Shown here: one piece after another, positions 1 to 64,000 of the stretch
Layout of the letters: each line of letters starts with the position of its first letter
Numbering within the stretch: the stretch's first letter is position 1
DNA from: Zancudomyces culisetae HAW-14-8
Taxonomy: Eukaryota; Fungi; Kickxellomycota
Assembly (NCBI GenBank): GCA_052426225.1
Contig: JBNJNM010000015.1
Location: 1,364,001-1,428,000, forward strand
Direction: 5' to 3'
Length of the DNA stretch: 64,000 nucleotides
Notes under the pieces: model-generated
What the model was told of the DNA's origin: nothing
The model's database searches: none
Seen by the model: only the letters and a program-made list of their open reading frames with translations
Position numbers and translations under genes: made by a program

Positions 1-1
1 G

Positions 2-1516
2 CAAGCAATAGAAACTCAAGCTCAAGTCTTCGGACCCACGTGTTTTTCTGGCTGTGTCCTATCCAGACAGTGTTTCTACTCATCTACCTCAACTGGAGTC
101 TACAGGATAGATGTTAGCAGATGGATTGGTGAGATTGAAAATGTATTTTCCGGAAAAAAGAACACTATTCGTACAACTAATTATTCTTCAGACAATTCGG
201 ATCTTGGTAAATTGGTTCAGAATCTGGAGCTAAAGGAAACTATAACATCACAAAATGTTATCTCAGCTTCGGTCAGGTGTATTGCTAGTATCGAGTCTGA
301 GGATAATAATAACAACCAAATAATTTCAGGATTAGCACAAGTTGAAGATGCCTATATATCCTACTCTCTTATTGTTCTTTTGGATTCAACTACAAACATC
401 AAGGGACTGGGCGTTCCTTTACTTCTCCCAAGTGAAGAGAAACGCCTGGCCGAATCTGATCCCGAAATCATCAATATGTTTAAAAAGCTGAACCCGCAAT
501 CACAATCACCCGACACTCCTCGTCTTTATGATTCGCTACTCACAGAGTCGAGCATAATTAGTGCTAATTCCACACGGAGTTCATTGTACTCAGCTATAGA
601 TTCAGCTATTGGTTTTCTCAATTCCTCACAACCAAGTGTTGCGCTTATAGCCCGTCCTGGCGTTGATGGAAATAAGCTAAAGACTCTTGGAGCTTTTGTT
701 GCCCAGACCAGGTATCATATGGACCGTGTTTTAAAGTCAAACCTTGAATTGCGCGTCAGGTAAGTGTTGAATGTGTACTTTTTCTTGTCTTTTCTTTTTC
801 AATACAACTCTTGATGTTCATATATACATACTTATTGATTATTATATTCACTTTTTAGATTTGAGGCCTTGGCTGCTGAGTTTAAGTTACAGAAAACGGT
901 AATCTCGCGGCTTTCAAACGCACTGGAAGCCACCCCACCCTCAAAAATTGAACACTATTTATCAAGAATCAATAAATTAAAAACAAACCAGCTTATCTTG
1001 CTGAGAAGATTGGAGAAATTGTTGCTTCTTGTATCCTACTCACGGGCAAATTCATACACTCAAACCGAAATCGATTCAATTAAAAAGCTTGACGCCTTGA
1101 ACGCCCTGGTATGTGGTGACTCTGACTCTAACAACACTGTTCTGTCCTCACGCGATTCTGGTCTTTCCAACAGGGCCCAGTTTCTTAAGCATTTCTTGCT
1201 TGAGTCTGATACTACCCAGGCTTCATCTTCTGCCAGAAATGCATCTGAAGATGTATCGAACACACGCGCCACAGCACCTGTCATCACTAGTAGATCATTT
1301 TACAGAGCCCCAAGTCTGCCAACATCCTCACTTGAAAACGCGGATATGGCATCCAATGCGGATAGCCAATGTGCTTCCGTTGTGGATGGAGGTGAAGACA
1401 GCGCGCCCAAAGGCAGAGATTCCCTAAACGTTAGTCAGACTTTACTGTACCATGACTATGATATCAAGGCGATGAGAAACACTATCGTGGAATTAGCTGA
1501 TTTGATTACGAACTAG
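2..1516 (+). CDS. Nup82/Nup88-like nucleoporin, 3' part (5' end outside window); exons <2-759, 859-1516
   Basis: Frame open from position 2 (…STGVYRIDVSRWIGE…). Intron 760-858 (AG|GTAAGT … TTTTTAG|A) joins ORFs 212-763 and 869-1516 in frame. The C-terminal heptad region (LKTLGAFVAQTRYHMDRVLKSNLELRVRFEALAAEFKLQ…QLILLRRLEKLL…YTQTEIDSIKKL) resembles the fungal Nup82 coiled coil; family call is from recall. Confidence 0.55.
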
Positions 1517-1756
1517 CCTTTTTTTTTCTGAAAGAACAATTTATTTTAACTGTTAATATATATATTTTTTAGTATCTTCATTACTCTGCGTTTTTTCTTT
1601 ATTAGTTTATAGTAGAGTGTCAATGGCTATTTACCCACTGTGATTAAAAATAAAAAATAGTTTAAATGGCTTAAACTAGCTTTAATGTTGTATCCCAGTC
1701 TTGCTCCACTATAAATACACTGGGTGTACATTGACATGTGAAATGAGAACACGGGA

Positions 1757-3578
1757 CTAGCACTTTTTGGGGATTTCAAAGCTGGGCGTGTTGTAACCAA
1801 CTTCACTCCATTCGTGGTACGTGCTGTTGTAGTATGCCTTTGCATTATTTATTATATATTGGGCTGTTGGGCGATCTGGAGGATCACACGAGAGTCTGAT
1901 TCTGTCCGGATGTTGATACAGCCTTACATAGTCAATGTAGAACGATGCAGGAAACGTCAACTTGTCAAACTCCACGGTTGCAAAGTTGGAAGACATTCCC
2001 AAGTTCATTATTATGTACTATTTTTTGATTTATCAATTGGTTTGTTCGTTTGTTCGTTTGTATGTTTTTAAACAAAGACATTGCAAAGCCCTATTCAGGC
2101 TTGGTGGATAAGCTAGCAATAAATATATATATATATATATATGCACTACTTACCATGGGTTCTTCTGAAATAAGCCTTTGAGAAACCTTCGAAAACTCGT
2201 TGGGTCCTATAGCTGAGGAGTTGATTTCCCAAACTGGTTGACCATTGGAATACCATCGGATAAACCCATTTTCTCCCGGGGTATATTCAAACCCAAATGT
2301 TTGGAACTTTCTTCCTTCGCTAACTTCGCTGTCTAGAAAATGTATTGCTGATGCACACTGTTGACTTTTATCACCGATATAAAGATTCATCCTTGTCTCT
2401 CCGGGTTTCTCTGTTCCATAATTAAATATTTTATAGGCGCTCTCTTTGATTCTGTATCCTTCGTCAAATGGCGCCATTTGGTAGCTCATTGATACATTGG
2501 GAAGCCCACCTACATCGACACTACCCTCAATGATGTCTATCTCAGGAGCACCTCTTCCTATTCCTGGGCTTGGATGATTGCCGTTACACACACATGCACT
2601 TAGCCTTTGCCCCGGTAAGCTCGAGAGATCCCTGTTAACCTGATTTGGCAACACACCTTGATCACAACTGTTATACGTATATGGCCATCTATGAAGTACA
2701 TAATATGTTTTTTTTTAAAAAAAAAGTACTTTGTCTGCTTAAAGTCTGTGGATAAAAAGTGATTTAGTATTCAAATCATTAAATGTTGGCTTAACCAAGG
2801 AGAGGAGGGGAGGGGGGGATGAAACTTACAACCCATCGGTAGTCGCTCCGAATCCGGCTCTTCCTAAATTTCCAAGTGTCCACACCGCTGGCCAATACCC
2901 TGAAACTTTTCCGTCTCCTGGAAACGATACTCTGGTTTCGATATACCCTCCTTGAAAACAAAACTTGTTCCACGAGTTTATCATTCCTGATACATATTCA
3001 AACCCATCCTTTGTCGGCTTTTTTTCAAGAGTAAGAACTAAGCTACCATCACGTGTAGCTGCCTGAGGTGGGGAATAGTATTCATAATCCTTTGTTTGCC
3101 AATAATGAAGATCCTGTGCTTCCCTAAATAGTACGTATATGATTTACTTTTATAGCCTTTTTTTGCACGTTTTAGTTTGATGTGCTTTTTTAAAAAAAGA
3201 ATAATAAAAGATAATAGAGCCTATATATAGTTAGATACTAGTTTCAAAATATAATTACCAGATCTTATCTTTGCCAGGTTCAAACGTTCTTCCATCCTTG
3301 TTGAACTCATCGCTAAATACCAATGTGTACGTCTCATTATTTCTAGAATTCCACCTTCGTACATCCGCTGGTGTATCTGGGTCTATTGGTAATGGGTTTG
3401 GAACCAGTGGCTGCCCTAGAGAGCTCAATTTTTGTGCCATAGTGTAAATACTCTCTGTTGGAACTAAAGCTCTGAATTTCTTTGGGGTTTTTTTTCGGTA
3501 TCTTCGTTTTTTAGCATCCACATTAAATGATGTAGACAAAACGGTAATAAAATACATAAAAAGATGTATCAGCTTCAT
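1757..3578 (-). CDS. KRE6: KRE6/SKN1-family GH16 beta-glucan synthesis-associated protein, copy 1; exons 3578-3259, 3123-2830, 2688-2154, 2017-1757
   Basis: Motifs LVFSDEFNKDGRTF, SWNKFCFQGGY, GYWPAVWTLGNLGRAG, GRGAPEIDIIEG (GH16 ExDxxE), YIDYVRLYQ. Three GT-AG introns restore the frame. N-terminus resembles a signal peptide. Confidence 0.9.
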
Positions 3579-4573
3579 TTCCAATGTATACCAATGTTTT
3601 TTCTATTACTACAATATGTTCAAAGTACTAATATACACACAAGAAAAAGCTTGATGCTATTTAAATAACGCTTTAAAAGAGAACGAGTGGGATATATTGG
3701 TACATAGAACAGCATACGTAGCCTTATATACTAAAAATAACTCACAAATACAGAAACAGGTTGTTGTTTTTCCATTTTATTGATAAAGATTAGCTAGCTT
3801 ATGAGATTAGAAAAATCTGTTATATTACCTCAAAGTTAGAAAGCGTTCTTCTTTCTCACTACCCTTTGATACAATTACACTTTTACTATTATTTGTACAA
3901 GTTCTCATCTGAAAAACTCAAACCATCACAAAGTTTACAAAAAATAATCTCTAACTCATCTCCATGTTCTATGCAAACGTGATGACATTTAGTATAATGC
4001 TACATTGGCGCTGTTAAAATGGTATAATGTGGTTAAGATGAGCAGTTTTACCACAGAGTGAAATAATATATGATCTATCAGTATCTGGTCTACATAATAG
4101 TGTCTCGAACACTGTGCTCAATTTATGGAGAACGTAGCAAAAGGCCGCAACTAGGTAAAATCATTAAACGTGATGTGATACACAATTAACTCAGCTGAAA
4201 ACAGCCCCCACTTTTCCTGCTTCCCTCTCACTTAAAACTAATAATAATTTAAAGTAAATTTACTGTTTGGCTTAAAACAACGCAATACTCATCAAAAATC
4301 GTGCTTGATGAGTGATATTATGGATATTTTTTATTTTTTATTTCTTATTTTTTATATATAATATGCAGCTATAAAGTAAACTAGGCTGTGGGAACTAAAA
4401 CAAAAAAAAATTCACTAGAAAGGTGCTCGCTCCATTTATCTCAGAAAAACGATCTAAAAAGCTCTCAACATAAACAGAGGTAAAAAATAAACATAAAATA
4501 TCAACTGAGGGTATGAGTAGAACTACATGACACACACTATACAGAGGAATGTAAATAGCAAAGATAGCGTAAA

Positions 4574-4593
4574 CCCCCCCCCCCCCCCCCCCC
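4574..4593. repeat. poly-C homopolymer (~20 nt)
   Basis: Directly visible C run between the KRE6 paralogs. Confidence 0.9.
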
Positions 4594-4892
4594 AAACAAA
4601 CTAGTGTTTCGGTAGTTAGAAAAAATATAAATCAAGTACAAACACGTACATGGTGGAATTGTTTCAAGAGCGTAATTGGGTTTGGTGTTTTCTAGGTCTC
4701 ATTTTTTATTAATAGTATAAATGAATAATTTAACAAAAGCTGAGGTTGAATCATTGAATAATATGATATCTAACAATCACTTAATATTGTTATAAGTTAT
4801 AGACCATATCACTCAATTTAGCCATACCTTAAACTGAATAACGAAATTGCACACAAAACAATGAGTATTAAAACATATATATTAATTATAAA

Positions 4893-6721
4893 CTACTTCT
4901 TAGCGTTACAAACAGCATCAAGAGAATACTCTGGAGGTTTATATGTTGCAGTCCTCCAACTCCTGTTTTTATAGTTGTAGTAAGCCAAAGGGTGGTCAAT
5001 TATATACTGAGAAGTGGGTCGATCTGGTGGGTCGCAAGAGAGTCTAATTCTATCTGGATGTTGATAAAGTCTCACATAATCCACATACATGGCGGTAGGA
5101 AGTTCAAGTTTGTCAAACTCAATGTGGGCAAAGTTATGAGAAATTCCGAGATTCATGATAATATACTATAGATTTACAGAATTGTGTATTTTTATAGTTA
5201 TCCGATAGAGGTTATTAGATGTGAAACACGTCAGAATAAAAATAATAAAAGCAAAATTCACACATCCAAAAGGGATCTTACCATTGGTTCTTCAGAAATC
5301 ACTCTTCGTGCTATCTTTGATGCAGCGTTAGGTCCCATAGCGGCAGTGGTCAACTTCCATATTGGTTTTCGATTAGAATACCATTGAATATATCCATCAG
5401 GCCCTGGTTCATACTCAAAACCAAATGTCTGATATTTTTTACCTTCCACAATAGATCTGTCATAGAAGTATAGGCCAGATGCACACTGCTGGTAGGCATT
5501 TCCAGTGTAGTCATTCATAACCGATTTTCCACTTACATTGTAACCCCGGTCAAAAACTAATGTTCCTTCGTTATAATTTTTGTATTCAAAATTGAATGGA
5601 GCCCATTGGTTACTCATAGACAAGTTGGGAAGTTCATCACCGTTGATTGATCCTTCGAAGATGTCGATTTCAGGAGCACCCCTCCCTATTCCTGGACTTG
5701 GATGATCACCACTACATACACATGCATTGAGTCTCTGTCCACGCAGAAGACACTTTGTCGGATCAGAAATCGTTTGATTTGGCAAAACACCCTCATCACA
5801 CGAGTTATAAGTATATGGCCACAGTCCGTCAGTTGTAGCACCGTATCCTGCTCTTCCTAGGTTTCCAAGTGTCCACACTGCCGGCCAGTATCCAGATACT
5901 CTTCCATTACCAGGAAATGACACGTTTACTTCGATATATCCACCTTGGAAGCAGAATTTATTCCAGGAGCTTACCATTCCCGACGTGAAATTGTGCCCGC
6001 CGTCTGTACTTTTCTCTTCCATAGTTAATACCAAGCTACCTTTTGATGTTTTAACATTTTTGGGAGAATAGTACTCCAAATCGTTGGTTGGCCAATAGAA
6101 ATAATCTTGTGATACCCTACGTGATATTAATTGGTATATGGTTATTAATATGTAGCTACAGGAGTTTATTTTTGAAATAATCTTCTCTTATTTTTTCATG
6201 ATTCATTCATATGTTGTTAGATGTAATAAAAGGCCAAAAAAGCTAAAATATATTTCAAAGAAAAAAAAAGTAAATATCACTTACCATACTTTATCTTTTC
6301 CAGGTTCAAAGCTTCTACCATCTTTGTTAAATTCATCACTAAAAACAAGTTTCCAGACTTCACCTGTAGACGCTGTAAAAGTTTTTCCAGATTCAGGGGT
6401 ATCTGGATCAATAGGCAGTGGGTTAGGTACCAAGGGTTGACCTTTTGAACTTTCCTTGAGGGCTATTTTTTTTAGTGTCTCTTCATCATTTCCAGTATCA
6501 TATCCTATGACATCCTGTACACTCTTCTGTGCTGAAATAACCGGATATATTACAAATGCAGCTGCAACTCCAAGGAGAACAAGGATTGCAGCTACGAATT
6601 TTAAATCTATGCGAATGGGACAGAATTTTGCCTTTCTTCTGGTGTCTTTGTCCGTTTCGAATTCCGAGTTTACGTCCGGTTTAAACGATGGTAGTTTATC
6701 AAGACTGAAAGTCGAACTCAT
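4893..6721 (-). CDS. KRE6: KRE6/SKN1-family GH16 protein, copy 2 (type II membrane); exons 6721-6285, 6116-5282, 5165-4893
   Basis: Same motifs (GRGAPEIDIFEG). Cytosolic N-tail followed by TM helix FVAAILVLLGVAAAFVIYPVI. Two GT-AG introns in frame. Confidence 0.92.
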
Positions 6722-8417
6722 TGTGGAAAAAAAGAGATTATGAAGTGGTTATATCTGTGTAGGGTTAGTATGTATATGCTCTAGTCGTCTTTTACTTTTA
6801 ATTTTTTGCTAGTTTTGTTTTTCCTTCATTTAAATAATGATACGCCAAAGATGTCAATATAAAGAACTTCTTTCTAACGAAGCACGTCTACGTTTTCGTA
6901 GATATCCACAGATTCTACTACTTGATGATATTGCAGAGTTGCTGCCTCCGAAAATGTATTGTCCCTTTGTTTGTCGTCAAAAGAAAATATCGTGCTGGCG
7001 TGGTGTTGCACTTTGCTTATGACTTTGTTTTAAAGTAACTTGTGTTCAAGAAAGGGTTTTTATTTAGTCAGTTATTGATACTTCAAATAAACATTACCAA
7101 GACCATTTTAAATCGGAAAAGTTTTTTTTTTCTACCTCGATATTTGTTAAGAAACAAAGTAATGTGCGTAAAAGTAAAAAAAACACAACATAGCAATATT
7201 AATGGATATTACTAAGGGAAGGAGTTCTATTGACTGATGTTATCTAACATCGTATACAAATATAAATTAATAGGTAGAGTTTTTTTCTCAAAATATAAAT
7301 TCCGAATTCGCTACAAATCGGAATTCAGTCTTTATATATCATTTGATTTCCACTTTACCAACCATTTGGTGTCTTGAGTTGCACGTTATTATTTATTAGA
7401 GAATAGCAGAAAACCGGGCACAGAAATAGGATGAGCTGGTTTGGAAAAACGATTGCAATTGGTTATGAAATGTAAATTTTTAATAAGACCCCAATTAGCA
7501 TTGCCAGAAATACGAGGGAAAGGTGCTACTAGCTGCACGGGTTGTGGCTGGAGAAGCCCAACAGCACTGCAAATTCGACAACATTTTTGCACATTTGATA
7601 TGCTTGCATATTCATTGATCATGTTGATAGTGTGTATACTTTACTTTTTTTTGTGTTTAAGATTGTGTTCGAGATAATCATTGATAGACCGAAATTACTG
7701 TTTTTTGTTTAATTACACATGGAGTTTGTACCTGGTGTGTATTAATTTAGGGAAATATATACGCTGATAATCAGCCTCCCCCAAACCCTTCTAGCATTTA
7801 TTTTTGCCCTTTGAAAGAGCGAGAAAGTATTGGCTAGAAAATTGTATTAATTTCTCAGGAGAGGATGGTTAAGGGGGGAGATTTGAGTAGAAAAGAGAAA
7901 ATGCACCGTATTTGTAACAAGTACATGCCTTTAATCCAGTTAATAAATGAAATGGATTTTTTTACCACTGAGTACCTCTCAATTCAAAGTTACCTTCAGA
8001 AATTCATCGATTCGTCTATTGGGGATATGTGAAAGTTTGAATCAGTTTTCATTCCCAATTATAGTTAAATTGAGCCAGGGCTAAATATACTCACCAATGG
8101 CATTCACTATAAATATCTGAACTTAAGGATAAGTGAAAAAAGCCAGTTCAAGGTGAGCTGTCATTTGTGTTTGATTTAACTATTTTTTTTGAGGTTGTAC
8201 AAAGGAAAATGTAAAACGCTAATATTTGCACATATTGAATTTACAACGGAATTTTGTTGACCCATCAAAAGGAAGATCCCGCTTTTGTTTGAATTTTTTG
8301 GGTTAAAATGTGTTTGTCTAGCCCAGAATAATTTTTACTAAATTAACCAAAGCTGGATATACAAAACGTGCCCATAAGCAGACGATGTAAGTACATTAAA
8401 TAAAATCTCAATAAAAG

Positions 8418-10611
8418 CTAATAAAATGAGGCAGGAATACTATTAGGCACTTGAAGAAAATCGCTGGCTGTCGTGGTATCTATTGAACATATAGGGTTAT
8501 AGCTGTACCAGAAACAAACCCAGCTATAGCTCATTCCAGGCAGTCTGGGCTGCACAAAATGGCCATGCGACCTAGCAAAGTACCAGGGGTTTACAGGGTT
8601 GTTGCTTCTTGATCTCCACAGACAAAAGGGGTATAGTTGAACCATTTTGTTCCAGAGTATATCGGCTATCCCTGTTCCCTGAGCCTTGGGGGAAACAGCA
8701 AATTTATCGAGGTATGGATAAAAGTATGGGGCCTTGATAGATTGTTCTGGGGATAGAGGCGGGTGTGTATTTTTACATTGTTCTAGTGTGATAATTGATG
8801 CACCCAAATAATCACCAACAACTATTATAGAAATTCCAGAGGTGCGCTCTAGTTCTTTCAAGCGGTTGGTATAACCCTCCCTGTCTAGCTTTTTTCCGAA
8901 TGAAGCTTCCAGCAGTTCAAATAATCTATCCAGATCAACAGTTGTAAGACTGTCGTAAAAAGTAACAGAAAATCCAGATCTCAAAAGTGTATACTTTGCA
9001 GGCGTCGAGTCATCTATGACAGAGGGATCATCCTTTTCCGGAGGATTGTGTAGGCCAAATACCCGATAAGTACCCATAGTATTACTTTTCTCATTGTGTT
9101 GACTTGAACTGATTAGATTTCGGTTAATATTCGCCTGAGAATATGGTTCAAGGTACATTTGGCTAGGTTTTTCGGCAAAGAAGCTTTTGACTGCTGTAGA
9201 AGGATCAATAGAAGCTGATGTTATCACACAGGATGAAGTGGGTGGAAGGAGAGCTAAACATGCGTTTGCGAGTCGAAGACTCTTTAGATCACTTTGGGTA
9301 TTTGTGGCATCGCTTTTAGTGATGTTATTATGGTTATCTAAATCTACAGAGTTTAGTTGAGCAGCGTATTTTTGGCTTAGTAGCTCAAATTCGTCTTTGA
9401 GGTTTATAAAGCTGATACGCTTTGACCGTTCATATTTGCTGGGGCGTGATACAGGATATTTCAGAGCAAAATCTTTTCGAAATATCAGAATACGATTAAT
9501 ATTCATTCGCAAATATCTGGAGCTACTTTCCCCAGCGGTGTTTCCGACATCATTTATCTGTTTACTAGTAGCTGGGCCTTGAAAGTATTTTATTACTGAC
9601 AAAAAGGCCTCAGTGCCGTCGAAGGTTTTATATTTTAAATCATGAGTAGTACCAGCCGTCAAGACAATTGGAACTATGCCACGAGCCAGGCAATTTTTGA
9701 TCGACTCAGTTGAAATGTCCAAAATTGTAGCAGTATCTCCATTTTGGCCAGGATCAATCGTAGCTTTGAACACACCATGGGTAATTGGTTGCGCTTCTCC
9801 ACCTGCATTCTCTATTTTTTCCACAAGCTTGTATAAACACTCGGTCATGTCTTTTGTCTCTTGACCGGATAAACCGGGTTTTGTGGCTACAAAGACTACT
9901 GCTGCAATTCCTACTCTGTGCATAAACCCTATAGTTCTACCTATTTTTTCAAACTTATCACGTTCAGTCCCTAGTTCGGTGTATATCAAAATAGGACTAC
10001 TGCTGTTCTCTTTGAAAACTTGCGCAACCACTCTAGAGACAGACAGAGCTACGTTTTTCTCTTCAAGTTGTGGTTTTTTATAGCCAACAACAGACTCGTC
10101 TTGTGCTTCGGTCGCCATTTTTTGGTGAGTCTTGTGCGTAGTTACATATTTTAACTTTTCAGCGAGAATTGCCTGGCTACTGTGAATTTGTTTAACAAGT
10201 GATTTTAATTCGCTTTTTCCTAGATTCGATGAAACTAGTTCTTTCATTAACTCCTATATGTACAGAATTTGCAATTTTGGCATTAGTATGTTAAAAAAGG
10301 GCATTTCTATTGTAAGTGTCAGGATATTCTTTTGAGTGACTACAAACGAAGAGGTACCTTATCTGTAAATTTATCGGTGGTTTTCTGCCCGACATTTAAA
10401 TCCGCATTTATTTTTGCCTCCTATGAGCAAATTTTATAAATATACATGTAGTTCATTTAATAGCAAAGTGTTGAGGTAGAACAAATATTAGTAAAATTAA
10501 TCGTTAATCTATATTTACTTTTGTATTCACTATGTTTCTCAAATAAGGCTGTACCCTGCTCAAATGAGACGTGAAATTTAGCTGTCCGTAAATGCTCTTG
10601 AATGAATACAT
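8418..10611 (-). CDS. ARG2: Mitochondrial N-acetylglutamate synthase (amino-acid kinase-like + NAT/DUF619 domain); probable exons 10611-10519, 10420-10358, 10253-8418
   Basis: C-terminal NAT domain: LDRLFELLEASFGKKL, YLDKFAVSPKAQGTGIADILWNKM, WRSRSNNPVNPWYFARSHG. Two upstream phase-0 exons with GT/AG ends give MYSFKSIYGQLNFTSHLSRVQPYLRN, a presequence-like N-terminus. The 5' exons are less certain. Confidence 0.85.
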
Positions 10612-11921
10612 GACTGCGAATGTCGAGCTTTTTACACCCTCTTCTAAGTATACAAAAAAAAAAGTTTTTTTTATTCTTATTCTTATTTTTGTCTTTATTT
10701 ATTTCATATTTGTTTTTTCTCTATTTTTCAAGTTGAGTAAACTTGGATTCTATAATAATTATTCATAAAAGTCTATCCGCTTTAAGTCTTAAAAGTGAAT
10801 GCCAATATCCTGTGTTTATGCTGGGCAATCCGAAATGATCGCTTTGCTATACCATTTAAATATGCTCTTACTTTGTTTTTCTTTAATGCTAACTGTGAAT
10901 ATACCCCAAGCTTCAGGCCCAAGTTTATCGTTACCTCTCCTCAACCTAAAGAAAACTACAGAAGCTGTTTCTATATATAAAAATATATATATGTCTGTTG
11001 TCCTTCCCTTGCACCCACTTTGAATGTTTTTGTCAACTTTTTTTTCTTGCTCTATTTACCCTATTTTTCGCCTCAATTCAACTTTTTTTTTTTGCATTTA
11101 GGGCTGCTCACCTCGATCGAGAAGCACATCACCAATAATGATCCCATGGGTAACTGTCATTGGTGACTGACTATTACAGAAAGAATGAACGTAAATCCAT
11201 GAACATGAAATACAGCCACCAATAAAATATTACGGGTAGGTAAATGGATAGTATCATCCCCTGAAACCCGAAACCCTAATTCCATTTTTTTTTCATTTAT
11301 TGCTAGAAAACTGCCCCCAAACACTTTTGGTCTTCTTGTAAACGCCGGAGTGTTGGTTGATAGATGTACTTGAATTTTACTAATTTATTCCATAACACAG
11401 ACTAATGATCATATTCTTGATGCGCAGATTATGGTGCACAACATCCTATCAAATATTCTACGCTCTTGGCCTCTTCACTTAGCTCATGGTCAACTAACAC
11501 AAAGTCCATCTGATTATTCTACTTTCAAACTCACCTCCTCTGAAGTTGCTGCGAGACAATTGGATACCAGATAAAACCGGTTGATTTATTTGCAACCCAT
11601 TTTTAGAAAAGCAATAGATTCCAGACGCTTAGAATCGAATGGTTTATTAATGCAAATGTGAAAAACATATATACCAACCTAGAAAAAATAAGCTTAGGGC
11701 TGAAACTTCAAAAAAAAGAACTATAACAATTTATAAGATTTTGGATCAGTTGAAAAATATTACAAGTAATACAAACAATAGTTGTATCTTCATATTTTTT
11801 AGCATACACACAAAAACTCTGGATTAGGGGTTAGTAATATCACTGCTTAGACATTAATTACGGCAAGAGGTTGCTTTACAAAATCAAATTAATCGCACGG
11901 TAAAGTCAGTGGCTGGCAAAT

Positions 11922-13619
11922 ATGGAACGTTCAGAATTAGTATACACAAAAATCGAGGAGATTCCAAAGGTGGGTAGAATTTAGTAGTGCAAAACACAAG
12001 CTTATTTCACAATTGGCTGACTTTCTCGCCCTTTTATTATATTAATTGGATTTAGCAGACTAACAAACAACAAATATAAATTTTTATAGATTGTCTCAGA
12101 TCTTTCAAAAAACTTTTTGGATGGAATAACACAAAATATCGATTTCCGCAAAGAGCAGGTTAGAGCATATATTAAAATGGTCTCTGAAAACCGTGACCAG
12201 CTTGCGGAAGCTTTGTATAAGGATCTCCGTCGTCCAGCTTATGAAGCGCACATTACAGAAATCTTACCTGCAGAATATGAAGGAGGGTATATGCTACAAC
12301 ACATGGACACATGGCTTAAGCCTGTTTCTGCGGATACCTATCATCAACCCCAACACATGTTAGGTGACGTAAAAATCCATAAAGCACCGTTAGGTGTAGC
12401 TTTGATGATATCAGCATGGAACTATCCAATCAGGCTTCCGCTGATGCCACTTGTAGGAGCCATAGCAGCAGGAAATGTCGTTGTTCTAAAACCATCTGAG
12501 ATTTCTGTTCACAGTTCCCGATTGTTGACAGAGCTGATCGAAAAGTACCTCGACAGCAGAGTTGTAAGGGTGGTCAATGGTGGGGTCGAGGAAACTACAG
12601 TACTCTTAAAGCAAAAAGTCGACCATATGATGTACACAGGAAATGGTACTGTGGGAAGAATAATTGCAAAGGCAGCGGCAGAGCAGCTGTGCAAAGTCTC
12701 ATTGGAGCTCGGAGGTAAATCCCCAGCGCTCATATCCGGCTCTGTTAATCAGGATCATTTGTCAAGAGTGGCCTCCAGAATTGTCTGGGGAAAGTATTTG
12801 AACTGCGGGCAAACATGCATAGCTGTTGATTATGTGATGGTTGAAAACAAAGCCTACGAGAGATTCTTACTCTCTATACTGGAGGCTGTATTTGCCTTTT
12901 ATGGAAAGGACAGCAAAAAATCACCTGATTATGCACGAATTATTTCGGAAAGGCAATTCGACAGGCTCAAAAAACTGGTAGAAAACACCAAAGGAAATAT
13001 TTTGACTGGCAAAACCGATGAATGGGATAGATCTACCCTTTTTATACCACCTGTAGTTGTCGACGATGTTGGATTTGATGATTCCTTGATGAGTGAAGAG
13101 CTCTTTGGCCCTATTCTTCCAATTATCAAAGTTGATTCAGTTGATGAAGGAATAAAGTACATTCAGAAACACGATCATCCTTTGTCGCTGTACTTTTTCG
13201 GTGATGAAAAGGATGCTTCAAAGGTTATTGCAAACACAAGGTCAGGCTCGTGTGTAATTAACGATGTTCTCATGCAAGGGTCCGTTCACGGAGCACCATT
13301 TGGTGGTGTTGGTCCAAGTGGTGTTGGTGGCTACAGTGGTAAGGCTTCCATAGATGAATTTACGCATTCAAGAACAGTTATCAAGGCCAAAACAGACTTT
13401 CCCAGTGAGTCTCTTGAATCTGTCAGAAATCCACCATATACTGGACCCGGTACTGAATGGAAGCTTCCTGCTATTGTGGGATTCATATATCCTACATTCC
13501 CTGCCGCCTGTGACAGTGTTGGTGGGCGAGTAATAAGAGTCGTTCCATATTGGAGGCTTTTCAACATCGTGCCACACTTTATCAAATCAATACTTTTTGG
13601 CAAACAGTCAATCAAATGA
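11922..13619 (+). CDS. HFD1: Class-3-like (fatty/long-chain) aldehyde dehydrogenase; exons 11922-11969, 12090-13619
   Basis: AWNYP, LKPSE, YTGNGTVG, LELGGKSP (catalytic Glu), NCGQTCIAVDY (catalytic Cys), EELFGP, PFGGVGPSG. Intron GTGGGT…GACTAAC…TATAG in phase 0. Confidence 0.9.
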
Positions 13620-14618
13620 ATTTTCTGTTTTTGTCAATAATTCCATTTTTACTAATTGTCTCGATGATTTTTCAAAGAGTATAGATGGTATTTATTGATC
13701 AAAACATACTTAACCTTATTATTTCTATTTTAATTCCACTATTATTCTAGGTAGGGTGGTTTGAGTTTAGTATTATTTTAAGTGATATTAAGGTTTGTAC
13801 CTCTCACAATAACTAACCAGCTTAAACCACCAAAGGTTTGACCCCTTATTCGTTGAAAATATTATCAAATACAAAAAAATAAAGGTGTCTACGTCACACG
13901 CTTTTTTTTTTCTTGAGTTGTATTTCACAGTCTTTCCGATGGGACTATGTTTATGACTGGGGATATAAATGAAATATGCGGATGTGTATTGTTGTACAGA
14001 ATGTAAACAGTTCATACACTCGAAAAGCTCGACACTTTGCTTGTTGCAATTATGGTATTTAAATATTGGATTTGAAATATATAACCAAAGAATTATAATT
14101 GTAAACAGCTAAAGTCGGCTGAGTTTAGGCTGTGTGTCATGCTTTAGACCATATGAACATTGTTTAGTTGATTTAATACTGTTCAATCACCAACTTTGTC
14201 CATTTTTTTTGGTGGATTTTAAAATTACACAGCTTTCAATAAAATAGGATAATTGTGAGTAATTCCACATTATTCACCTATTACGTTGCTAGAAAAAAAT
14301 TACCAGGGGAAAATCACCATTTTGTTCGATGTACACAATAAAAGTAAATAAAAAATAATCAAAAAAAAAAGACAAGGCTTATGTGTGTCAACTGAATTTA
14401 CGGGTATGAAAAGAGTTCGCACCCATTTATACAAATGAAGGGACTTTGCAATAATTAGAATTCATTCCAACTCGGAACAATCATATCTGTATTCGGGTAT
14501 AGGATAAAAAATAAAGTCGTTGCTATCAGTACGGCGTTAAGACAAAAACAAAAAAATGGAAAGTGGGATTTAGATTTGGCAAGGAATTCGTGAGCAAACA
14601 GCGAAATAAACGGAAAAA

Positions 14619-15977
14619 ATGACTGTAGAAGGGGCAGACGACACCGTGTCAGTTGAAGTGGATGTAAATGCAGGTAGATTTCCAGCCGTAGCATGTGGAT
14701 TTATGGAAACTGACTTTGACTCTGAAAACACACGTTATATTATTAAGAAAAGCGACAGCATATTCGAAGAATACCAAGGCAGTAACGTATTGCAAGATAT
14801 TGATTTTGTTGGAAACGATAGCTACTTCATGACAGGTGATATAAAACCGTCAAAAAGATCACCATCGCTGGATGTTTTGATAGAATATGATGGCCTATAC
14901 GATGAATGTTCCTCTGATAACTATGACAACATAATGTCCTTTAAGCACAGCGGCACTTATTCTGGTGAGATATGTTCACCTGGGCGAGCATCAGATGACT
15001 CAAATGATATCCCAACCTCCAGTAAAGGTGAAATATACAAAGATCTACTGCTATCCAGCAATAGATATGGTCGCCGGGAAAGAAATAATACTAGTTCATC
15101 ACATAGTTCTTGTGGTAAAGACCAATCATTTAAATTTCTTGGAGGAGAATATCGAAAACCGTCGAGAATGTTTGACAATTTTAACGAAGACACAATTGTA
15201 GTAGAAAGCGACGAACAAATACACAATAGTGGTTTAGATAATATGGATAGTATGTATATGCCACAGCCAAGGCTCTCAGATGGCATCAACTTACTTTTTG
15301 TGTTTAAATGGGCAATTTTTGTATCAACAGTAACGTTCGAGTTTGGATTTTTACTTCCGGTTTTCTGGGCATACCAGAAAAAAGCGCATATCAACTACAT
15401 TGGAATGGAAACCTTTTTACTTATATTTGGGTTTGCTCTAATATTTATGCTTGTGGATATAAGCATTGCATACAGAACCAAAAACATAGAACATAGATTT
15501 TCAAAAAACATTACAACTATTGCCCAATTGATGCCAGCCAAAAGGGATAGCCTGTTTTTTCGACTAAAAAAACGCGCGTATCGGTGGACATATTGTAAGA
15601 GATGTCAGGCACTCGTGTTTGCACGGGACCATCATTGTGAATGGCTGAACATTTGTATTAACAGTAATAACTATCTGCGGTTTTTTATTTTGCTCATGGT
15701 GGCTGTGGTTTCCCTCAGCTTGGTGTGTGTTACTACCTTTGTATTCTTTAAAATCGCAATGCTGGACCAAAAGGGATTGTTTTCGATTATGTACGAGGTC
15801 TACAACATTAGAACAGAAACAGGTAGAATGGTATTTATCGTTGCTGTATCTGTGGCCCTCTTTTATGTATCGATTGTTTCAAGTTTAATACTTGTTATGG
15901 TGTTACTGCTCTTCATTTTTCATGTTTATTTGGCATTTATTAGACGAACTACGGCGGAATTTTGCACTGGTACATGA
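14619..15977 (+). CDS. DHHC protein S-acyltransferase (palmitoyltransferase), divergent
   Basis: Four TM segments, CKRC…RDHHCEWLNICINSNNYLRFF, TTAE motif after TM4. A tiny terminal exon near 16079-16089 is possible. Confidence 0.85.
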   Translation: MTVEGADDTVSVEVDVNAGRFPAVACGFMETDFDSENTRYIIKKSDSIFEEYQGSNVLQDIDFVGNDSYFMTGDIKPSKRSPSLDVLIEYDGLYDECSSDNYDNIMSFKHSGTYSGEICSPGRASDDSNDIPTSSKGEIYKDLLLSSNRYGRRERNNTSSSHSSCGKDQSFKFLGGEYRKPSRMFDNFNEDTIVVESDEQIHNSGLDNMDSMYMPQPRLSDGINLLFVFKWAIFVSTVTFEFGFLLPVFWAYQKKAHINYIGMETFLLIFGFALIFMLVDISIAYRTKNIEHRFSKNITTIAQLMPAKRDSLFFRLKKRAYRWTYCKRCQALVFARDHHCEWLNICINSNNYLRFFILLMVAVVSLSLVCVTTFVFFKIAMLDQKGLFSIMYEVYNIRTETGRMVFIVAVSVALFYVSIVSSLILVMVLLLFIFHVYLAFIRRTTAEFCTGT

Positions 15978-16316
15978 TTTTTATTCACCCACACCACTTG
16001 CCACTTTCACTTTAGTAAAATTCACACGTTACTGTCTTTGTTATTATCTCATTTCATAATATATATTTTTTATATAAGGCATGCATTAAAAATATTTACA
16101 TCAAACACCAATTAATAAAGCAGTACTATCTTTAATATCACAATTTTTCGTTTGCTTTTTATAATAAAACAACAAAGTTTTTATAATAACGTTAAGAAAG
16201 ACATATGTATATGACTCATGAAAAACCAACTTAAAAGAAACGTAAAAAACAGAGTGAAATTGCGGGGGAGAGGGGAAATCATCCTCAGTTTGAAAAAATC
16301 CTGTAAAAACTTTACT

Positions 16317-17640
16317 TTAAAGCTCTTCTCTATTTTTTGGCTTGCTTTCGCGTGGAGAGCCCCGTTTCAAACTATCTACAGGCTCGTCCCATTCTGTAAC
16401 ACTCTTGAACAATTTTCTAACACCTATTCAAGGTACAATTTCAAAGAAAAAAGGTTAATTTAGATCAAATGCATTAAAAGTAATGAACAAACTTAACATA
16501 TATATATACTTTTTTTTTTTAAAAAAAGTGAATGACGTTACCATCTTTAAAATCGGCATCTACAGCCTTGGGGTACTGCACCAGATATCTCACATACAAG
16601 CTTCCGTATTTGTTGGGGTCATTATAAGTTGGCATTCCCAGATTATCTATTTTCTGTACATAGTTTGGTGGAATAGGATCATCGTGTTCTAGTTTGTGTA
16701 CCCTCCCATCCAAATGTTCAAAACTCTTGGAAAACCCAGTTAGCGATTCAAGAAGATTAATCTTGAAGTCCATATACAAATCATCGTTTTTCCGCACAAA
16801 CAGTTTGTGTGGGATCTGTCGAAGTGTAAAAACTACATCACCATTCTCATAATCTGGGTGCTGGTGTCCCTCGCCTTCTTGAACTATCTTCATTCCCTCA
16901 GATGCACCCTTTGGAATATCGAGGCTGAGCTGGTCAGGACTTCTTAATATTTTGTTGCCACCACACTTGTCACACTTGTGTGTGATTGTCTTTCCTTTTC
17001 CACCGCAACTATTACATGTTGATTGCATTTGTTGAATAAATCCTGGTGCAAGAACCCTTTTGACAACCTTAACACCAGATCCTCCGCACACCTGACAAGT
17101 TTCAATATCATCTTCGGATTTGGCGCCTGAACCGTGGCACTTTGTACAAAGCTTCATTTTAGATACATCGATATCAACCTCCTTTCCTGAATACAACTCC
17201 CCTAATCCTACGTGTAATTCTATGTTTATAGATTTGCCTTTGGGTTTAGTATTGCGCCGCTGCCTGTTGAATGGATTACCACCAAAAAATTGTGCAAAAA
17301 TATCAAAGGGATCGTGAGAATCGTTGTCAAAACCATTCCCTTGCTCTCTTCGCTTTAATCCTTCTTCTCCTTCTCTATCGTATACCTTGCGCTTTTGTTC
17401 GTCCGATAAGACTTCGTATGCTTTGGATAATTCAATGAATTTATTGTGTGATTTTTCATCTCCTTGGTTTTTGTCAGGATGATGTTTTTTGACTAGTTTC
17501 TTGTATGCTTTTTTAATTTCGTATTCAGTCGCTGTCCTTGATACTCCAAGTACTTTGTAATAATCTTCGCAGCATACTTGTGCAATGAAATTCAAAAATA
17601 TCAGCAGTCCCACCAATATTTTTACACCCGGGCTCTTCAT
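16317..17640 (-). CDS. SCJ1: ER-lumenal type I DnaJ co-chaperone (Scj1/ERdj3-like); exons 17640-16542, 16423-16317
   Basis: Signal peptide, J domain with HPD, G/F region, four CxxCxGxG-type repeats. The spliced last exon ends KNREEL*, a KDEL-like ER retrieval signal. Confidence 0.92.
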
Positions 17641-18901
17641 CTTTTATATTTCCAATGGTTTTTATCAAGAATATCTAAAAGAAAAATAAATAGATAGATA
17701 GATAAATAAATAACCAAGCAGTATGCTCTAGTATCTACAGAAATAGTAGGTTGGAATAATGCTCTGTCTGCTTACTGTTGTTATTTAGTTTAGAACTATT
17801 CTTTAGTGGGGTGTTTTAAATATACAGCGGAATTGCCTATATTTAAACTTTTTCTTTTTGTTTTTATTTTTTTTTGCCATTTGAATAAACGAATATAAAT
17901 ATTTTGGATTCTTTTCCATCTTCCTCCACCCCCACCCCACCCCGCCTCACCCTCTTTCTAAATATCTTTGAAAATGGCTAGGAATAATCCTATAAAAAAA
18001 TAAAGAATATAGAGTTCAGTTAAGCAAGATGAGCCAATAATAAACAAGAATGTGTGATTCAAGTTAAAAAAAAAAGAAAAAGAAAACGAAAACGAAAAAG
18101 AAAAAACATCCACACTCACACTCACATTTACATTTACATACATAATACGCACATTCCTCATTTTTATGACCTCTCTCTCTTTCTCACCCCCCCTCTCCTT
18201 TTACCTTCCTCTCGCTTGTCTTGGTCCCTTTCCTCCTTTCTCCCCTATCACACACATAATCTCCTCGACTCGCCTACATCTTTCCACCCATTAACTTGCC
18301 CATCCATTCATCATTTTATTTGATTTTGATTTTTTTTTTTCGGTTAATTAATCAACCTCAACTTGTAATAAAACTATTAGCTGGAATACCAAAGATATAA
18401 TCTAGTAAATAAAGGAAAATGAAAAATATACATAAAAATAAAATAAAACAAGGAATGCTTTGTACATTAATTCATCAAGTATAGTACCATTTCAACTTAT
18501 GAACCACAATACTAGCTGAAATCAATGGTATAACCTGGTTAATCCATGTAAAAAACATATTAAAAAAGTGATGTGTTTCTTATTCACTCTTGCATCATCT
18601 TACCTCACCTCATCTCACCTCACCTCAGTTCCCCTCCTTTTGTTATTTGTTCAGACAAACATTAGCATTCAATAGATTTGTATTCATATCAATCTTATTC
18701 TTGAATATTGTAAACTCAATGAAAACACATAAAAAGGAATTTTATTGCAAAGAGACAAGAACAAAAATGTTTGAAGTTTTTAAATCAAAAAGTAAACACA
18801 AAAAAAAAGAGAAGAAAGAGAAGTAAAAGCAAAGGTAGCTAGGAGGAGTCCCAAACCCAACACCCCCTCCCTCTCTATCTCTTTTTTTTTCTTTTGATGC
18901 A

Positions 18902-21900
18902 TTAATCGCTAATAGAGTCAAACCTTTCAACACCAAAGTTTACCTTCCACTCATAATTATCAGATAAATAGATTTGAGTAGGAGAAAAATACAAATCATA
19001 GGATTTGATGTTTATGATCTTCGAGATTCCAAATCGATTGTGGACAGTAAGCTTAAAGAAATCTGAATTGGAAGTCGGATTTTCTGAATAGTATGACTTC
19101 AAAAAGAGCACCAAATCCAACAGACTATTTAACTTGACACTGTTTATCTCGGAAATATAGTGGCCAGCATCAAGCCCAGAAGCATGTGCAGAAGAACCTG
19201 TAAGAATACTAACAACATAGACTCTGGATGGCAGAGTATGAGTACGACCCAGCAATGCTCTGTATGGTTCCTGTAGAATAATCCCGCCCCACACAATCAC
19301 ATGTTTTGTTTCAAGTGGCTCCAGTTTCGAAGAAGGAACACGTAATGATATTTCTTTTCCCTCACGTAAGACGCACAAATCTGCATGGCTGGAATTGTCA
19401 TAAAGTACAGCTAGATCAGTAATATCCAGAGCTGGAGATCCATTTATTTCCAAAACCACATCGCCACACTTGATCGCATTTGTAGCATCAGAATCGGGCT
19501 GATCACCCGTTTGCAGATTAGAAACGTAATAGAATTCGGGATGAGAGCTTGAAACCTTGGAAAATACATCGTTTAGTCTTGACTGGCTGAGACCCAAAAG
19601 CTTGGCGTGGGATGACCGGATGGTTGTAAACTCGGCACCCAGAGAACGCATGGTGATAGGAAGGCCGTTTTTGAGGGCATCGATGACAGGTTTAAGCAAC
19701 GAAGCATCAAACCCGGACATAAACGAAATATCATCACCAGCGGGATTATAATTGGCCGTATTTGCCCAAAAGGAGATGACAAGACCAGCCTCGTCGGTAA
19801 TAAGACCGCCTTGACAGTTGGGCTGATCCTTCAAAAAGACACCTTGGACATTTGTATTTCTCCATTGTGGAGGTCTAAGATCATTTACGCGAATCTGTTG
19901 GCGCGAGGACACCAACGTTCGGCGAACCAACAATGTAGAGTCAAAATCCATAGCTACCAACACAACCTTATCGCCTTGTTCCAGCCTTTTGGTTCCCTCC
20001 CAATATTCAGGTGCAAATTCAAGCTGGTCTACTTTTGTATCCCCAAGCCGTTCGGGCTCATACTTTAAAATAGCAAAATTGTACACAGGATGTAAAAACA
20101 CAATGTGAGCTTTGACAACCAATGAGTGAGCAAAATCTATATACAAGTCTCCAAGTGGTGCTGTAACTGTGTCCCTGTCACATAATACCAAGCCCTTTGT
20201 CGAATCAATTACATACCCAGGCCCATAGTATTGAGTACTACAAACTCCATCAACCAAATATGGCAATGAAAACAAAATATCGACAAAACTCCGGTAGACT
20301 GCATGTGCAGGACTGAGTTTGGGATCTATCCGTGGATGAATTACAGTAGTAGGCGATATCTGTAAAGGCAATTTGGGTCCCTCTAAAGCAGTAAATTCCC
20401 ATATGCCTGTATCCAGATTCCTTTCAGCAAGTCTAAGAGGAAACCATTGACAATTGACACGCATCATACCACTAACTTCCCGATAAGGTTTATGAAGTCT
20501 AAAGAACTTGACTGGAACAATAGAGCCCGAGGTTAAAGTCGTTAATACTCTTGCAAATTCTTCTAGTGTAGGTGTTGGGATCTGGTTGATGCTCAGAATT
20601 ATACTGTATCCATGTATGTCTGCTGATGATAACATGTACCCTTCATCCGCCACAAATACTCCTTTTACTGGAACATGATAACTACTGGCTACTTGATAAC
20701 TCAGCTCATTCACTATACCCCCTCCAACCTCAATAAACCGCCTTGGTGTTATCGAATACAAATCCTGGACTTTACAAAACACATTGTACGCCTTTCTATT
20801 TCTCCATATTGTCAAACTAATTGTTTTATCTACATTTGAATCAAGAACATCCGAAACTTGATCAAAGTTAATCACCGCAGTCCCGTTCAACGCTACCAAA
20901 ATATCTCCATTGTTCAACTGTTTATCCGCTGGTCCTTCTTGAAGAACTTTTTTAACAATCAACATTCCTGTCTCGTCAGGATACGTCTCTCGCATCTTTC
21001 TCTCGATATCCATGCTTAGATTCAGCCTTCTCAACTCATTGTATGACATGCGCTCAAATCGTGTTTGAATAGTTCCCCGTGGAACCCTTTCGCCTCTCTT
21101 GATATATTCCAACGCCCTCGCCACACGCGTTAGTGGAAAATAGTATGACGATGCCGCCTTTTTTGAGTGTCCTGCATTAAGTCCAACTGCATCCCCTTCT
21201 ATGTCTAAAACCGGTGACCCCGATGACCCACTAGCATTTCCCGATGCTGCTTGCATATAAAATGTATTGAAATCATTGTAACTCCCTTGAATGTATGTTG
21301 GTGGACGTCTATCTAACCGCGCAAGTGTTCCCGACGTAATTGATATTTTTTCTCCTCCATCGCTACCCACAACTCTAATTTCCAACCCCACTTTGGCCTT
21401 ATGAGGTGCTAGTTTGATCTCCATTATATCCATAAACTTGATCTTTGCTGGATCAAACTTGAAAAATCCAAAATCATGCACTGGATCTATGTAAAGTGGT
21501 TGTAGTTCTATTTCTTCGTAATTCTTAAGTGTGGCTACTGCTACCGTAGGTGCCGGACTTACTACATGTCTGTTGGATAGTATAATCCCTCTTTCTGCAT
21601 CAACTATAAATCCTGATGCGACATACCCATCGCATCCCTCTGTATCAAATGGAAATACACATGACGTTTTTATTGATACTATCCCGTTCAATGCCCTTCT
21701 GATCACGCGCTCCCACATTGGTGTATCTTCTACAACTAATTCTTCCTCGAATGTGTTGTTTTGTACTTTGAGATCGCCTTCAATATCCCTTTTTCCCAGT
21801 ACCATCCCATATTTATCTTCACCATTCACTTGCTCATCCTCTTTAAAAATAAGTGCTCTCAATTCCTCATTTGTAACAACTGTGCTGCTGAATTCCAAAT

Positions 21901-22325
21901 CCTCTCCAGTTAATTCAACTTTTTCGTCATGAGAAAGACTTTCGTTGTCTGTTATTTTCATGTCCTCTAACTGTTCCTCAAAAATCGAGTCTGGATAACT
22001 CGTTGTTTGTGCCATTTCTTGGTCTATTTGGATTTAGTTGGAATATCAAAGATAAATAAATAAATATCAGCACTTGTTTTATTCATGAATTCGTTTTAAC
22101 CCCTTTAAAACTCACATACTATCCCTATCGTTATATTTCTTGCAAACGGCATAGTTTATATCATGCCAAGCGTACTCTTGTAAATTTAAATGTAAATCTA
22201 AAATATAATATAATAAAAAAACCATGAATTAACTAATTTGTACCTTCATGGAACTGAATATGGTCGTTATTCACAAATTCTTGATTAGAATCATTTTCTG
22301 CAAATTCTTCAGTATCGATTTTCAT
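18902..22325 (-). CDS. NMA111: Nma111/Ynm3 HtrA-like serine protease (tandem protease + PDZ domains); probable exons 22325-22244, 22023-18902
   Basis: Catalytic triad contexts SNRHVV, VHDFGF, GSSGSPV; YNDFNTFY; second degenerate protease domain and PDZ domains. Upstream exon MKIDTEEF… splices in frame (G|GTACAA … AATAG|AC). Confidence 0.92.
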
Positions 22326-23269
22326 TCTATACCTAGTGGTGGTGGTGGTGGTGGTAGTATACAAATTTATGAAGCAGATATAACTTTTTTTTTTGGAACC
22401 TTGCAAATAAAAATATAAATAAATAAATAATGTATAAAAGTCTGTAAATGTAGGTTTTATCTTTTTTTTCACGTTAATACTGTAAAAAAAAAGCATAAAA
22501 GTACAAAAGCAATATAGAAAAAAAAGGCAAAAAAAAAAAAACAAAGCTTATTAGGTAATATTTCTTTTTAAACATCAAAAACCAACACCAACTCATCTCT
22601 TATTCAGTATTTGAAGAAGAAAAAATAATAAAAATATACATATAAATACTGATCATTACTTTTAATTAACCCCATAGTGTTAACAAAGTTAGTTGATGAG
22701 TGTTGGATCCGTTATGGTATAAAAACTTGTGATCAGATAAATAGAATGATCAATAAATGTATAAATTTTAAGTAGAGGGTGAGACGAGGTCAACTGAGGC
22801 GAGGTGAGGTTAGGTGGGGTGGAGTGGGGGAGGGGAGGGATGGAGAGAGAGAGAGGGATGAGGGAGTTTAAAAAGGAAAGAAAAGAGAAAGAAAGAAAAA
22901 ATAAAATACACATTGATAAAAGATCAAGTGGAGAACAAATAGAAAAAGTGTTTAAGCGAAGCAAAGTGGAGTGGTGAGTGTATGAGTGGTGAGTATATGA
23001 GTATATGAGTGAGAAAAAGAGATCAAGTCTTGTCTAGAAAATAAAGTATTATATTCACACACGTGAATGTTTTTAAACCCCCCCCACCCTTTAGTATAAT
23101 ATTACTTGTGGATTACATTTGACAAAAAACTAGTTGTTAAAAAAAAATAAAGAAAAAGAAAAAATTGGTAAAAGAGGTAAAAAATTATGTGGTAAATTGA
23201 AAATTGCAATTGTGACAAGTAATTGCGGATTGGACAACAAAGCCAAGTCTGAAAAAAAAATAAAAAATA

Positions 23270-23285
23270 TGTGTATGTATATATG

Positions 23286-23319
<34 letters not shown>

Positions 23320-23346
23320 TGTTATGTGTGTATGTTATGTATGTAT
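23270..23346. repeat. (TATG)n-type microsatellite, imperfect
   Basis: Visible gtatgtatgtatg run. Confidence 0.85.
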
Positions 23347-23838
23347 GGATTATATAAAGAGATTGAGAATGGAAAAGGAAGAATTTCAAGGTTTAATCAT
23401 ATAAATTTAGTTTTTGTAAAATACTAGGATAAATTCCTCCTCATTACACATATCTTTTTACAAGTTGGGAAAGCAAAAAAATTTCCGATTGACATGTTCA
23501 TTAGCACACCATTTGTTGGAATAATGTTTTATCTCATTTAGTTGTATTTTTAATTGAAAATGTGTAATTACACTAAATTCTATTAGATTTGTTACTATAT
23601 ATATATACATACAAATTGACAAGAAAAAAGAAAAAGAAAAAAAAAACGGGATATAATACATTTGTATGCATGTATTTATAGACTTTTATATCTGAATAAA
23701 TACCCTTTTTTCGAATAGAATACAAAAATACTATAAAGCAAACTATTATAAACATCAATATCACTATCACTATCAATAACGATACATATCCAAACTCTTA
23801 AACTAGTATCTTTTTAATAAAAAAAGCGAAGAATAGTA

Positions 23839-24477
23839 ATGATAAACCAAGTAAAAAAAGTCCTGTATTTCATTGTGATGGTACATATCATGTACTTTAA
23901 AGTCAATGGAAATACAAATACTGATTATACCAATCTAGCACATAGAAACGATTCTAGCAACGGTAGGTGTATGGGGCAAGTTGTCCCTTATTTATTTATT
24001 TATTTATTCATTCGTTTATTCACTTATTATTTTTAAAAGATTATTTAAAAAACATAACAGTAATAAACTCAACATAATACATTCATGTAAATAGAACACG
24101 ATTCTCGAGTATCATATATAATAAATGAAAATAAACCAGAAAACGAAAACAAGAAATATGTGCACTTTAAAAGACAAAACTCAATAGCTCCAGCTCTTGA
24201 CAACCAAAATACCACTAGAGCCAGCACACCCTTTAACCTTGGTGATAGCGGTGTAGATAGAGATATTAATGGTGATAGAGATAATAAAGAAGTTCAAATG
24301 AACAAGATCAATCTCAACAACTTGAAACAGCTGGTTACCACAACAGTTACTAATACTGGTTCTACTTCTACTGTGTTTAGCGTTGTTGCTACCTCCACCA
24401 TCAATTCTAGCCCAAAAACCTTTATCTTTAGATATTATCATTATTACTTGTATTTATACCTTTTTCTTTTACACTAA
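23839..24477 (+). CDS. Small putative secreted/GPI-anchored Ser/Thr-rich protein (~168 aa); exons 23839-23962, 24095-24477
   Basis: Phase-1 intron (G|GTAGGT … AAATAG|AA) joins ORFs 23839-24036 and 24160-24477. Product has a hydrophobic N-terminus, KR|Q site, T/S-rich stretch, NSS small residues and a hydrophobic C-terminus. Confidence 0.6.
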
Positions 24478-24593
24478 TAATAACTATAATAAATAAATAT
24501 AGTAATAGTAGTATTAGTAGTAAAAATAATAATAGTAAAATCGACATTCTTGGTTAGTAAATATATCTATAAATGTAAATAAACGCATATATT

Positions 24594-27500
24594 CTATAGT
24601 TGCTCTAAAAATGAATCTAAAATACATAATTCATCAACAAGTAAATCAAATTTAAAATTGTTCTTCTTGTTGATGTTGGAAGTTTCAATACTAGAATCAC
24701 TATTGCTATTATTGTTACTATGGGCGTTGGTGTTGGTCTTTAAAACAATATTATCTGATCCAGTATAGTGTGAAGGCTGACCATAATAATATTCATCAGT
24801 ACTAGTAGTATTTGTTTTTGTATTTCCGGATTGGATATTATCAATATTTTGAGGAGCAGAGACAGTATTTAAATCGATATTGGTATCTTTAGTATTAGCA
24901 CCTGTATCAGTATCAGTATCAGTATCTGTTGATGTTGATGTTGATGTTGATTTAGATGTAGATGTAGATGTAGATGTTGTTACTGCGTCAATAGTATTGG
25001 CGGTATTAGTAGTGGTGGTTGTATTGACAGTGATATTATCATGATGACCGGGAGTCTCATTAGTTGTAGGATTGACTTCATCTGGATGGGTGGATTTTGA
25101 AAAACTTTGTAATAACGCCATAGTCAACCCAACAAGCTTTGTAGAAGCATACTTGTAAATAATGGAGTCATCACATTCATAAAAAGTGATAGAATCCAGA
25201 GCGTTATCAATATCCCAACTAAGATTGCTATCGCTATTTTTATTACAATTACAAGCGCGATTGCAGTTACAATCATGATTACAAGCCTTTTCATAACCAC
25301 CACTACCAATACCACTACTACTACTACTACCATCATTATTACCATTATTACTATTATTAATTTCATGACTACTATTCTTATTGCTGTTGTTATTACTATT
25401 TTCATCTATTGTGGTTGACGATAAGGCAATATAACTTTCTGAAGGAATAAATGTTTTCTGCCGATTCTTTTGTTTTTGCAAATCCGACATTTTTATAGTT
25501 GTCAACTTGGTCGTTACCAATTCGAGCAATTTCAAATCTCTCGAGAAATTCACCGAATTCACCGAACAAAATGAGTACTTCAACATCTTGCGAATTGGAT
25601 TACAGTGGTAAAACACACAGCAAGTATGTAAAGAGGTGGAGTTCTTGCATACATTCAACAGCCCGTCGCACTCACAATTTTCAGTCTCCAAAGTTGTCAT
25701 TGGTCTTGATGTAGAACCGTCGTTACTGTTGCTGTTCCCACTAGTTGTTGAATCTGATCTTGAATAGAAGCAAGACGAAAGCTTTTTATAGTAATAGCTG
25801 GTAATCATACTCAATAAGTGGTAATTATCACAATAATCGGGCCATGTTAGCAGCAAAATTCTAAACAATTGAAATTGAAGAGTCGAGGTTGGAAGGTTTT
25901 TAAATACAGTAGACATGTATATTTTGTTGTATTCAAACAAGTTCATTGCGTTTTTCTTTGACTCGATCAAGGTAGCAATTCCGTTTGCCAATCTAGACAT
26001 TGATTTTAGACTGACAAGTTGGCTTAGATTTTGTATCGAGGGAAATGTTGTTTGTAAACCAACAGGTTTAAGAGTTAACAATTCCAGGATAAAATACGAA
26101 ACCGAGTCGAAAAAGTCTGTAAGTTTATCGTCATTGATATATTGGTTCTGGTTGCTTTGAATAATCGTTGGGAATGATGATAAACAAGACGCTAAAGAAT
26201 CAATAACGAGGTTAGTTAGTTCGGTGGTACTAGCAACAATTGACGCATCACTGGAAAGTAAACACTTGATGAGCATTTCAAATAAATCGGAATAGTAAAC
26301 AATGACATTTTCAACACTGGATTGGCTAGACTTGGAATAAGAGTAAGGCTTGGATAGCTGCGATATTGAAAATACGTTTGAAGGATGGAAACCAAAGATT
26401 TGTTTCAAAATATCAAGACTCTTGGAGACAATCAGATGGTTTCGAGATGATAATGTAACAATACAACAGTTCAAAATACCAATATTGGGAAAAGACATGT
26501 GATCCGTAAGCTTTTGCAGAGTCGTTAGAATTTCAAAGCATAAATCCGAATCATTAACAATGTTGGATAGTCTGTCAATTAGGTTTATAACCAACTCACT
26601 GTTATTCATCAACACAGGAGTAGCAATGTGTTTTTTGCTGGCAAGAAGCGCAGGATCAAAGATTTGATAATAATTGTAAATCGACAACAGGATATTCAGG
26701 ATTTTAAAGTTGGCAAGAGAAAGAGGTTTCAAAGAACAACAACAAGCCCAAGTAATAGAGCTCTGAATCCACAACTCTTCCATACCAAAATGACTACTCA
26801 GCAACTCAACAACATCGTTTATCTGCTTGTTGTTCTGCTGCAGTTGTAGCTGTACCAGATGAGGCTGCAGTTGATGGCTCGAGTTGATTAAAAACGTCGA
26901 ATAGTTGCAAAATGTGGTAAGAATATAATCGATAATTCTACCACTGCATAAAAGAATGTATGTTTGCAAATTCCCCGAAATAATAGTAAAAGGAAAAGAA
27001 ACCTGGATAATGTCCACAACAACCGAGGTGGTAACCACAGATTGTTTAGAACAACCTATAAATAACGAATATGCAGCCCACAACATGTATCCAGATTGGC
27101 AATACATGGCATCAGATTTTATTCCTATAAGATTTTGGATTTTGTTTCGAATCGCTTGAAAATAAGCATTTTGATTGGACTTGGATTTAGACTTGGATTT
27201 ACAATTAGAATTAGAATTAGAATTAGAATCAGAAAGAGAGTTAGGATTAGTGTTGGAATTGAGGTTGGAATTGGGGTTGGAATTGGGGTTGGTGTTGGGG
27301 TTGGAATTAGATTGACGAAATGGAGATAATGCTGAAAGAGTTGTAGGTGATTTTGGAGAAGTTGCAACAACAATCAAACCAGAACTAGTGATATTATTCA
27401 AAACCCAACTAAGCACACCGCTGATATTCTGACCATTCTCACAATACTGAGCGGATATTTGGTTTAGTATTTGATTGATAATGAGCAACAGATTGTAGCT

Positions 27501-30500
27501 AGTTGTTTGTTTAAATAACAACTCAAAGTACTGAATCACCTTGACCAGCCGTTTGTTTACTACTTTGGGCAACTGAATTCGTAACCCATGAGCTTTTACT
27601 TGAACCATCTTGGTAACAAGCTTTACATACATGTTTTGTTGATATTCAATATATATATAAAACATGTTATCCAAAAGATATCGCGTTTCAAGTTCACTCA
27701 GCTCTAAAATATCAATATTTCCAATACTCGTCTGAATAATAAATATCAGTTGCTCTCGGTAATGATTATAAAACAGCAATTCACGTGCTTGCACCACAAA
27801 CTCTACCAAATTCCAGCTTTTTGGCTCACTCGAAGCATACTGTTCCTCTCTTTCCTGATTTCTTTTGAATTCATGTCGCTTCACTGCCTCACTTACCATC
27901 ATAACTATCTTTTCAAATTCATTATTTTCACTGCTAAACTCGCTAATCAGCAGTTTTATAATTTTCATCCCATACTTGCTAATTTCCAAATTCTTGGTAT
28001 CCCCAGTTGTACATAATCCCAAAATCAATAACTGTTGTATACAATTATTATTACTATTACTATCGTGTACCTGCTGACAGTTTATACACAAGTATTTGTA
28101 TATACAACGTAGTATTGCCTTTTTAACATTCAAATTGTCTCTGCTCGCTCCGTTTATCTGATAAAATCGATTTATCACCTTTAATACATTGAGTTGAGTT
28201 TTTCCAACACTCATAAACTTGACTAACAAGTCCTCCATATTTTCATTTGTATTTGGACTAATGTTTAGTGAAAATACACTTGTTGCCAAACTTGTAGAAT
28301 TATCAAGTATCGAGTTTGCTGACTGTTGTTGCTGTGATTGTTGTTGTTGTTGTTGTAGTGGTGGTGGTGGCATTTTTTGAATTTCATCTACCAAACACTT
28401 AATCGCTCCAATAGTAGATTCACATAGCGTCACTATAACTCGGCTAGACGAAATATAGTCATCCCTGTTGTTAAAACTGGTAGCATTGAGCTTATCGCTA
28501 TCGACACTATTTATCCACGACTCAAACATCTTGTACAATCCCATTGTGTATTTCTTTTGATTAGTAAGATTGGGTGTTTTCAGCTTGGATAACACTTTGA
28601 CCATTTCGCAAAACTCTATTGCGATTTGTATCAACTCAAAATCATTACAGTTACCAGATGTTAGATTTGTAGCTATCGTCTTTGTTGTGTCCGTTGTTGA
28701 CGTTGGAGTTGATGTTAATGATGATGCCGTTGCTGGCATTGTTGAAATTGGCGACGCTGTTGTTATGATTGCTGGTGCCGTTGATGTCGCTGTTATTGGT
28801 GGTGGTGTAGATGTTGATGTTGACAATGGTATAGATGCCCCCACTACCACACCCATCCCCATTCCCATTCCCATCCCCATTCCTATTCCCGCTGCTGTTG
28901 CTGCTGCTGTTGTTGTTGTTGTCGTTGAAGTGATGGATGATGTTGATAATGCTGTCGTCTTTCTCTTTTTAAACGTTGGATAGTTGCTGATTGCTTTACA
29001 AACCATTTTATTAATTTCATTCATATATATATATACTTCCCTGGTAAAAACTGATATATTATTCAACATATTCAACTGTTCATTACTAATCTTTGAGTTA
29101 ATCGACTCTACCAGTTTTTGCGCCACAAGCCTGTATATTATAAGCAATGATGTATTTAACTTTACCATTTTTCTGCTATTTAACTTCAAAAACAATGTAC
29201 TGTTAAGTGTGGTTGATGAATTGATATTAGTTGACCCAAGAACCACGTTATCTTCAAGTTTTGATAATGTAGAACTATTGTTTTTACCAGAATATAGTTG
29301 AGATTTAGTATTGTTTTTGAATCCAGATGATTTCATTGTTGATAAATTATTGTTCATATTACTATTGTGATGATGATGATGATGATGATGACGATTATTG
29401 TGATTGTGATTGTGATTGTGATTGTGATGATGGTGGTGGTGATGGTGGCTAGATTGCGTGGAATTCAATATAGGTGCAGAAGTTGGAGGTTGGAAAAGTT
29501 GAGATTCTAAAGGAACCGGTACTGGAGATGATAATGATGGATTTTGAGTAGAGTTTGAAGAATCATTTGGAAATATTGTTGTTGTAATCAAAGGTGAGGG
29601 TAAATGTAATGACATTGGAACTGGTTGTTGATTTTTTTGTTGTCCAATAGTATTAGTATTAGTATTAGTATTAGCTGTAGTAGTACTAGTTGCTGCTGTA
29701 GTTGCTGCTGTAGTAGTAGTAGTTGTTGTTGTTGTGGATAGTACTGGTTGTGTATAAGAATAAAAGTGTGTATAAGAATCAGAACGAGGCTGAATACTAC
29801 TTGGCGATTTAAAATTCGGATTGAAATACGAGTCTGAAAATGAAAGTGAATGAGAAATCGAATTGAAACTGTCATCTGGAGCTTGATCAATTTCAAAGCT
29901 CTTGGAAATAATACTATTATTACTTATATTACCAAAAACTGTTGCTGCTGCTGTTGTTGTTGTATTTGCTGTTGTTGAATCTGTAGGGTGTGCACTAGTT
30001 GCTGATAGTTGCTCCAATAAAAAAATCATTTGATCTTCTATGTGAACATTCAGAAAGTTGATTATCATCATCAGATTCTCTACATCTAAATTACATAATA
30101 CTCCGATAATTTGATCCCGAATAAACATATTTTCACAACTTAGGTATGGAACTAGCAGCTTGACTATCATGTCAAGTGATGAATACCCAACATTACTTTC
30201 CGACTGCTTTTCATTTTTACTTGTTGTTTTGAGTGGCGCTACAAACCTTTTGGCCCATGATTTTGCAAACATTAATGAAGATACTGTAGATCGATTAATA
30301 TTTACTGTTCCTTCACTCGTTTTGTTTGCCGTATTACTACTACTATTGCTATTATTACTATTACTATTACTATTATTGTTATTACTATTACTATTATTGA
30401 TGCTATTATTGATGCTACTACTATTTTTATTCCCGCTGCTGTCATTCTCATTATTCATATTTTGATATTCATTACTCATCGACATTAACGAATTTCGTCC

Positions 30501-33500
30501 ATAAATCCGCTCTCTAAATGTCAACACAGCGAGAGAATACCCCAAATAAGTCACAAACTGATCGACCAATCCTCCTCTACTCGCTCTATCATTCCTACTT
30601 TCTATCTCTTTTGATTGAATACTCTGCTCCTCACTCAATACATTAATCAGTGTCTGCATTTGAAATATTCCTCTACACACTATCTTGTTTGTCTTTTGCA
30701 ACACTCTGATATTTCTACTCATCAATATATTCCTCAACATTCCAAAATATTCCTTAAACCATATCGCTGTATACTCTGGTTTATAAGCCACCTGTAATAA
30801 ACTGCTATAACTTTTTTGCTTTTCTTCATAAATCGGGACTTGGTAGTCCGCCATAAAACTAACACTGGAAATTTTGCCTTTATCTTTAATTACCAGTTTT
30901 TCAATCTTTCCAGTTACATCAAGAAATACAACCATCAAATATCTCACCACATAATACTGATTGCAAAGCATCAGCAGTCCAAGCGCATCCAGCCTATCAA
31001 TCAACATTTGCCACTCCCCGCTCGGAACTTTATCATATCCACTGTCTCCATTTCCGTCCTCTTGAAAAGACTGCAATTCATAATAAAGTCTGATTAGTTG
31101 TTCAACCAAGAAATTCAACAGCCCTAACTTCAATCCTCGTCGCTCCTGATCAACAAATACACCCGTATACTCATTTCCTTGTTGTACAAACGTTATATCT
31201 CTGTTTGCGCTCTTCGACTGTATAACATCGCTATCATTTAACAATGCAATCTTATCCAAAACTATTGGTTCTAATTTTGTCTCATTGGTTACATACTTCT
31301 CAATCACATTCTGCTCATCTTCTGCATGGTTATATATTCCACTTGTCAAATAATCAAAATTCTGTACGTTCATACATTGTACCAACCGTATCAACGTAAC
31401 TATAGACTTGTAAGCTGTAAAAATACTATCCTTACAACTCGTCGTAATCTTAAACAGTGCATATCTACAACTTTGTGCATATCTCAAATCCATATGCATC
31501 ACTCCAACTGACAATATTTCTACCATTGAATTCGTCGCTGTAATTGCCCCAATTTCCCGCATTTTGGGAATTGAATATACAAAAAGCGTCATCAAATCCA
31601 TATATTTCTGGTTAATACACAAATATATTCGTTGATTGATTCGAATATTTTCTATCTTTGATGTTTCTCCAGCTTGTATATTTCCATCGCCTTCTGTTTG
31701 TTCCAGATATTCCACTTGTCTCAAACTTGCAAAATTACTTGCTCCATGTCCAATACTTACTTGTGTGTTTTTCCCACCACTTCCAATTCCAATTCCACTC
31801 CCTCTTCCTCCTTCTCCGCCTCCACCACCTCCTTCTTCCTCTTTTTTGAGTTTATCTGCTTCATTTCCCATCATTTCCATCTTGTTTGCTTGTATATTTC
31901 TCCCCCTTGTTATCTCATTGTAATTATTGTTATTGCTATTACCACTATTACCACTATTACCAGTACCAGAACTACTACCACTACCACTACCGCCACTACT
32001 ATTATTAATGCTGTTGTTATGATTACTCACACTTGTACAGTATTTATTTAGCCCAAATGTTCCTCTCTGCCTGACATAATGTGGATTTAGCTCTGTAAAT
32101 GTCAATGGACTATGGCTCACTATCACTTCTAAATTCGGTGTTGTACCCTTTGACGCACTCCATGTAACTTGATCTACTAGCAAAAAATCTCCAAACACTG
32201 CCTGTAACTTTTCATACAATCGATACAGCGCCATACTCGTTTCTCGCAAGCTTGTATACACATTTTCCGCCAACAGTTCTTTTTGGATTCTATTTATATC
32301 TTGCAATGCACCCTCACTCCCAATAACTGAATAATGCTTTAATATCTCATTGACTTTTGGTCCGTCAAAGTAATCGTCCGTATATCCTACACTACTATAC
32401 CCTAAAAATCTTGGAACTCGAAGCTTATCCTTATTTCCTGTTCCTAAAAAGCTTGATGCTATTGACACCATCCGCGATATATCATCCTTATTGCTCATAA
32501 TGTTCCCCGCTCCATTATATTTTCCATTGCAATTCAAAACTGCTATTTCCAACAGCGATCGGTATGCTATCCCTATCTTTTTGGGATAAAACGTATACAA
32601 ATTCAACTCGTAATTACTACTCCCATCAACACTATTGTGGCTCCTCAACTTTTTAAGCTCGCTTTCTATTGTGTCCAGTTGTAACATTTGTCTCAAGCAA
32701 TTCTTCATCGTATGGCTGAAATTATACGTTCCACTACACACCAAAAAATACACAAAAAACGCATTATCCACATTTTTGGGATATGGCTTTGATTTTCCTC
32801 CTGGAAAAAATGTCTTGATTAGCGTATCAAATCGCTTTAATACCATACTCTGCGAATCTGGATACCTAAACATATACAACCACATGTTCCTACATATCGA
32901 ATCCATCGCCGCCACCGAAAATGTCTTATCCTTCAACCGATAAAGACTCTGCTCAAAATATCCCTGCCATTTTATGTGAAACATATCCCCTTTGCTCAAA
33001 CTTAAGCATGCCGAAACTAACGGATACGCTGTGTTTATGTGCCGTACCCGACTTGCCATCTTCATTGCCTTGGCAAATATCATTTCTAATGCCTGTGATA
33101 ATGAAAATATATTCACCTCTGCTCCCACAACTGCCCCTAACGGAAGAAGCAACTCTGTAAGTGTAACTGCCCAGGCCTGCTTAACCCGCATACTCCCGCT
33201 AGTTTTTGCAAAAAACTTTGCACAACTTGATAGAAATTGCACACTTTCCTCTAGCGCCTCCATAGGATGCAACACCACTTTAAGATATCGCATACTCCTA
33301 ATAAGCATCACCGCCTTTTCCTCGTTTGCCTTATTAATTGTTGAAAACTGCTCCAACTCTGCTATGAACCTATCGCTTATTGATGAAAATCGAATCGTTG
33401 ATATTTCTCCTGCAAGCTGTGTATAATAATCGTGTATTGCCCTTTTACTCTTGTCACTTGTCATATTCTTCAAATTACTGTTTTTTATCTGGTTGAATAC

Positions 33501-34574
33501 TATCTCTTCTATCTTGCTACCCAAATCTCCATTTCTCCGCTGTCTATTCTCCTTTTTAAGTATTTCCACAATTATATTACATACCAAATATGTCAGCGTC
33601 AGTGCAATATTTTCCCGTTTACCCCTCAGTGAAAATTCTTCTTGAATCAGTGACTTTCTCCAATTCAACAACATTTCTATCACATGCTGTGCATTTTGAT
33701 CTATTAAAATCCCAAACCCTTCCTTAATTTTATCTATTTGCGCATCCCTACCGTTACTCATATACTTTTCCAACACAAAGTCGTTTTCTATTTTACTTTG
33801 TCTTATTTCCCTCAATATTTCGTTTACTATAGCCTTGAACTCTTTAAACAACCCTTCCAGTAAACACTCTGCTCCCTCTTCACACTCTATCTTGTGACTA
33901 CTGATAGATGAGTTTGATTGCTTCCCCGAAAACCCTCGAATTTCACCAAAGCTATCGGCTTTTCTAAATCTCAAATTGTTCCAGTCATCGCTCTTGCTAT
34001 CTCTATACCTAACACTATCGTTTCTGGCTATCCTCTTGGTCATTGGTTTAATTTCTAATTCCCCCTCGACCGCACAACTTCCTGTCGATAAATTCGGTTT
34101 TTTCACAACCTTAATAACCCCAAGGCTTTCATTAATATTAGAAAGGCGCGTTTTTTCTGTTTCTGGAGTTTCTCTAATCTTCCCCAAATCAATCGTGCTC
34201 GTTTTGTTTGATGCTTTTTCCGAATCGCTTTTTTTGCTTAAAACATCCTCTGCCATGTTTTTCACCCTTCGGCTATATTTTTGTGCCTCCATCATTGAAT
34301 AATTGGCAAATGGTGATACTATATTTTCATAGTCTTTTACTCTTTTCGCCTTATTCGCGTCTATTTTACAACTAAATGTGCTATTTCCCCCTTCACTACT
34401 TTTCCCTTCTGAGGCTTTCTTTGTTTGTCCAGCGCTCATTTCTTCTTTATTCTTTGGTAGCAATGAGGAATTTATCCTGGAAATATCCAGACTGCTACTA
34501 CCGGTTTCGCCTGTGGAATCTTGAACTGGCTCGGCGCTTTCGGTTGACATTTCATTATCCAATGCTTTTTTCAT
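24594..34574 (-). CDS. TAO3: Tao3/Mor2/Furry (RAM/MOR network) cell-morphogenesis scaffold, 3326 aa
   Basis: MOR2-PAG1 N-terminal signature RFSSISDRFIAELE…IRSMRYLKVVLHPMEALEES…VKQAWAVTLTELLLP; C-terminal WIQSSITWACCCS…LIDRLSNIV; many low-complexity insertions. Confidence 0.88.
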   Translation of the reverse strand: MKKALDNEMSTESAEPVQDSTGETGSSSLDISRINSSLLPKNKEEMSAGQTKKASEGKSSEGGNSTFSCKIDANKAKRVKDYENIVSPFANYSMMEAQKYSRRVKNMAEDVLSKKSDSEKASNKTSTIDLGKIRETPETEKTRLSNINESLGVIKVVKKPNLSTGSCAVEGELEIKPMTKRIARNDSVRYRDSKSDDWNNLRFRKADSFGEIRGFSGKQSNSSISSHKIECEEGAECLLEGLFKEFKAIVNEILREIRQSKIENDFVLEKYMSNGRDAQIDKIKEGFGILIDQNAQHVIEMLLNWRKSLIQEEFSLRGKRENIALTLTYLVCNIIVEILKKENRQRRNGDLGSKIEEIVFNQIKNSNLKNMTSDKSKRAIHDYYTQLAGEISTIRFSSISDRFIAELEQFSTINKANEEKAVMLIRSMRYLKVVLHPMEALEESVQFLSSCAKFFAKTSGSMRVKQAWAVTLTELLLPLGAVVGAEVNIFSLSQALEMIFAKAMKMASRVRHINTAYPLVSACLSLSKGDMFHIKWQGYFEQSLYRLKDKTFSVAAMDSICRNMWLYMFRYPDSQSMVLKRFDTLIKTFFPGGKSKPYPKNVDNAFFVYFLVCSGTYNFSHTMKNCLRQMLQLDTIESELKKLRSHNSVDGSSNYELNLYTFYPKKIGIAYRSLLEIAVLNCNGKYNGAGNIMSNKDDISRMVSIASSFLGTGNKDKLRVPRFLGYSSVGYTDDYFDGPKVNEILKHYSVIGSEGALQDINRIQKELLAENVYTSLRETSMALYRLYEKLQAVFGDFLLVDQVTWSASKGTTPNLEVIVSHSPLTFTELNPHYVRQRGTFGLNKYCTSVSNHNNSINNSSGGSGSGSSSGTGNSGNSGNSNNNNYNEITRGRNIQANKMEMMGNEADKLKKEEEGGGGGGEGGRGSGIGIGSGGKNTQVSIGHGASNFASLRQVEYLEQTEGDGNIQAGETSKIENIRINQRIYLCINQKYMDLMTLFVYSIPKMREIGAITATNSMVEILSVGVMHMDLRYAQSCRYALFKITTSCKDSIFTAYKSIVTLIRLVQCMNVQNFDYLTSGIYNHAEDEQNVIEKYVTNETKLEPIVLDKIALLNDSDVIQSKSANRDITFVQQGNEYTGVFVDQERRGLKLGLLNFLVEQLIRLYYELQSFQEDGNGDSGYDKVPSGEWQMLIDRLDALGLLMLCNQYYVVRYLMVVFLDVTGKIEKLVIKDKGKISSVSFMADYQVPIYEEKQKSYSSLLQVAYKPEYTAIWFKEYFGMLRNILMSRNIRVLQKTNKIVCRGIFQMQTLINVLSEEQSIQSKEIESRNDRASRGGLVDQFVTYLGYSLAVLTFRERIYGRNSLMSMSNEYQNMNNENDSSGNKNSSSINNSINNSNSNNNNSNSNSNNSNSSSNTANKTSEGTVNINRSTVSSLMFAKSWAKRFVAPLKTTSKNEKQSESNVGYSSLDMIVKLLVPYLSCENMFIRDQIIGVLCNLDVENLMMIINFLNVHIEDQMIFLLEQLSATSAHPTDSTTANTTTTAAATVFGNISNNSIISKSFEIDQAPDDSFNSISHSLSFSDSYFNPNFKSPSSIQPRSDSYTHFYSYTQPVLSTTTTTTTTTAATTAATSTTTANTNTNTNTIGQQKNQQPVPMSLHLPSPLITTTIFPNDSSNSTQNPSLSSPVPVPLESQLFQPPTSAPILNSTQSSHHHHHHHHNHNHNHNHNNRHHHHHHHHNSNMNNNLSTMKSSGFKNNTKSQLYSGKNNSSTLSKLEDNVVLGSTNINSSTTLNSTLFLKLNSRKMVKLNTSLLIIYRLVAQKLVESINSKISNEQLNMLNNISVFTREVYIYMNEINKMVCKAISNYPTFKKRKTTALSTSSITSTTTTTTAAATAAGIGMGMGMGMGMGVVVGASIPLSTSTSTPPPITATSTAPAIITTASPISTMPATASSLTSTPTSTTDTTKTIATNLTSGNCNDFELIQIAIEFCEMVKVLSKLKTPNLTNQKKYTMGLYKMFESWINSVDSDKLNATSFNNRDDYISSSRVIVTLCESTIGAIKCLVDEIQKMPPPPLQQQQQQSQQQQSANSILDNSTSLATSVFSLNISPNTNENMEDLLVKFMSVGKTQLNVLKVINRFYQINGASRDNLNVKKAILRCIYKYLCINCQQVHDSNSNNNCIQQLLILGLCTTGDTKNLEISKYGMKIIKLLISEFSSENNEFEKIVMMVSEAVKRHEFKRNQEREEQYASSEPKSWNLVEFVVQARELLFYNHYREQLIFIIQTSIGNIDILELSELETRYLLDNMFYIYIEYQQNMYVKLVTKMVQVKAHGLRIQLPKVVNKRLVKVIQYFELLFKQTTSYNLLLIINQILNQISAQYCENGQNISGVLSWVLNNITSSGLIVVATSPKSPTTLSALSPFRQSNSNPNTNPNSNPNSNLNSNTNPNSLSDSNSNSNSNCKSKSKSKSNQNAYFQAIRNKIQNLIGIKSDAMYCQSGYMLWAAYSLFIGCSKQSVVTTSVVVDIIQVSFPFTIISGNLQTYILLCSGRIIDYILTTFCNYSTFLINSSHQLQPHLVQLQLQQNNKQINDVVELLSSHFGMEELWIQSSITWACCCSLKPLSLANFKILNILLSIYNYYQIFDPALLASKKHIATPVLMNNSELVINLIDRLSNIVNDSDLCFEILTTLQKLTDHMSFPNIGILNCCIVTLSSRNHLIVSKSLDILKQIFGFHPSNVFSISQLSKPYSYSKSSQSSVENVIVYYSDLFEMLIKCLLSSDASIVASTTELTNLVIDSLASCLSSFPTIIQSNQNQYINDDKLTDFFDSVSYFILELLTLKPVGLQTTFPSIQNLSQLVSLKSMSRLANGIATLIESKKNAMNLFEYNKIYMSTVFKNLPTSTLQFQLFRILLLTWPDYCDNYHLLSMITSYYYKKLSSCFYSRSDSTTSGNSNSNDGSTSRPMTTLETENCECDGLLNVCKNSTSLHTCCVFYHCNPIRKMLKYSFCSVNSVNFSRDLKLLELVTTKLTTIKMSDLQKQKNRQKTFIPSESYIALSSTTIDENSNNNSNKNSSHEINNSNNGNNDGSSSSSGIGSGGYEKACNHDCNCNRACNCNKNSDSNLSWDIDNALDSITFYECDDSIIYKYASTKLVGLTMALLQSFSKSTHPDEVNPTTNETPGHHDNITVNTTTTTNTANTIDAVTTSTSTSTSKSTSTSTSTDTDTDTDTGANTKDTNIDLNTVSAPQNIDNIQSGNTKTNTTSTDEYYYGQPSHYTGSDNIVLKTNTNAHSNNNSNSDSSIETSNINKKNNFKFDLLVDELCILDSFLEQL

Positions 34575-35610
34575 TTTTCTACAGACATTGATGGGTTTAT
34601 ATTGGTTCTAAAAACTGATAATGCCCTTTTTGGTTTTTGGTTTCTGGTTGCAAAATTTGTTAGGTGTAAGAATTGGTTTAAAAGAAATATGGTTGAATAT
34701 TGTTCCTTATTGTGCTTTATTTAACGGAAAAATACAATTCCATTCATTTTATCAATTTGTGTGTGTAAAATTAATCAGCACAATTGTTTTGGCTTTTTGT
34801 CCCTTATTTTTTTTGTAATATATAACTGCTTTTATTTTCTATTTTCTATTTTTTTGCTTTTTGGTTCAGTTTACTTTCTTTTTCCATTCACTATCGAACG
34901 CATATAAGATTGTAGAGAAAAATTAGTAAAATAAAAATTAGTAACACACTCACAATTCTTGGCCAAACTACTAATCCTCTTGATAACAAAGGCAAACAAG
35001 GTAGTTCAAACTCCTTTATACTTTATACTTTGTGCTTTTTTTTTGAAAAAATGCAGTGATGTAAATGCACATGTTCAAGTTTATTACTACAATATCCACT
35101 AAGTTGAAATGGCTAAAAAGACCTTGAGACTCCTCCCTTTCCCCTCCTCGGAGCATCAAGTCCATTTATAATCTTTTACTTGTAAAAATTCTGCTTATAT
35201 GTTTTAGCTGTATTTCTTTTTTGCTTATTTTGTTATGCATTTTCATATGTTTTACCTTTTTAGAATATTTAGATATGAAAACATATGACTATATTATCAC
35301 TAACACAACAATACAAAGTTAACGTGATGTAACAGAGAAACACCATGGGAAAAAATGGATACATAATATTCACCAATGCTTCACCCAATTTTATGCTTGG
35401 AAATGCTAAAACCCTCACACACATGAAAATGTGATTCATTCAGGTTACATACCCTTTTTTTTTGAAACTAACACCAAATATATTCAATTAAATATTATTA
35501 ATATCATACAAAAGATATGTAGCTAGCCATACAGTTACAAGGTTACTTTTCTAAAAATAAAAAAATGAATAGATGTAAAGTGGCAGAGTGAGAGAGAAAG
35601 CCAAAAAAAA

Positions 35611-35634
35611 CCTAAACCTAAACCTAAACCTAAA
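35611..35634. repeat. (CCTAAA)4 short tandem repeat
   Basis: Four perfect copies visible. Confidence 0.85.
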
Positions 35635-36640
35635 CACAGACAAGACATAGATATAGACATAAACATAAACGAAAACGGAAGCAAAAGCCTGGTTTTACTT
35701 TCTTGCTCTTTCCACCATGTATGAATATTTCTGGTACAGTTTAGTACACATTAAACTTTTTTTTTATCAAAGCCAAGTCGAGTTATTGGTTAAAAATCTA
35801 TAATATTTCACTATACTCTCACATCCTCACCCTTCTTTATACTCCTCCTCCTTTTGATTCTACTAGCTATTGATATCCAAATGGTTATATATAGCTCCCG
35901 CTTCTATCCATCACACCTTCACTTTCTTTCATTTCCTCCCTTTCTCCTCTCCTTCGTCCAAGCGATTGGTAGTTTATGTAATCTTAGTTTGATAATGGTA
36001 TAATTAATCAAACCATGCATGTTTTTACTCTTTTCTTTTCTGATTTTGTTTGGTTAGCAAAAAGATAGTGGAAAAAAAAAAAGCAATCAGGAAAGATAAA
36101 GGGGTGTGTGACTTTTTACTAATTTTTTCCCTCGGCTCTCTCAAGGTTAAAAGCAAAAGAAAAAAGACATTATATTCTATTTTTGATTCTTGATTTTTGT
36201 GTTAACTGGAAGCGATGTGTTATTTTTTGTAGTACTTTGACTAAAAAGATCAACAAAAAGGGAAATGAAGTATGAGGTGTGAGGTGTGAATGCGTAAATG
36301 AGCGAGGGAAAGAGGTGATATAGGAGGGAGAAATAACATCTATTACTTCAAATGTACTTTAGAGTGGGATGTTTTTGAAAATTGGCAATTGTTTATACAT
36401 AAATGCAATTTGGATTCACAAACTCAAAAATCATGCAAATAACAAATTATTGTATTCTGATTTGATGATTTGATTGAGCATCTCTGAAAGGTGAGATGCT
36501 ACTTTCTTTTATCATTCCGTAATTATCTTTAATGCTCCTATGCTCTTTTAAACCGGCAATCTATTGAGATATCCACAAAAAGACAAAAAAAAAAACTAAC
36601 AATAAAACCAGAAAAAACATTAAACGATAAGAAAATATTA

Positions 36641-37210
36641 ATGAAAATGAGCTTTAAAAAGATTGCCATACATAAAGAAAAACTAGCCTTTAGCTTGAAT
36701 ACCAGATGCTATAGTTTACTGTCAAGTCCTACAACTAGATACAACACCTACAACAAATTACAACAAGTCACAGCCAGCCGCCTCGTTCTGGCAAAAAATA
36801 ATAATAATGCTATTAATGGTAGCACAGTAATACTGAAGAGCGGCTTTGCTAGCTCAGCAGGACTTGGAAATAAAAGCGAAAATAATGCAGAAGAGGGAGA
36901 GGAAGATTTGGACCACAAAAGAAGGAGATTGGTTTGGCAGACCAGAAGAAGGGGAATCTTGGAATCCGATCTACTATTGTCGTCTTTTGCTGCCCAACAC
37001 ATATACAAATTTAATTCTGAGGAGGTGGACTTGTTTGCAGAGTTTGTGAATGGAAATAATGACTGGGACATTTACTACTGGGTTGTGGGATCCAAAGTTC
37101 CACCACAGGATATTGCTACAAACCCCGTCTTTTTGAAAATGGTTGAGTATTTTAAGAACAATAAGGCGCTAAAGTCAATGCCAAATACTGAAGAGATTGT
37201 TAAGGAATAA
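36641..37210 (+). CDS. SDH5: Succinate dehydrogenase assembly factor 2 (flavinylation factor), mitochondrial
   Basis: RRRLVWQTRRRGILESDLLLSSFA and NDWDIYYW signature; basic presequence-like N-terminus. Confidence 0.93.
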   Translation: MKMSFKKIAIHKEKLAFSLNTRCYSLLSSPTTRYNTYNKLQQVTASRLVLAKNNNNAINGSTVILKSGFASSAGLGNKSENNAEEGEEDLDHKRRRLVWQTRRRGILESDLLLSSFAAQHIYKFNSEEVDLFAEFVNGNNDWDIYYWVVGSKVPPQDIATNPVFLKMVEYFKNNKALKSMPNTEEIVKE

Positions 37211-37448
37211 TACTTCTGAATGCGCGTAGGAGTAAAAAGGAGTAAAGTGGAAACCTTTTTTTTCCATATTCCTATGTTTTTTTTTTCGCACTACTTTGTT
37301 TAGTATATGTTAAACTTTGTGGTATATTATATATAAAGACAAGAGCACAAAAAATAAACCTCTTATAGAAGTGTAGATATCAGCAGACAAAGCTAAAAAT
37401 AAGTTTATTGATGTCCAGAGAGTGGTACATATATAAAAATATAAACAA

Positions 37449-39027
37449 TTATAAAGACAAAGACACCGAATCTATAACCCGAGGAGTAATGCTGATAACC
37501 ATATTTCCTCGATGAATTATTTCCTCAGGTCCGACATAACCCAACACCTGCTCAAGCTCTTTGCTATGCAAGCCTCTGATCCTGTTGATTTCGTGACTAG
37601 AATAATTGACGAGACCGCGGCCAATTTCATATTCAGAGCCATCAGTGTGTTTATAAACGAGTTTAACTGCTTGTGCAGACTCAAAATCGTCTGATATAGA
37701 ACTTATTCCAGCGGCGAAAAGTGATTTTTTGTTTTTGGCAACGGCAATAAAAGCACCAAAATCGACATAGAGAGTTCCAGTACATCGCATACCATGCATA
37801 ATCCACCATTTTTTGTCACGCATTCGGCTGATACAAGGAATAAACCTGGTACACATCACATCCTTGGGCGGAGCGTTTTTGTCATGGAGGTGAGCTGGGT
37901 CAGAAAAGTAATCAATAATATCGAGAATCCGGCGTGGCTTTGTGCTATTGGTAATGATGGTACATACACCAGCGGCCATTGCTAGTTCAGCAGCGATCAG
38001 TTTGGTTGCCATTCCACCTGTCCCAACAGCAGATCCAGCCGAACTGGCATCAACCGACCCAACAAGCTTACCCATATCGTCAACTACATACACTGGCTTT
38101 GCGTTTGGATCATTACGTGGATTGTTGGTGTACAGAAAATCTACGTCTGTAAGCAAAAATAGAAAATCGGCCCGTATCATTCCCGCCGTAATTGCACTTA
38201 ATGTATCGTTGTCTCCAAATCTAATCTCTCCCAAACTAACAGTGTCGTTTTCATTGACTATTGGAATCACCCCCATTTCTAAAAGCGACATGAATGTATT
38301 GTATGCGTTCACGTACTGCGAATGGTTTGACAGATTACTCCTAGTCAGCAGAACCTGTGCTATTGGCTGGTCAATTTGACTGAACATGGTATCATACAAC
38401 GCCATTAGTCTACCCTGGCCTACCGCTGCTACTGCCTATTATTTATTTGGTTTTATCCTGTTTCAAGCTTATAAGTTATGTATTACAAGTAATAAAAAAA
38501 TATTAAAAAAAAAGAGATAATAGTACCTGAATATGGTCGAGTCTTTTTGGTTTTACAGGAATATTCAATCTTCGTAGCCCAATACCTACTGCTCCACTAG
38601 ATACCAGTACTACCTGATGTCCCTGCTCTTTCAACTTTATGATGGTTTCTACCACAGCATACAAAATAGAAAATAGTGGAACGTGTGTAACTGGATCACA
38701 AATAGAGCTTGTGCCCAACTTTATAACGATGGTTTTTCCTTTGTTTGCAGTCGGACTACTGGATTTGTTTTTGGTGCTACCTCTTGAAAAGTTAGCGTTA
38801 TATTGTTGTGCGTGAGTAGTACCACCACTGCCCGTCGATGGTACATGCATGGAAGATTTCGACCGTTTGCCTTCCAGCATACTTACTCCTTTTTGGGGTT
38901 GTTTGCTCTCGCTACTAAAGTTCTCGGAATTATCTGCTCCTAAGTTTTTGTTTCGGGATTCGACACTTAACTGGTCAAGAGAATGTGTAGTCGCATCATA
39001 GTTGCTCATGTCCTTTTCTTTACTCAT
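37449..39027 (-). CDS. PRO1: Glutamate 5-kinase with PUA domain; exons 39027-38527, 38435-37449
   Basis: IVIKLGTSS, VSSGAVG, QAVAAVGQGRLM across the intron, PIVNENDT, FGDNDTLSA, GTGGMATKL, RGLVNYSS. Confidence 0.94.
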
Positions 39028-40085
39028 TTTCAAATATTTGGGCCTATTTATCAAAAGTGAGGCGTAAACCTGTATGTTTATCAAACCTAAATTACTCTTT
39101 GAAAAGGTTCTGTATGTGTGTGTATGTGGTTTATTTTTACAAATCTAGTAGAATTGATGTACCTAATTATAAAGGTAAAATACAAAGACAAAAGATTGAA
39201 AGAATGCAGCCAGAGCTGGAAAATTACAGCAAAGGCTAAGGTTTAGATTCTATATTTGAACCAAAAAAAAAACAAAGAAAAGGCTGGGGGAGGTGAGCGG
39301 AGATTGGAGGAAGGTGGAAGATGAGGGGGAGGGGGAGGGAATCACAATTTAGCACTATCTTTTTTTTTTCTGGTTTTGGTATTTATTGAAAATGACAACC
39401 GATAATCATACCTCCTGCCAAAATACCATCTCAAATTTATTTAACCCGTGCTGAAGGGCTCCCCAATAGATAAAGATCACGCAAATTGTTAAAAGCAAAC
39501 CAGCATAGATGAAAAAAAAAAGGCGAGGTTGAAAGCTGAATCCGACAGATTTTAATATCCATCTGATTGCACTCTGCTTTGAAGTAGTCGAATCGAATCG
39601 AATCAACAAACAGGCTTACACAAGTTAAATGTGTCACAAAGCATACAAAAGCAAATGTCGATATTTTTGGAAATACGCCAAAAATCTCAATCCAAAACTC
39701 ACCTTCCCAATCAACTCATGTTTTTTTATATTGGTGTGCTGGCTCCCTTTCTAGTGTATGTCAAATGTGTTTGGTATATTGACAAGTTTACGAGAAAAAA
39801 GGTAACAATTTACATGCAAAACCAAAACAAGTGGTTCATAGCAAAAGCTGATTGATTAATGAATGCATTAGGATGTTGATAATAATATGGTGTAGTAGCA
39901 ATGTCAAAAAGCGTATAATATAGTGTTCAAATATAGCATAAATGGTGTGAATAAATACAATCAATGCGTGACAACTTTTCATAAAAGAAAACTAGTTAAA
40001 TAGCCCTCACCAAGTCTCTCCCTCCCCCCCTCTCTCCCTCCTCTCATGAAAAAAAAACATAAAAGAAAGGGGTGAAAAATAATAC

Positions 40086-43000
40086 TCAGATACCAGTGGA
40101 TTCGCCCTTATTCTTCTTCATAAAAAATGGTAGAATGGCATTGTTGAGTTTATTAACTACGCCGCCTTTCTTGGATCTCAAACTGACTTCTGATCCTCGT
40201 GTTTGGGAAAAAGCCCTGCTGCTGAGTGCATTGGATTGATCTATATCGGCTTCATCTATAATACCTCTTTCGCTCCCAAGAGAAAAATCAGGCGAATACA
40301 AGGGGCTGCTCATGGTCTGTGTAAAACTAGAAACTGGGTTGTTAAGATTATTTTCGGAAGTTGTATACGCACTTGCAGATGCAGTAAAGTCATTTGATTT
40401 GTTGTGAACCAGCGATAGCAAACTTGCACGAAGTCCGGCGCTGCGTTTGTTGGAAGGATTATGTGTCTGTGTTGAGGCCACTGACCGCAATGGGTTGGTA
40501 CTCCTACTCGCCAAAAGGGATGTTTCATGACCTTCGCCAAAAGAGCGAACACCAGAGATGCTGGTTAGCGCAGAGGGCTCCTTTTTAACCGTGGTCTCAA
40601 CAGATGTGTGGCTAAACTTACCAGAAATGGCTCTCTTTGGAAGCAGATATTTAAGTGCTAGGACCCAGTTGTAGTGCTCTGCATGGCTTCTCGCTTTGAT
40701 TCTAATGTATTTTTTGTCGCTGTATACATAGATACTAAGATTGGTAAAGTCATATGGGTCATTTATTGAGGGGTTGTCTGCGAGAACTCGGAAGTGTTTA
40801 ATGTTTAGCTGCTTGGCAGGAGATTGTTGTGAATCCAGCTTGAAAAGCGCATTGATAAAATTAGACGTTTCAGGCGCGGTGGAATTTGGTGGTTGTTTGG
40901 ACCAGTTGAGCATTTTGGTGTATGGATGGATCCAAAAATAATAAACGTATTTGTCCGAAATAGAATCCAAACTGCCCTGTATAATTTTAGACTTGCTGAG
41001 TTTCAGCAAGTACGAGCCTATCATTGTGTATGAAATTGCCTCAATCACGTGCTTACTAATTTTAGTAAACAACAATGCATCAAGAGGATCACCAGGTCGA
41101 CTAAACACAAGAGTTCTGGCCAATGCCTCAGAGTGGGCGTTCTGCTCGTGCTCTGATTCAGGTGTGTTTTGAGGACTTTTGTTTTCAGAAACTGTGGATT
41201 TTGCGTGGTTCTTGGTGGCAGATTTGTGTGATTTCTTGCTCTTGATTGACTTGGGAATGTGAACCACTCGCGACTCAGCAGGTACTGGATAAGGCTTTTT
41301 GTGGTGTGTATATTCTTTTAGAGGTGCTGTCACGTATTTGGTGGTAGCAAGCGAATGAAGAATTGTGGCTCCATGCTCATCCTCAAAGGTCATGTCATCA
41401 AAATGCTTACTAGTTGTGATAGCTGAATCTTCAGAATTGCTTCTTGACGCTGAATCATGAAGTGATAAATCAGCTGTCCCTATTGCACCTACCCTCCGAA
41501 GAGACTTATGAACATCTTTTTGCGAGGGACGTTTATGGTATGGTGCTGGAAGTAGCCCACTGCTTCGCGATGTCTTTCTAAGAACTTGCAGCTCATCCAT
41601 ATCGCTGTAGTAACAGGTTTCGGCCTCAGCCTCAGCCTCGATCTCAGCTTCAATTTCGACCCTTCGTCGTGCAGACACTGTGTTGTACTTAAGGCTTTCC
41701 CGTCTTCCCCTAAACTCACCAAACAGCCCTGAAATTAATGTGCTCGTAAGTTTGCTCTTTTCCAGCTCGTGTCGCTCAGAGAGTAGCGCATCCATACTAC
41801 CAACGAGTGCCCTCGCATTGCTTTGCTCGGTTTGTCTGATATTATCATTCGACATATCTACACCTTTAGTAGCAATAACTCCACCAAACGCCGCCTCGGC
41901 TCCGCTAGTATCTTCGGTTTGAACACACGCATTCGAAAAATCTAAGGGTATAGTCTGTGTATGAACCTCGCCAACCATGACGTCGTATGTTTGTGTACAA
42001 ACCTCGGTAATTTCTACCTTCTTAGAACTCTCTGTCTGAACGCTCGCTTGAACCATTTCCAGAATATTCTCTGTTTGGGTGCATATGTCAAGGGCTTCAG
42101 TCTTTGTGTTCATACTCTCTGTTTGTATCCCATTGTCCTCGACCTCTGTAACAGATTCGGTTTGAGTAAAGATCTCTGCCGTACATCCAATTTCACTAAG
42201 AGTTTCTGTTTGTATAGATGATTCTGATATCTCTGTAAAAGATTCCGTTTGTATGGACATGTTCTTTGGTTCCAAAGGTTGGTCTGTTTGAGTAAAAGTA
42301 TCTTCAGTATATCCGATCTCGCTAAGAGTTTCGGTTTGTATAGATGATTCGGATATTTCTGTAAAAGATTCCGTTTGCATAGACATGTTGTTTGATTCCA
42401 AAGGTTGGTCTGTTTGAGTAAAGATATCTTCAGTATATCCGATCTCGCTAAGAGTTTCGGTTTGAATAGACATACTCTTTGGTTCTATAGGCTGATCGGT
42501 TTGAGTAAAGACTTCTGTAATGTATCCAATCTCGCTAAGAGTTTCGGTTTGTATAGATATACTCTTTGGTTCCAAAGGTTGGTCTGTTTGAATAGATGAT
42601 TCGGATATTTCTGTAATAAACTCTGTTTGAGTAAAGATATCTTCAGTATATCCGATCTCGCTAAGAGTTTCAGTTTGCATGGACATGTTCTTTGGTTCCA
42701 AAGGTTGATCGGTTTGAGTAAAGATATCTTCAGTATATCCGATCTCGTTAAGAGTTTCGGTTTGTATAGATGATTCGGACATTTCTGTAACAGACTCTGT
42801 TTGAATAAAGACTTCAGTTGTGTATCCAATCTCGCTAAGAGTTTCAGTTTGCATCATCTCATTCACAAATTCAACAAAATCAGTTTGCGTATGCGCTTCG
42901 TTCAAACAGCTAATATCCCTCAAACTTTCTGTCTGCACTGCAAGCTCATCAAGCTGTATCAAAATTTCTGTTTGAATGGACATTTCTTTGCTCTCTGGCT

Positions 43001-46000
43001 GTAACTCTGTTTGGGTACACACCTCAGTTGTGTTTCTTCCGGTTTCCATTTCATCAACCTGTACATGAACTTCCTTATCTGTATCTGTATAGAAATCTGT
43101 CGTGGTTGTTTGAGTACATGAATCGCTTGTTGCTTTATCCAAATGCTCACCCAATGAACGCATGTTAAGATTTCGTTTTGCCACACCCGATTCCAGCTCG
43201 GGTTCTTGATCTTTAAGACACTCATCCTGGTGCTCGAGGCTCAAGTCTATCTGGGTATCTGAATCGTTGCGATCATCAGTAGCCTGGACACCAACGCTAT
43301 TCGATTTTTTGAACTCGCCATTTTCATTTTTGCTAGGTAATGCTGCGTTTTGAAGTTCTGAAGCTAAGCTACTGAATCCATCCGTGTATTGGTAATCATC
43401 ACGTAGCGAGTTTGCCTCCTTTCTATTGAATGTCGCATCGTCAGAAGAACCCATCAGTGGTGTTCTGAACTTATAGTTGTTAGAATCCTGTCCTCTTCTA
43501 AGCCGTTGCATTTTTTGTTTGTACGACTTTATATACCTGTCATCGCTATCTTCAGAGCTTCCTGTTTCGCTTTCGGATGCACTAGAGTGCCTATCGTTGT
43601 TAGATGGGCGCCGTCTACTGGATTTAAACGGTGACGATCCGTATGAAGGCTTTTTCTTGGCCTGAGAAAGTATCCGGCCATTACGATACGCTTTTACCAA
43701 TTCATCATCCTGTAATGATGGTGATCTCAGATTGGGTATATTTTCGTATCCAGCCATACTGTTTGCTTCGTCTTCAATCATACCTCCACCTTGTCTGATT
43801 GCTTGACCAACCGCGTCCAGACCAACCCCGACTTCTAGCTCAGGATGCATTACTTTGATCTCCTCCAGTCGATTCTGTGCTACCTTTAGCAGTCGCTGCA
43901 GATTTGAGGAATAATTTTTTTCTTGCTGATATACCTCTGTCATTTTTTGCAACTTTTCTTGTGTTTCTTTTTGCAGATTATCAGCCTCCATGTGTTGTTG
44001 TGTTTTTTCTAATACAGAAATGTCTGTAACTGAAACATTCGCAAACCCACGAGTTGACTGTCCAGTCTCCCTACCCTTTCGGTGTCCCTGTTTTGTCTGA
44101 TCTTGCTCCAACTTCAACTTAAGAGTTTGAATTTCCTGTGCCATTTCTCGCACTTTATCGCTATGCTGAATACTAGATGTATTTATCTCACTACGAAGAT
44201 TTTCAATATCTCTTTCATAAGCGGTTTGATTATTTTTGTACTTTTTGGTAAGCTCAGCTTCGGTTGCTTTTAGCGCATCTACCTTCTCATTAGCTTGGAC
44301 CAACATATTTGACTTTTTGGCAACCTCGACTTCCGTCCGCTTCAATGTTGCCTCCAACAGCTTGACTTTTGCCTGTAATGCATCATTTTCACTCTGCAAA
44401 TTGTACATTTGTTCGTCCATTAATTCCAGCTGTTCGGCTGCTCTTTTGTATCTTTTTGACTCTACATCCTTTTCAAGTAGAAGCGTTTGAAGCTCATCAG
44501 CCTTGTCATTGGTTTCTATGCCTCTATCAATTAGTGCCAAATCAAACTTCTCCACTTTTTCTATCAAATCTCTCCCCATCTCTGTAGCCTTAATAAGCAT
44601 TGACATCATCTCAAAGTGTTTCCAATCTGTTTTTTCGTGAACATCCAATCCCACATCCCCATTTTCGTCCTCGAATCGCAGCAAGGTTGTTGTGTGTGGC
44701 GACGTCATTCTTCTATTTATCTTGTCTCTTCTACTAGAAAGACTGTCAAGTTCTCTGCCTTTAAAACCATTATTACTCTTTGGTGTTACATTAACACTAA
44801 ATAAATCCAATCCCAAAACATCCTCGTCCGTGTTTTTGGAGTAGGCCGAATTATTATTCCCCTTCATTTTTGTCGGTGTTGCCATGCTATTTTTCATGCT
44901 ATCTCCTTCATGTCTCGGGCTTTTAAGATTTAATATCACCTTAAAGTAGTCTTTACGAAACGCTTCAAATTCGCTGACCACCCTTTTTTCGCGGCGCAAG
45001 TCTATCCGTGGCTTTTTCTCCACCTTTGCCTCGCTTACCTCAACCTTTTTGTTTCTTTCCTGCTCTAGAATTGACATTAAATTGTGATTTTGTATGCTTT
45101 TCTCATCGTAAGCTGCCTGCATTTCCTGCAGCCTAGTCAATAACTCTATATTCAACGATTTCCTGCGTGAAAGCGAACCCTGTGTTCCTCCAGGTGTCCC
45201 TTCTGTCGTTTTTGACGTTTTTGTTGGCGTTTTAAAATTGTATGGTACTTCTTCTCCGATCCGCTCTCGCTTTTGAGCTGTATTGTCACCCATTCCTGAG
45301 TTAGTAGCTTTTTCTATCTGTTTTTCATTTTCCGTCTCTATTTCTGTCTCTATATCCGTCTGAAGCATACTATCAATCTCTTCCTCTGTTATATGATCTC
45401 CAAACTCTTCGCTGGACTCTTCATGGCCTCTATCCCCTATACTCAACTCCCTTTTAATTTCCACCGTGCTCTTCTTTTCATCCTCACCGCTATCGTACCC
45501 AGTCGGTACATCATGCTCGCCTCTTCTGATTTCCGTGGATACACTCTCCAAACTTGAACCATTTGACCTCTGGTTTTCGTTTTTACCAAGTACATCCTTT
45601 TGACTCTTATTTGTCTCTACCTTGGTGACTTTTCTCTTTCCCTCTACGCCAGTGACATTTAAACCCTCCCTTACTAGATCTCCTTTTGTTGAAAATAGGC
45701 TGGTTTTGCTGGACTCCGAATCTCTAGTGCCACTTCCTCCATATTGCTTTTTCTGCGACTGCCTCAGATAAGGAAATTTAGATTTATTCGTCTTAGCAAT
45801 CAGCTTTTCTCTACACGCCTCACACCGCATAATATGCATTATACGTCTATCTGTATTTTGCGTTAAAAGTAACATCGATTTAACATCCTCCGCGTTATCC
45901 TTGTCCTTTGATTTTGACACGCTCGCATTCGAGCTCGAGGAAACAGACTTTTTTAGTTTTTGTTTCGGTCTTCCTCCGCTCACTTCAGCACTCCTATCCT

Positions 46001-46025
46001 TCTCCCTTCTTGGTTTCTTGACCAT
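40086..46025 (-). CDS. NUM1: Num1/ApsA/Mcp5-like cortical dynein-anchoring protein (coiled coil + QT-repeat region + C-terminal PH domain)
   Basis: Mcp5/Num1-type PH signature VIEAISYTMIGSYLLK…YYFWIHPYTKMLNWSKQPP…IRIKARSHAEHYNWVLALKYLL; long coiled coil at about aa 470-730. Confidence 0.75.
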   Translation of the reverse strand: MVKKPRREKDRSAEVSGGRPKQKLKKSVSSSSNASVSKSKDKDNAEDVKSMLLLTQNTDRRIMHIMRCEACREKLIAKTNKSKFPYLRQSQKKQYGGSGTRDSESSKTSLFSTKGDLVREGLNVTGVEGKRKVTKVETNKSQKDVLGKNENQRSNGSSLESVSTEIRRGEHDVPTGYDSGEDEKKSTVEIKRELSIGDRGHEESSEEFGDHITEEEIDSMLQTDIETEIETENEKQIEKATNSGMGDNTAQKRERIGEEVPYNFKTPTKTSKTTEGTPGGTQGSLSRRKSLNIELLTRLQEMQAAYDEKSIQNHNLMSILEQERNKKVEVSEAKVEKKPRIDLRREKRVVSEFEAFRKDYFKVILNLKSPRHEGDSMKNSMATPTKMKGNNNSAYSKNTDEDVLGLDLFSVNVTPKSNNGFKGRELDSLSSRRDKINRRMTSPHTTTLLRFEDENGDVGLDVHEKTDWKHFEMMSMLIKATEMGRDLIEKVEKFDLALIDRGIETNDKADELQTLLLEKDVESKRYKRAAEQLELMDEQMYNLQSENDALQAKVKLLEATLKRTEVEVAKKSNMLVQANEKVDALKATEAELTKKYKNNQTAYERDIENLRSEINTSSIQHSDKVREMAQEIQTLKLKLEQDQTKQGHRKGRETGQSTRGFANVSVTDISVLEKTQQHMEADNLQKETQEKLQKMTEVYQQEKNYSSNLQRLLKVAQNRLEEIKVMHPELEVGVGLDAVGQAIRQGGGMIEDEANSMAGYENIPNLRSPSLQDDELVKAYRNGRILSQAKKKPSYGSSPFKSSRRRPSNNDRHSSASESETGSSEDSDDRYIKSYKQKMQRLRRGQDSNNYKFRTPLMGSSDDATFNRKEANSLRDDYQYTDGFSSLASELQNAALPSKNENGEFKKSNSVGVQATDDRNDSDTQIDLSLEHQDECLKDQEPELESGVAKRNLNMRSLGEHLDKATSDSCTQTTTTDFYTDTDKEVHVQVDEMETGRNTTEVCTQTELQPESKEMSIQTEILIQLDELAVQTESLRDISCLNEAHTQTDFVEFVNEMMQTETLSEIGYTTEVFIQTESVTEMSESSIQTETLNEIGYTEDIFTQTDQPLEPKNMSMQTETLSEIGYTEDIFTQTEFITEISESSIQTDQPLEPKSISIQTETLSEIGYITEVFTQTDQPIEPKSMSIQTETLSEIGYTEDIFTQTDQPLESNNMSMQTESFTEISESSIQTETLSEIGYTEDTFTQTDQPLEPKNMSIQTESFTEISESSIQTETLSEIGCTAEIFTQTESVTEVEDNGIQTESMNTKTEALDICTQTENILEMVQASVQTESSKKVEITEVCTQTYDVMVGEVHTQTIPLDFSNACVQTEDTSGAEAAFGGVIATKGVDMSNDNIRQTEQSNARALVGSMDALLSERHELEKSKLTSTLISGLFGEFRGRRESLKYNTVSARRRVEIEAEIEAEAEAETCYYSDMDELQVLRKTSRSSGLLPAPYHKRPSQKDVHKSLRRVGAIGTADLSLHDSASRSNSEDSAITTSKHFDDMTFEDEHGATILHSLATTKYVTAPLKEYTHHKKPYPVPAESRVVHIPKSIKSKKSHKSATKNHAKSTVSENKSPQNTPESEHEQNAHSEALARTLVFSRPGDPLDALLFTKISKHVIEAISYTMIGSYLLKLSKSKIIQGSLDSISDKYVYYFWIHPYTKMLNWSKQPPNSTAPETSNFINALFKLDSQQSPAKQLNIKHFRVLADNPSINDPYDFTNLSIYVYSDKKYIRIKARSHAEHYNWVLALKYLLPKRAISGKFSHTSVETTVKKEPSALTSISGVRSFGEGHETSLLASRSTNPLRSVASTQTHNPSNKRSAGLRASLLSLVHNKSNDFTASASAYTTSENNLNNPVSSFTQTMSSPLYSPDFSLGSERGIIDEADIDQSNALSSRAFSQTRGSEVSLRSKKGGVVNKLNNAILPFFMKKNKGESTGI
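42120..42845 (-). repeat. Intragenic coding minisatellite: 17 units of 48 or 39 nt, each ending in QT codons
   Basis: 7 x 48 nt + 10 x 39 nt = 726 nt; recurring DNA words ctcgctaagagtttcggtttg and ttggttccaaaggttg on the + strand. Confidence 0.92.
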
Positions 46026-47877
46026 ATCTAAGCTTTCTTTTTTATATTGGCCTGTTTGTATAGCGTATTAGGTAATATATATAGTTTTAGCTGTCTTGTT
46101 TTAGTTTAGTATTTGTGTTTTACAATTTCGTATTCTTCCTAATACCATTCCCTTTAAGTTAATTAAATGTCTTAGACCACCATTCTACGATGAGTGTAAG
46201 AGTAATTCAACACAGAAATAAATAAAGCGTGAAAATCAAAATTATATCTCTTCTTGCTTTTGCATTAGCATATGTAGCCCAAACTTTGTAGATTTTGTCA
46301 CAATAACACTTCAATGCGTGTGAAATTGTTTGTGGTAGCTGGTACGTCACTTTTACTTGAAGCTAGGACAAATTTGCTTATCCTATTATTGTTTATAAAT
46401 TGAATGAGTTTTTTAAAAGTACTTTTGTTTTTGCCCAGTATTTTGTTTTTCCCCCGAACTTTGGTATCGGATACTTTTCAATCACCCGCTGATTTTTTTT
46501 ATATTATCTCGATATTCGGTTCTTAATCCTATGGCAAAAAAAGAATATAAGAAATAGAACGACTAATTCTCAAGCCAGATTTTTGCCCGTTTAACCGTAA
46601 AAATTTCCTGTCGCGTGTATATCTATTACACGATTTTTTGTCTTTGTTTGATTATAATATATTGTAGAAATTTATCTCGGTAAATTCTAGAGATCTCTAT
46701 TATGCATTTACGTGTTCTAGATACAGATATTGATATATCTTTTTTGCATGAAAAAAAAAATTCGTCGGTCTCATTTATTTTGAACAAATTTTGTATCTTT
46801 TAGTAATCATTTATTAGCGAACTTGCAAGAAGAAAAAAAGCAATGGTAATTATTGCTTTATATTGTTTTGTTTTTTTTCTATTTGCTGGTATGGCCATAT
46901 AATCTTTTGTTTAATCGAATGGATTTAGGCATTATTGTTGCAAATGAAAAGGTCACTTGATGGAAATGAGTCTTATTATTCTGGATTATACTGCAGAAAG
47001 AGAGGTGGATTTTGCATTGGTTATGGTGGCTTCCTTGTTTTGACTTTAGGGCCTTGTTGTTCAAACACATCCAAATATTTCTGTTTTCGCCAATTTATTA
47101 AAAAGCTGATAATGCGCATACCAATTACAAACTTGCTAACAAAGAAAAAAGTTAAAACTTATTCCAAAGCAAAACAAACGATATGCTCAAGTTTTCGTTT
47201 TGTCCTCTTCACTAATAGTGGATTTGTCTGTTTTTACGTAATTTATCGGTAATCTATGAACACAAAAACAATAAAAAAATTTTTCAAAGACGATTTAATG
47301 ATGTTAGGGGGTAAGCTGGTGCATCTTTTTTTTTTTTGTCTTGTTTCTCTATATATTTTTTTTGCATTATACCACTTGGCTTTGCTTTCTTTTCAGATTG
47401 ATTGCCACTATTTTTTTGGAGTTTTACTTTTGCCGGGTAGAGGTTATGACCTCAATGTAATTATGCGCTAATTGTGTTCATAATTTCTAAAAACTCGTAT
47501 AGTGCCTGATTTTCTTGTCTGGTACCATGACTATTTAGAAAGTTGCTCAAATCAAATAATATGTTGTATATATATTGCTGATTTGAGTTACATATAAATC
47601 CAAAAATAACTGCAACTTGATACTGTATATTGTTTTTGCCTTTTAAAAAAGCTCATCTTTATTTGCTCTTAGCAGTCCAGTTCAAAATACGAAACTATGT
47701 TCCCTTTAAATTCAATTCTTTGTTTCCCTTCTCCAACCACATTTTCACATAAAATAACACAATGACAAAAAGAAAACAAAACTAATCATGCTTTACTTGT
47801 CCTTGTCCTACATCTTTTCTAATTTCCCTGAGTTAAACTCTTTTCTTTTTTTTCGCTGAGTATTACTACCCTCCCCT

Positions 47878-47926
47878 TTTCACCTTTCACCTTTCACCTT
47901 TCACCTTTCACCTTTCACCTTTCACC
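47878..47926. repeat. (TTTCACC)7 perfect heptamer repeat
   Basis: Seven consecutive copies counted. Confidence 0.93.
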
Positions 47927-48407
47927 TCTGTTATCTGTAATCCGTGGGTTCAAATTAGTACGCCTTACTTTTCTTGAATGTAGTGTGTCTTTTTCTCAGC
48001 TATGCTCAGAACCACAGGATTTCAGTACTGCTTTTATTGCACAACACTCAACATTCAGTGCCTAATACCTCACCACCTTTGATGTTGGATAGATGTGTAT
48101 CCGCTTTTATTTAACCACTTTTACTGTTACCCATGTTATCACTTTACCAGTCCGGCACAATACACAATTCTACTCTTCAATACATATTCTCTCCCTACCC
48201 CTCCCTTCTTTTCTTTCACTAACTTTAGACACTCATAAAAAAACTATATCCCCATAACCACTTTACATGTTTCAACACATTTCGCTCTTTTTATTCATTT
48301 TTTGAATATGCTAATCACCCCCCCTTTAAAAAAACATATGCACAAGTTTATACACTAATACTAAAAGAAGAAAAAATAAATATAAATCAATTTTCATTAC
48401 TCAGGCT

Positions 48408-49667
48408 TCAATAATTAGCCAAACCAGCCATTTTCAGGACACAATTTGATTGACATCCCTTTCCACAATGCAAGTCTGTGTTGCCACAAAATCCATACGC
48501 GCTGCAGCATGCACCAGTAGGACACTGTCTGTTGTCTGGTGTTTCCCTTCCACACTGGACAGCACTGTTTGGTGGGAGAGGTGGCGCTGTTCCTGCATCT
48601 AAACAAATCAAGGATCCTGCTCTTAAGCTACCACATCCTCCCCACCCTGAGTTTGACTTGTTGAATTTTTCAAGATCATCTATTGTGATTCCAAAATCCT
48701 GTGAAATCAAGTAGCACGTATCCCCGAGCTCCACCCTATATAACGTGCAACCTCCTGGACTCGATCCTGCGGCTTGTTGTTGCTGAGGTTGCTGAGGTTG
48801 TTGCTGTTGCTGAGGTTGTTGCTGTTGCTGAGGTTGTTGAGGTTGTTGAGGTTGTTGAGGTTGTTGAGGTTGCTGAGGTTGTTGAGGTTGTTGCTGTTGC
48901 TGGGGTTGTTGCTGGGGTTGTTGTTGCTGGGGTTGTTGTTGCTGAGGTTTTTGTTGTTGTTGTTGTTGCTGAGGCTGTTGTTGTTGTTGTTGTTGCTGGG
49001 GTTGTTGCTGGGGTTGCTGAGGTTGCTGGGGTTGTTGCTGGGGTTGCTGAGGTTGCTGGGGTTGTTGCTGGGGTTGCTGAGGTTGCTGAGGTTGCTGAGG
49101 TTGTTGTTGTTGCCTAGCTTGCTGAGGCTGTTGTTGGCCAGGAACAGCCGCCTGCGGTGCTGCCTGTTGTTGCATCATATCAAGTGAACCTCCCTGCGCA
49201 CCAATTTCATGTGCATCAAAATATGCACGACGCATTAGTGGTTCTTCTCCTTCGTGTACTTCGACTTGATCATATTCATCGGCGTTGTCGTGTACAATAG
49301 GAGTATTCTCTCCACCTTTTGTGTGGTAATCAGCATTAACATCAATACCACCATTATTATCTTCATCCTTGTACTCGTCATGGTTGAGAGCATCTTGATT
49401 ATATTGAAACGATGCCGTCTCCATTACTTCATTTATTTTGTTTGTTTCTTCAGATGGTAAAATGGTTTTCAATTGCGGCTCTTTGTGCGGAGCTTTTGAT
49501 TTTATTGGCATGACACGTTCGGCATCCTTGGCAATAGAGCCAATATCTCTGAGGTAAAGTCCCATTTGCTGATGTGACGCGTTTTCGTTCTGTTTACCCA
49601 AAAAGCCTTCTCCTATGGGATTCGCACTTAGTAATGGTAGAAAGCAAGATAAAATCAGTAATCTCAT
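48408..49667 (-). CDS. Secreted chitin-binding protein: signal peptide, acidic pro-region, Q/P repeat, LysM, hevein (CBM18); ~419 aa
   Basis: ATG at 49667 gives [17 protein letters not shown]. Lys[31 protein letters not shown]…[12 protein letters not shown]. Eight-Cys hevein QCG…[28 protein letters not shown]. Confidence 0.9.
48773..49175 (-). repeat. Coding (CAA/CAG/CCT)n repeat encoding QQP/QQQP
   Basis: About 130 codons almost entirely Gln/Pro. Confidence 0.95.
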
Positions 49668-51463
49668 CGTTTTTGCGTATTGTTGCTGTTTTTTTTTGTA
49701 CGGTTCGTATGCTGATGCTACTGGTAACTGCTTTGTTTTTGTTTCTAATATATCTGTATTTGATGTTATATCGGTATTATATTGTCCAGAGTTAATGCTA
49801 TGAAAAAATTCCAAATATCAACGAGTATGTTTCAGCTTTTATGTATTCTGGTGTATGCGATTATCGAAAACAAGTGGCAATGTGTATATGTATATATTTT
49901 ATTTTGCCTTAGCTTTCTTTAAAGAAAATAGATGTAGGTGAACAAGTACAGTCATACTTGAAGTATACTAGTTTATATATGTTTTATTCTGTCCCTATAA
50001 ACGAATATTACTGAAAAACACAATCTAGTATTTGCTTTAAAGGCTTGAAATCCTTTTCCTGTCACCAAACACATGCTATTGGAGTGTATTTTTTTTTAGC
50101 TTTAATCCTTTTACACACTTTCACTCCACCCTTCTGCTCCAACTATTTTTCTTTTAAATTACCATTATACCGATCCTGAAGTGGTGGTAGTTCCAATTAA
50201 AATGTTTGCATAAGCTCTCAAATGAACAAAATAACATTGGAGTGTATTAAAGATCTAATTTTATTATGCTGGACCATATACTGAAATTAAAATGAGAAAA
50301 GGATAGTGGACGCCAGGAAAAAGGGTTGTGCGTTAGTGGTTTGTAATGTGATCATTGTGGTGCAAAATAAAACTTTTGAGGCTAATGTATATATCTACCA
50401 TTCGACTTTTCCCATTTGCTCACAAAGATTTTTCGAAGTACCGATACGGATCGTGAAGGAAGGGAGGCTGTTTATTTATCTAGCTATATTGGTTACCATG
50501 ATCCGTCTTCTTTTTTTCTGGTTGTATATATACATATAATACAGCTATATGTGCATTTATTTATTTCTCCGTTTTTTTTGTGATATTTTTCTGATTTCCA
50601 ATGCTGAATGAAGTGATGTTTTTAGGCTATTGGTATCTCGATTTGTTTGTAAACGGACTAAGCTCATTAATAAACTTATTTTTTATTTAAGAATGTCTTT
50701 GATAAAATTATACTAATGAATTATTAGTTATCCAATAATAGGCTATATATCTTTATATCCATTAGAAGAGCTCCCACTATTTTTAATAAAAAAGTAAACA
50801 TTACACAGCAATGAGCCATGCCATTCATTGATAAGCAGAACTGCAGGGAAAATTGATACTGAAACAGGGTGCAGAAAATATATATTCACTGCAGAGTATG
50901 TCTTTTACCCTCTGCCCCGCCCTCTACTCCCTACCTGTCCGACCAATAGTTTGCAACATTATGGTTTTCATGACCCAGGCAAATGTGTCCGTGTACACTA
51001 TGACATATATATACTCTTGGCAAGTATGAGCAGTTTTCCTCTCAACTTTACAAGAGCATAGTATGATCTGATACTAGTTAAGCCCTTTTCGGGTTGATTT
51101 TTTTTCCTTGCGTGTTCCAGCTCTATATTTTATGAGCCTCTTAGAATTACCATTCACTGAAAATCCCGGCTTCTAGCAAATGCTCATTATTCATCATTTC
51201 TAATTTTCATGTAAAAAAAAAAATTTTTTTTTGTTTTGATCCAACTTACGTGTTTAATAAAAAAAAGATGCATTTATGTGTTTAAGAAAAAAGATAAAAT
51301 ACATAAACTAACAATTTGGCAAGTGTAGAGCAATTCAAAAGCATTCCTGGGCACAAGGAGTCAGAAGATCCCAAGAAGTAGAAAAATAAATAGGACGCCA
51401 TATAGATAATACCATATGACCAAGTGTAAAATAAAGTTTGTCGACGGGTACCTTTGCATAAAG

Positions 51464-52908
51464 ATGGAGAATTGGAAGAAGCTTCAAAAAGTAAGTCTAA
51501 GCAAGTACATATAACTACTATCAAATAACACTTTGCTCTATTCCTTTCTCTTTTGCTTTGTTTTTTCTTCTATTTCTAAGTGGGCGAGAAAAAAAGTTTG
51601 ATTTACACAATTTGAGCTAGTAATTAGTGATAAGTAGGAGGCACAATTATAGCTCAAATTTACATTGTCTGAATTAAAAAATTGAGATATAGTAATGGGG
51701 ATCGTTACAGAAGAGATCAAACAAACAAAACATTGCATAGAGATAAAGCGAGAGGAATGTCATAAATTATCAGTTAATACTAAAAGAAACAAGCTTAATA
51801 TAACATTTTTCAATTTTATTTCTACGCTTAGGTAATGAAGAAGGAGATTTTGAAAAAAGAGTCGGCTAAAAAGAAGAAAAGAGAAGAGTCAATCAATGGT
51901 AAAGGAGAAAAGATTAAGAAAGCAATAAAAGAAGAAGTGAAAAAAAGAAGGGACGAAAAACTGGAAAGTGAGGAAGAAAAGGCCCAGGAAAGTGCAGAAG
52001 TTAGCATTGAGCATATCAATAGTGCCACCGGAAATGCTAAAGTAGATGTGTTACTGCAATATCTACAGGCCAAGATGCCAAAAAATACTCCTACCGAGTG
52101 GTTTACATTTTTAGAAACCATCGAGAAGGTGGGGCGAACCAAACGGATAATAGAGAAGATGAATAGCAAGGACGAATACCACGTAGATGTTGAGATCAAA
52201 CTGGATTCTAATGGATCAACCATTGAAAAAATTGTGGTATATTTGAAGAACAAAGTTACAACTGAGCTCAAGACATTTAATCTAAAAAATGGTAAACAGC
52301 AAAATGGTAACACACATAATGTTGAAGATGAGGAAGAGGCCAAAAAAAATCAAACTGGGAAGTTTTTGGCAATTGATTGTGAAATGGTGGGTACAAAAAC
52401 TGCCGATGGACGACTGCTTAGTGAATTAGCAAGAGTTAGTATTGTAAACTTTTATGGCAAAGTAGTGATGGACAAATATGTAAAGCCGAAGAATAAGGTT
52501 TATGACTACCGAACGTGGGTTAGTGGTATTAAACCAAAACATCTACAGGGCGCGGCTTCGTTTGCCCAAGTTCAGGCTGAAGTTAAAAGCTTGATAGTTG
52601 ACAAAACACTTGTGGGGCATGATATTAAGCACGATTTAAAGTCGTTGCACCTGAAACATTCACTGGAACTTATCAGAGACACTAGCAGATACCATCACTT
52701 TAGAAAACACGCAAACAACAAGACACCAGGATTGAAAAAGTTGGCTCTTCTTGAATTGGGATTGAAGGTACAAGCTGGCGAACACGATTCGGTTGATGAT
52801 GCACTTATTACTATGCTATTATTTAGAAAGGTTAAGCCAGAATGGGATTTGTTGGTGAAGAAGAAGGCTCGCGTAAAGGTCAAGAGAGTTGAGAGAGCAG
52901 TAGGATAA
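51464..52908 (+). CDS. REX4: RNA exonuclease 4 (DEDDh); exons 51464-51490, 51832-52908
   Basis: LAIDCEMVG, LARVSIVN, DYRTWVSGI, LVGHDIKHD, HDSVDDA. A 27-nt micro-exon MENWKKLQK|GTAAGT supplies the typical Rex4 N-terminal NWxxL motif and splices in phase 0 at …CTTAG|GTA. Confidence 0.92.
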
Positions 52909-53182
52909 ACTTATGGGAATGAATGAGGAGGGAGGGTGTGGTAGATTATGAGGGAAGGGTGTTGGTTTTTAGATTACTTCAACATGCCCTAATATCCATC
53001 TTTACAATTATTTTCGTTTGTGTTTATTATTTTTTTTGTTAAATGGTAAGTGATAAAGCAATATAATAAATAACTTTTTCATTTTCTTTGTTGGTTTCAT
53101 CCACATAGATGTACTACAGAAATAAGAAAATAATAGGGAGAAAGAGAGAAAGGGAAGTAATAAGATCATCTAATCTATCGAG

Positions 53183-56100
53183 TCAATACATTTTGGTTAT
53201 ACTTGGGTCAAAATAAGGACGGAAAACACCATCACTCCACATTGGTTTGTTATCCAATACAAAATAATAGCAGTGCAGTAATAGGTTAGGATATCTTGAT
53301 TCGAAATATTGCCAAAACCCGTCGGGTAATTCTCCCAAACTAGCTTTAAGTTCTGGCTCCAAATCCTGGTAGTGGTGTTTTTTGTTTCTAATAACCCGTA
53401 ACAAATCTCGCAATTTATAAAAATTGTACCGACGGATTGTTTTGACAATATCTGCCCGCAAGTTTTTATCGAGTCTTCGTACCCAACTGCCCCCGCCACC
53501 ACCTCCACTACTACCCCCAGTAGTAGTACCAGTATTATTGCCGTTTGTGCTATTCCCGTTAAGCTCAGACCGTTGTTGCTGTTGTTGTTGGCGCCGACCA
53601 AACGTGTTAAAGTTATCGTGGTAGTTTTCGGCTGTTAGTGGAGTGGTATATCCCAATACAAATTCACTACCCTTTTCAAATTCTAGTAGCAGTTTGATTG
53701 CTGTAGAGACAGCATTTTCTGCCTCAATCTCCCTCACCATTTCGGTATCTTTTGCCGATTCAGAAGCACTTATGGTCTCACATGCATTTCTATTATGATT
53801 TTCAAGCTGCACTGTTGAGCTGGATTCTTGTACAAGTGAATCTGTCTTTTCTATAAATTCTGGTCCTGGTTGAAACCCTACACTTGATTCTTGACTATCT
53901 TCTGTTGCTGTGGGCTGGAGAAGATCTTGATCAGTGGGCTGATCTACACATCCGCTTTTATTTTGTACAGTCTCGTTTTGAGTAGAGTTATCGCTACCAT
54001 CTGGATCATTATCAGCAACATCCTCGTCTTCTACTTGCTCATTTAGCAATTCAAACATGTTTTTACTTTTAGAAGCAGCAGCATCTGGAGCTTTGCTCTT
54101 TGTTTTTGTGCTAGATTTTCCCTTTGCTTTTCCTTTTCCTTTGGGTTTAGAATTGTTGTTGTTTTGCGCTTTTTCTGATTTTGCTTTTGAATTTCCTCGT
54201 GAATGAGGTGTCGCTTTGTTAAGGGATTGTTGGGTAGAATTTTTGGTGTTGCTATTATTATTGTAGCTGGATATGCTTGAATTTTGGTATTGATTATTAT
54301 TTTTTTCAATTGGATTGTTACTGTTGGTGGTATTTATATTGATGGAATTTTTAAATATTCTTGCATAACTTTCCAATTTGTCCGATACATCCATTATAAA
54401 CATAATCTTTGCGGAGGAAGGCCAGAAATAGGGATGAACCAAAACACTCTTGACTGATGGTCTAAATTTGGGATCTTGCTGAATCATGTGGGCTATCAAA
54501 TCCTTTGCCTCCACCATCCCCTCATCGTAACCGCGTCCGATCTTGCTACCTAAATGCGATAAATCATACTCATTTCTAAGAATGCGGATCTCTCTGGCAT
54601 ATCTCTCACCAAACGGATGCTCTCCTAAAGTCAATAAATAGTAGAAAACGCATCCCAATGAAAAAACGTCTATTTTTTTGGTCATCCGTCTCACCCCCTT
54701 CTCTTCTTCAGTAGTTGGTAGATTACTAGTGTTGCTGTTAAAGATTACTGGGTTGTTGTTGAAATCCTCATTGTCAAGAATGAGTGGTTCGCCTACTCCT
54801 TGGGGCTGCTGGTCAGGATTCAAGCTTGCGATTTCTTTGCTTCTCAAGCTTCTAAACGAACCCTCAATGTATGCTGGATCTTTAAGCAATGGGTAGAGCA
54901 TAGTATTGTTTCTATCCAGGCATTCTGGGGCTCTCCATCCAACTGTTCCTGCTCCTCCACCAATAGGTCCAATTATAAACCCGCCATTACCATCATTATT
55001 GTTGTTGCCACTTCTATACATACCATCATGTCTAGACATGCCATAACCAGTCAACATTGTATTCAAAAATGAACTCTCGTCTTCTTTCAACATTCTACTC
55101 AACCCAAAATCACTTATTAAAATTTTAGCCGCTTTTTGGATTTCTGGTGTCACCTCATTCTCTTCAAACAGCTTTTTCTGTTGTTGTGGTGGAAGACTAA
55201 TCAGTATATTTTGGGGCTTGATGTCTCTATGCACTAGCTTTAAGTTATGTAAATGATGGAGTCCATTAGATATCTGTAATAATACATCTCTTGGCTTCAA
55301 TGATTTGTATAGTTTAGCTAGCGGTGATTCCAATGACTGTTGTTCATGTGCCACAAGACTTATAGCATCGTGTAATGATCCAATACACAGTTCCAATGCT
55401 ATATGCAGAAAACTTCCTTGTACTTCAGAACAATAATATCGTATAACATTTGGATGTGCATCTACTTCTTGTAATGCCTGAATCTCGAGTTTAGCTGATC
55501 CATAAAAATCTATTAGCAACCGCTTTACTGCAACAGGTTTGCCTTCAAACTTGCCCAGATATACCACTGTCCCATGGCTTCCGTATCCCAAAATTGTTTG
55601 TGTTATTTCCAGCTTGCTCATTACGTTGTCTTTAACTCTCTTATTCGCTATTTCACCACTCTTTTCCTCTTCCTCTTCCTCTTCCTTTTCTTTATTTGTT
55701 TTCTTTTCTCGTTGCTGTTCATTTTGTCCACCATATGTTGTTTCGGTCACCACAAGCTGGCTTTCCTCATCAATACTTTCCACATCTCCCCACCACATCT
55801 CATCAAGAGAATAATATCCAGGAACAATTATAGACACATCTTGATTCTTTTCTGTACTATAAAGATTTGTTGAAAGTAAATACAAGCTACATATAACTAT
55901 GCCAAGCAATGCTTCAGCAATCGCAACCCTCGTATTCCACATCCTACCTCCATTTCCATTTCCATTTCCATTTCCACTTCTACTTCGATGTCTTTGCCAC
56001 TTATTTCGCTCGGTCTCTTTGGAAATGTTCATTCCATAAGATTTATTCGTCACATTTCCACGATTTTTCTCGAAGCCCGGTACTAGATACTCGTATGTAT

Positions 56101-58369
56101 CTTCAGGGCAGTAAGGTAACTCCTTCTCAATCACATTTGAGTACCAATCTTCATACCACTTTTCATACCCCGATCTGAATACCGCCAACTCATTCCTAGC
56201 ACCACCATTTTCCTTTTTCAGCTCAAACTGCAGAGCTTCGTCTGTATTCACCCCTCCCCCCACATCATTGAGTTCATAGTTTCCAACTAAACTCCAGGGA
56301 TATCCCCTCTCAACCTGCCGACTAAGCTGTAACTCTTTTCCCGAGTCCCCACCGCTCTCGTTTACCTCTAATTCCTCTTCCACTGCAATCTTTCGGACAA
56401 CAGAAAAGTTTTCTCTAGATATAACAAAAAGCGTGTTATTCATCTTCCCCACGAACGCTGCCCAACACTTACTGCCGGCTTGACAGTTCTCCTCCCCAGA
56501 ATCTTCATTTCCCACTTGGGGTTTTCCAGCACGTCCGCTGTTCGCCGCCCAAGGGTTCTTTCCGATATATGGCCCCAGCTTTAAAACAGAAACATCATTA
56601 TTTTTGCCGCGGTTGTCGTCACCTTCTTCATTCATAAAACTTTTGATGTATTTTTGTTGAATCGATAATCTATGTCCCTGTGCGATAGGACTGAGCTGTC
56701 TTTTATGTGGAACCAAAACCCATTCTTCAAGCTCCCTACCCACATCACCTCCCGTCTCGCCATCATTCTTAAAAATATTTATTTGTGTCTCCTGGTCGCC
56801 TACCAACAGTAATTTCGGTACCTGAAACAAATCAAATACATTTACAACTGCCATGCCAAGATTCCTCGTCCATATATACTCTCCCGTTTCGGCATTAGTA
56901 AGCGCGACTGCTCCATCTGTAGTCATCAATATTCGTGTAGGCATTACACCTAGATCCTTTCCCTCCTTCTCTCCCTCATCCTTTCCTTCCCTACTCCCAC
57001 TCCCACTCCCTTTCCTTTTCCCTTTTCCCTCTTTTTTCTCCCTTCCTTCCGTATTTCTTACCTCTGCGGTCATCATTGCCGCTTCTAAAAATCCGTCCCA
57101 CCTATCTACGTCAACTTCTCGATACCCCAGTTCCCACAAGAGCTTCGTACCTCTATATGACCTCGATACTCGCTCCTTATTTGTGGCTTCTTCAAATATC
57201 TTTACTCTATACTGCGACTCGCCCAATTGAATTTCATATTTTTGGTTCACGTTGGTATCTAGTAGCATTTGGGTAACTTTTCCTCCTTCATTTGACTCAA
57301 AGATCGAGTTTATACCTCCTGTAGTCACATCTATATTTACAAACCGTGTGGACTTTGTTCCGAAATACATTTTTCGTTGGGTCTTCACTGGTGACATACG
57401 AACAAGTTCTTTTACTGTTATGGGAAGTTTAATGAGTTTTTTACTCTCATTTATCATGTATATTCTCCCTTCATCACCTGGTTCAGCAAGGTACCAGTCC
57501 TCCTCTGCGACGCCTTTATCTGTTGATGATATACCCTGTTTCTTTGGCATTTTCCGTACCCTTTCAAGCAAGCCATGATTGCTAACCCACTCTAGCTCTT
57601 GGTTCATTTCCCAATTTTCCTCATCGAGTACGTTGTAGCTAGAATCTCTCTTTTCATTTTTCATTTTTTCATAATATTCTTTTGCCTTTTCTCCATACTC
57701 TGTCGTGTTCTTGTAATGTTCATTTTTTGTAAATACTATTGGCCCGAGCCTCGCTGCCTCCTCACTCTGCGTCCAAAGTATGGTTCCTGTGGCTCTATCA
57801 AGTCCATATATCTTTCCATCAGCAGTTATCATGATAATAACCCCAAACACCTTGACTTTGTCAAATAGTTTTTTTTGTAACTTTCTTTTATCTATTTTTT
57901 GCAATACGGCATTTTCTGGCTTTCCAAATTCCATATCCCTATCACCTGACTCCATAGTGCGCTTATTATGCTTCGCACCCTTAAATAGGATAAGTTCTTT
58001 ATTCTGTCCGATCGGATATTCGGGTTTTCCAACAGCTTCCTCTTCACATTTGCCATTGACAGAATCCCCTTTTATACAGCTAGGCTCTGTTTCCGCATGT
58101 CGTAAATGTTTCGTATCATACTTATTTAAGTTTCCAATGCCGATGTTGTGAATCGTTTCTTTGTGCTCCGAATTTGAATTCAGTATTGTATTCTCGTCAC
58201 CATATTTAGCGTACGCTTCATTGCCCCAGCCATCGACTTTGATTTCATTTTTTTCTTTCTGTTTTAAATATTGCTTATTACTCTTTAAAACCGAGCCAAA
58301 TTCCTTGGAAAAAATGACAAGTGAAAAGAGTAGAAGCGTAGTTAGCAACCTAATTTCAACCCGCTTCAT
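53183..58369 (-). CDS. IRE1: Ire1 ER stress sensor kinase/endoribonuclease
   Basis: Signal peptide, lumenal domain (TADGKIYGLDRATGTILW, KLPITVKELV), TM segment, kinase (LGYGSHGTVVY, VAVKRLL, HRDIKPQN, DFG, GWRAPE), KEN RNase (LRDLLRVIRNKKHHY). Confidence 0.95.
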   Translation of the reverse strand: MKRVEIRLLTTLLLFSLVIFSKEFGSVLKSNKQYLKQKEKNEIKVDGWGNEAYAKYGDENTILNSNSEHKETIHNIGIGNLNKYDTKHLRHAETEPSCIKGDSVNGKCEEEAVGKPEYPIGQNKELILFKGAKHNKRTMESGDRDMEFGKPENAVLQKIDKRKLQKKLFDKVKVFGVIIMITADGKIYGLDRATGTILWTQSEEAARLGPIVFTKNEHYKNTTEYGEKAKEYYEKMKNEKRDSSYNVLDEENWEMNQELEWVSNHGLLERVRKMPKKQGISSTDKGVAEEDWYLAEPGDEGRIYMINESKKLIKLPITVKELVRMSPVKTQRKMYFGTKSTRFVNIDVTTGGINSIFESNEGGKVTQMLLDTNVNQKYEIQLGESQYRVKIFEEATNKERVSRSYRGTKLLWELGYREVDVDRWDGFLEAAMMTAEVRNTEGREKKEGKGKRKGSGSGSREGKDEGEKEGKDLGVMPTRILMTTDGAVALTNAETGEYIWTRNLGMAVVNVFDLFQVPKLLLVGDQETQINIFKNDGETGGDVGRELEEWVLVPHKRQLSPIAQGHRLSIQQKYIKSFMNEEGDDNRGKNNDVSVLKLGPYIGKNPWAANSGRAGKPQVGNEDSGEENCQAGSKCWAAFVGKMNNTLFVISRENFSVVRKIAVEEELEVNESGGDSGKELQLSRQVERGYPWSLVGNYELNDVGGGVNTDEALQFELKKENGGARNELAVFRSGYEKWYEDWYSNVIEKELPYCPEDTYEYLVPGFEKNRGNVTNKSYGMNISKETERNKWQRHRSRSGNGNGNGNGGRMWNTRVAIAEALLGIVICSLYLLSTNLYSTEKNQDVSIIVPGYYSLDEMWWGDVESIDEESQLVVTETTYGGQNEQQREKKTNKEKEEEEEEEKSGEIANKRVKDNVMSKLEITQTILGYGSHGTVVYLGKFEGKPVAVKRLLIDFYGSAKLEIQALQEVDAHPNVIRYYCSEVQGSFLHIALELCIGSLHDAISLVAHEQQSLESPLAKLYKSLKPRDVLLQISNGLHHLHNLKLVHRDIKPQNILISLPPQQQKKLFEENEVTPEIQKAAKILISDFGLSRMLKEDESSFLNTMLTGYGMSRHDGMYRSGNNNNDGNGGFIIGPIGGGAGTVGWRAPECLDRNNTMLYPLLKDPAYIEGSFRSLRSKEIASLNPDQQPQGVGEPLILDNEDFNNNPVIFNSNTSNLPTTEEEKGVRRMTKKIDVFSLGCVFYYLLTLGEHPFGERYAREIRILRNEYDLSHLGSKIGRGYDEGMVEAKDLIAHMIQQDPKFRPSVKSVLVHPYFWPSSAKIMFIMDVSDKLESYARIFKNSININTTNSNNPIEKNNNQYQNSSISSYNNNSNTKNSTQQSLNKATPHSRGNSKAKSEKAQNNNNSKPKGKGKAKGKSSTKTKSKAPDAAASKSKNMFELLNEQVEDEDVADNDPDGSDNSTQNETVQNKSGCVDQPTDQDLLQPTATEDSQESSVGFQPGPEFIEKTDSLVQESSSTVQLENHNRNACETISASESAKDTEMVREIEAENAVSTAIKLLLEFEKGSEFVLGYTTPLTAENYHDNFNTFGRRQQQQQQRSELNGNSTNGNNTGTTTGGSSGGGGGGSWVRRLDKNLRADIVKTIRRYNFYKLRDLLRVIRNKKHHYQDLEPELKASLGELPDGFWQYFESRYPNLLLHCYYFVLDNKPMWSDGVFRPYFDPSITKMY

Positions 58370-59873
58370 TCTCAAGACCTTTTTATTTTCTTGGTTTTCT
58401 CCTTTTCTCCTTTTCTCGCGCTCTGGCCTCTTAACTTGTCGAAAAAAGAATGGTGGTCTTTCAAGTGACCAAAGTTTTATAAATACAAGTAGGTAATGTG
58501 AATTAGTAATTTTGTTTCCAAATGAATTGCCATAAGTCGGTTGTTGTGGCTACTACAATGTGGGATCCAAAATCTCCTTGTATAATATTTATTAAGCTTG
58601 GTATTTGAATATCCTATTTATTATAATAATATTCTACTTTGTAACATGAATCTACTATTACAAGTCTGCTAAACGCACGGTCTAACCTGGAGCTTATAAT
58701 ACATTTGGCAAATAATAGTAAAAAACAATCTGTTTTGTAATTTCGTTAAAAGAAAACGACGAGTTTGCCTTTTAAGCAAATAGGCTGATGCAAAATAAAA
58801 TCAGGAAGAAAAAATAGCAGTAATAATTGACGCAACAAGTTTCCTATTGAACGACACCAAGATTTTTTTTTCTTTTTTTCTTTTTTTGCAGGAGCTTTAT
58901 GTAATTTTGGAATAAAACTGAACTGCAAATGTGAGTGTCTAATACATACCCGTAATACTTACAAAGGGATCAACTGAACCCAATAGCCAAAAACAAGTTA
59001 AGCATGGTAAAAAAAATAGATATAAACTAACAAAAAGAAAGCAAAAAAAAAGAAGGAAAGAAAGAAATGTGAGTCCATCAACGGATCTGAGCAGTCAAAG
59101 AGTGCATGCTATTCTTATTTTTTGGTCGGTTCTTGCTGCTGCGGTTAGTTATGCCTTTCGCGTTTGTGACACTTGTATTTCTCGTCTATCCTTTGTCATT
59201 CAATATGCGCGTTGAGTAAGGAAAATAGCCACTAACTCCATCATCGCTATACACTCTCCCCATCTCTTCCTCCTTATTTTTTTCTTCTTTCTTCATATTA
59301 ACTATAGAGGAGTACAAAGTTTAATGTGTAAACAGATATTCGTTTAAACACTCATGTATTCGCATACTCACATGTCTATACAATCATAAATCCGTACATC
59401 CACACACTAATTCGCTACTATGTTGATGTAAGCTGTATTGTATAGATTTTCTTTTAGTATAATTTTTGTTCTATTGGACTTGGGAACAGTTGATCATTGA
59501 CTTTGAAATTGGTAAGTAAATTATTAGCCCAAAATTCATGGAGTTTGGGAGATGCAGTAATTATCATGTGTGGAATTCAATTGGCTAGATATGGAATCGA
59601 CCAATAATCAACCCAATCGCATAAATGCATTATTCACAGGCTTTTTTTTTTGTTTAGCGAAACAAAAAAGTATATTTCCGGAATAGGGTACAAAAAAAAA
59701 ATAGTACTCTAAGGCTTGAAAAAGAAGAGTTACTTAAAGGAGCGATAATGATAGTAATAAGACGAATTAGGTTAAAAAAAAATAAATGAACTAGTTTTGA
59801 AATTACCCGAATTGAAAATAACGTGATGCTGCTTTTAAAAAAAAATAGAAAGGAATTTGCAAACAAGCGAAGC

Positions 59874-61967
59874 TCAGAATGGCAGACTCGCCAGTGGGGC
59901 ATTGGTGTTGTGGAAAGAATCTAATGGTGTCATTAAGGAGTTTATAGCATCCTCGGTGATGTATTCAGAGAGTTTTATTTCAGTAGGCTTCCTAAGAGAG
60001 GGGATGCCTGTAAACTCAGAAAAGGGGTGTGAAGAGCCAACAAATGGTAAGCTGCTCGGGGCCAACCCAATGGTACCCAGGGTGACATCAGACAAAAAAC
60101 TTTCACCAGCAAGATTAGCATCTGATTCCAGGGGCGATATCAGTGTGCTTGAGCTGGAAAAGGTGTTGTTTGGATCGGTAATACTACAGGTATAATTTTC
60201 TGCTGAAACCAGGCTGTTGGCAAAAGCTGAAGAAAAGGTGCCGAACAAACAATCTTGCCCAAAACAGCTCTGGACACTGTTTTGTAGCATCCCAAAAGTT
60301 GTGCTGAGAGATTGCATGCTATCCGAACCAATAGTGGGCTGGCTGCTATTTACAGGTTGTTCCGGCGAAGATACGAATGTACTATTAGAAAAAGTACCAG
60401 GTGATAAGTTCCTAATCGTGCTGTATTCAGAAAGAAGTTGGGATAGATCAGTTCCAAACCCGTTGTTTTGAACAGATTCGAAGCTTTGTTGGGTGTTTAG
60501 AGTAATATGGCTGGGAGAGCTAACAGCGCTTTGTGTTTCAATGGATAGGGGGAACGAGTCTGTTAGACATCTCTGGTTGATCGTATCACAGGTGTCCTGC
60601 AGCTTTGCGTTTGAATTTGAGCTTGGGTTAACGCTTGTAGTTAAACTAGAGGATAGTAAGTCTACTGGCGATGTGTTGCCTTCCAATGCACGAGCAGAGA
60701 GACTTTGCGATAGTAATGGGAAGGCAGAAGCCGGAGTGGAGGCAGAGCGGGAAGGTGTAAGATTGGTCAATCGAGAAGGCTTGTTTCGCTTCTGTGCTAT
60801 TTTTATGCTGGGACGATCACAGCTTTTGGTTAGACGGTTAGATTTTATTGATTTGGCACCTGTTGTGCTGTTGGTGTTTGTCTTGCGTCTTTTAGTTGGA
60901 CTTGGTAAGTCAATATATGCAGCTAGGTTGTCTTCAAGACTACTCAAAGAGCGTTTAGGTTGTATAGTTGGCACCAAGCTTAACGCCAATGGCCGACCTT
61001 TTACAGACTCAGCACTCGGAATAGCCGGCTTCCTGTTATTTTCGCATTCTTGCAAAGTTTCTCCTACTTCTGTTATTGAACAACCAGTGGAGGGCTCAGA
61101 CACTACAGCCTGCATAGTGTCTTCGCTTTTGGTTTCCACTAGAGTATCTTCGGATTTCATTAGCGCTGTCTTGGAATCTTCATCGGATGCTTGAACACCT
61201 TGGTTTTGATCCTTTACTGGGGGCACATTATCCAAAAGTGTGTTATTTTTAATCTCAGTAGAGCCATTGCAGATCTTAGCTCTACTCCTAATTGTTTTAA
61301 AAACACCGTCAACAAGCATTTTTTCATAGCCAGGTGTGAACGTCCAGAACGATCCCTTTCCGGGTATCGAATCGCCGCGTTTGACCTTTGTGAAGCCTTT
61401 ATTTAGCGAAAGGTTGTGTCTAATTGAATTTTGCCAACCTTGATGATCTTTGAAATAAGGATACTTTTTCAAAATCCACTCGTATATATCATTAAGTGTT
61501 TTTCTCTTATCTGCAGAGTCATCCAGAGCCTGGGCTATCAAAGACGCATAGGAATAATCTGGCTTATTTAAAAACCCAGAGTCCGAGGCCTGTTGAGAAT
61601 ACCTTGCTCTATTTGTAAAGCCAAGCTGATCCTTGTAATAGCCTCCTTGGGTGGGATAATACCTGTTAAACCCATACCCACGCAAAGACAGCATTTCTTG
61701 ATAATTTACATATCCAGAACTCATCATCATGGTGTTGTTAAAACCTGAAGTGCCGCTTGCCCGTGGATAAAACTCGGGTTTGATGGTATTCGCCTTATAG
61801 GTTGCGCTGTTGAATTGAGGAACATTAGAAGATGGCGCGCAAATTAAAGGTGCTCCATATGACGGAGCGAACCCAATACCATTCGAAGGATTACCCATTT
61901 TATTTGGAATCGATGGATTCTGTTCGCTAACTGTAATCTCTTTTGAAAAATTAAAGCTACTATTCAT
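59874..61967 (-). CDS. Forkhead transcription factor without FHA domain (Sep1/Hcm1/Fkh-like)
   Basis: KPDYSYASLIAQAL…TLNDIYEWI…GWQNSIRHNLSLNKGFTKV…GKGSFWT; long S/T-rich C-terminus. Confidence 0.92.
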   Translation of the reverse strand: MNSSFNFSKEITVSEQNPSIPNKMGNPSNGIGFAPSYGAPLICAPSSNVPQFNSATYKANTIKPEFYPRASGTSGFNNTMMMSSGYVNYQEMLSLRGYGFNRYYPTQGGYYKDQLGFTNRARYSQQASDSGFLNKPDYSYASLIAQALDDSADKRKTLNDIYEWILKKYPYFKDHQGWQNSIRHNLSLNKGFTKVKRGDSIPGKGSFWTFTPGYEKMLVDGVFKTIRSRAKICNGSTEIKNNTLLDNVPPVKDQNQGVQASDEDSKTALMKSEDTLVETKSEDTMQAVVSEPSTGCSITEVGETLQECENNRKPAIPSAESVKGRPLALSLVPTIQPKRSLSSLEDNLAAYIDLPSPTKRRKTNTNSTTGAKSIKSNRLTKSCDRPSIKIAQKRNKPSRLTNLTPSRSASTPASAFPLLSQSLSARALEGNTSPVDLLSSSLTTSVNPSSNSNAKLQDTCDTINQRCLTDSFPLSIETQSAVSSPSHITLNTQQSFESVQNNGFGTDLSQLLSEYSTIRNLSPGTFSNSTFVSSPEQPVNSSQPTIGSDSMQSLSTTFGMLQNSVQSCFGQDCLFGTFSSAFANSLVSAENYTCSITDPNNTFSSSSTLISPLESDANLAGESFLSDVTLGTIGLAPSSLPFVGSSHPFSEFTGIPSLRKPTEIKLSEYITEDAINSLMTPLDSFHNTNAPLASLPF

Positions 61968-64000
61968 TTTGTCCTTGTTTTGTTTGTGTAGCTAGTAGAA
62001 TACTGTAAATTGTGACGGTTATAGGACCTTATCTGGCAATTCAAAAAAAAACTTTAACGTTTTGCCTGTCTGAACAAAGAAGGGGAGGGTCAGTATCTAA
62101 AAATAGGATACGAATATTTTTGGTTAGTTATCATTTATTGAATGTAAAGGATTTTGCAGAGAAAGAAATCAACACATCTCAATATCCTGCTACAATAGCG
62201 TTTCTTAAAATATTAAACAGTTTCCTGCTAAAATAAGAGACAAGAGAGGATATAATTACTATTTTTCTGAAAGGCCTTTGATTAGTATAACTTTGTGGAT
62301 ATGTGTTGGTACCAATATTTAGGATACTCCAATTTAAAAATTATATTGATCCTTGAAACGTTATATTCACTAAAGTAATACACATGTAATTTGATTGATG
62401 CAAGTGTGTGTTATAAATATAGATGCAAGCACGAGTTGGCTTTTTTTTTGGCTCGGCACATATTGCAAAGGCCAATCCAGTGTTGTAAATTTTTATTATG
62501 CTTGAATATAGATGCTAATTTTAATGAAAGCTTGGGACTTACGGGAAATTTGGGTATATTGTCTATTTTCGATCAAGTTTCCAGTTTACTAAAGGGTTAT
62601 TTCTGTATTCGCAGGATTATTCAAATAGGTATAAAAAAAAGAAAGTAGATTTTCAAAACTTTAAGGGATGTAATAAGATAGAATGGAGAACGAGGGGAGA
62701 GGGGGTAATATATGTGTTTAGGTTTAAAAAATCGGTATGCGGGTTTATAAGTATATTAAATATCCAAGAAAAAAAAAGATATGATCATCCTTTATATAGG
62801 ATTTTTTTTTTTCACATAACTACCATATTAAGATTGAGTAGTTATCAGGCATCAAAAATTTTGTTGCGAGAGAAAGCAAGAATTATACGTAAACCAGCAT
62901 AATTTTATTGTGTGTAAATTTACAAAGCCGATATTTGAATTTATAGCCTCAAATCCCAACACAATAACATCTTGAAACGATTATATTGCGGTAAAAAAAA
63001 AGAAAGGTATGGAATGTAGAATAACTGGTTGTAAATAAAAAAACGTAGCTGGGAATTATTGAAAAAATAATCGGCCAAATTGAGTATAAGTTCATCTTGC
63101 CACAGTTTAAGCAGGAAAAATTTTCAACTCTTGTGTTTTTGTGCCTTGAACTCTGCATCAACTTTCCCCACCCTTTCTCCTTTCTTTCTCCCCAGCATCG
63201 AAACCGACAGGCATTAGCTAAACTTTTTTTTAAAGCAATTTTGCTTTCCAAGTTAGCTCAATAACAATGGCTAAAGAGATACAATTTTAAAGATAGCAAA
63301 CCTCATTATTAGTCTTTTTTTTATGTAGAAACTCATTATCGGCTTCCACTTTAAATTAATTCCTGATGAAATTAGCTAATACAAAGAATTTAAATGAAAT
63401 CATTCTCAGACAAAGCATATAGCACCGCTAATAATACGACTTTATCGAATGTAAATTATACTGTTTTACGACTTGTAACACCTTATAAAATAGGAAAGGG
63501 AGGAACACAGAAAATGGCCTTTTTTTCACAATTTCAAATGGATGAAATATGGTGCTGACTTTTTTGATTTACTTGTATCACCCTGTTTTTCTAACAAAAG
63601 GCAAGCTCGAATTAGCTCTCCTTTTCTCTGATTGTGGGTTCTTCATGCTTCTTGAAAAGGAGGTAAAAAAATAACGAATTTAGTTTATAAGCGTATCAAA
63701 TCACAATAATTTTTAAATTTTAAGGATTTTTCACCAACAGGAAACTGACTTTACTCAAATGGAAAAAAATCGATCTTTTGTTTTGGGTTGGATCAATTAA
63801 CCATCCACATTTACACAAGTCTCTCCCACCCCCCCCCCCTCCTCCCTCCGCTCCTTTCCCGGCTCAACACACTATCTCTCATCATTCCAGTACACATTAC
63901 TCCCACTGGTAGGAAAATACTTTGTTTATGAACGCTTTTTTTTTGAAAACACAAAAAAGCGCATGAAACTTTATTTAAAAAGAAAAATAGATCTTTGGTT

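Follow-up and report, generated by a model that had tools for sequence, protein, structure and literature searches.

The window analysed here, a 64,000-nt stretch of DNA from Zancudomyces culisetae (Harpellales), contains a single intronless ORF of 1979 aa on the minus strand (positions 40086..46025). The NCBI model of the gene, P0001, starts at M63 of this ORF, and NCBI names the protein ApsA. A search for RNA runs returned none. A coiled-coil region at aa 471–726 (43848..44615, minus strand), covered by no Pfam model, was predicted by AF2 from the single sequence as two long helices, aa 471–653 and 668–726, with pLDDT values up to 96. Towards the C-terminus, Pfam places an Mcp5_PH domain (PF12814) at aa 1660–1795 (40641..41048, minus strand), with E = 2e-17 and a score of 64 bits (cut-off, 25); scanning the genome gave 68.4 bits. 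The long coiled coil, the Mcp5_PH domain and the name ApsA support membership of the Num1/ApsA/Mcp5 family, in agreement with a preliminary description of this DNA that had called the protein Num1-like with a PH domain of the Mcp5 type. By analogy with the Num1 coiled coil (PMC6297085), aa 471–726 presumably serve for dimerisation and dynein binding, and the Mcp5_PH domain is presumed to be the membrane-lipid anchor; we infer cortical localisation and dynein anchoring solely from the family to which the protein belongs (PMC2063782, PMC6297085). In a quick tree of PH domains, the protein grouped, within the fungal Mcp5_PH family, in a Kickxellomycotina clade with an SH-aLRT of 100. Its branch is very long and lies beside a second Z. 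culisetae paralogue, so that the two are best called co-orthologues.

Between the coiled coil and the C-terminal PH domain lies an array of 28 [T/I/V/M]QT motifs, together with the variant KEVHVQVD (41913..43127, minus strand; aa 967–1371 when the motifs are taken as 8-mers), which we examined by script count, PSSM, AF2 and composition. The script found 37 QT dipeptides in the ORF, 28 of which form one run, exactly the number given in the preliminary description; the Q residues of this run extend from aa 972 to 1369, with their codons from position 43112 of the window down to 41921. The residue before Q (position −1) is T in 12 motifs, I in 10, V in three and M in three, and an acidic residue occupies +2 in 25 of the 28 (E in 19, D in six). 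Successive Q residues are mostly 13 (n = 13) or 16 aa (n = 9) apart, with a few intervals of 12 (n = 3), 15 (n = 1) and 33 aa (n = 1), and the linkers between array motifs are even, 4–8 aa long. Acidic residues after most motifs and the predominance of these two spacings had both been described, and the examples then quoted (DSCTQT, EVCTQT, EMSIQT, DIFTQT, ESSIQT and NACVQT) are each found in the array; the quoted variants are also present in the translation, VGVQA as SVGVQAT near aa 915 and VHVQV as KEVHVQVD at Q989. An outlying candidate LC8 site, NDSDTQID (43245..43268, minus strand; Q925, TQI anchor; PSSM score of 5.9 bits), was absent from that list.

Over the whole protein, [TIVM]Q[TV] occurs 32 times, whereas shuffling its sequence gives an expectation of 3.0 (z = 17.6); tandem duplication accounts for part of this excess. 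Entropy over the 28 units falls to 0 at Q (position 0) and at the following T (+1) and is next lowest at +2, −1 and −4, the last being occupied only by E, D, N, S or Q; these five positions are those defining the 8-residue LC8 motif. Linker position +6 is about as conserved as −1, with E in 19 of 28 units, and S or T stands at +3 in 15 of 28. All four Thr codons are in use at +1, and both CAA and CAG encode the Q.

The array region abounds in T, I and S and is strongly acidic, its 410 aa carrying a net charge of −74. Its Uversky hydropathy of 0.438 is below the boundary of 0.478, on the side predicted to be disordered, and AF2 returned a mean pLDDT of 34.6, with no residue above 70 and a pTM of 0.33, as compared with a pLDDT of 77.9 for the adjacent coiled coil under the same single-sequence conditions. 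The region is predicted to be intrinsically disordered, and these values bear out the earlier account of it as acidic and disorder-like.

To evaluate the quality of the motifs, we derived a PSSM from the 79 binders and 32 non-binders on which LC8Pred was trained (PMC6607443, Table S4). The median score was 5.8 bits for the array, 8.6 for the model binders, 1.2 for the non-binders and −0.3 for random QT 8-mers. Scores of at least 5 bits were obtained for 21 of the 28 motifs, and 21 of 28 exceeded the 75th percentile of non-binders, and about one-third scored within the range common to binders and non-binders; a binder-versus-non-binder score was intermediate (median 0.7). SDSCTQTT, LDICTQTE and KSISIQTE are of canonical type, and only eight motifs match [DS]xx[TVI]Q[TV][DE]. 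The ELM-type regular expression for the KxTQT class is [^P].[KR].TQT; none of the 28 motifs matches it, although this is one motif class only and no requirement of LC8 clients.

The motifs SESSIQTE, xxxFTQTx and xxxMMQTE are probably weak sites. None of the 79 LC8Pred binders has F at −2 or M at −1; the three MQT anchors are without validated precedent, and E at −4, present in 13 of 28 motifs, is commoner among the LC8Pred non-binders. Isolated SIQT peptides of TMV, DAZL and FMN2 did not bind LC8, nor did DDIFTQCR (LC8Pred data, PMC6607443), and the LC8Pred authors regard a high concentration of charge as unfavourable for binding (PMC6607443). Many TQT-bearing peptides tested for LC8 fail to bind. 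Some of the 28 are likely to be poor LC8 sites.

Z. culisetae contains an LC8 gene with two exons and an intact frame (G000:C10; PF01221 match of 91 bits), whose product conserves the segments EKDIA, TWH, NFGSYVTH and FIYFY and the groove residues. The Nup159-like protein of this species carries only three ERGVQT-type motifs. A complex prediction with four copies of a Harpellales LC8 and two copies of array aa 1094–1125 gave an ipSAE of 0.53 (median run) against 0.02 for the best control, with a partner pLDDT of at least 63 and runs agreeing in at least 94% of contacts. The prediction passed its controls, although the tool grades the result only as 'weak support' and reported no contacts. Of 78 solved complexes, 51 attain the tool's ipSAE mark, as do 2 of 108 mismatches, and the band up to 0.60 held only 5 of the 78, yet all 4 mismatches that passed. 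The score may reflect memory of solved LC8–peptide complexes.

Orthologues contain motif clusters in the same place, between the coiled coil and the PH domain, and phmmer comparisons between orthologues found nothing alignable in the array region. With a spacing of 13–14 aa, we counted about 24–25 motifs in Smittium angustum and about 16–17 in Furculomyces. S. culicis has about 12, including GIQVD, GTQVE, GIQAE and ATQIE, and shares its first site, S[D/N]SCTQT, with Z. culisetae; S. mucronatum has about five sites. Smittium and Furculomyces keep the array, and clusters occur in Mycoemilia and in Dimargaris, the latter with IQVD, VQVD and TQVS. The orthologue variants IQV, TQV, TQI and IQA match LC8 degeneracy, IQV and TQV being classic forms, and the units of Furculomyces and S. 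angustum have mostly L at −1, which has no validated LC8 precedent. Two orthologues with one common cluster of 90% identity differ by eight units in copy number. No such arrays were found among 115 mostly Dikarya ApsA proteins, which average 0.038 sites per 100 aa versus 1.16 here, and the array is absent from the paralogue in the same genome, with two xQT motifs only.

Tandem Repeats Finder detected periods of 87, 126 and 213 nt, with 71–89% identity, over positions 42160..42851 (minus strand). This recently duplicated core of the array was resolved by module alignment into module A (16 aa, ETLSEIGYTEDIFTQT), module B (13 aa, DQPLEPKNMSMQT) and module C (13 aa, ESFTEISESSIQT), each with one motif and following one another in a non-periodic order. 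The array originated by tandem duplication of these three one-motif modules, and its copy number evolves quickly within the Harpellales. The duplication inflates the number of motifs, and the 28 do not constitute 28 independent observations. About 12 units at the edges are diverged, with flanks lacking similarity, and still keep the anchor [TIVM]QT[ED]. The repeat was found nowhere else in the rest of the Z. culisetae genome.

In an independent assembly of another strain (GCA_001969505.1) the length of the array is identical, without indels. The two strains differ at 17 array codons, 11 with replacement and six with silent changes, and none of the 17 is among the 84 anchor codons (p = 0.03). 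In the young modules, the anchor columns contain six synonymous versus two conservative replacement states, and the other columns 14 versus 22 (Fisher p = 0.07). Although the statistics are modest (p = 0.03–0.07), this suggests that the anchors are retained by selection rather than through mere recency.

The LC8 interpretation withstood each computational test applied to it. From these data, we consider it probable, though well short of certain, that the central 400 residues serve as a polybivalent array, intrinsically disordered, on which the dynein light chain LC8 (Dyn2/DYNLL) docks. The upstream coiled coil would pair two chains in parallel, and LC8 dimers would take the equivalent xQT strands of both, one dimer per 12–16 residues and up to about 28–30 in all, with the linkers of 4–8 residues producing a packed, beads-on-a-string duplex. 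This loading would stiffen and lengthen the stretch that joins the dynein-binding coiled coil to the membrane-binding PH domain. Since the sites range from canonical to probably weak, full loading would depend on cooperativity. By analogy with KANK1, at about 3.5 nm per site, LC8 would probably zip the two chains into a rod around 100 nm long. The preliminary description had offered such a rod or, alternatively, an LC8 sponge or sensor; the even linkers of 4–8 aa favour the former over the latter.

We considered three explanations that dispense with LC8. It is unlikely, if not negligibly so, that the array reflects a coding tandem repeat expanding neutrally, or nearly so, in a disordered acidic spacer, with QT kept through the youth of the copies and the region acting at most as a flexible entropic linker. 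This would agree with the 71–89% DNA identity of the core units, the eight-unit difference between the two orthologues sharing a 90%-identity cluster, the fast change between strains (11 replacement versus six silent) and the several motif classes that score like non-binders. Nevertheless, the dozen or so diverged edge units retain [TIVM]QT[ED] between unrelated flanks, the four Thr codons are all used at +1, and the anchors are spared by the changes seen between strains as well as between units. Furthermore, the anchor, the spacing and an LC8-typical degeneracy (TQT, IQT, IQV, TQV) persist in orthologues with unalignable repeats, and the arrays are missing from the Dikarya homologues and from the same-genome paralogue.

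We regard as improbable that the xQT[E/D] units are read by another partner, be it a different beta-strand-capturing hub, ATM/ATR-type kinases recognising TQ clusters or acidophilic, CK2-like kinases acting in the linkers, the likeness to LC8 motifs being then a coincidence. Twelve of the 28 motifs do contain TQ, the linkers often read [S/T]-x-x-E (S/T at +3 in 15 and E at +6 in 19 of 28), and validated TQT-bearing peptides often do not bind LC8. Against this, the invariant residues are Q and the T after it, with no phospho-acceptor context; 16 of the 28 motifs are not S/T-Q sites, because I, V or M precedes the Q; the substitutions IQV, TQV, TQI and IQA in orthologues match LC8 degeneracy precisely; and the complex prediction was specific for LC8 against its controls. 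On an LC8 array, phosphorylation might nonetheless add a further level of regulation. Very improbable, finally, is a partner-free rigid spacer in which the repeats fold by themselves into a beta-rich domain, for example a solenoid. Long beta-strands do run through this T-, I- and S-rich region in the AF2 model, but all of them have pLDDT below 50 (mean of 34.6, pTM of 0.33) under conditions identical to those that gave a confident coiled coil, the charge of −74 and low hydropathy predict disorder by the Uversky boundary, and the module order is non-periodic.

For the LC8 docking array, the closest analogue is KANK1, whose L2 linker forms with LC8 a hinged cortical rod of about 53 nm containing 15 dimers, as verified experimentally (bioRxiv 10.1101/2025.07.16.665182); the range of 5–11 sites previously quoted for multivalent LC8 partners is therefore out of date. 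In both proteins a coiled coil precedes a long disordered linker, in which LC8 sites of mixed or weak strength are numerous and close together, and both act on microtubules as cortically anchored adaptors, in the case of Z. culisetae by inference from its family. However, KANK1 is an animal protein of unrelated sequence, with mostly non-TQT sites and linkers of 3–4 aa, whereas all 28 anchors here are xQT, in tandem repeats, and the predicted valency is nearly double. The DID of Nup159, which forms a stacked rod with Dyn2 in the yeast nuclear pore, is also fungal, with QT motifs, linkers of 4–5 aa and an adjoining coiled coil, but it is part of a nucleoporin, not of a cortical anchor, and its sites, strong and easily predicted, number five instead of 28. 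With linkers in LC8 stacks of 4–5 aa in Nup159 and 3–4 aa in KANK1, and a 'Goldilocks' range of 6–9 aa, the spacing of the array matches, by analogy, that of rigid LC8 stacks.

ASCIZ/ATMIN (7–11 LC8 sites) is likewise acidic and disordered, with [D/S/N]xx[E/Q]TQT[D/E]-type motifs that several Z. culisetae units resemble (LDICTQTE versus LDIETQTD). Unlike the array protein, which has evenly short linkers and no DNA-binding domain, ASCIZ is a transcription factor sensing LC8 levels, and its linkers of 3 aa and 30–41 aa lead to heterogeneous, sub-saturated complexes. Within the family, the TR domain of Saccharomyces cerevisiae Num1 is a tandem-repeat spacer in the same place, after the coiled coil that dimerises and binds dynein and before the C-terminal PH domain; its thirteen 64-residue repeats have been without identified purpose since the 1990s (PMC6297085). 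The preliminary description rightly set these apart: their unit of 64 aa contrasts with the 13 or 16 aa seen here, and LC8 motifs are not reported for them. We found no paper linking Num1, ApsA or Mcp5 to LC8 motifs or LC8 binding, and that description likewise knew of no account of such an architecture in Num1.

If LC8 binds, this protein would be the LC8 client of highest valency so far, with 28–30 sites versus 15 in KANK1 and 11 in ASCIZ, and would provide the first link of LC8 to the Num1/ApsA/Mcp5 cortical dynein anchors. The array suggests that the central repeats of Num1 are a stiff spacer setting the distance from cortex to motor, and it parallels the animal KANK1–LC8 rod in an unrelated protein, pointing to convergent use of LC8 across the gap between membrane and microtubule. 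The copy-number variation in the Harpellales offers a natural series in which the cooperativity, register and length control of polybivalent assemblies could be studied. More tentatively, as an idea that we find plausible but would not call probable, the Harpellales may have replaced the central spacer of Num1/ApsA by an LC8-zipped rod, the most multivalent LC8 client known, whose length, about 20–100 nm, would be set by copy number (about five sites in S. mucronatum, 12 in S. culicis, 16–25 in Furculomyces and S. angustum and 28–30 in Z. culisetae). In that case, a dynein light chain would itself build the anchor, and evolution would tune the reach of the cortical dynein anchor.

The array of 28 motifs (window 41913-43127, minus strand) is carried by a protein of Zancudomyces culisetae, a Harpellales gut symbiont of mosquito larvae (Kickxellomycotina). 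It lies within one open reading frame of 1979 aa (window 40086-46025, minus), whose translation is 99% identical to the NCBI entry 'Anucleate primary sterigmata protein A [Zancudomyces culisetae]' (P0001, 1917 aa). P0001 starts at M63 of this ORF, and the frame opens 62 codons upstream of that start (window 45840-46025, minus) with a lysine-rich extension that may or may not be translated. Adjacent ORFs of 318 and 193 aa (window 37449-39084, minus) look like two exons of a glutamate 5-kinase (PRO1-like) gene separated by a short intron.

The only Pfam domain of the ORF is Mcp5_PH (aa 1660-1795, E = 2e-17, 64 bits against a cut-off of 25), bearing out the Num1/Mcp5-type PH domain supposed in the preliminary description. 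For aa 470-740, AF2 predicted a near-continuous helix (aa 471-653) and a second helix (668-726), with pLDDT values up to 96, and the predicted order of coiled coil, long linker and C-terminal PH domain matches that of Num1/ApsA/Mcp5 (PMC6297085; PMC2063782). A second Mcp5_PH gene of the same genome (contig G000:C21:1889500-1899499, stretch L013, minus) has a shorter open frame of 862 aa, with a coiled coil and the PH domain at the very C-terminus; paralogues of 1200 aa resembling this gene occur in Furculomyces and Smittium angustum (P0120, P0154). In a quick PH-domain tree with long branches, the array protein fell in a well-supported Kickxellomycotina clade inside the fungal Mcp5_PH family, adjoined by its same-genome paralogue, and this pair is best described as co-orthologous to Num1/ApsA.

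A script found exactly 28 QT dipeptides between the coiled coil and the PH domain, their Q residues running from aa 972 to aa 1369 (window positions 43112 to 41921), the number originally reported. In these motifs Q is preceded by T (12 motifs), I (10), V (3) or M (3), and QT is followed by E in 19 and by D in 6. Spacing from Q to Q is 13 aa (13 times), 16 aa (nine times), 12 aa (three times), 15 aa and 33 aa (once each), so that the trailing acidic residue and the mostly 13 or 16 aa spacing first described also hold. Additional variant sites are NDSDTQID at Q925 and KEVHVQVD at Q989, and the whole protein contains 32 matches to [TIVM]Q[TV], as compared with 3.0 expected from shuffled sequences (z = 17.6). 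A young tandem repeat (periods 87, 126 and 213 nt; 71-89% identity) makes up the middle of the array and is composed of three one-motif modules (A, 16 aa; B, 13 aa; C, 13 aa) in non-periodic order; a genome search did not find this repeat elsewhere in the 27 Mb of the Z. culisetae genome. In the independent assembly of a second strain (GCA_001969505.1) the array is equally long, and the comparison shows 45 codons that differ but no indel, indicating that the array is not an assembly artefact.

The array appears to be disordered. Its mean pLDDT in single-sequence AF2 predictions was 34.6, with 0 residues above 70, as compared with 77.9 for the coiled coil under identical conditions, and it carries a net charge of -74 over 410 aa, with a Uversky hydropathy below the boundary. 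Autonomous folding of the region was considered and rejected, AF2 yielding no confident model.

Uniformity of the motifs could reflect either selection or recent copying. Counting positions from Q (0), entropy across the 28 units was zero at Q and at T(+1), and next lowest at +2, -1 and -4, with most other positions variable; it is at these low-entropy positions that the 8-residue LC8 motif makes its contacts. At linker position +6, conservation was similar to that at -1, with E in 19 of the 28 units. All four Thr codons are used at T(+1) (ACA 14, ACC 8, ACT 4, ACG 2), and both CAA and CAG at Q. Among the young modules, anchor columns showed 6 silent and 2 replacement states, both of the latter being T/I/M exchanges at -1, versus 14 silent and 22 replacement states in the other columns (Fisher, p = 0.07). 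The two strains differ within the array by 11 replacement and 6 silent changes, indicating that the array evolves fast, and the 84 anchor codons are free of between-strain changes (p = 0.03). Moreover, around 12 edge units without flank similarity retain the anchor (for instance, SDSCTQTT, TEVCTQTE, KEMSIQTE, DELAVQTE, NEAHTQTD, EDNGIQTE, LDICTQTE, VQASVQTE, GEVHTQTI and SNACVQTE). The statistics for selection are modest singly, yet their direction agrees throughout.

We scored the motifs with a log-odds PSSM made from hand-tallied position counts of the 79 binders and 32 non-binders of LC8Pred (PMC6607443, Table S4). The array median of 5.8 bits was intermediate between those of model binders (8.6 bits, IQR 5.7-11.2) and model non-binders (1.2 bits, 75th percentile 4.9), both reference distributions being sampled from the PSSM matrices and not from actual peptides; random QT 8-mers had a median of -0.3 bits. 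At least 5 bits were reached by 21 of the 28 motifs and at least 8.5 bits by 12, and the binder-versus-non-binder score was likewise intermediate (median 0.7). None of the 28 motifs fits the KxTQT class, and eight fit [DS]xx[TVI]Q[TV][DE]. Several published observations speak against individual motifs: isolated SIQT peptides of TMV, DAZL and FMN2, and DDIFTQCR, did not bind LC8 (PMC6607443); validated binders lack F at -2 or M at -1, and E at -4 is commoner among non-binders (PMC6607443, Table S4); and the authors of LC8Pred caution that bulky -2 residues and high charge are unfavourable (PMC6607443). Nevertheless, E at -4 is also found in a presumed genuine client of Z. culisetae, because it is carried by the motifs of a Nup159-like gene (contig G000:C13:490500-499500, stretch L012). 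This gene has three E[KR][AG]VQT[VI] motifs (TEKAVQTV, QERGVQTI and QERGVQTV, 33 and 17 aa apart) at aa 1805-1855 of a 2253-aa frame, directly after a highly charged coiled coil and a polyQ run; from its sequence, the cluster is likely a Dyn2-interaction domain, with fewer sites than that of yeast Nup159. Linkers of the array often read [S/T]-x-x-E from +3 to +6 (S/T at +3 in 15 of 28, E at +6 in 19 of 28), a CK2-like context in which phosphorylation could regulate loading.

The Z. culisetae genome contains one LC8 gene (PF01221, 91 bits), with two exons (contig G000:C10, around 989.3-989.7 kb; stretch L001:1298-1713, minus), which keeps the segments EKDIA, TWH, NFGSYVTH and FIYFY. Its NCBI model (P0005, 88 aa) runs through an intron of around 150 nt, so that the final 20 residues are translated intron and a false C-terminus; the true exon 2 encodes THFFIYFYYEKTAVLLFKTG. 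We thus used LC8 from Smittium megazygosporum (P0007), which is full-length and 70% identical over exon 1, as a proxy, modelling four copies with two copies of aa 1094-1125 of the array protein (EIGYTEDIFTQTDQPLEPKNMSMQTETLSEIG). The complex scored 0.53, 0.53 and 0.55, versus 0.02 for the best of three controls, with a partner pLDDT of at least 63 and agreement between runs in at least 94% of contacts; no interface contacts were returned that would place the QT strand in the groove. Of 78 solved complexes, 51 attained the mark of the tool, as did 2 of 108 mismatches, and scores of 0.60 or less came from just 5 of the 78 solved complexes but from all 4 mismatches that passed. The prediction, made with a proxy LC8, weakly favours the LC8-array pairing proposed in the preliminary description, and the passing score may be due to memory of solved LC8-peptide structures.

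In Num1, the coiled coil homodimerises and binds dynein, and no purpose has been assigned to the central tandem-repeat domain (PMC6297085). In the array protein, pairing through the coiled coil would keep two chains in register and LC8 dimers would bridge equivalent motifs every 12-16 residues. Linkers between the 8-residue motifs are 4-8 aa long, in the range of the rigid or homogeneous stacks of Nup159 (4-5 aa), KANK1 (3-4 aa) and dASCIZ QT4-6 (6 and 9 aa). Low scores of individual motifs can be set beside KANK1: its sites, separated by short linkers, are undetectable singly, and together they bind LC8 completely and with cooperativity, in an assembly of 15 dimers and around 53 nm (bioRxiv 10.1101/2025.07.16.665182). 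Scaled from KANK1, a rod of 28 dimers would be around 100 nm long, and full assembly would place 56 LC8 chains, or around 0.6 MDa of LC8, on each anchor dimer. Of the two roles initially envisaged, a ladder and an LC8 sponge or sensor, the rod seems more likely; the ASCIZ sensor differs in mixing linkers of 3 aa with others of 30-41 aa, and the uniformly short linkers here make an ASCIZ-like role less likely. LC8 is an unlikely route for recruiting dynein, because one client pair fills both grooves of an LC8 dimer.

When aa 960-1979 were searched with phmmer against 1.84 billion representatives, every hit aligned to the PH domain and none to the repeat region. However, the closest homologues contain motif clusters of their own at the equivalent place, between the coiled coil and the PH domain, as the suggested survey of related fungi revealed. 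S. angustum has around 24-25 motifs and Furculomyces boomerangus around 16-17, in both cases with 13-14 aa spacing and units such as TSVSLQTE, ASISLQTE and TFASIQTE. S. culicis has around 12 (SNSCTQTD, TSIFTQTE, TEVGIQVE, IDIGIQAE, KDVESQTD, SDVGTQVE, IEIGTQTE, SEVGIQVD, NEIATQIE, NEIATQVD, ADKYTQTT), S. mucronatum 4-5, Dimargaris around 5-10 (IQVD, VQVD, TQVS), Mycoemilia 2-4 and Coemansia 0-3. The first site, S[D/N]SCTQT, is common to Z. culisetae and S. culicis. The TQT/IQT/IQV/TQV/TQI swaps in S. culicis and Dimargaris are the known degeneracy of the LC8 anchor, with parallels in the validated peptides of nNOS (KDTGIQVD) and GKAP (LSIGIQVD) (PMC6607443, Table S4). The proteins of F. boomerangus (P0049) and S. 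angustum (P0152) belong to one 90%-identity cluster and differ in length by 110 aa, equivalent to eight 13-14-aa xQTE units; judged from these sequences, repeat copy number changes over very short evolutionary times.

Outside these fungi, 115 mostly Dikarya ApsA-type proteins had a median of 0 sites and a mean of 0.038 per 100 aa, versus 1.16 in the array protein, and homologues from Neolecta, Tulasnella and Basidiobolus had only 2-4 motifs each. The C21 paralogue has only two xQT motifs in its entire frame. The idea that LC8 motifs were already present in the ancestor of all fungal Num1/ApsA proteins was rejected, since 117 mostly Pezizomycotina homologues had 10 strict motifs versus 19 expected. 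Since Dikarya homologues and the paralogue have few or no sites, the array is a lineage-specific innovation of the Harpellales, perhaps of the wider Kickxellomycotina, and not a family trait.

A full-text literature search found no link between Num1, ApsA or Mcp5 and LC8 or TQT motifs, the one paper in which 'Num1' and 'LC8' occur together naming Num1 a single time, in keeping with the earlier statement that no such architecture was known for Num1. Multivalent LC8 clients are known already; what is new here is the family, the tandem-repeat origin and the highest predicted valency, and, judging by how copy number differs among Harpellales, array length seems evolutionarily labile.
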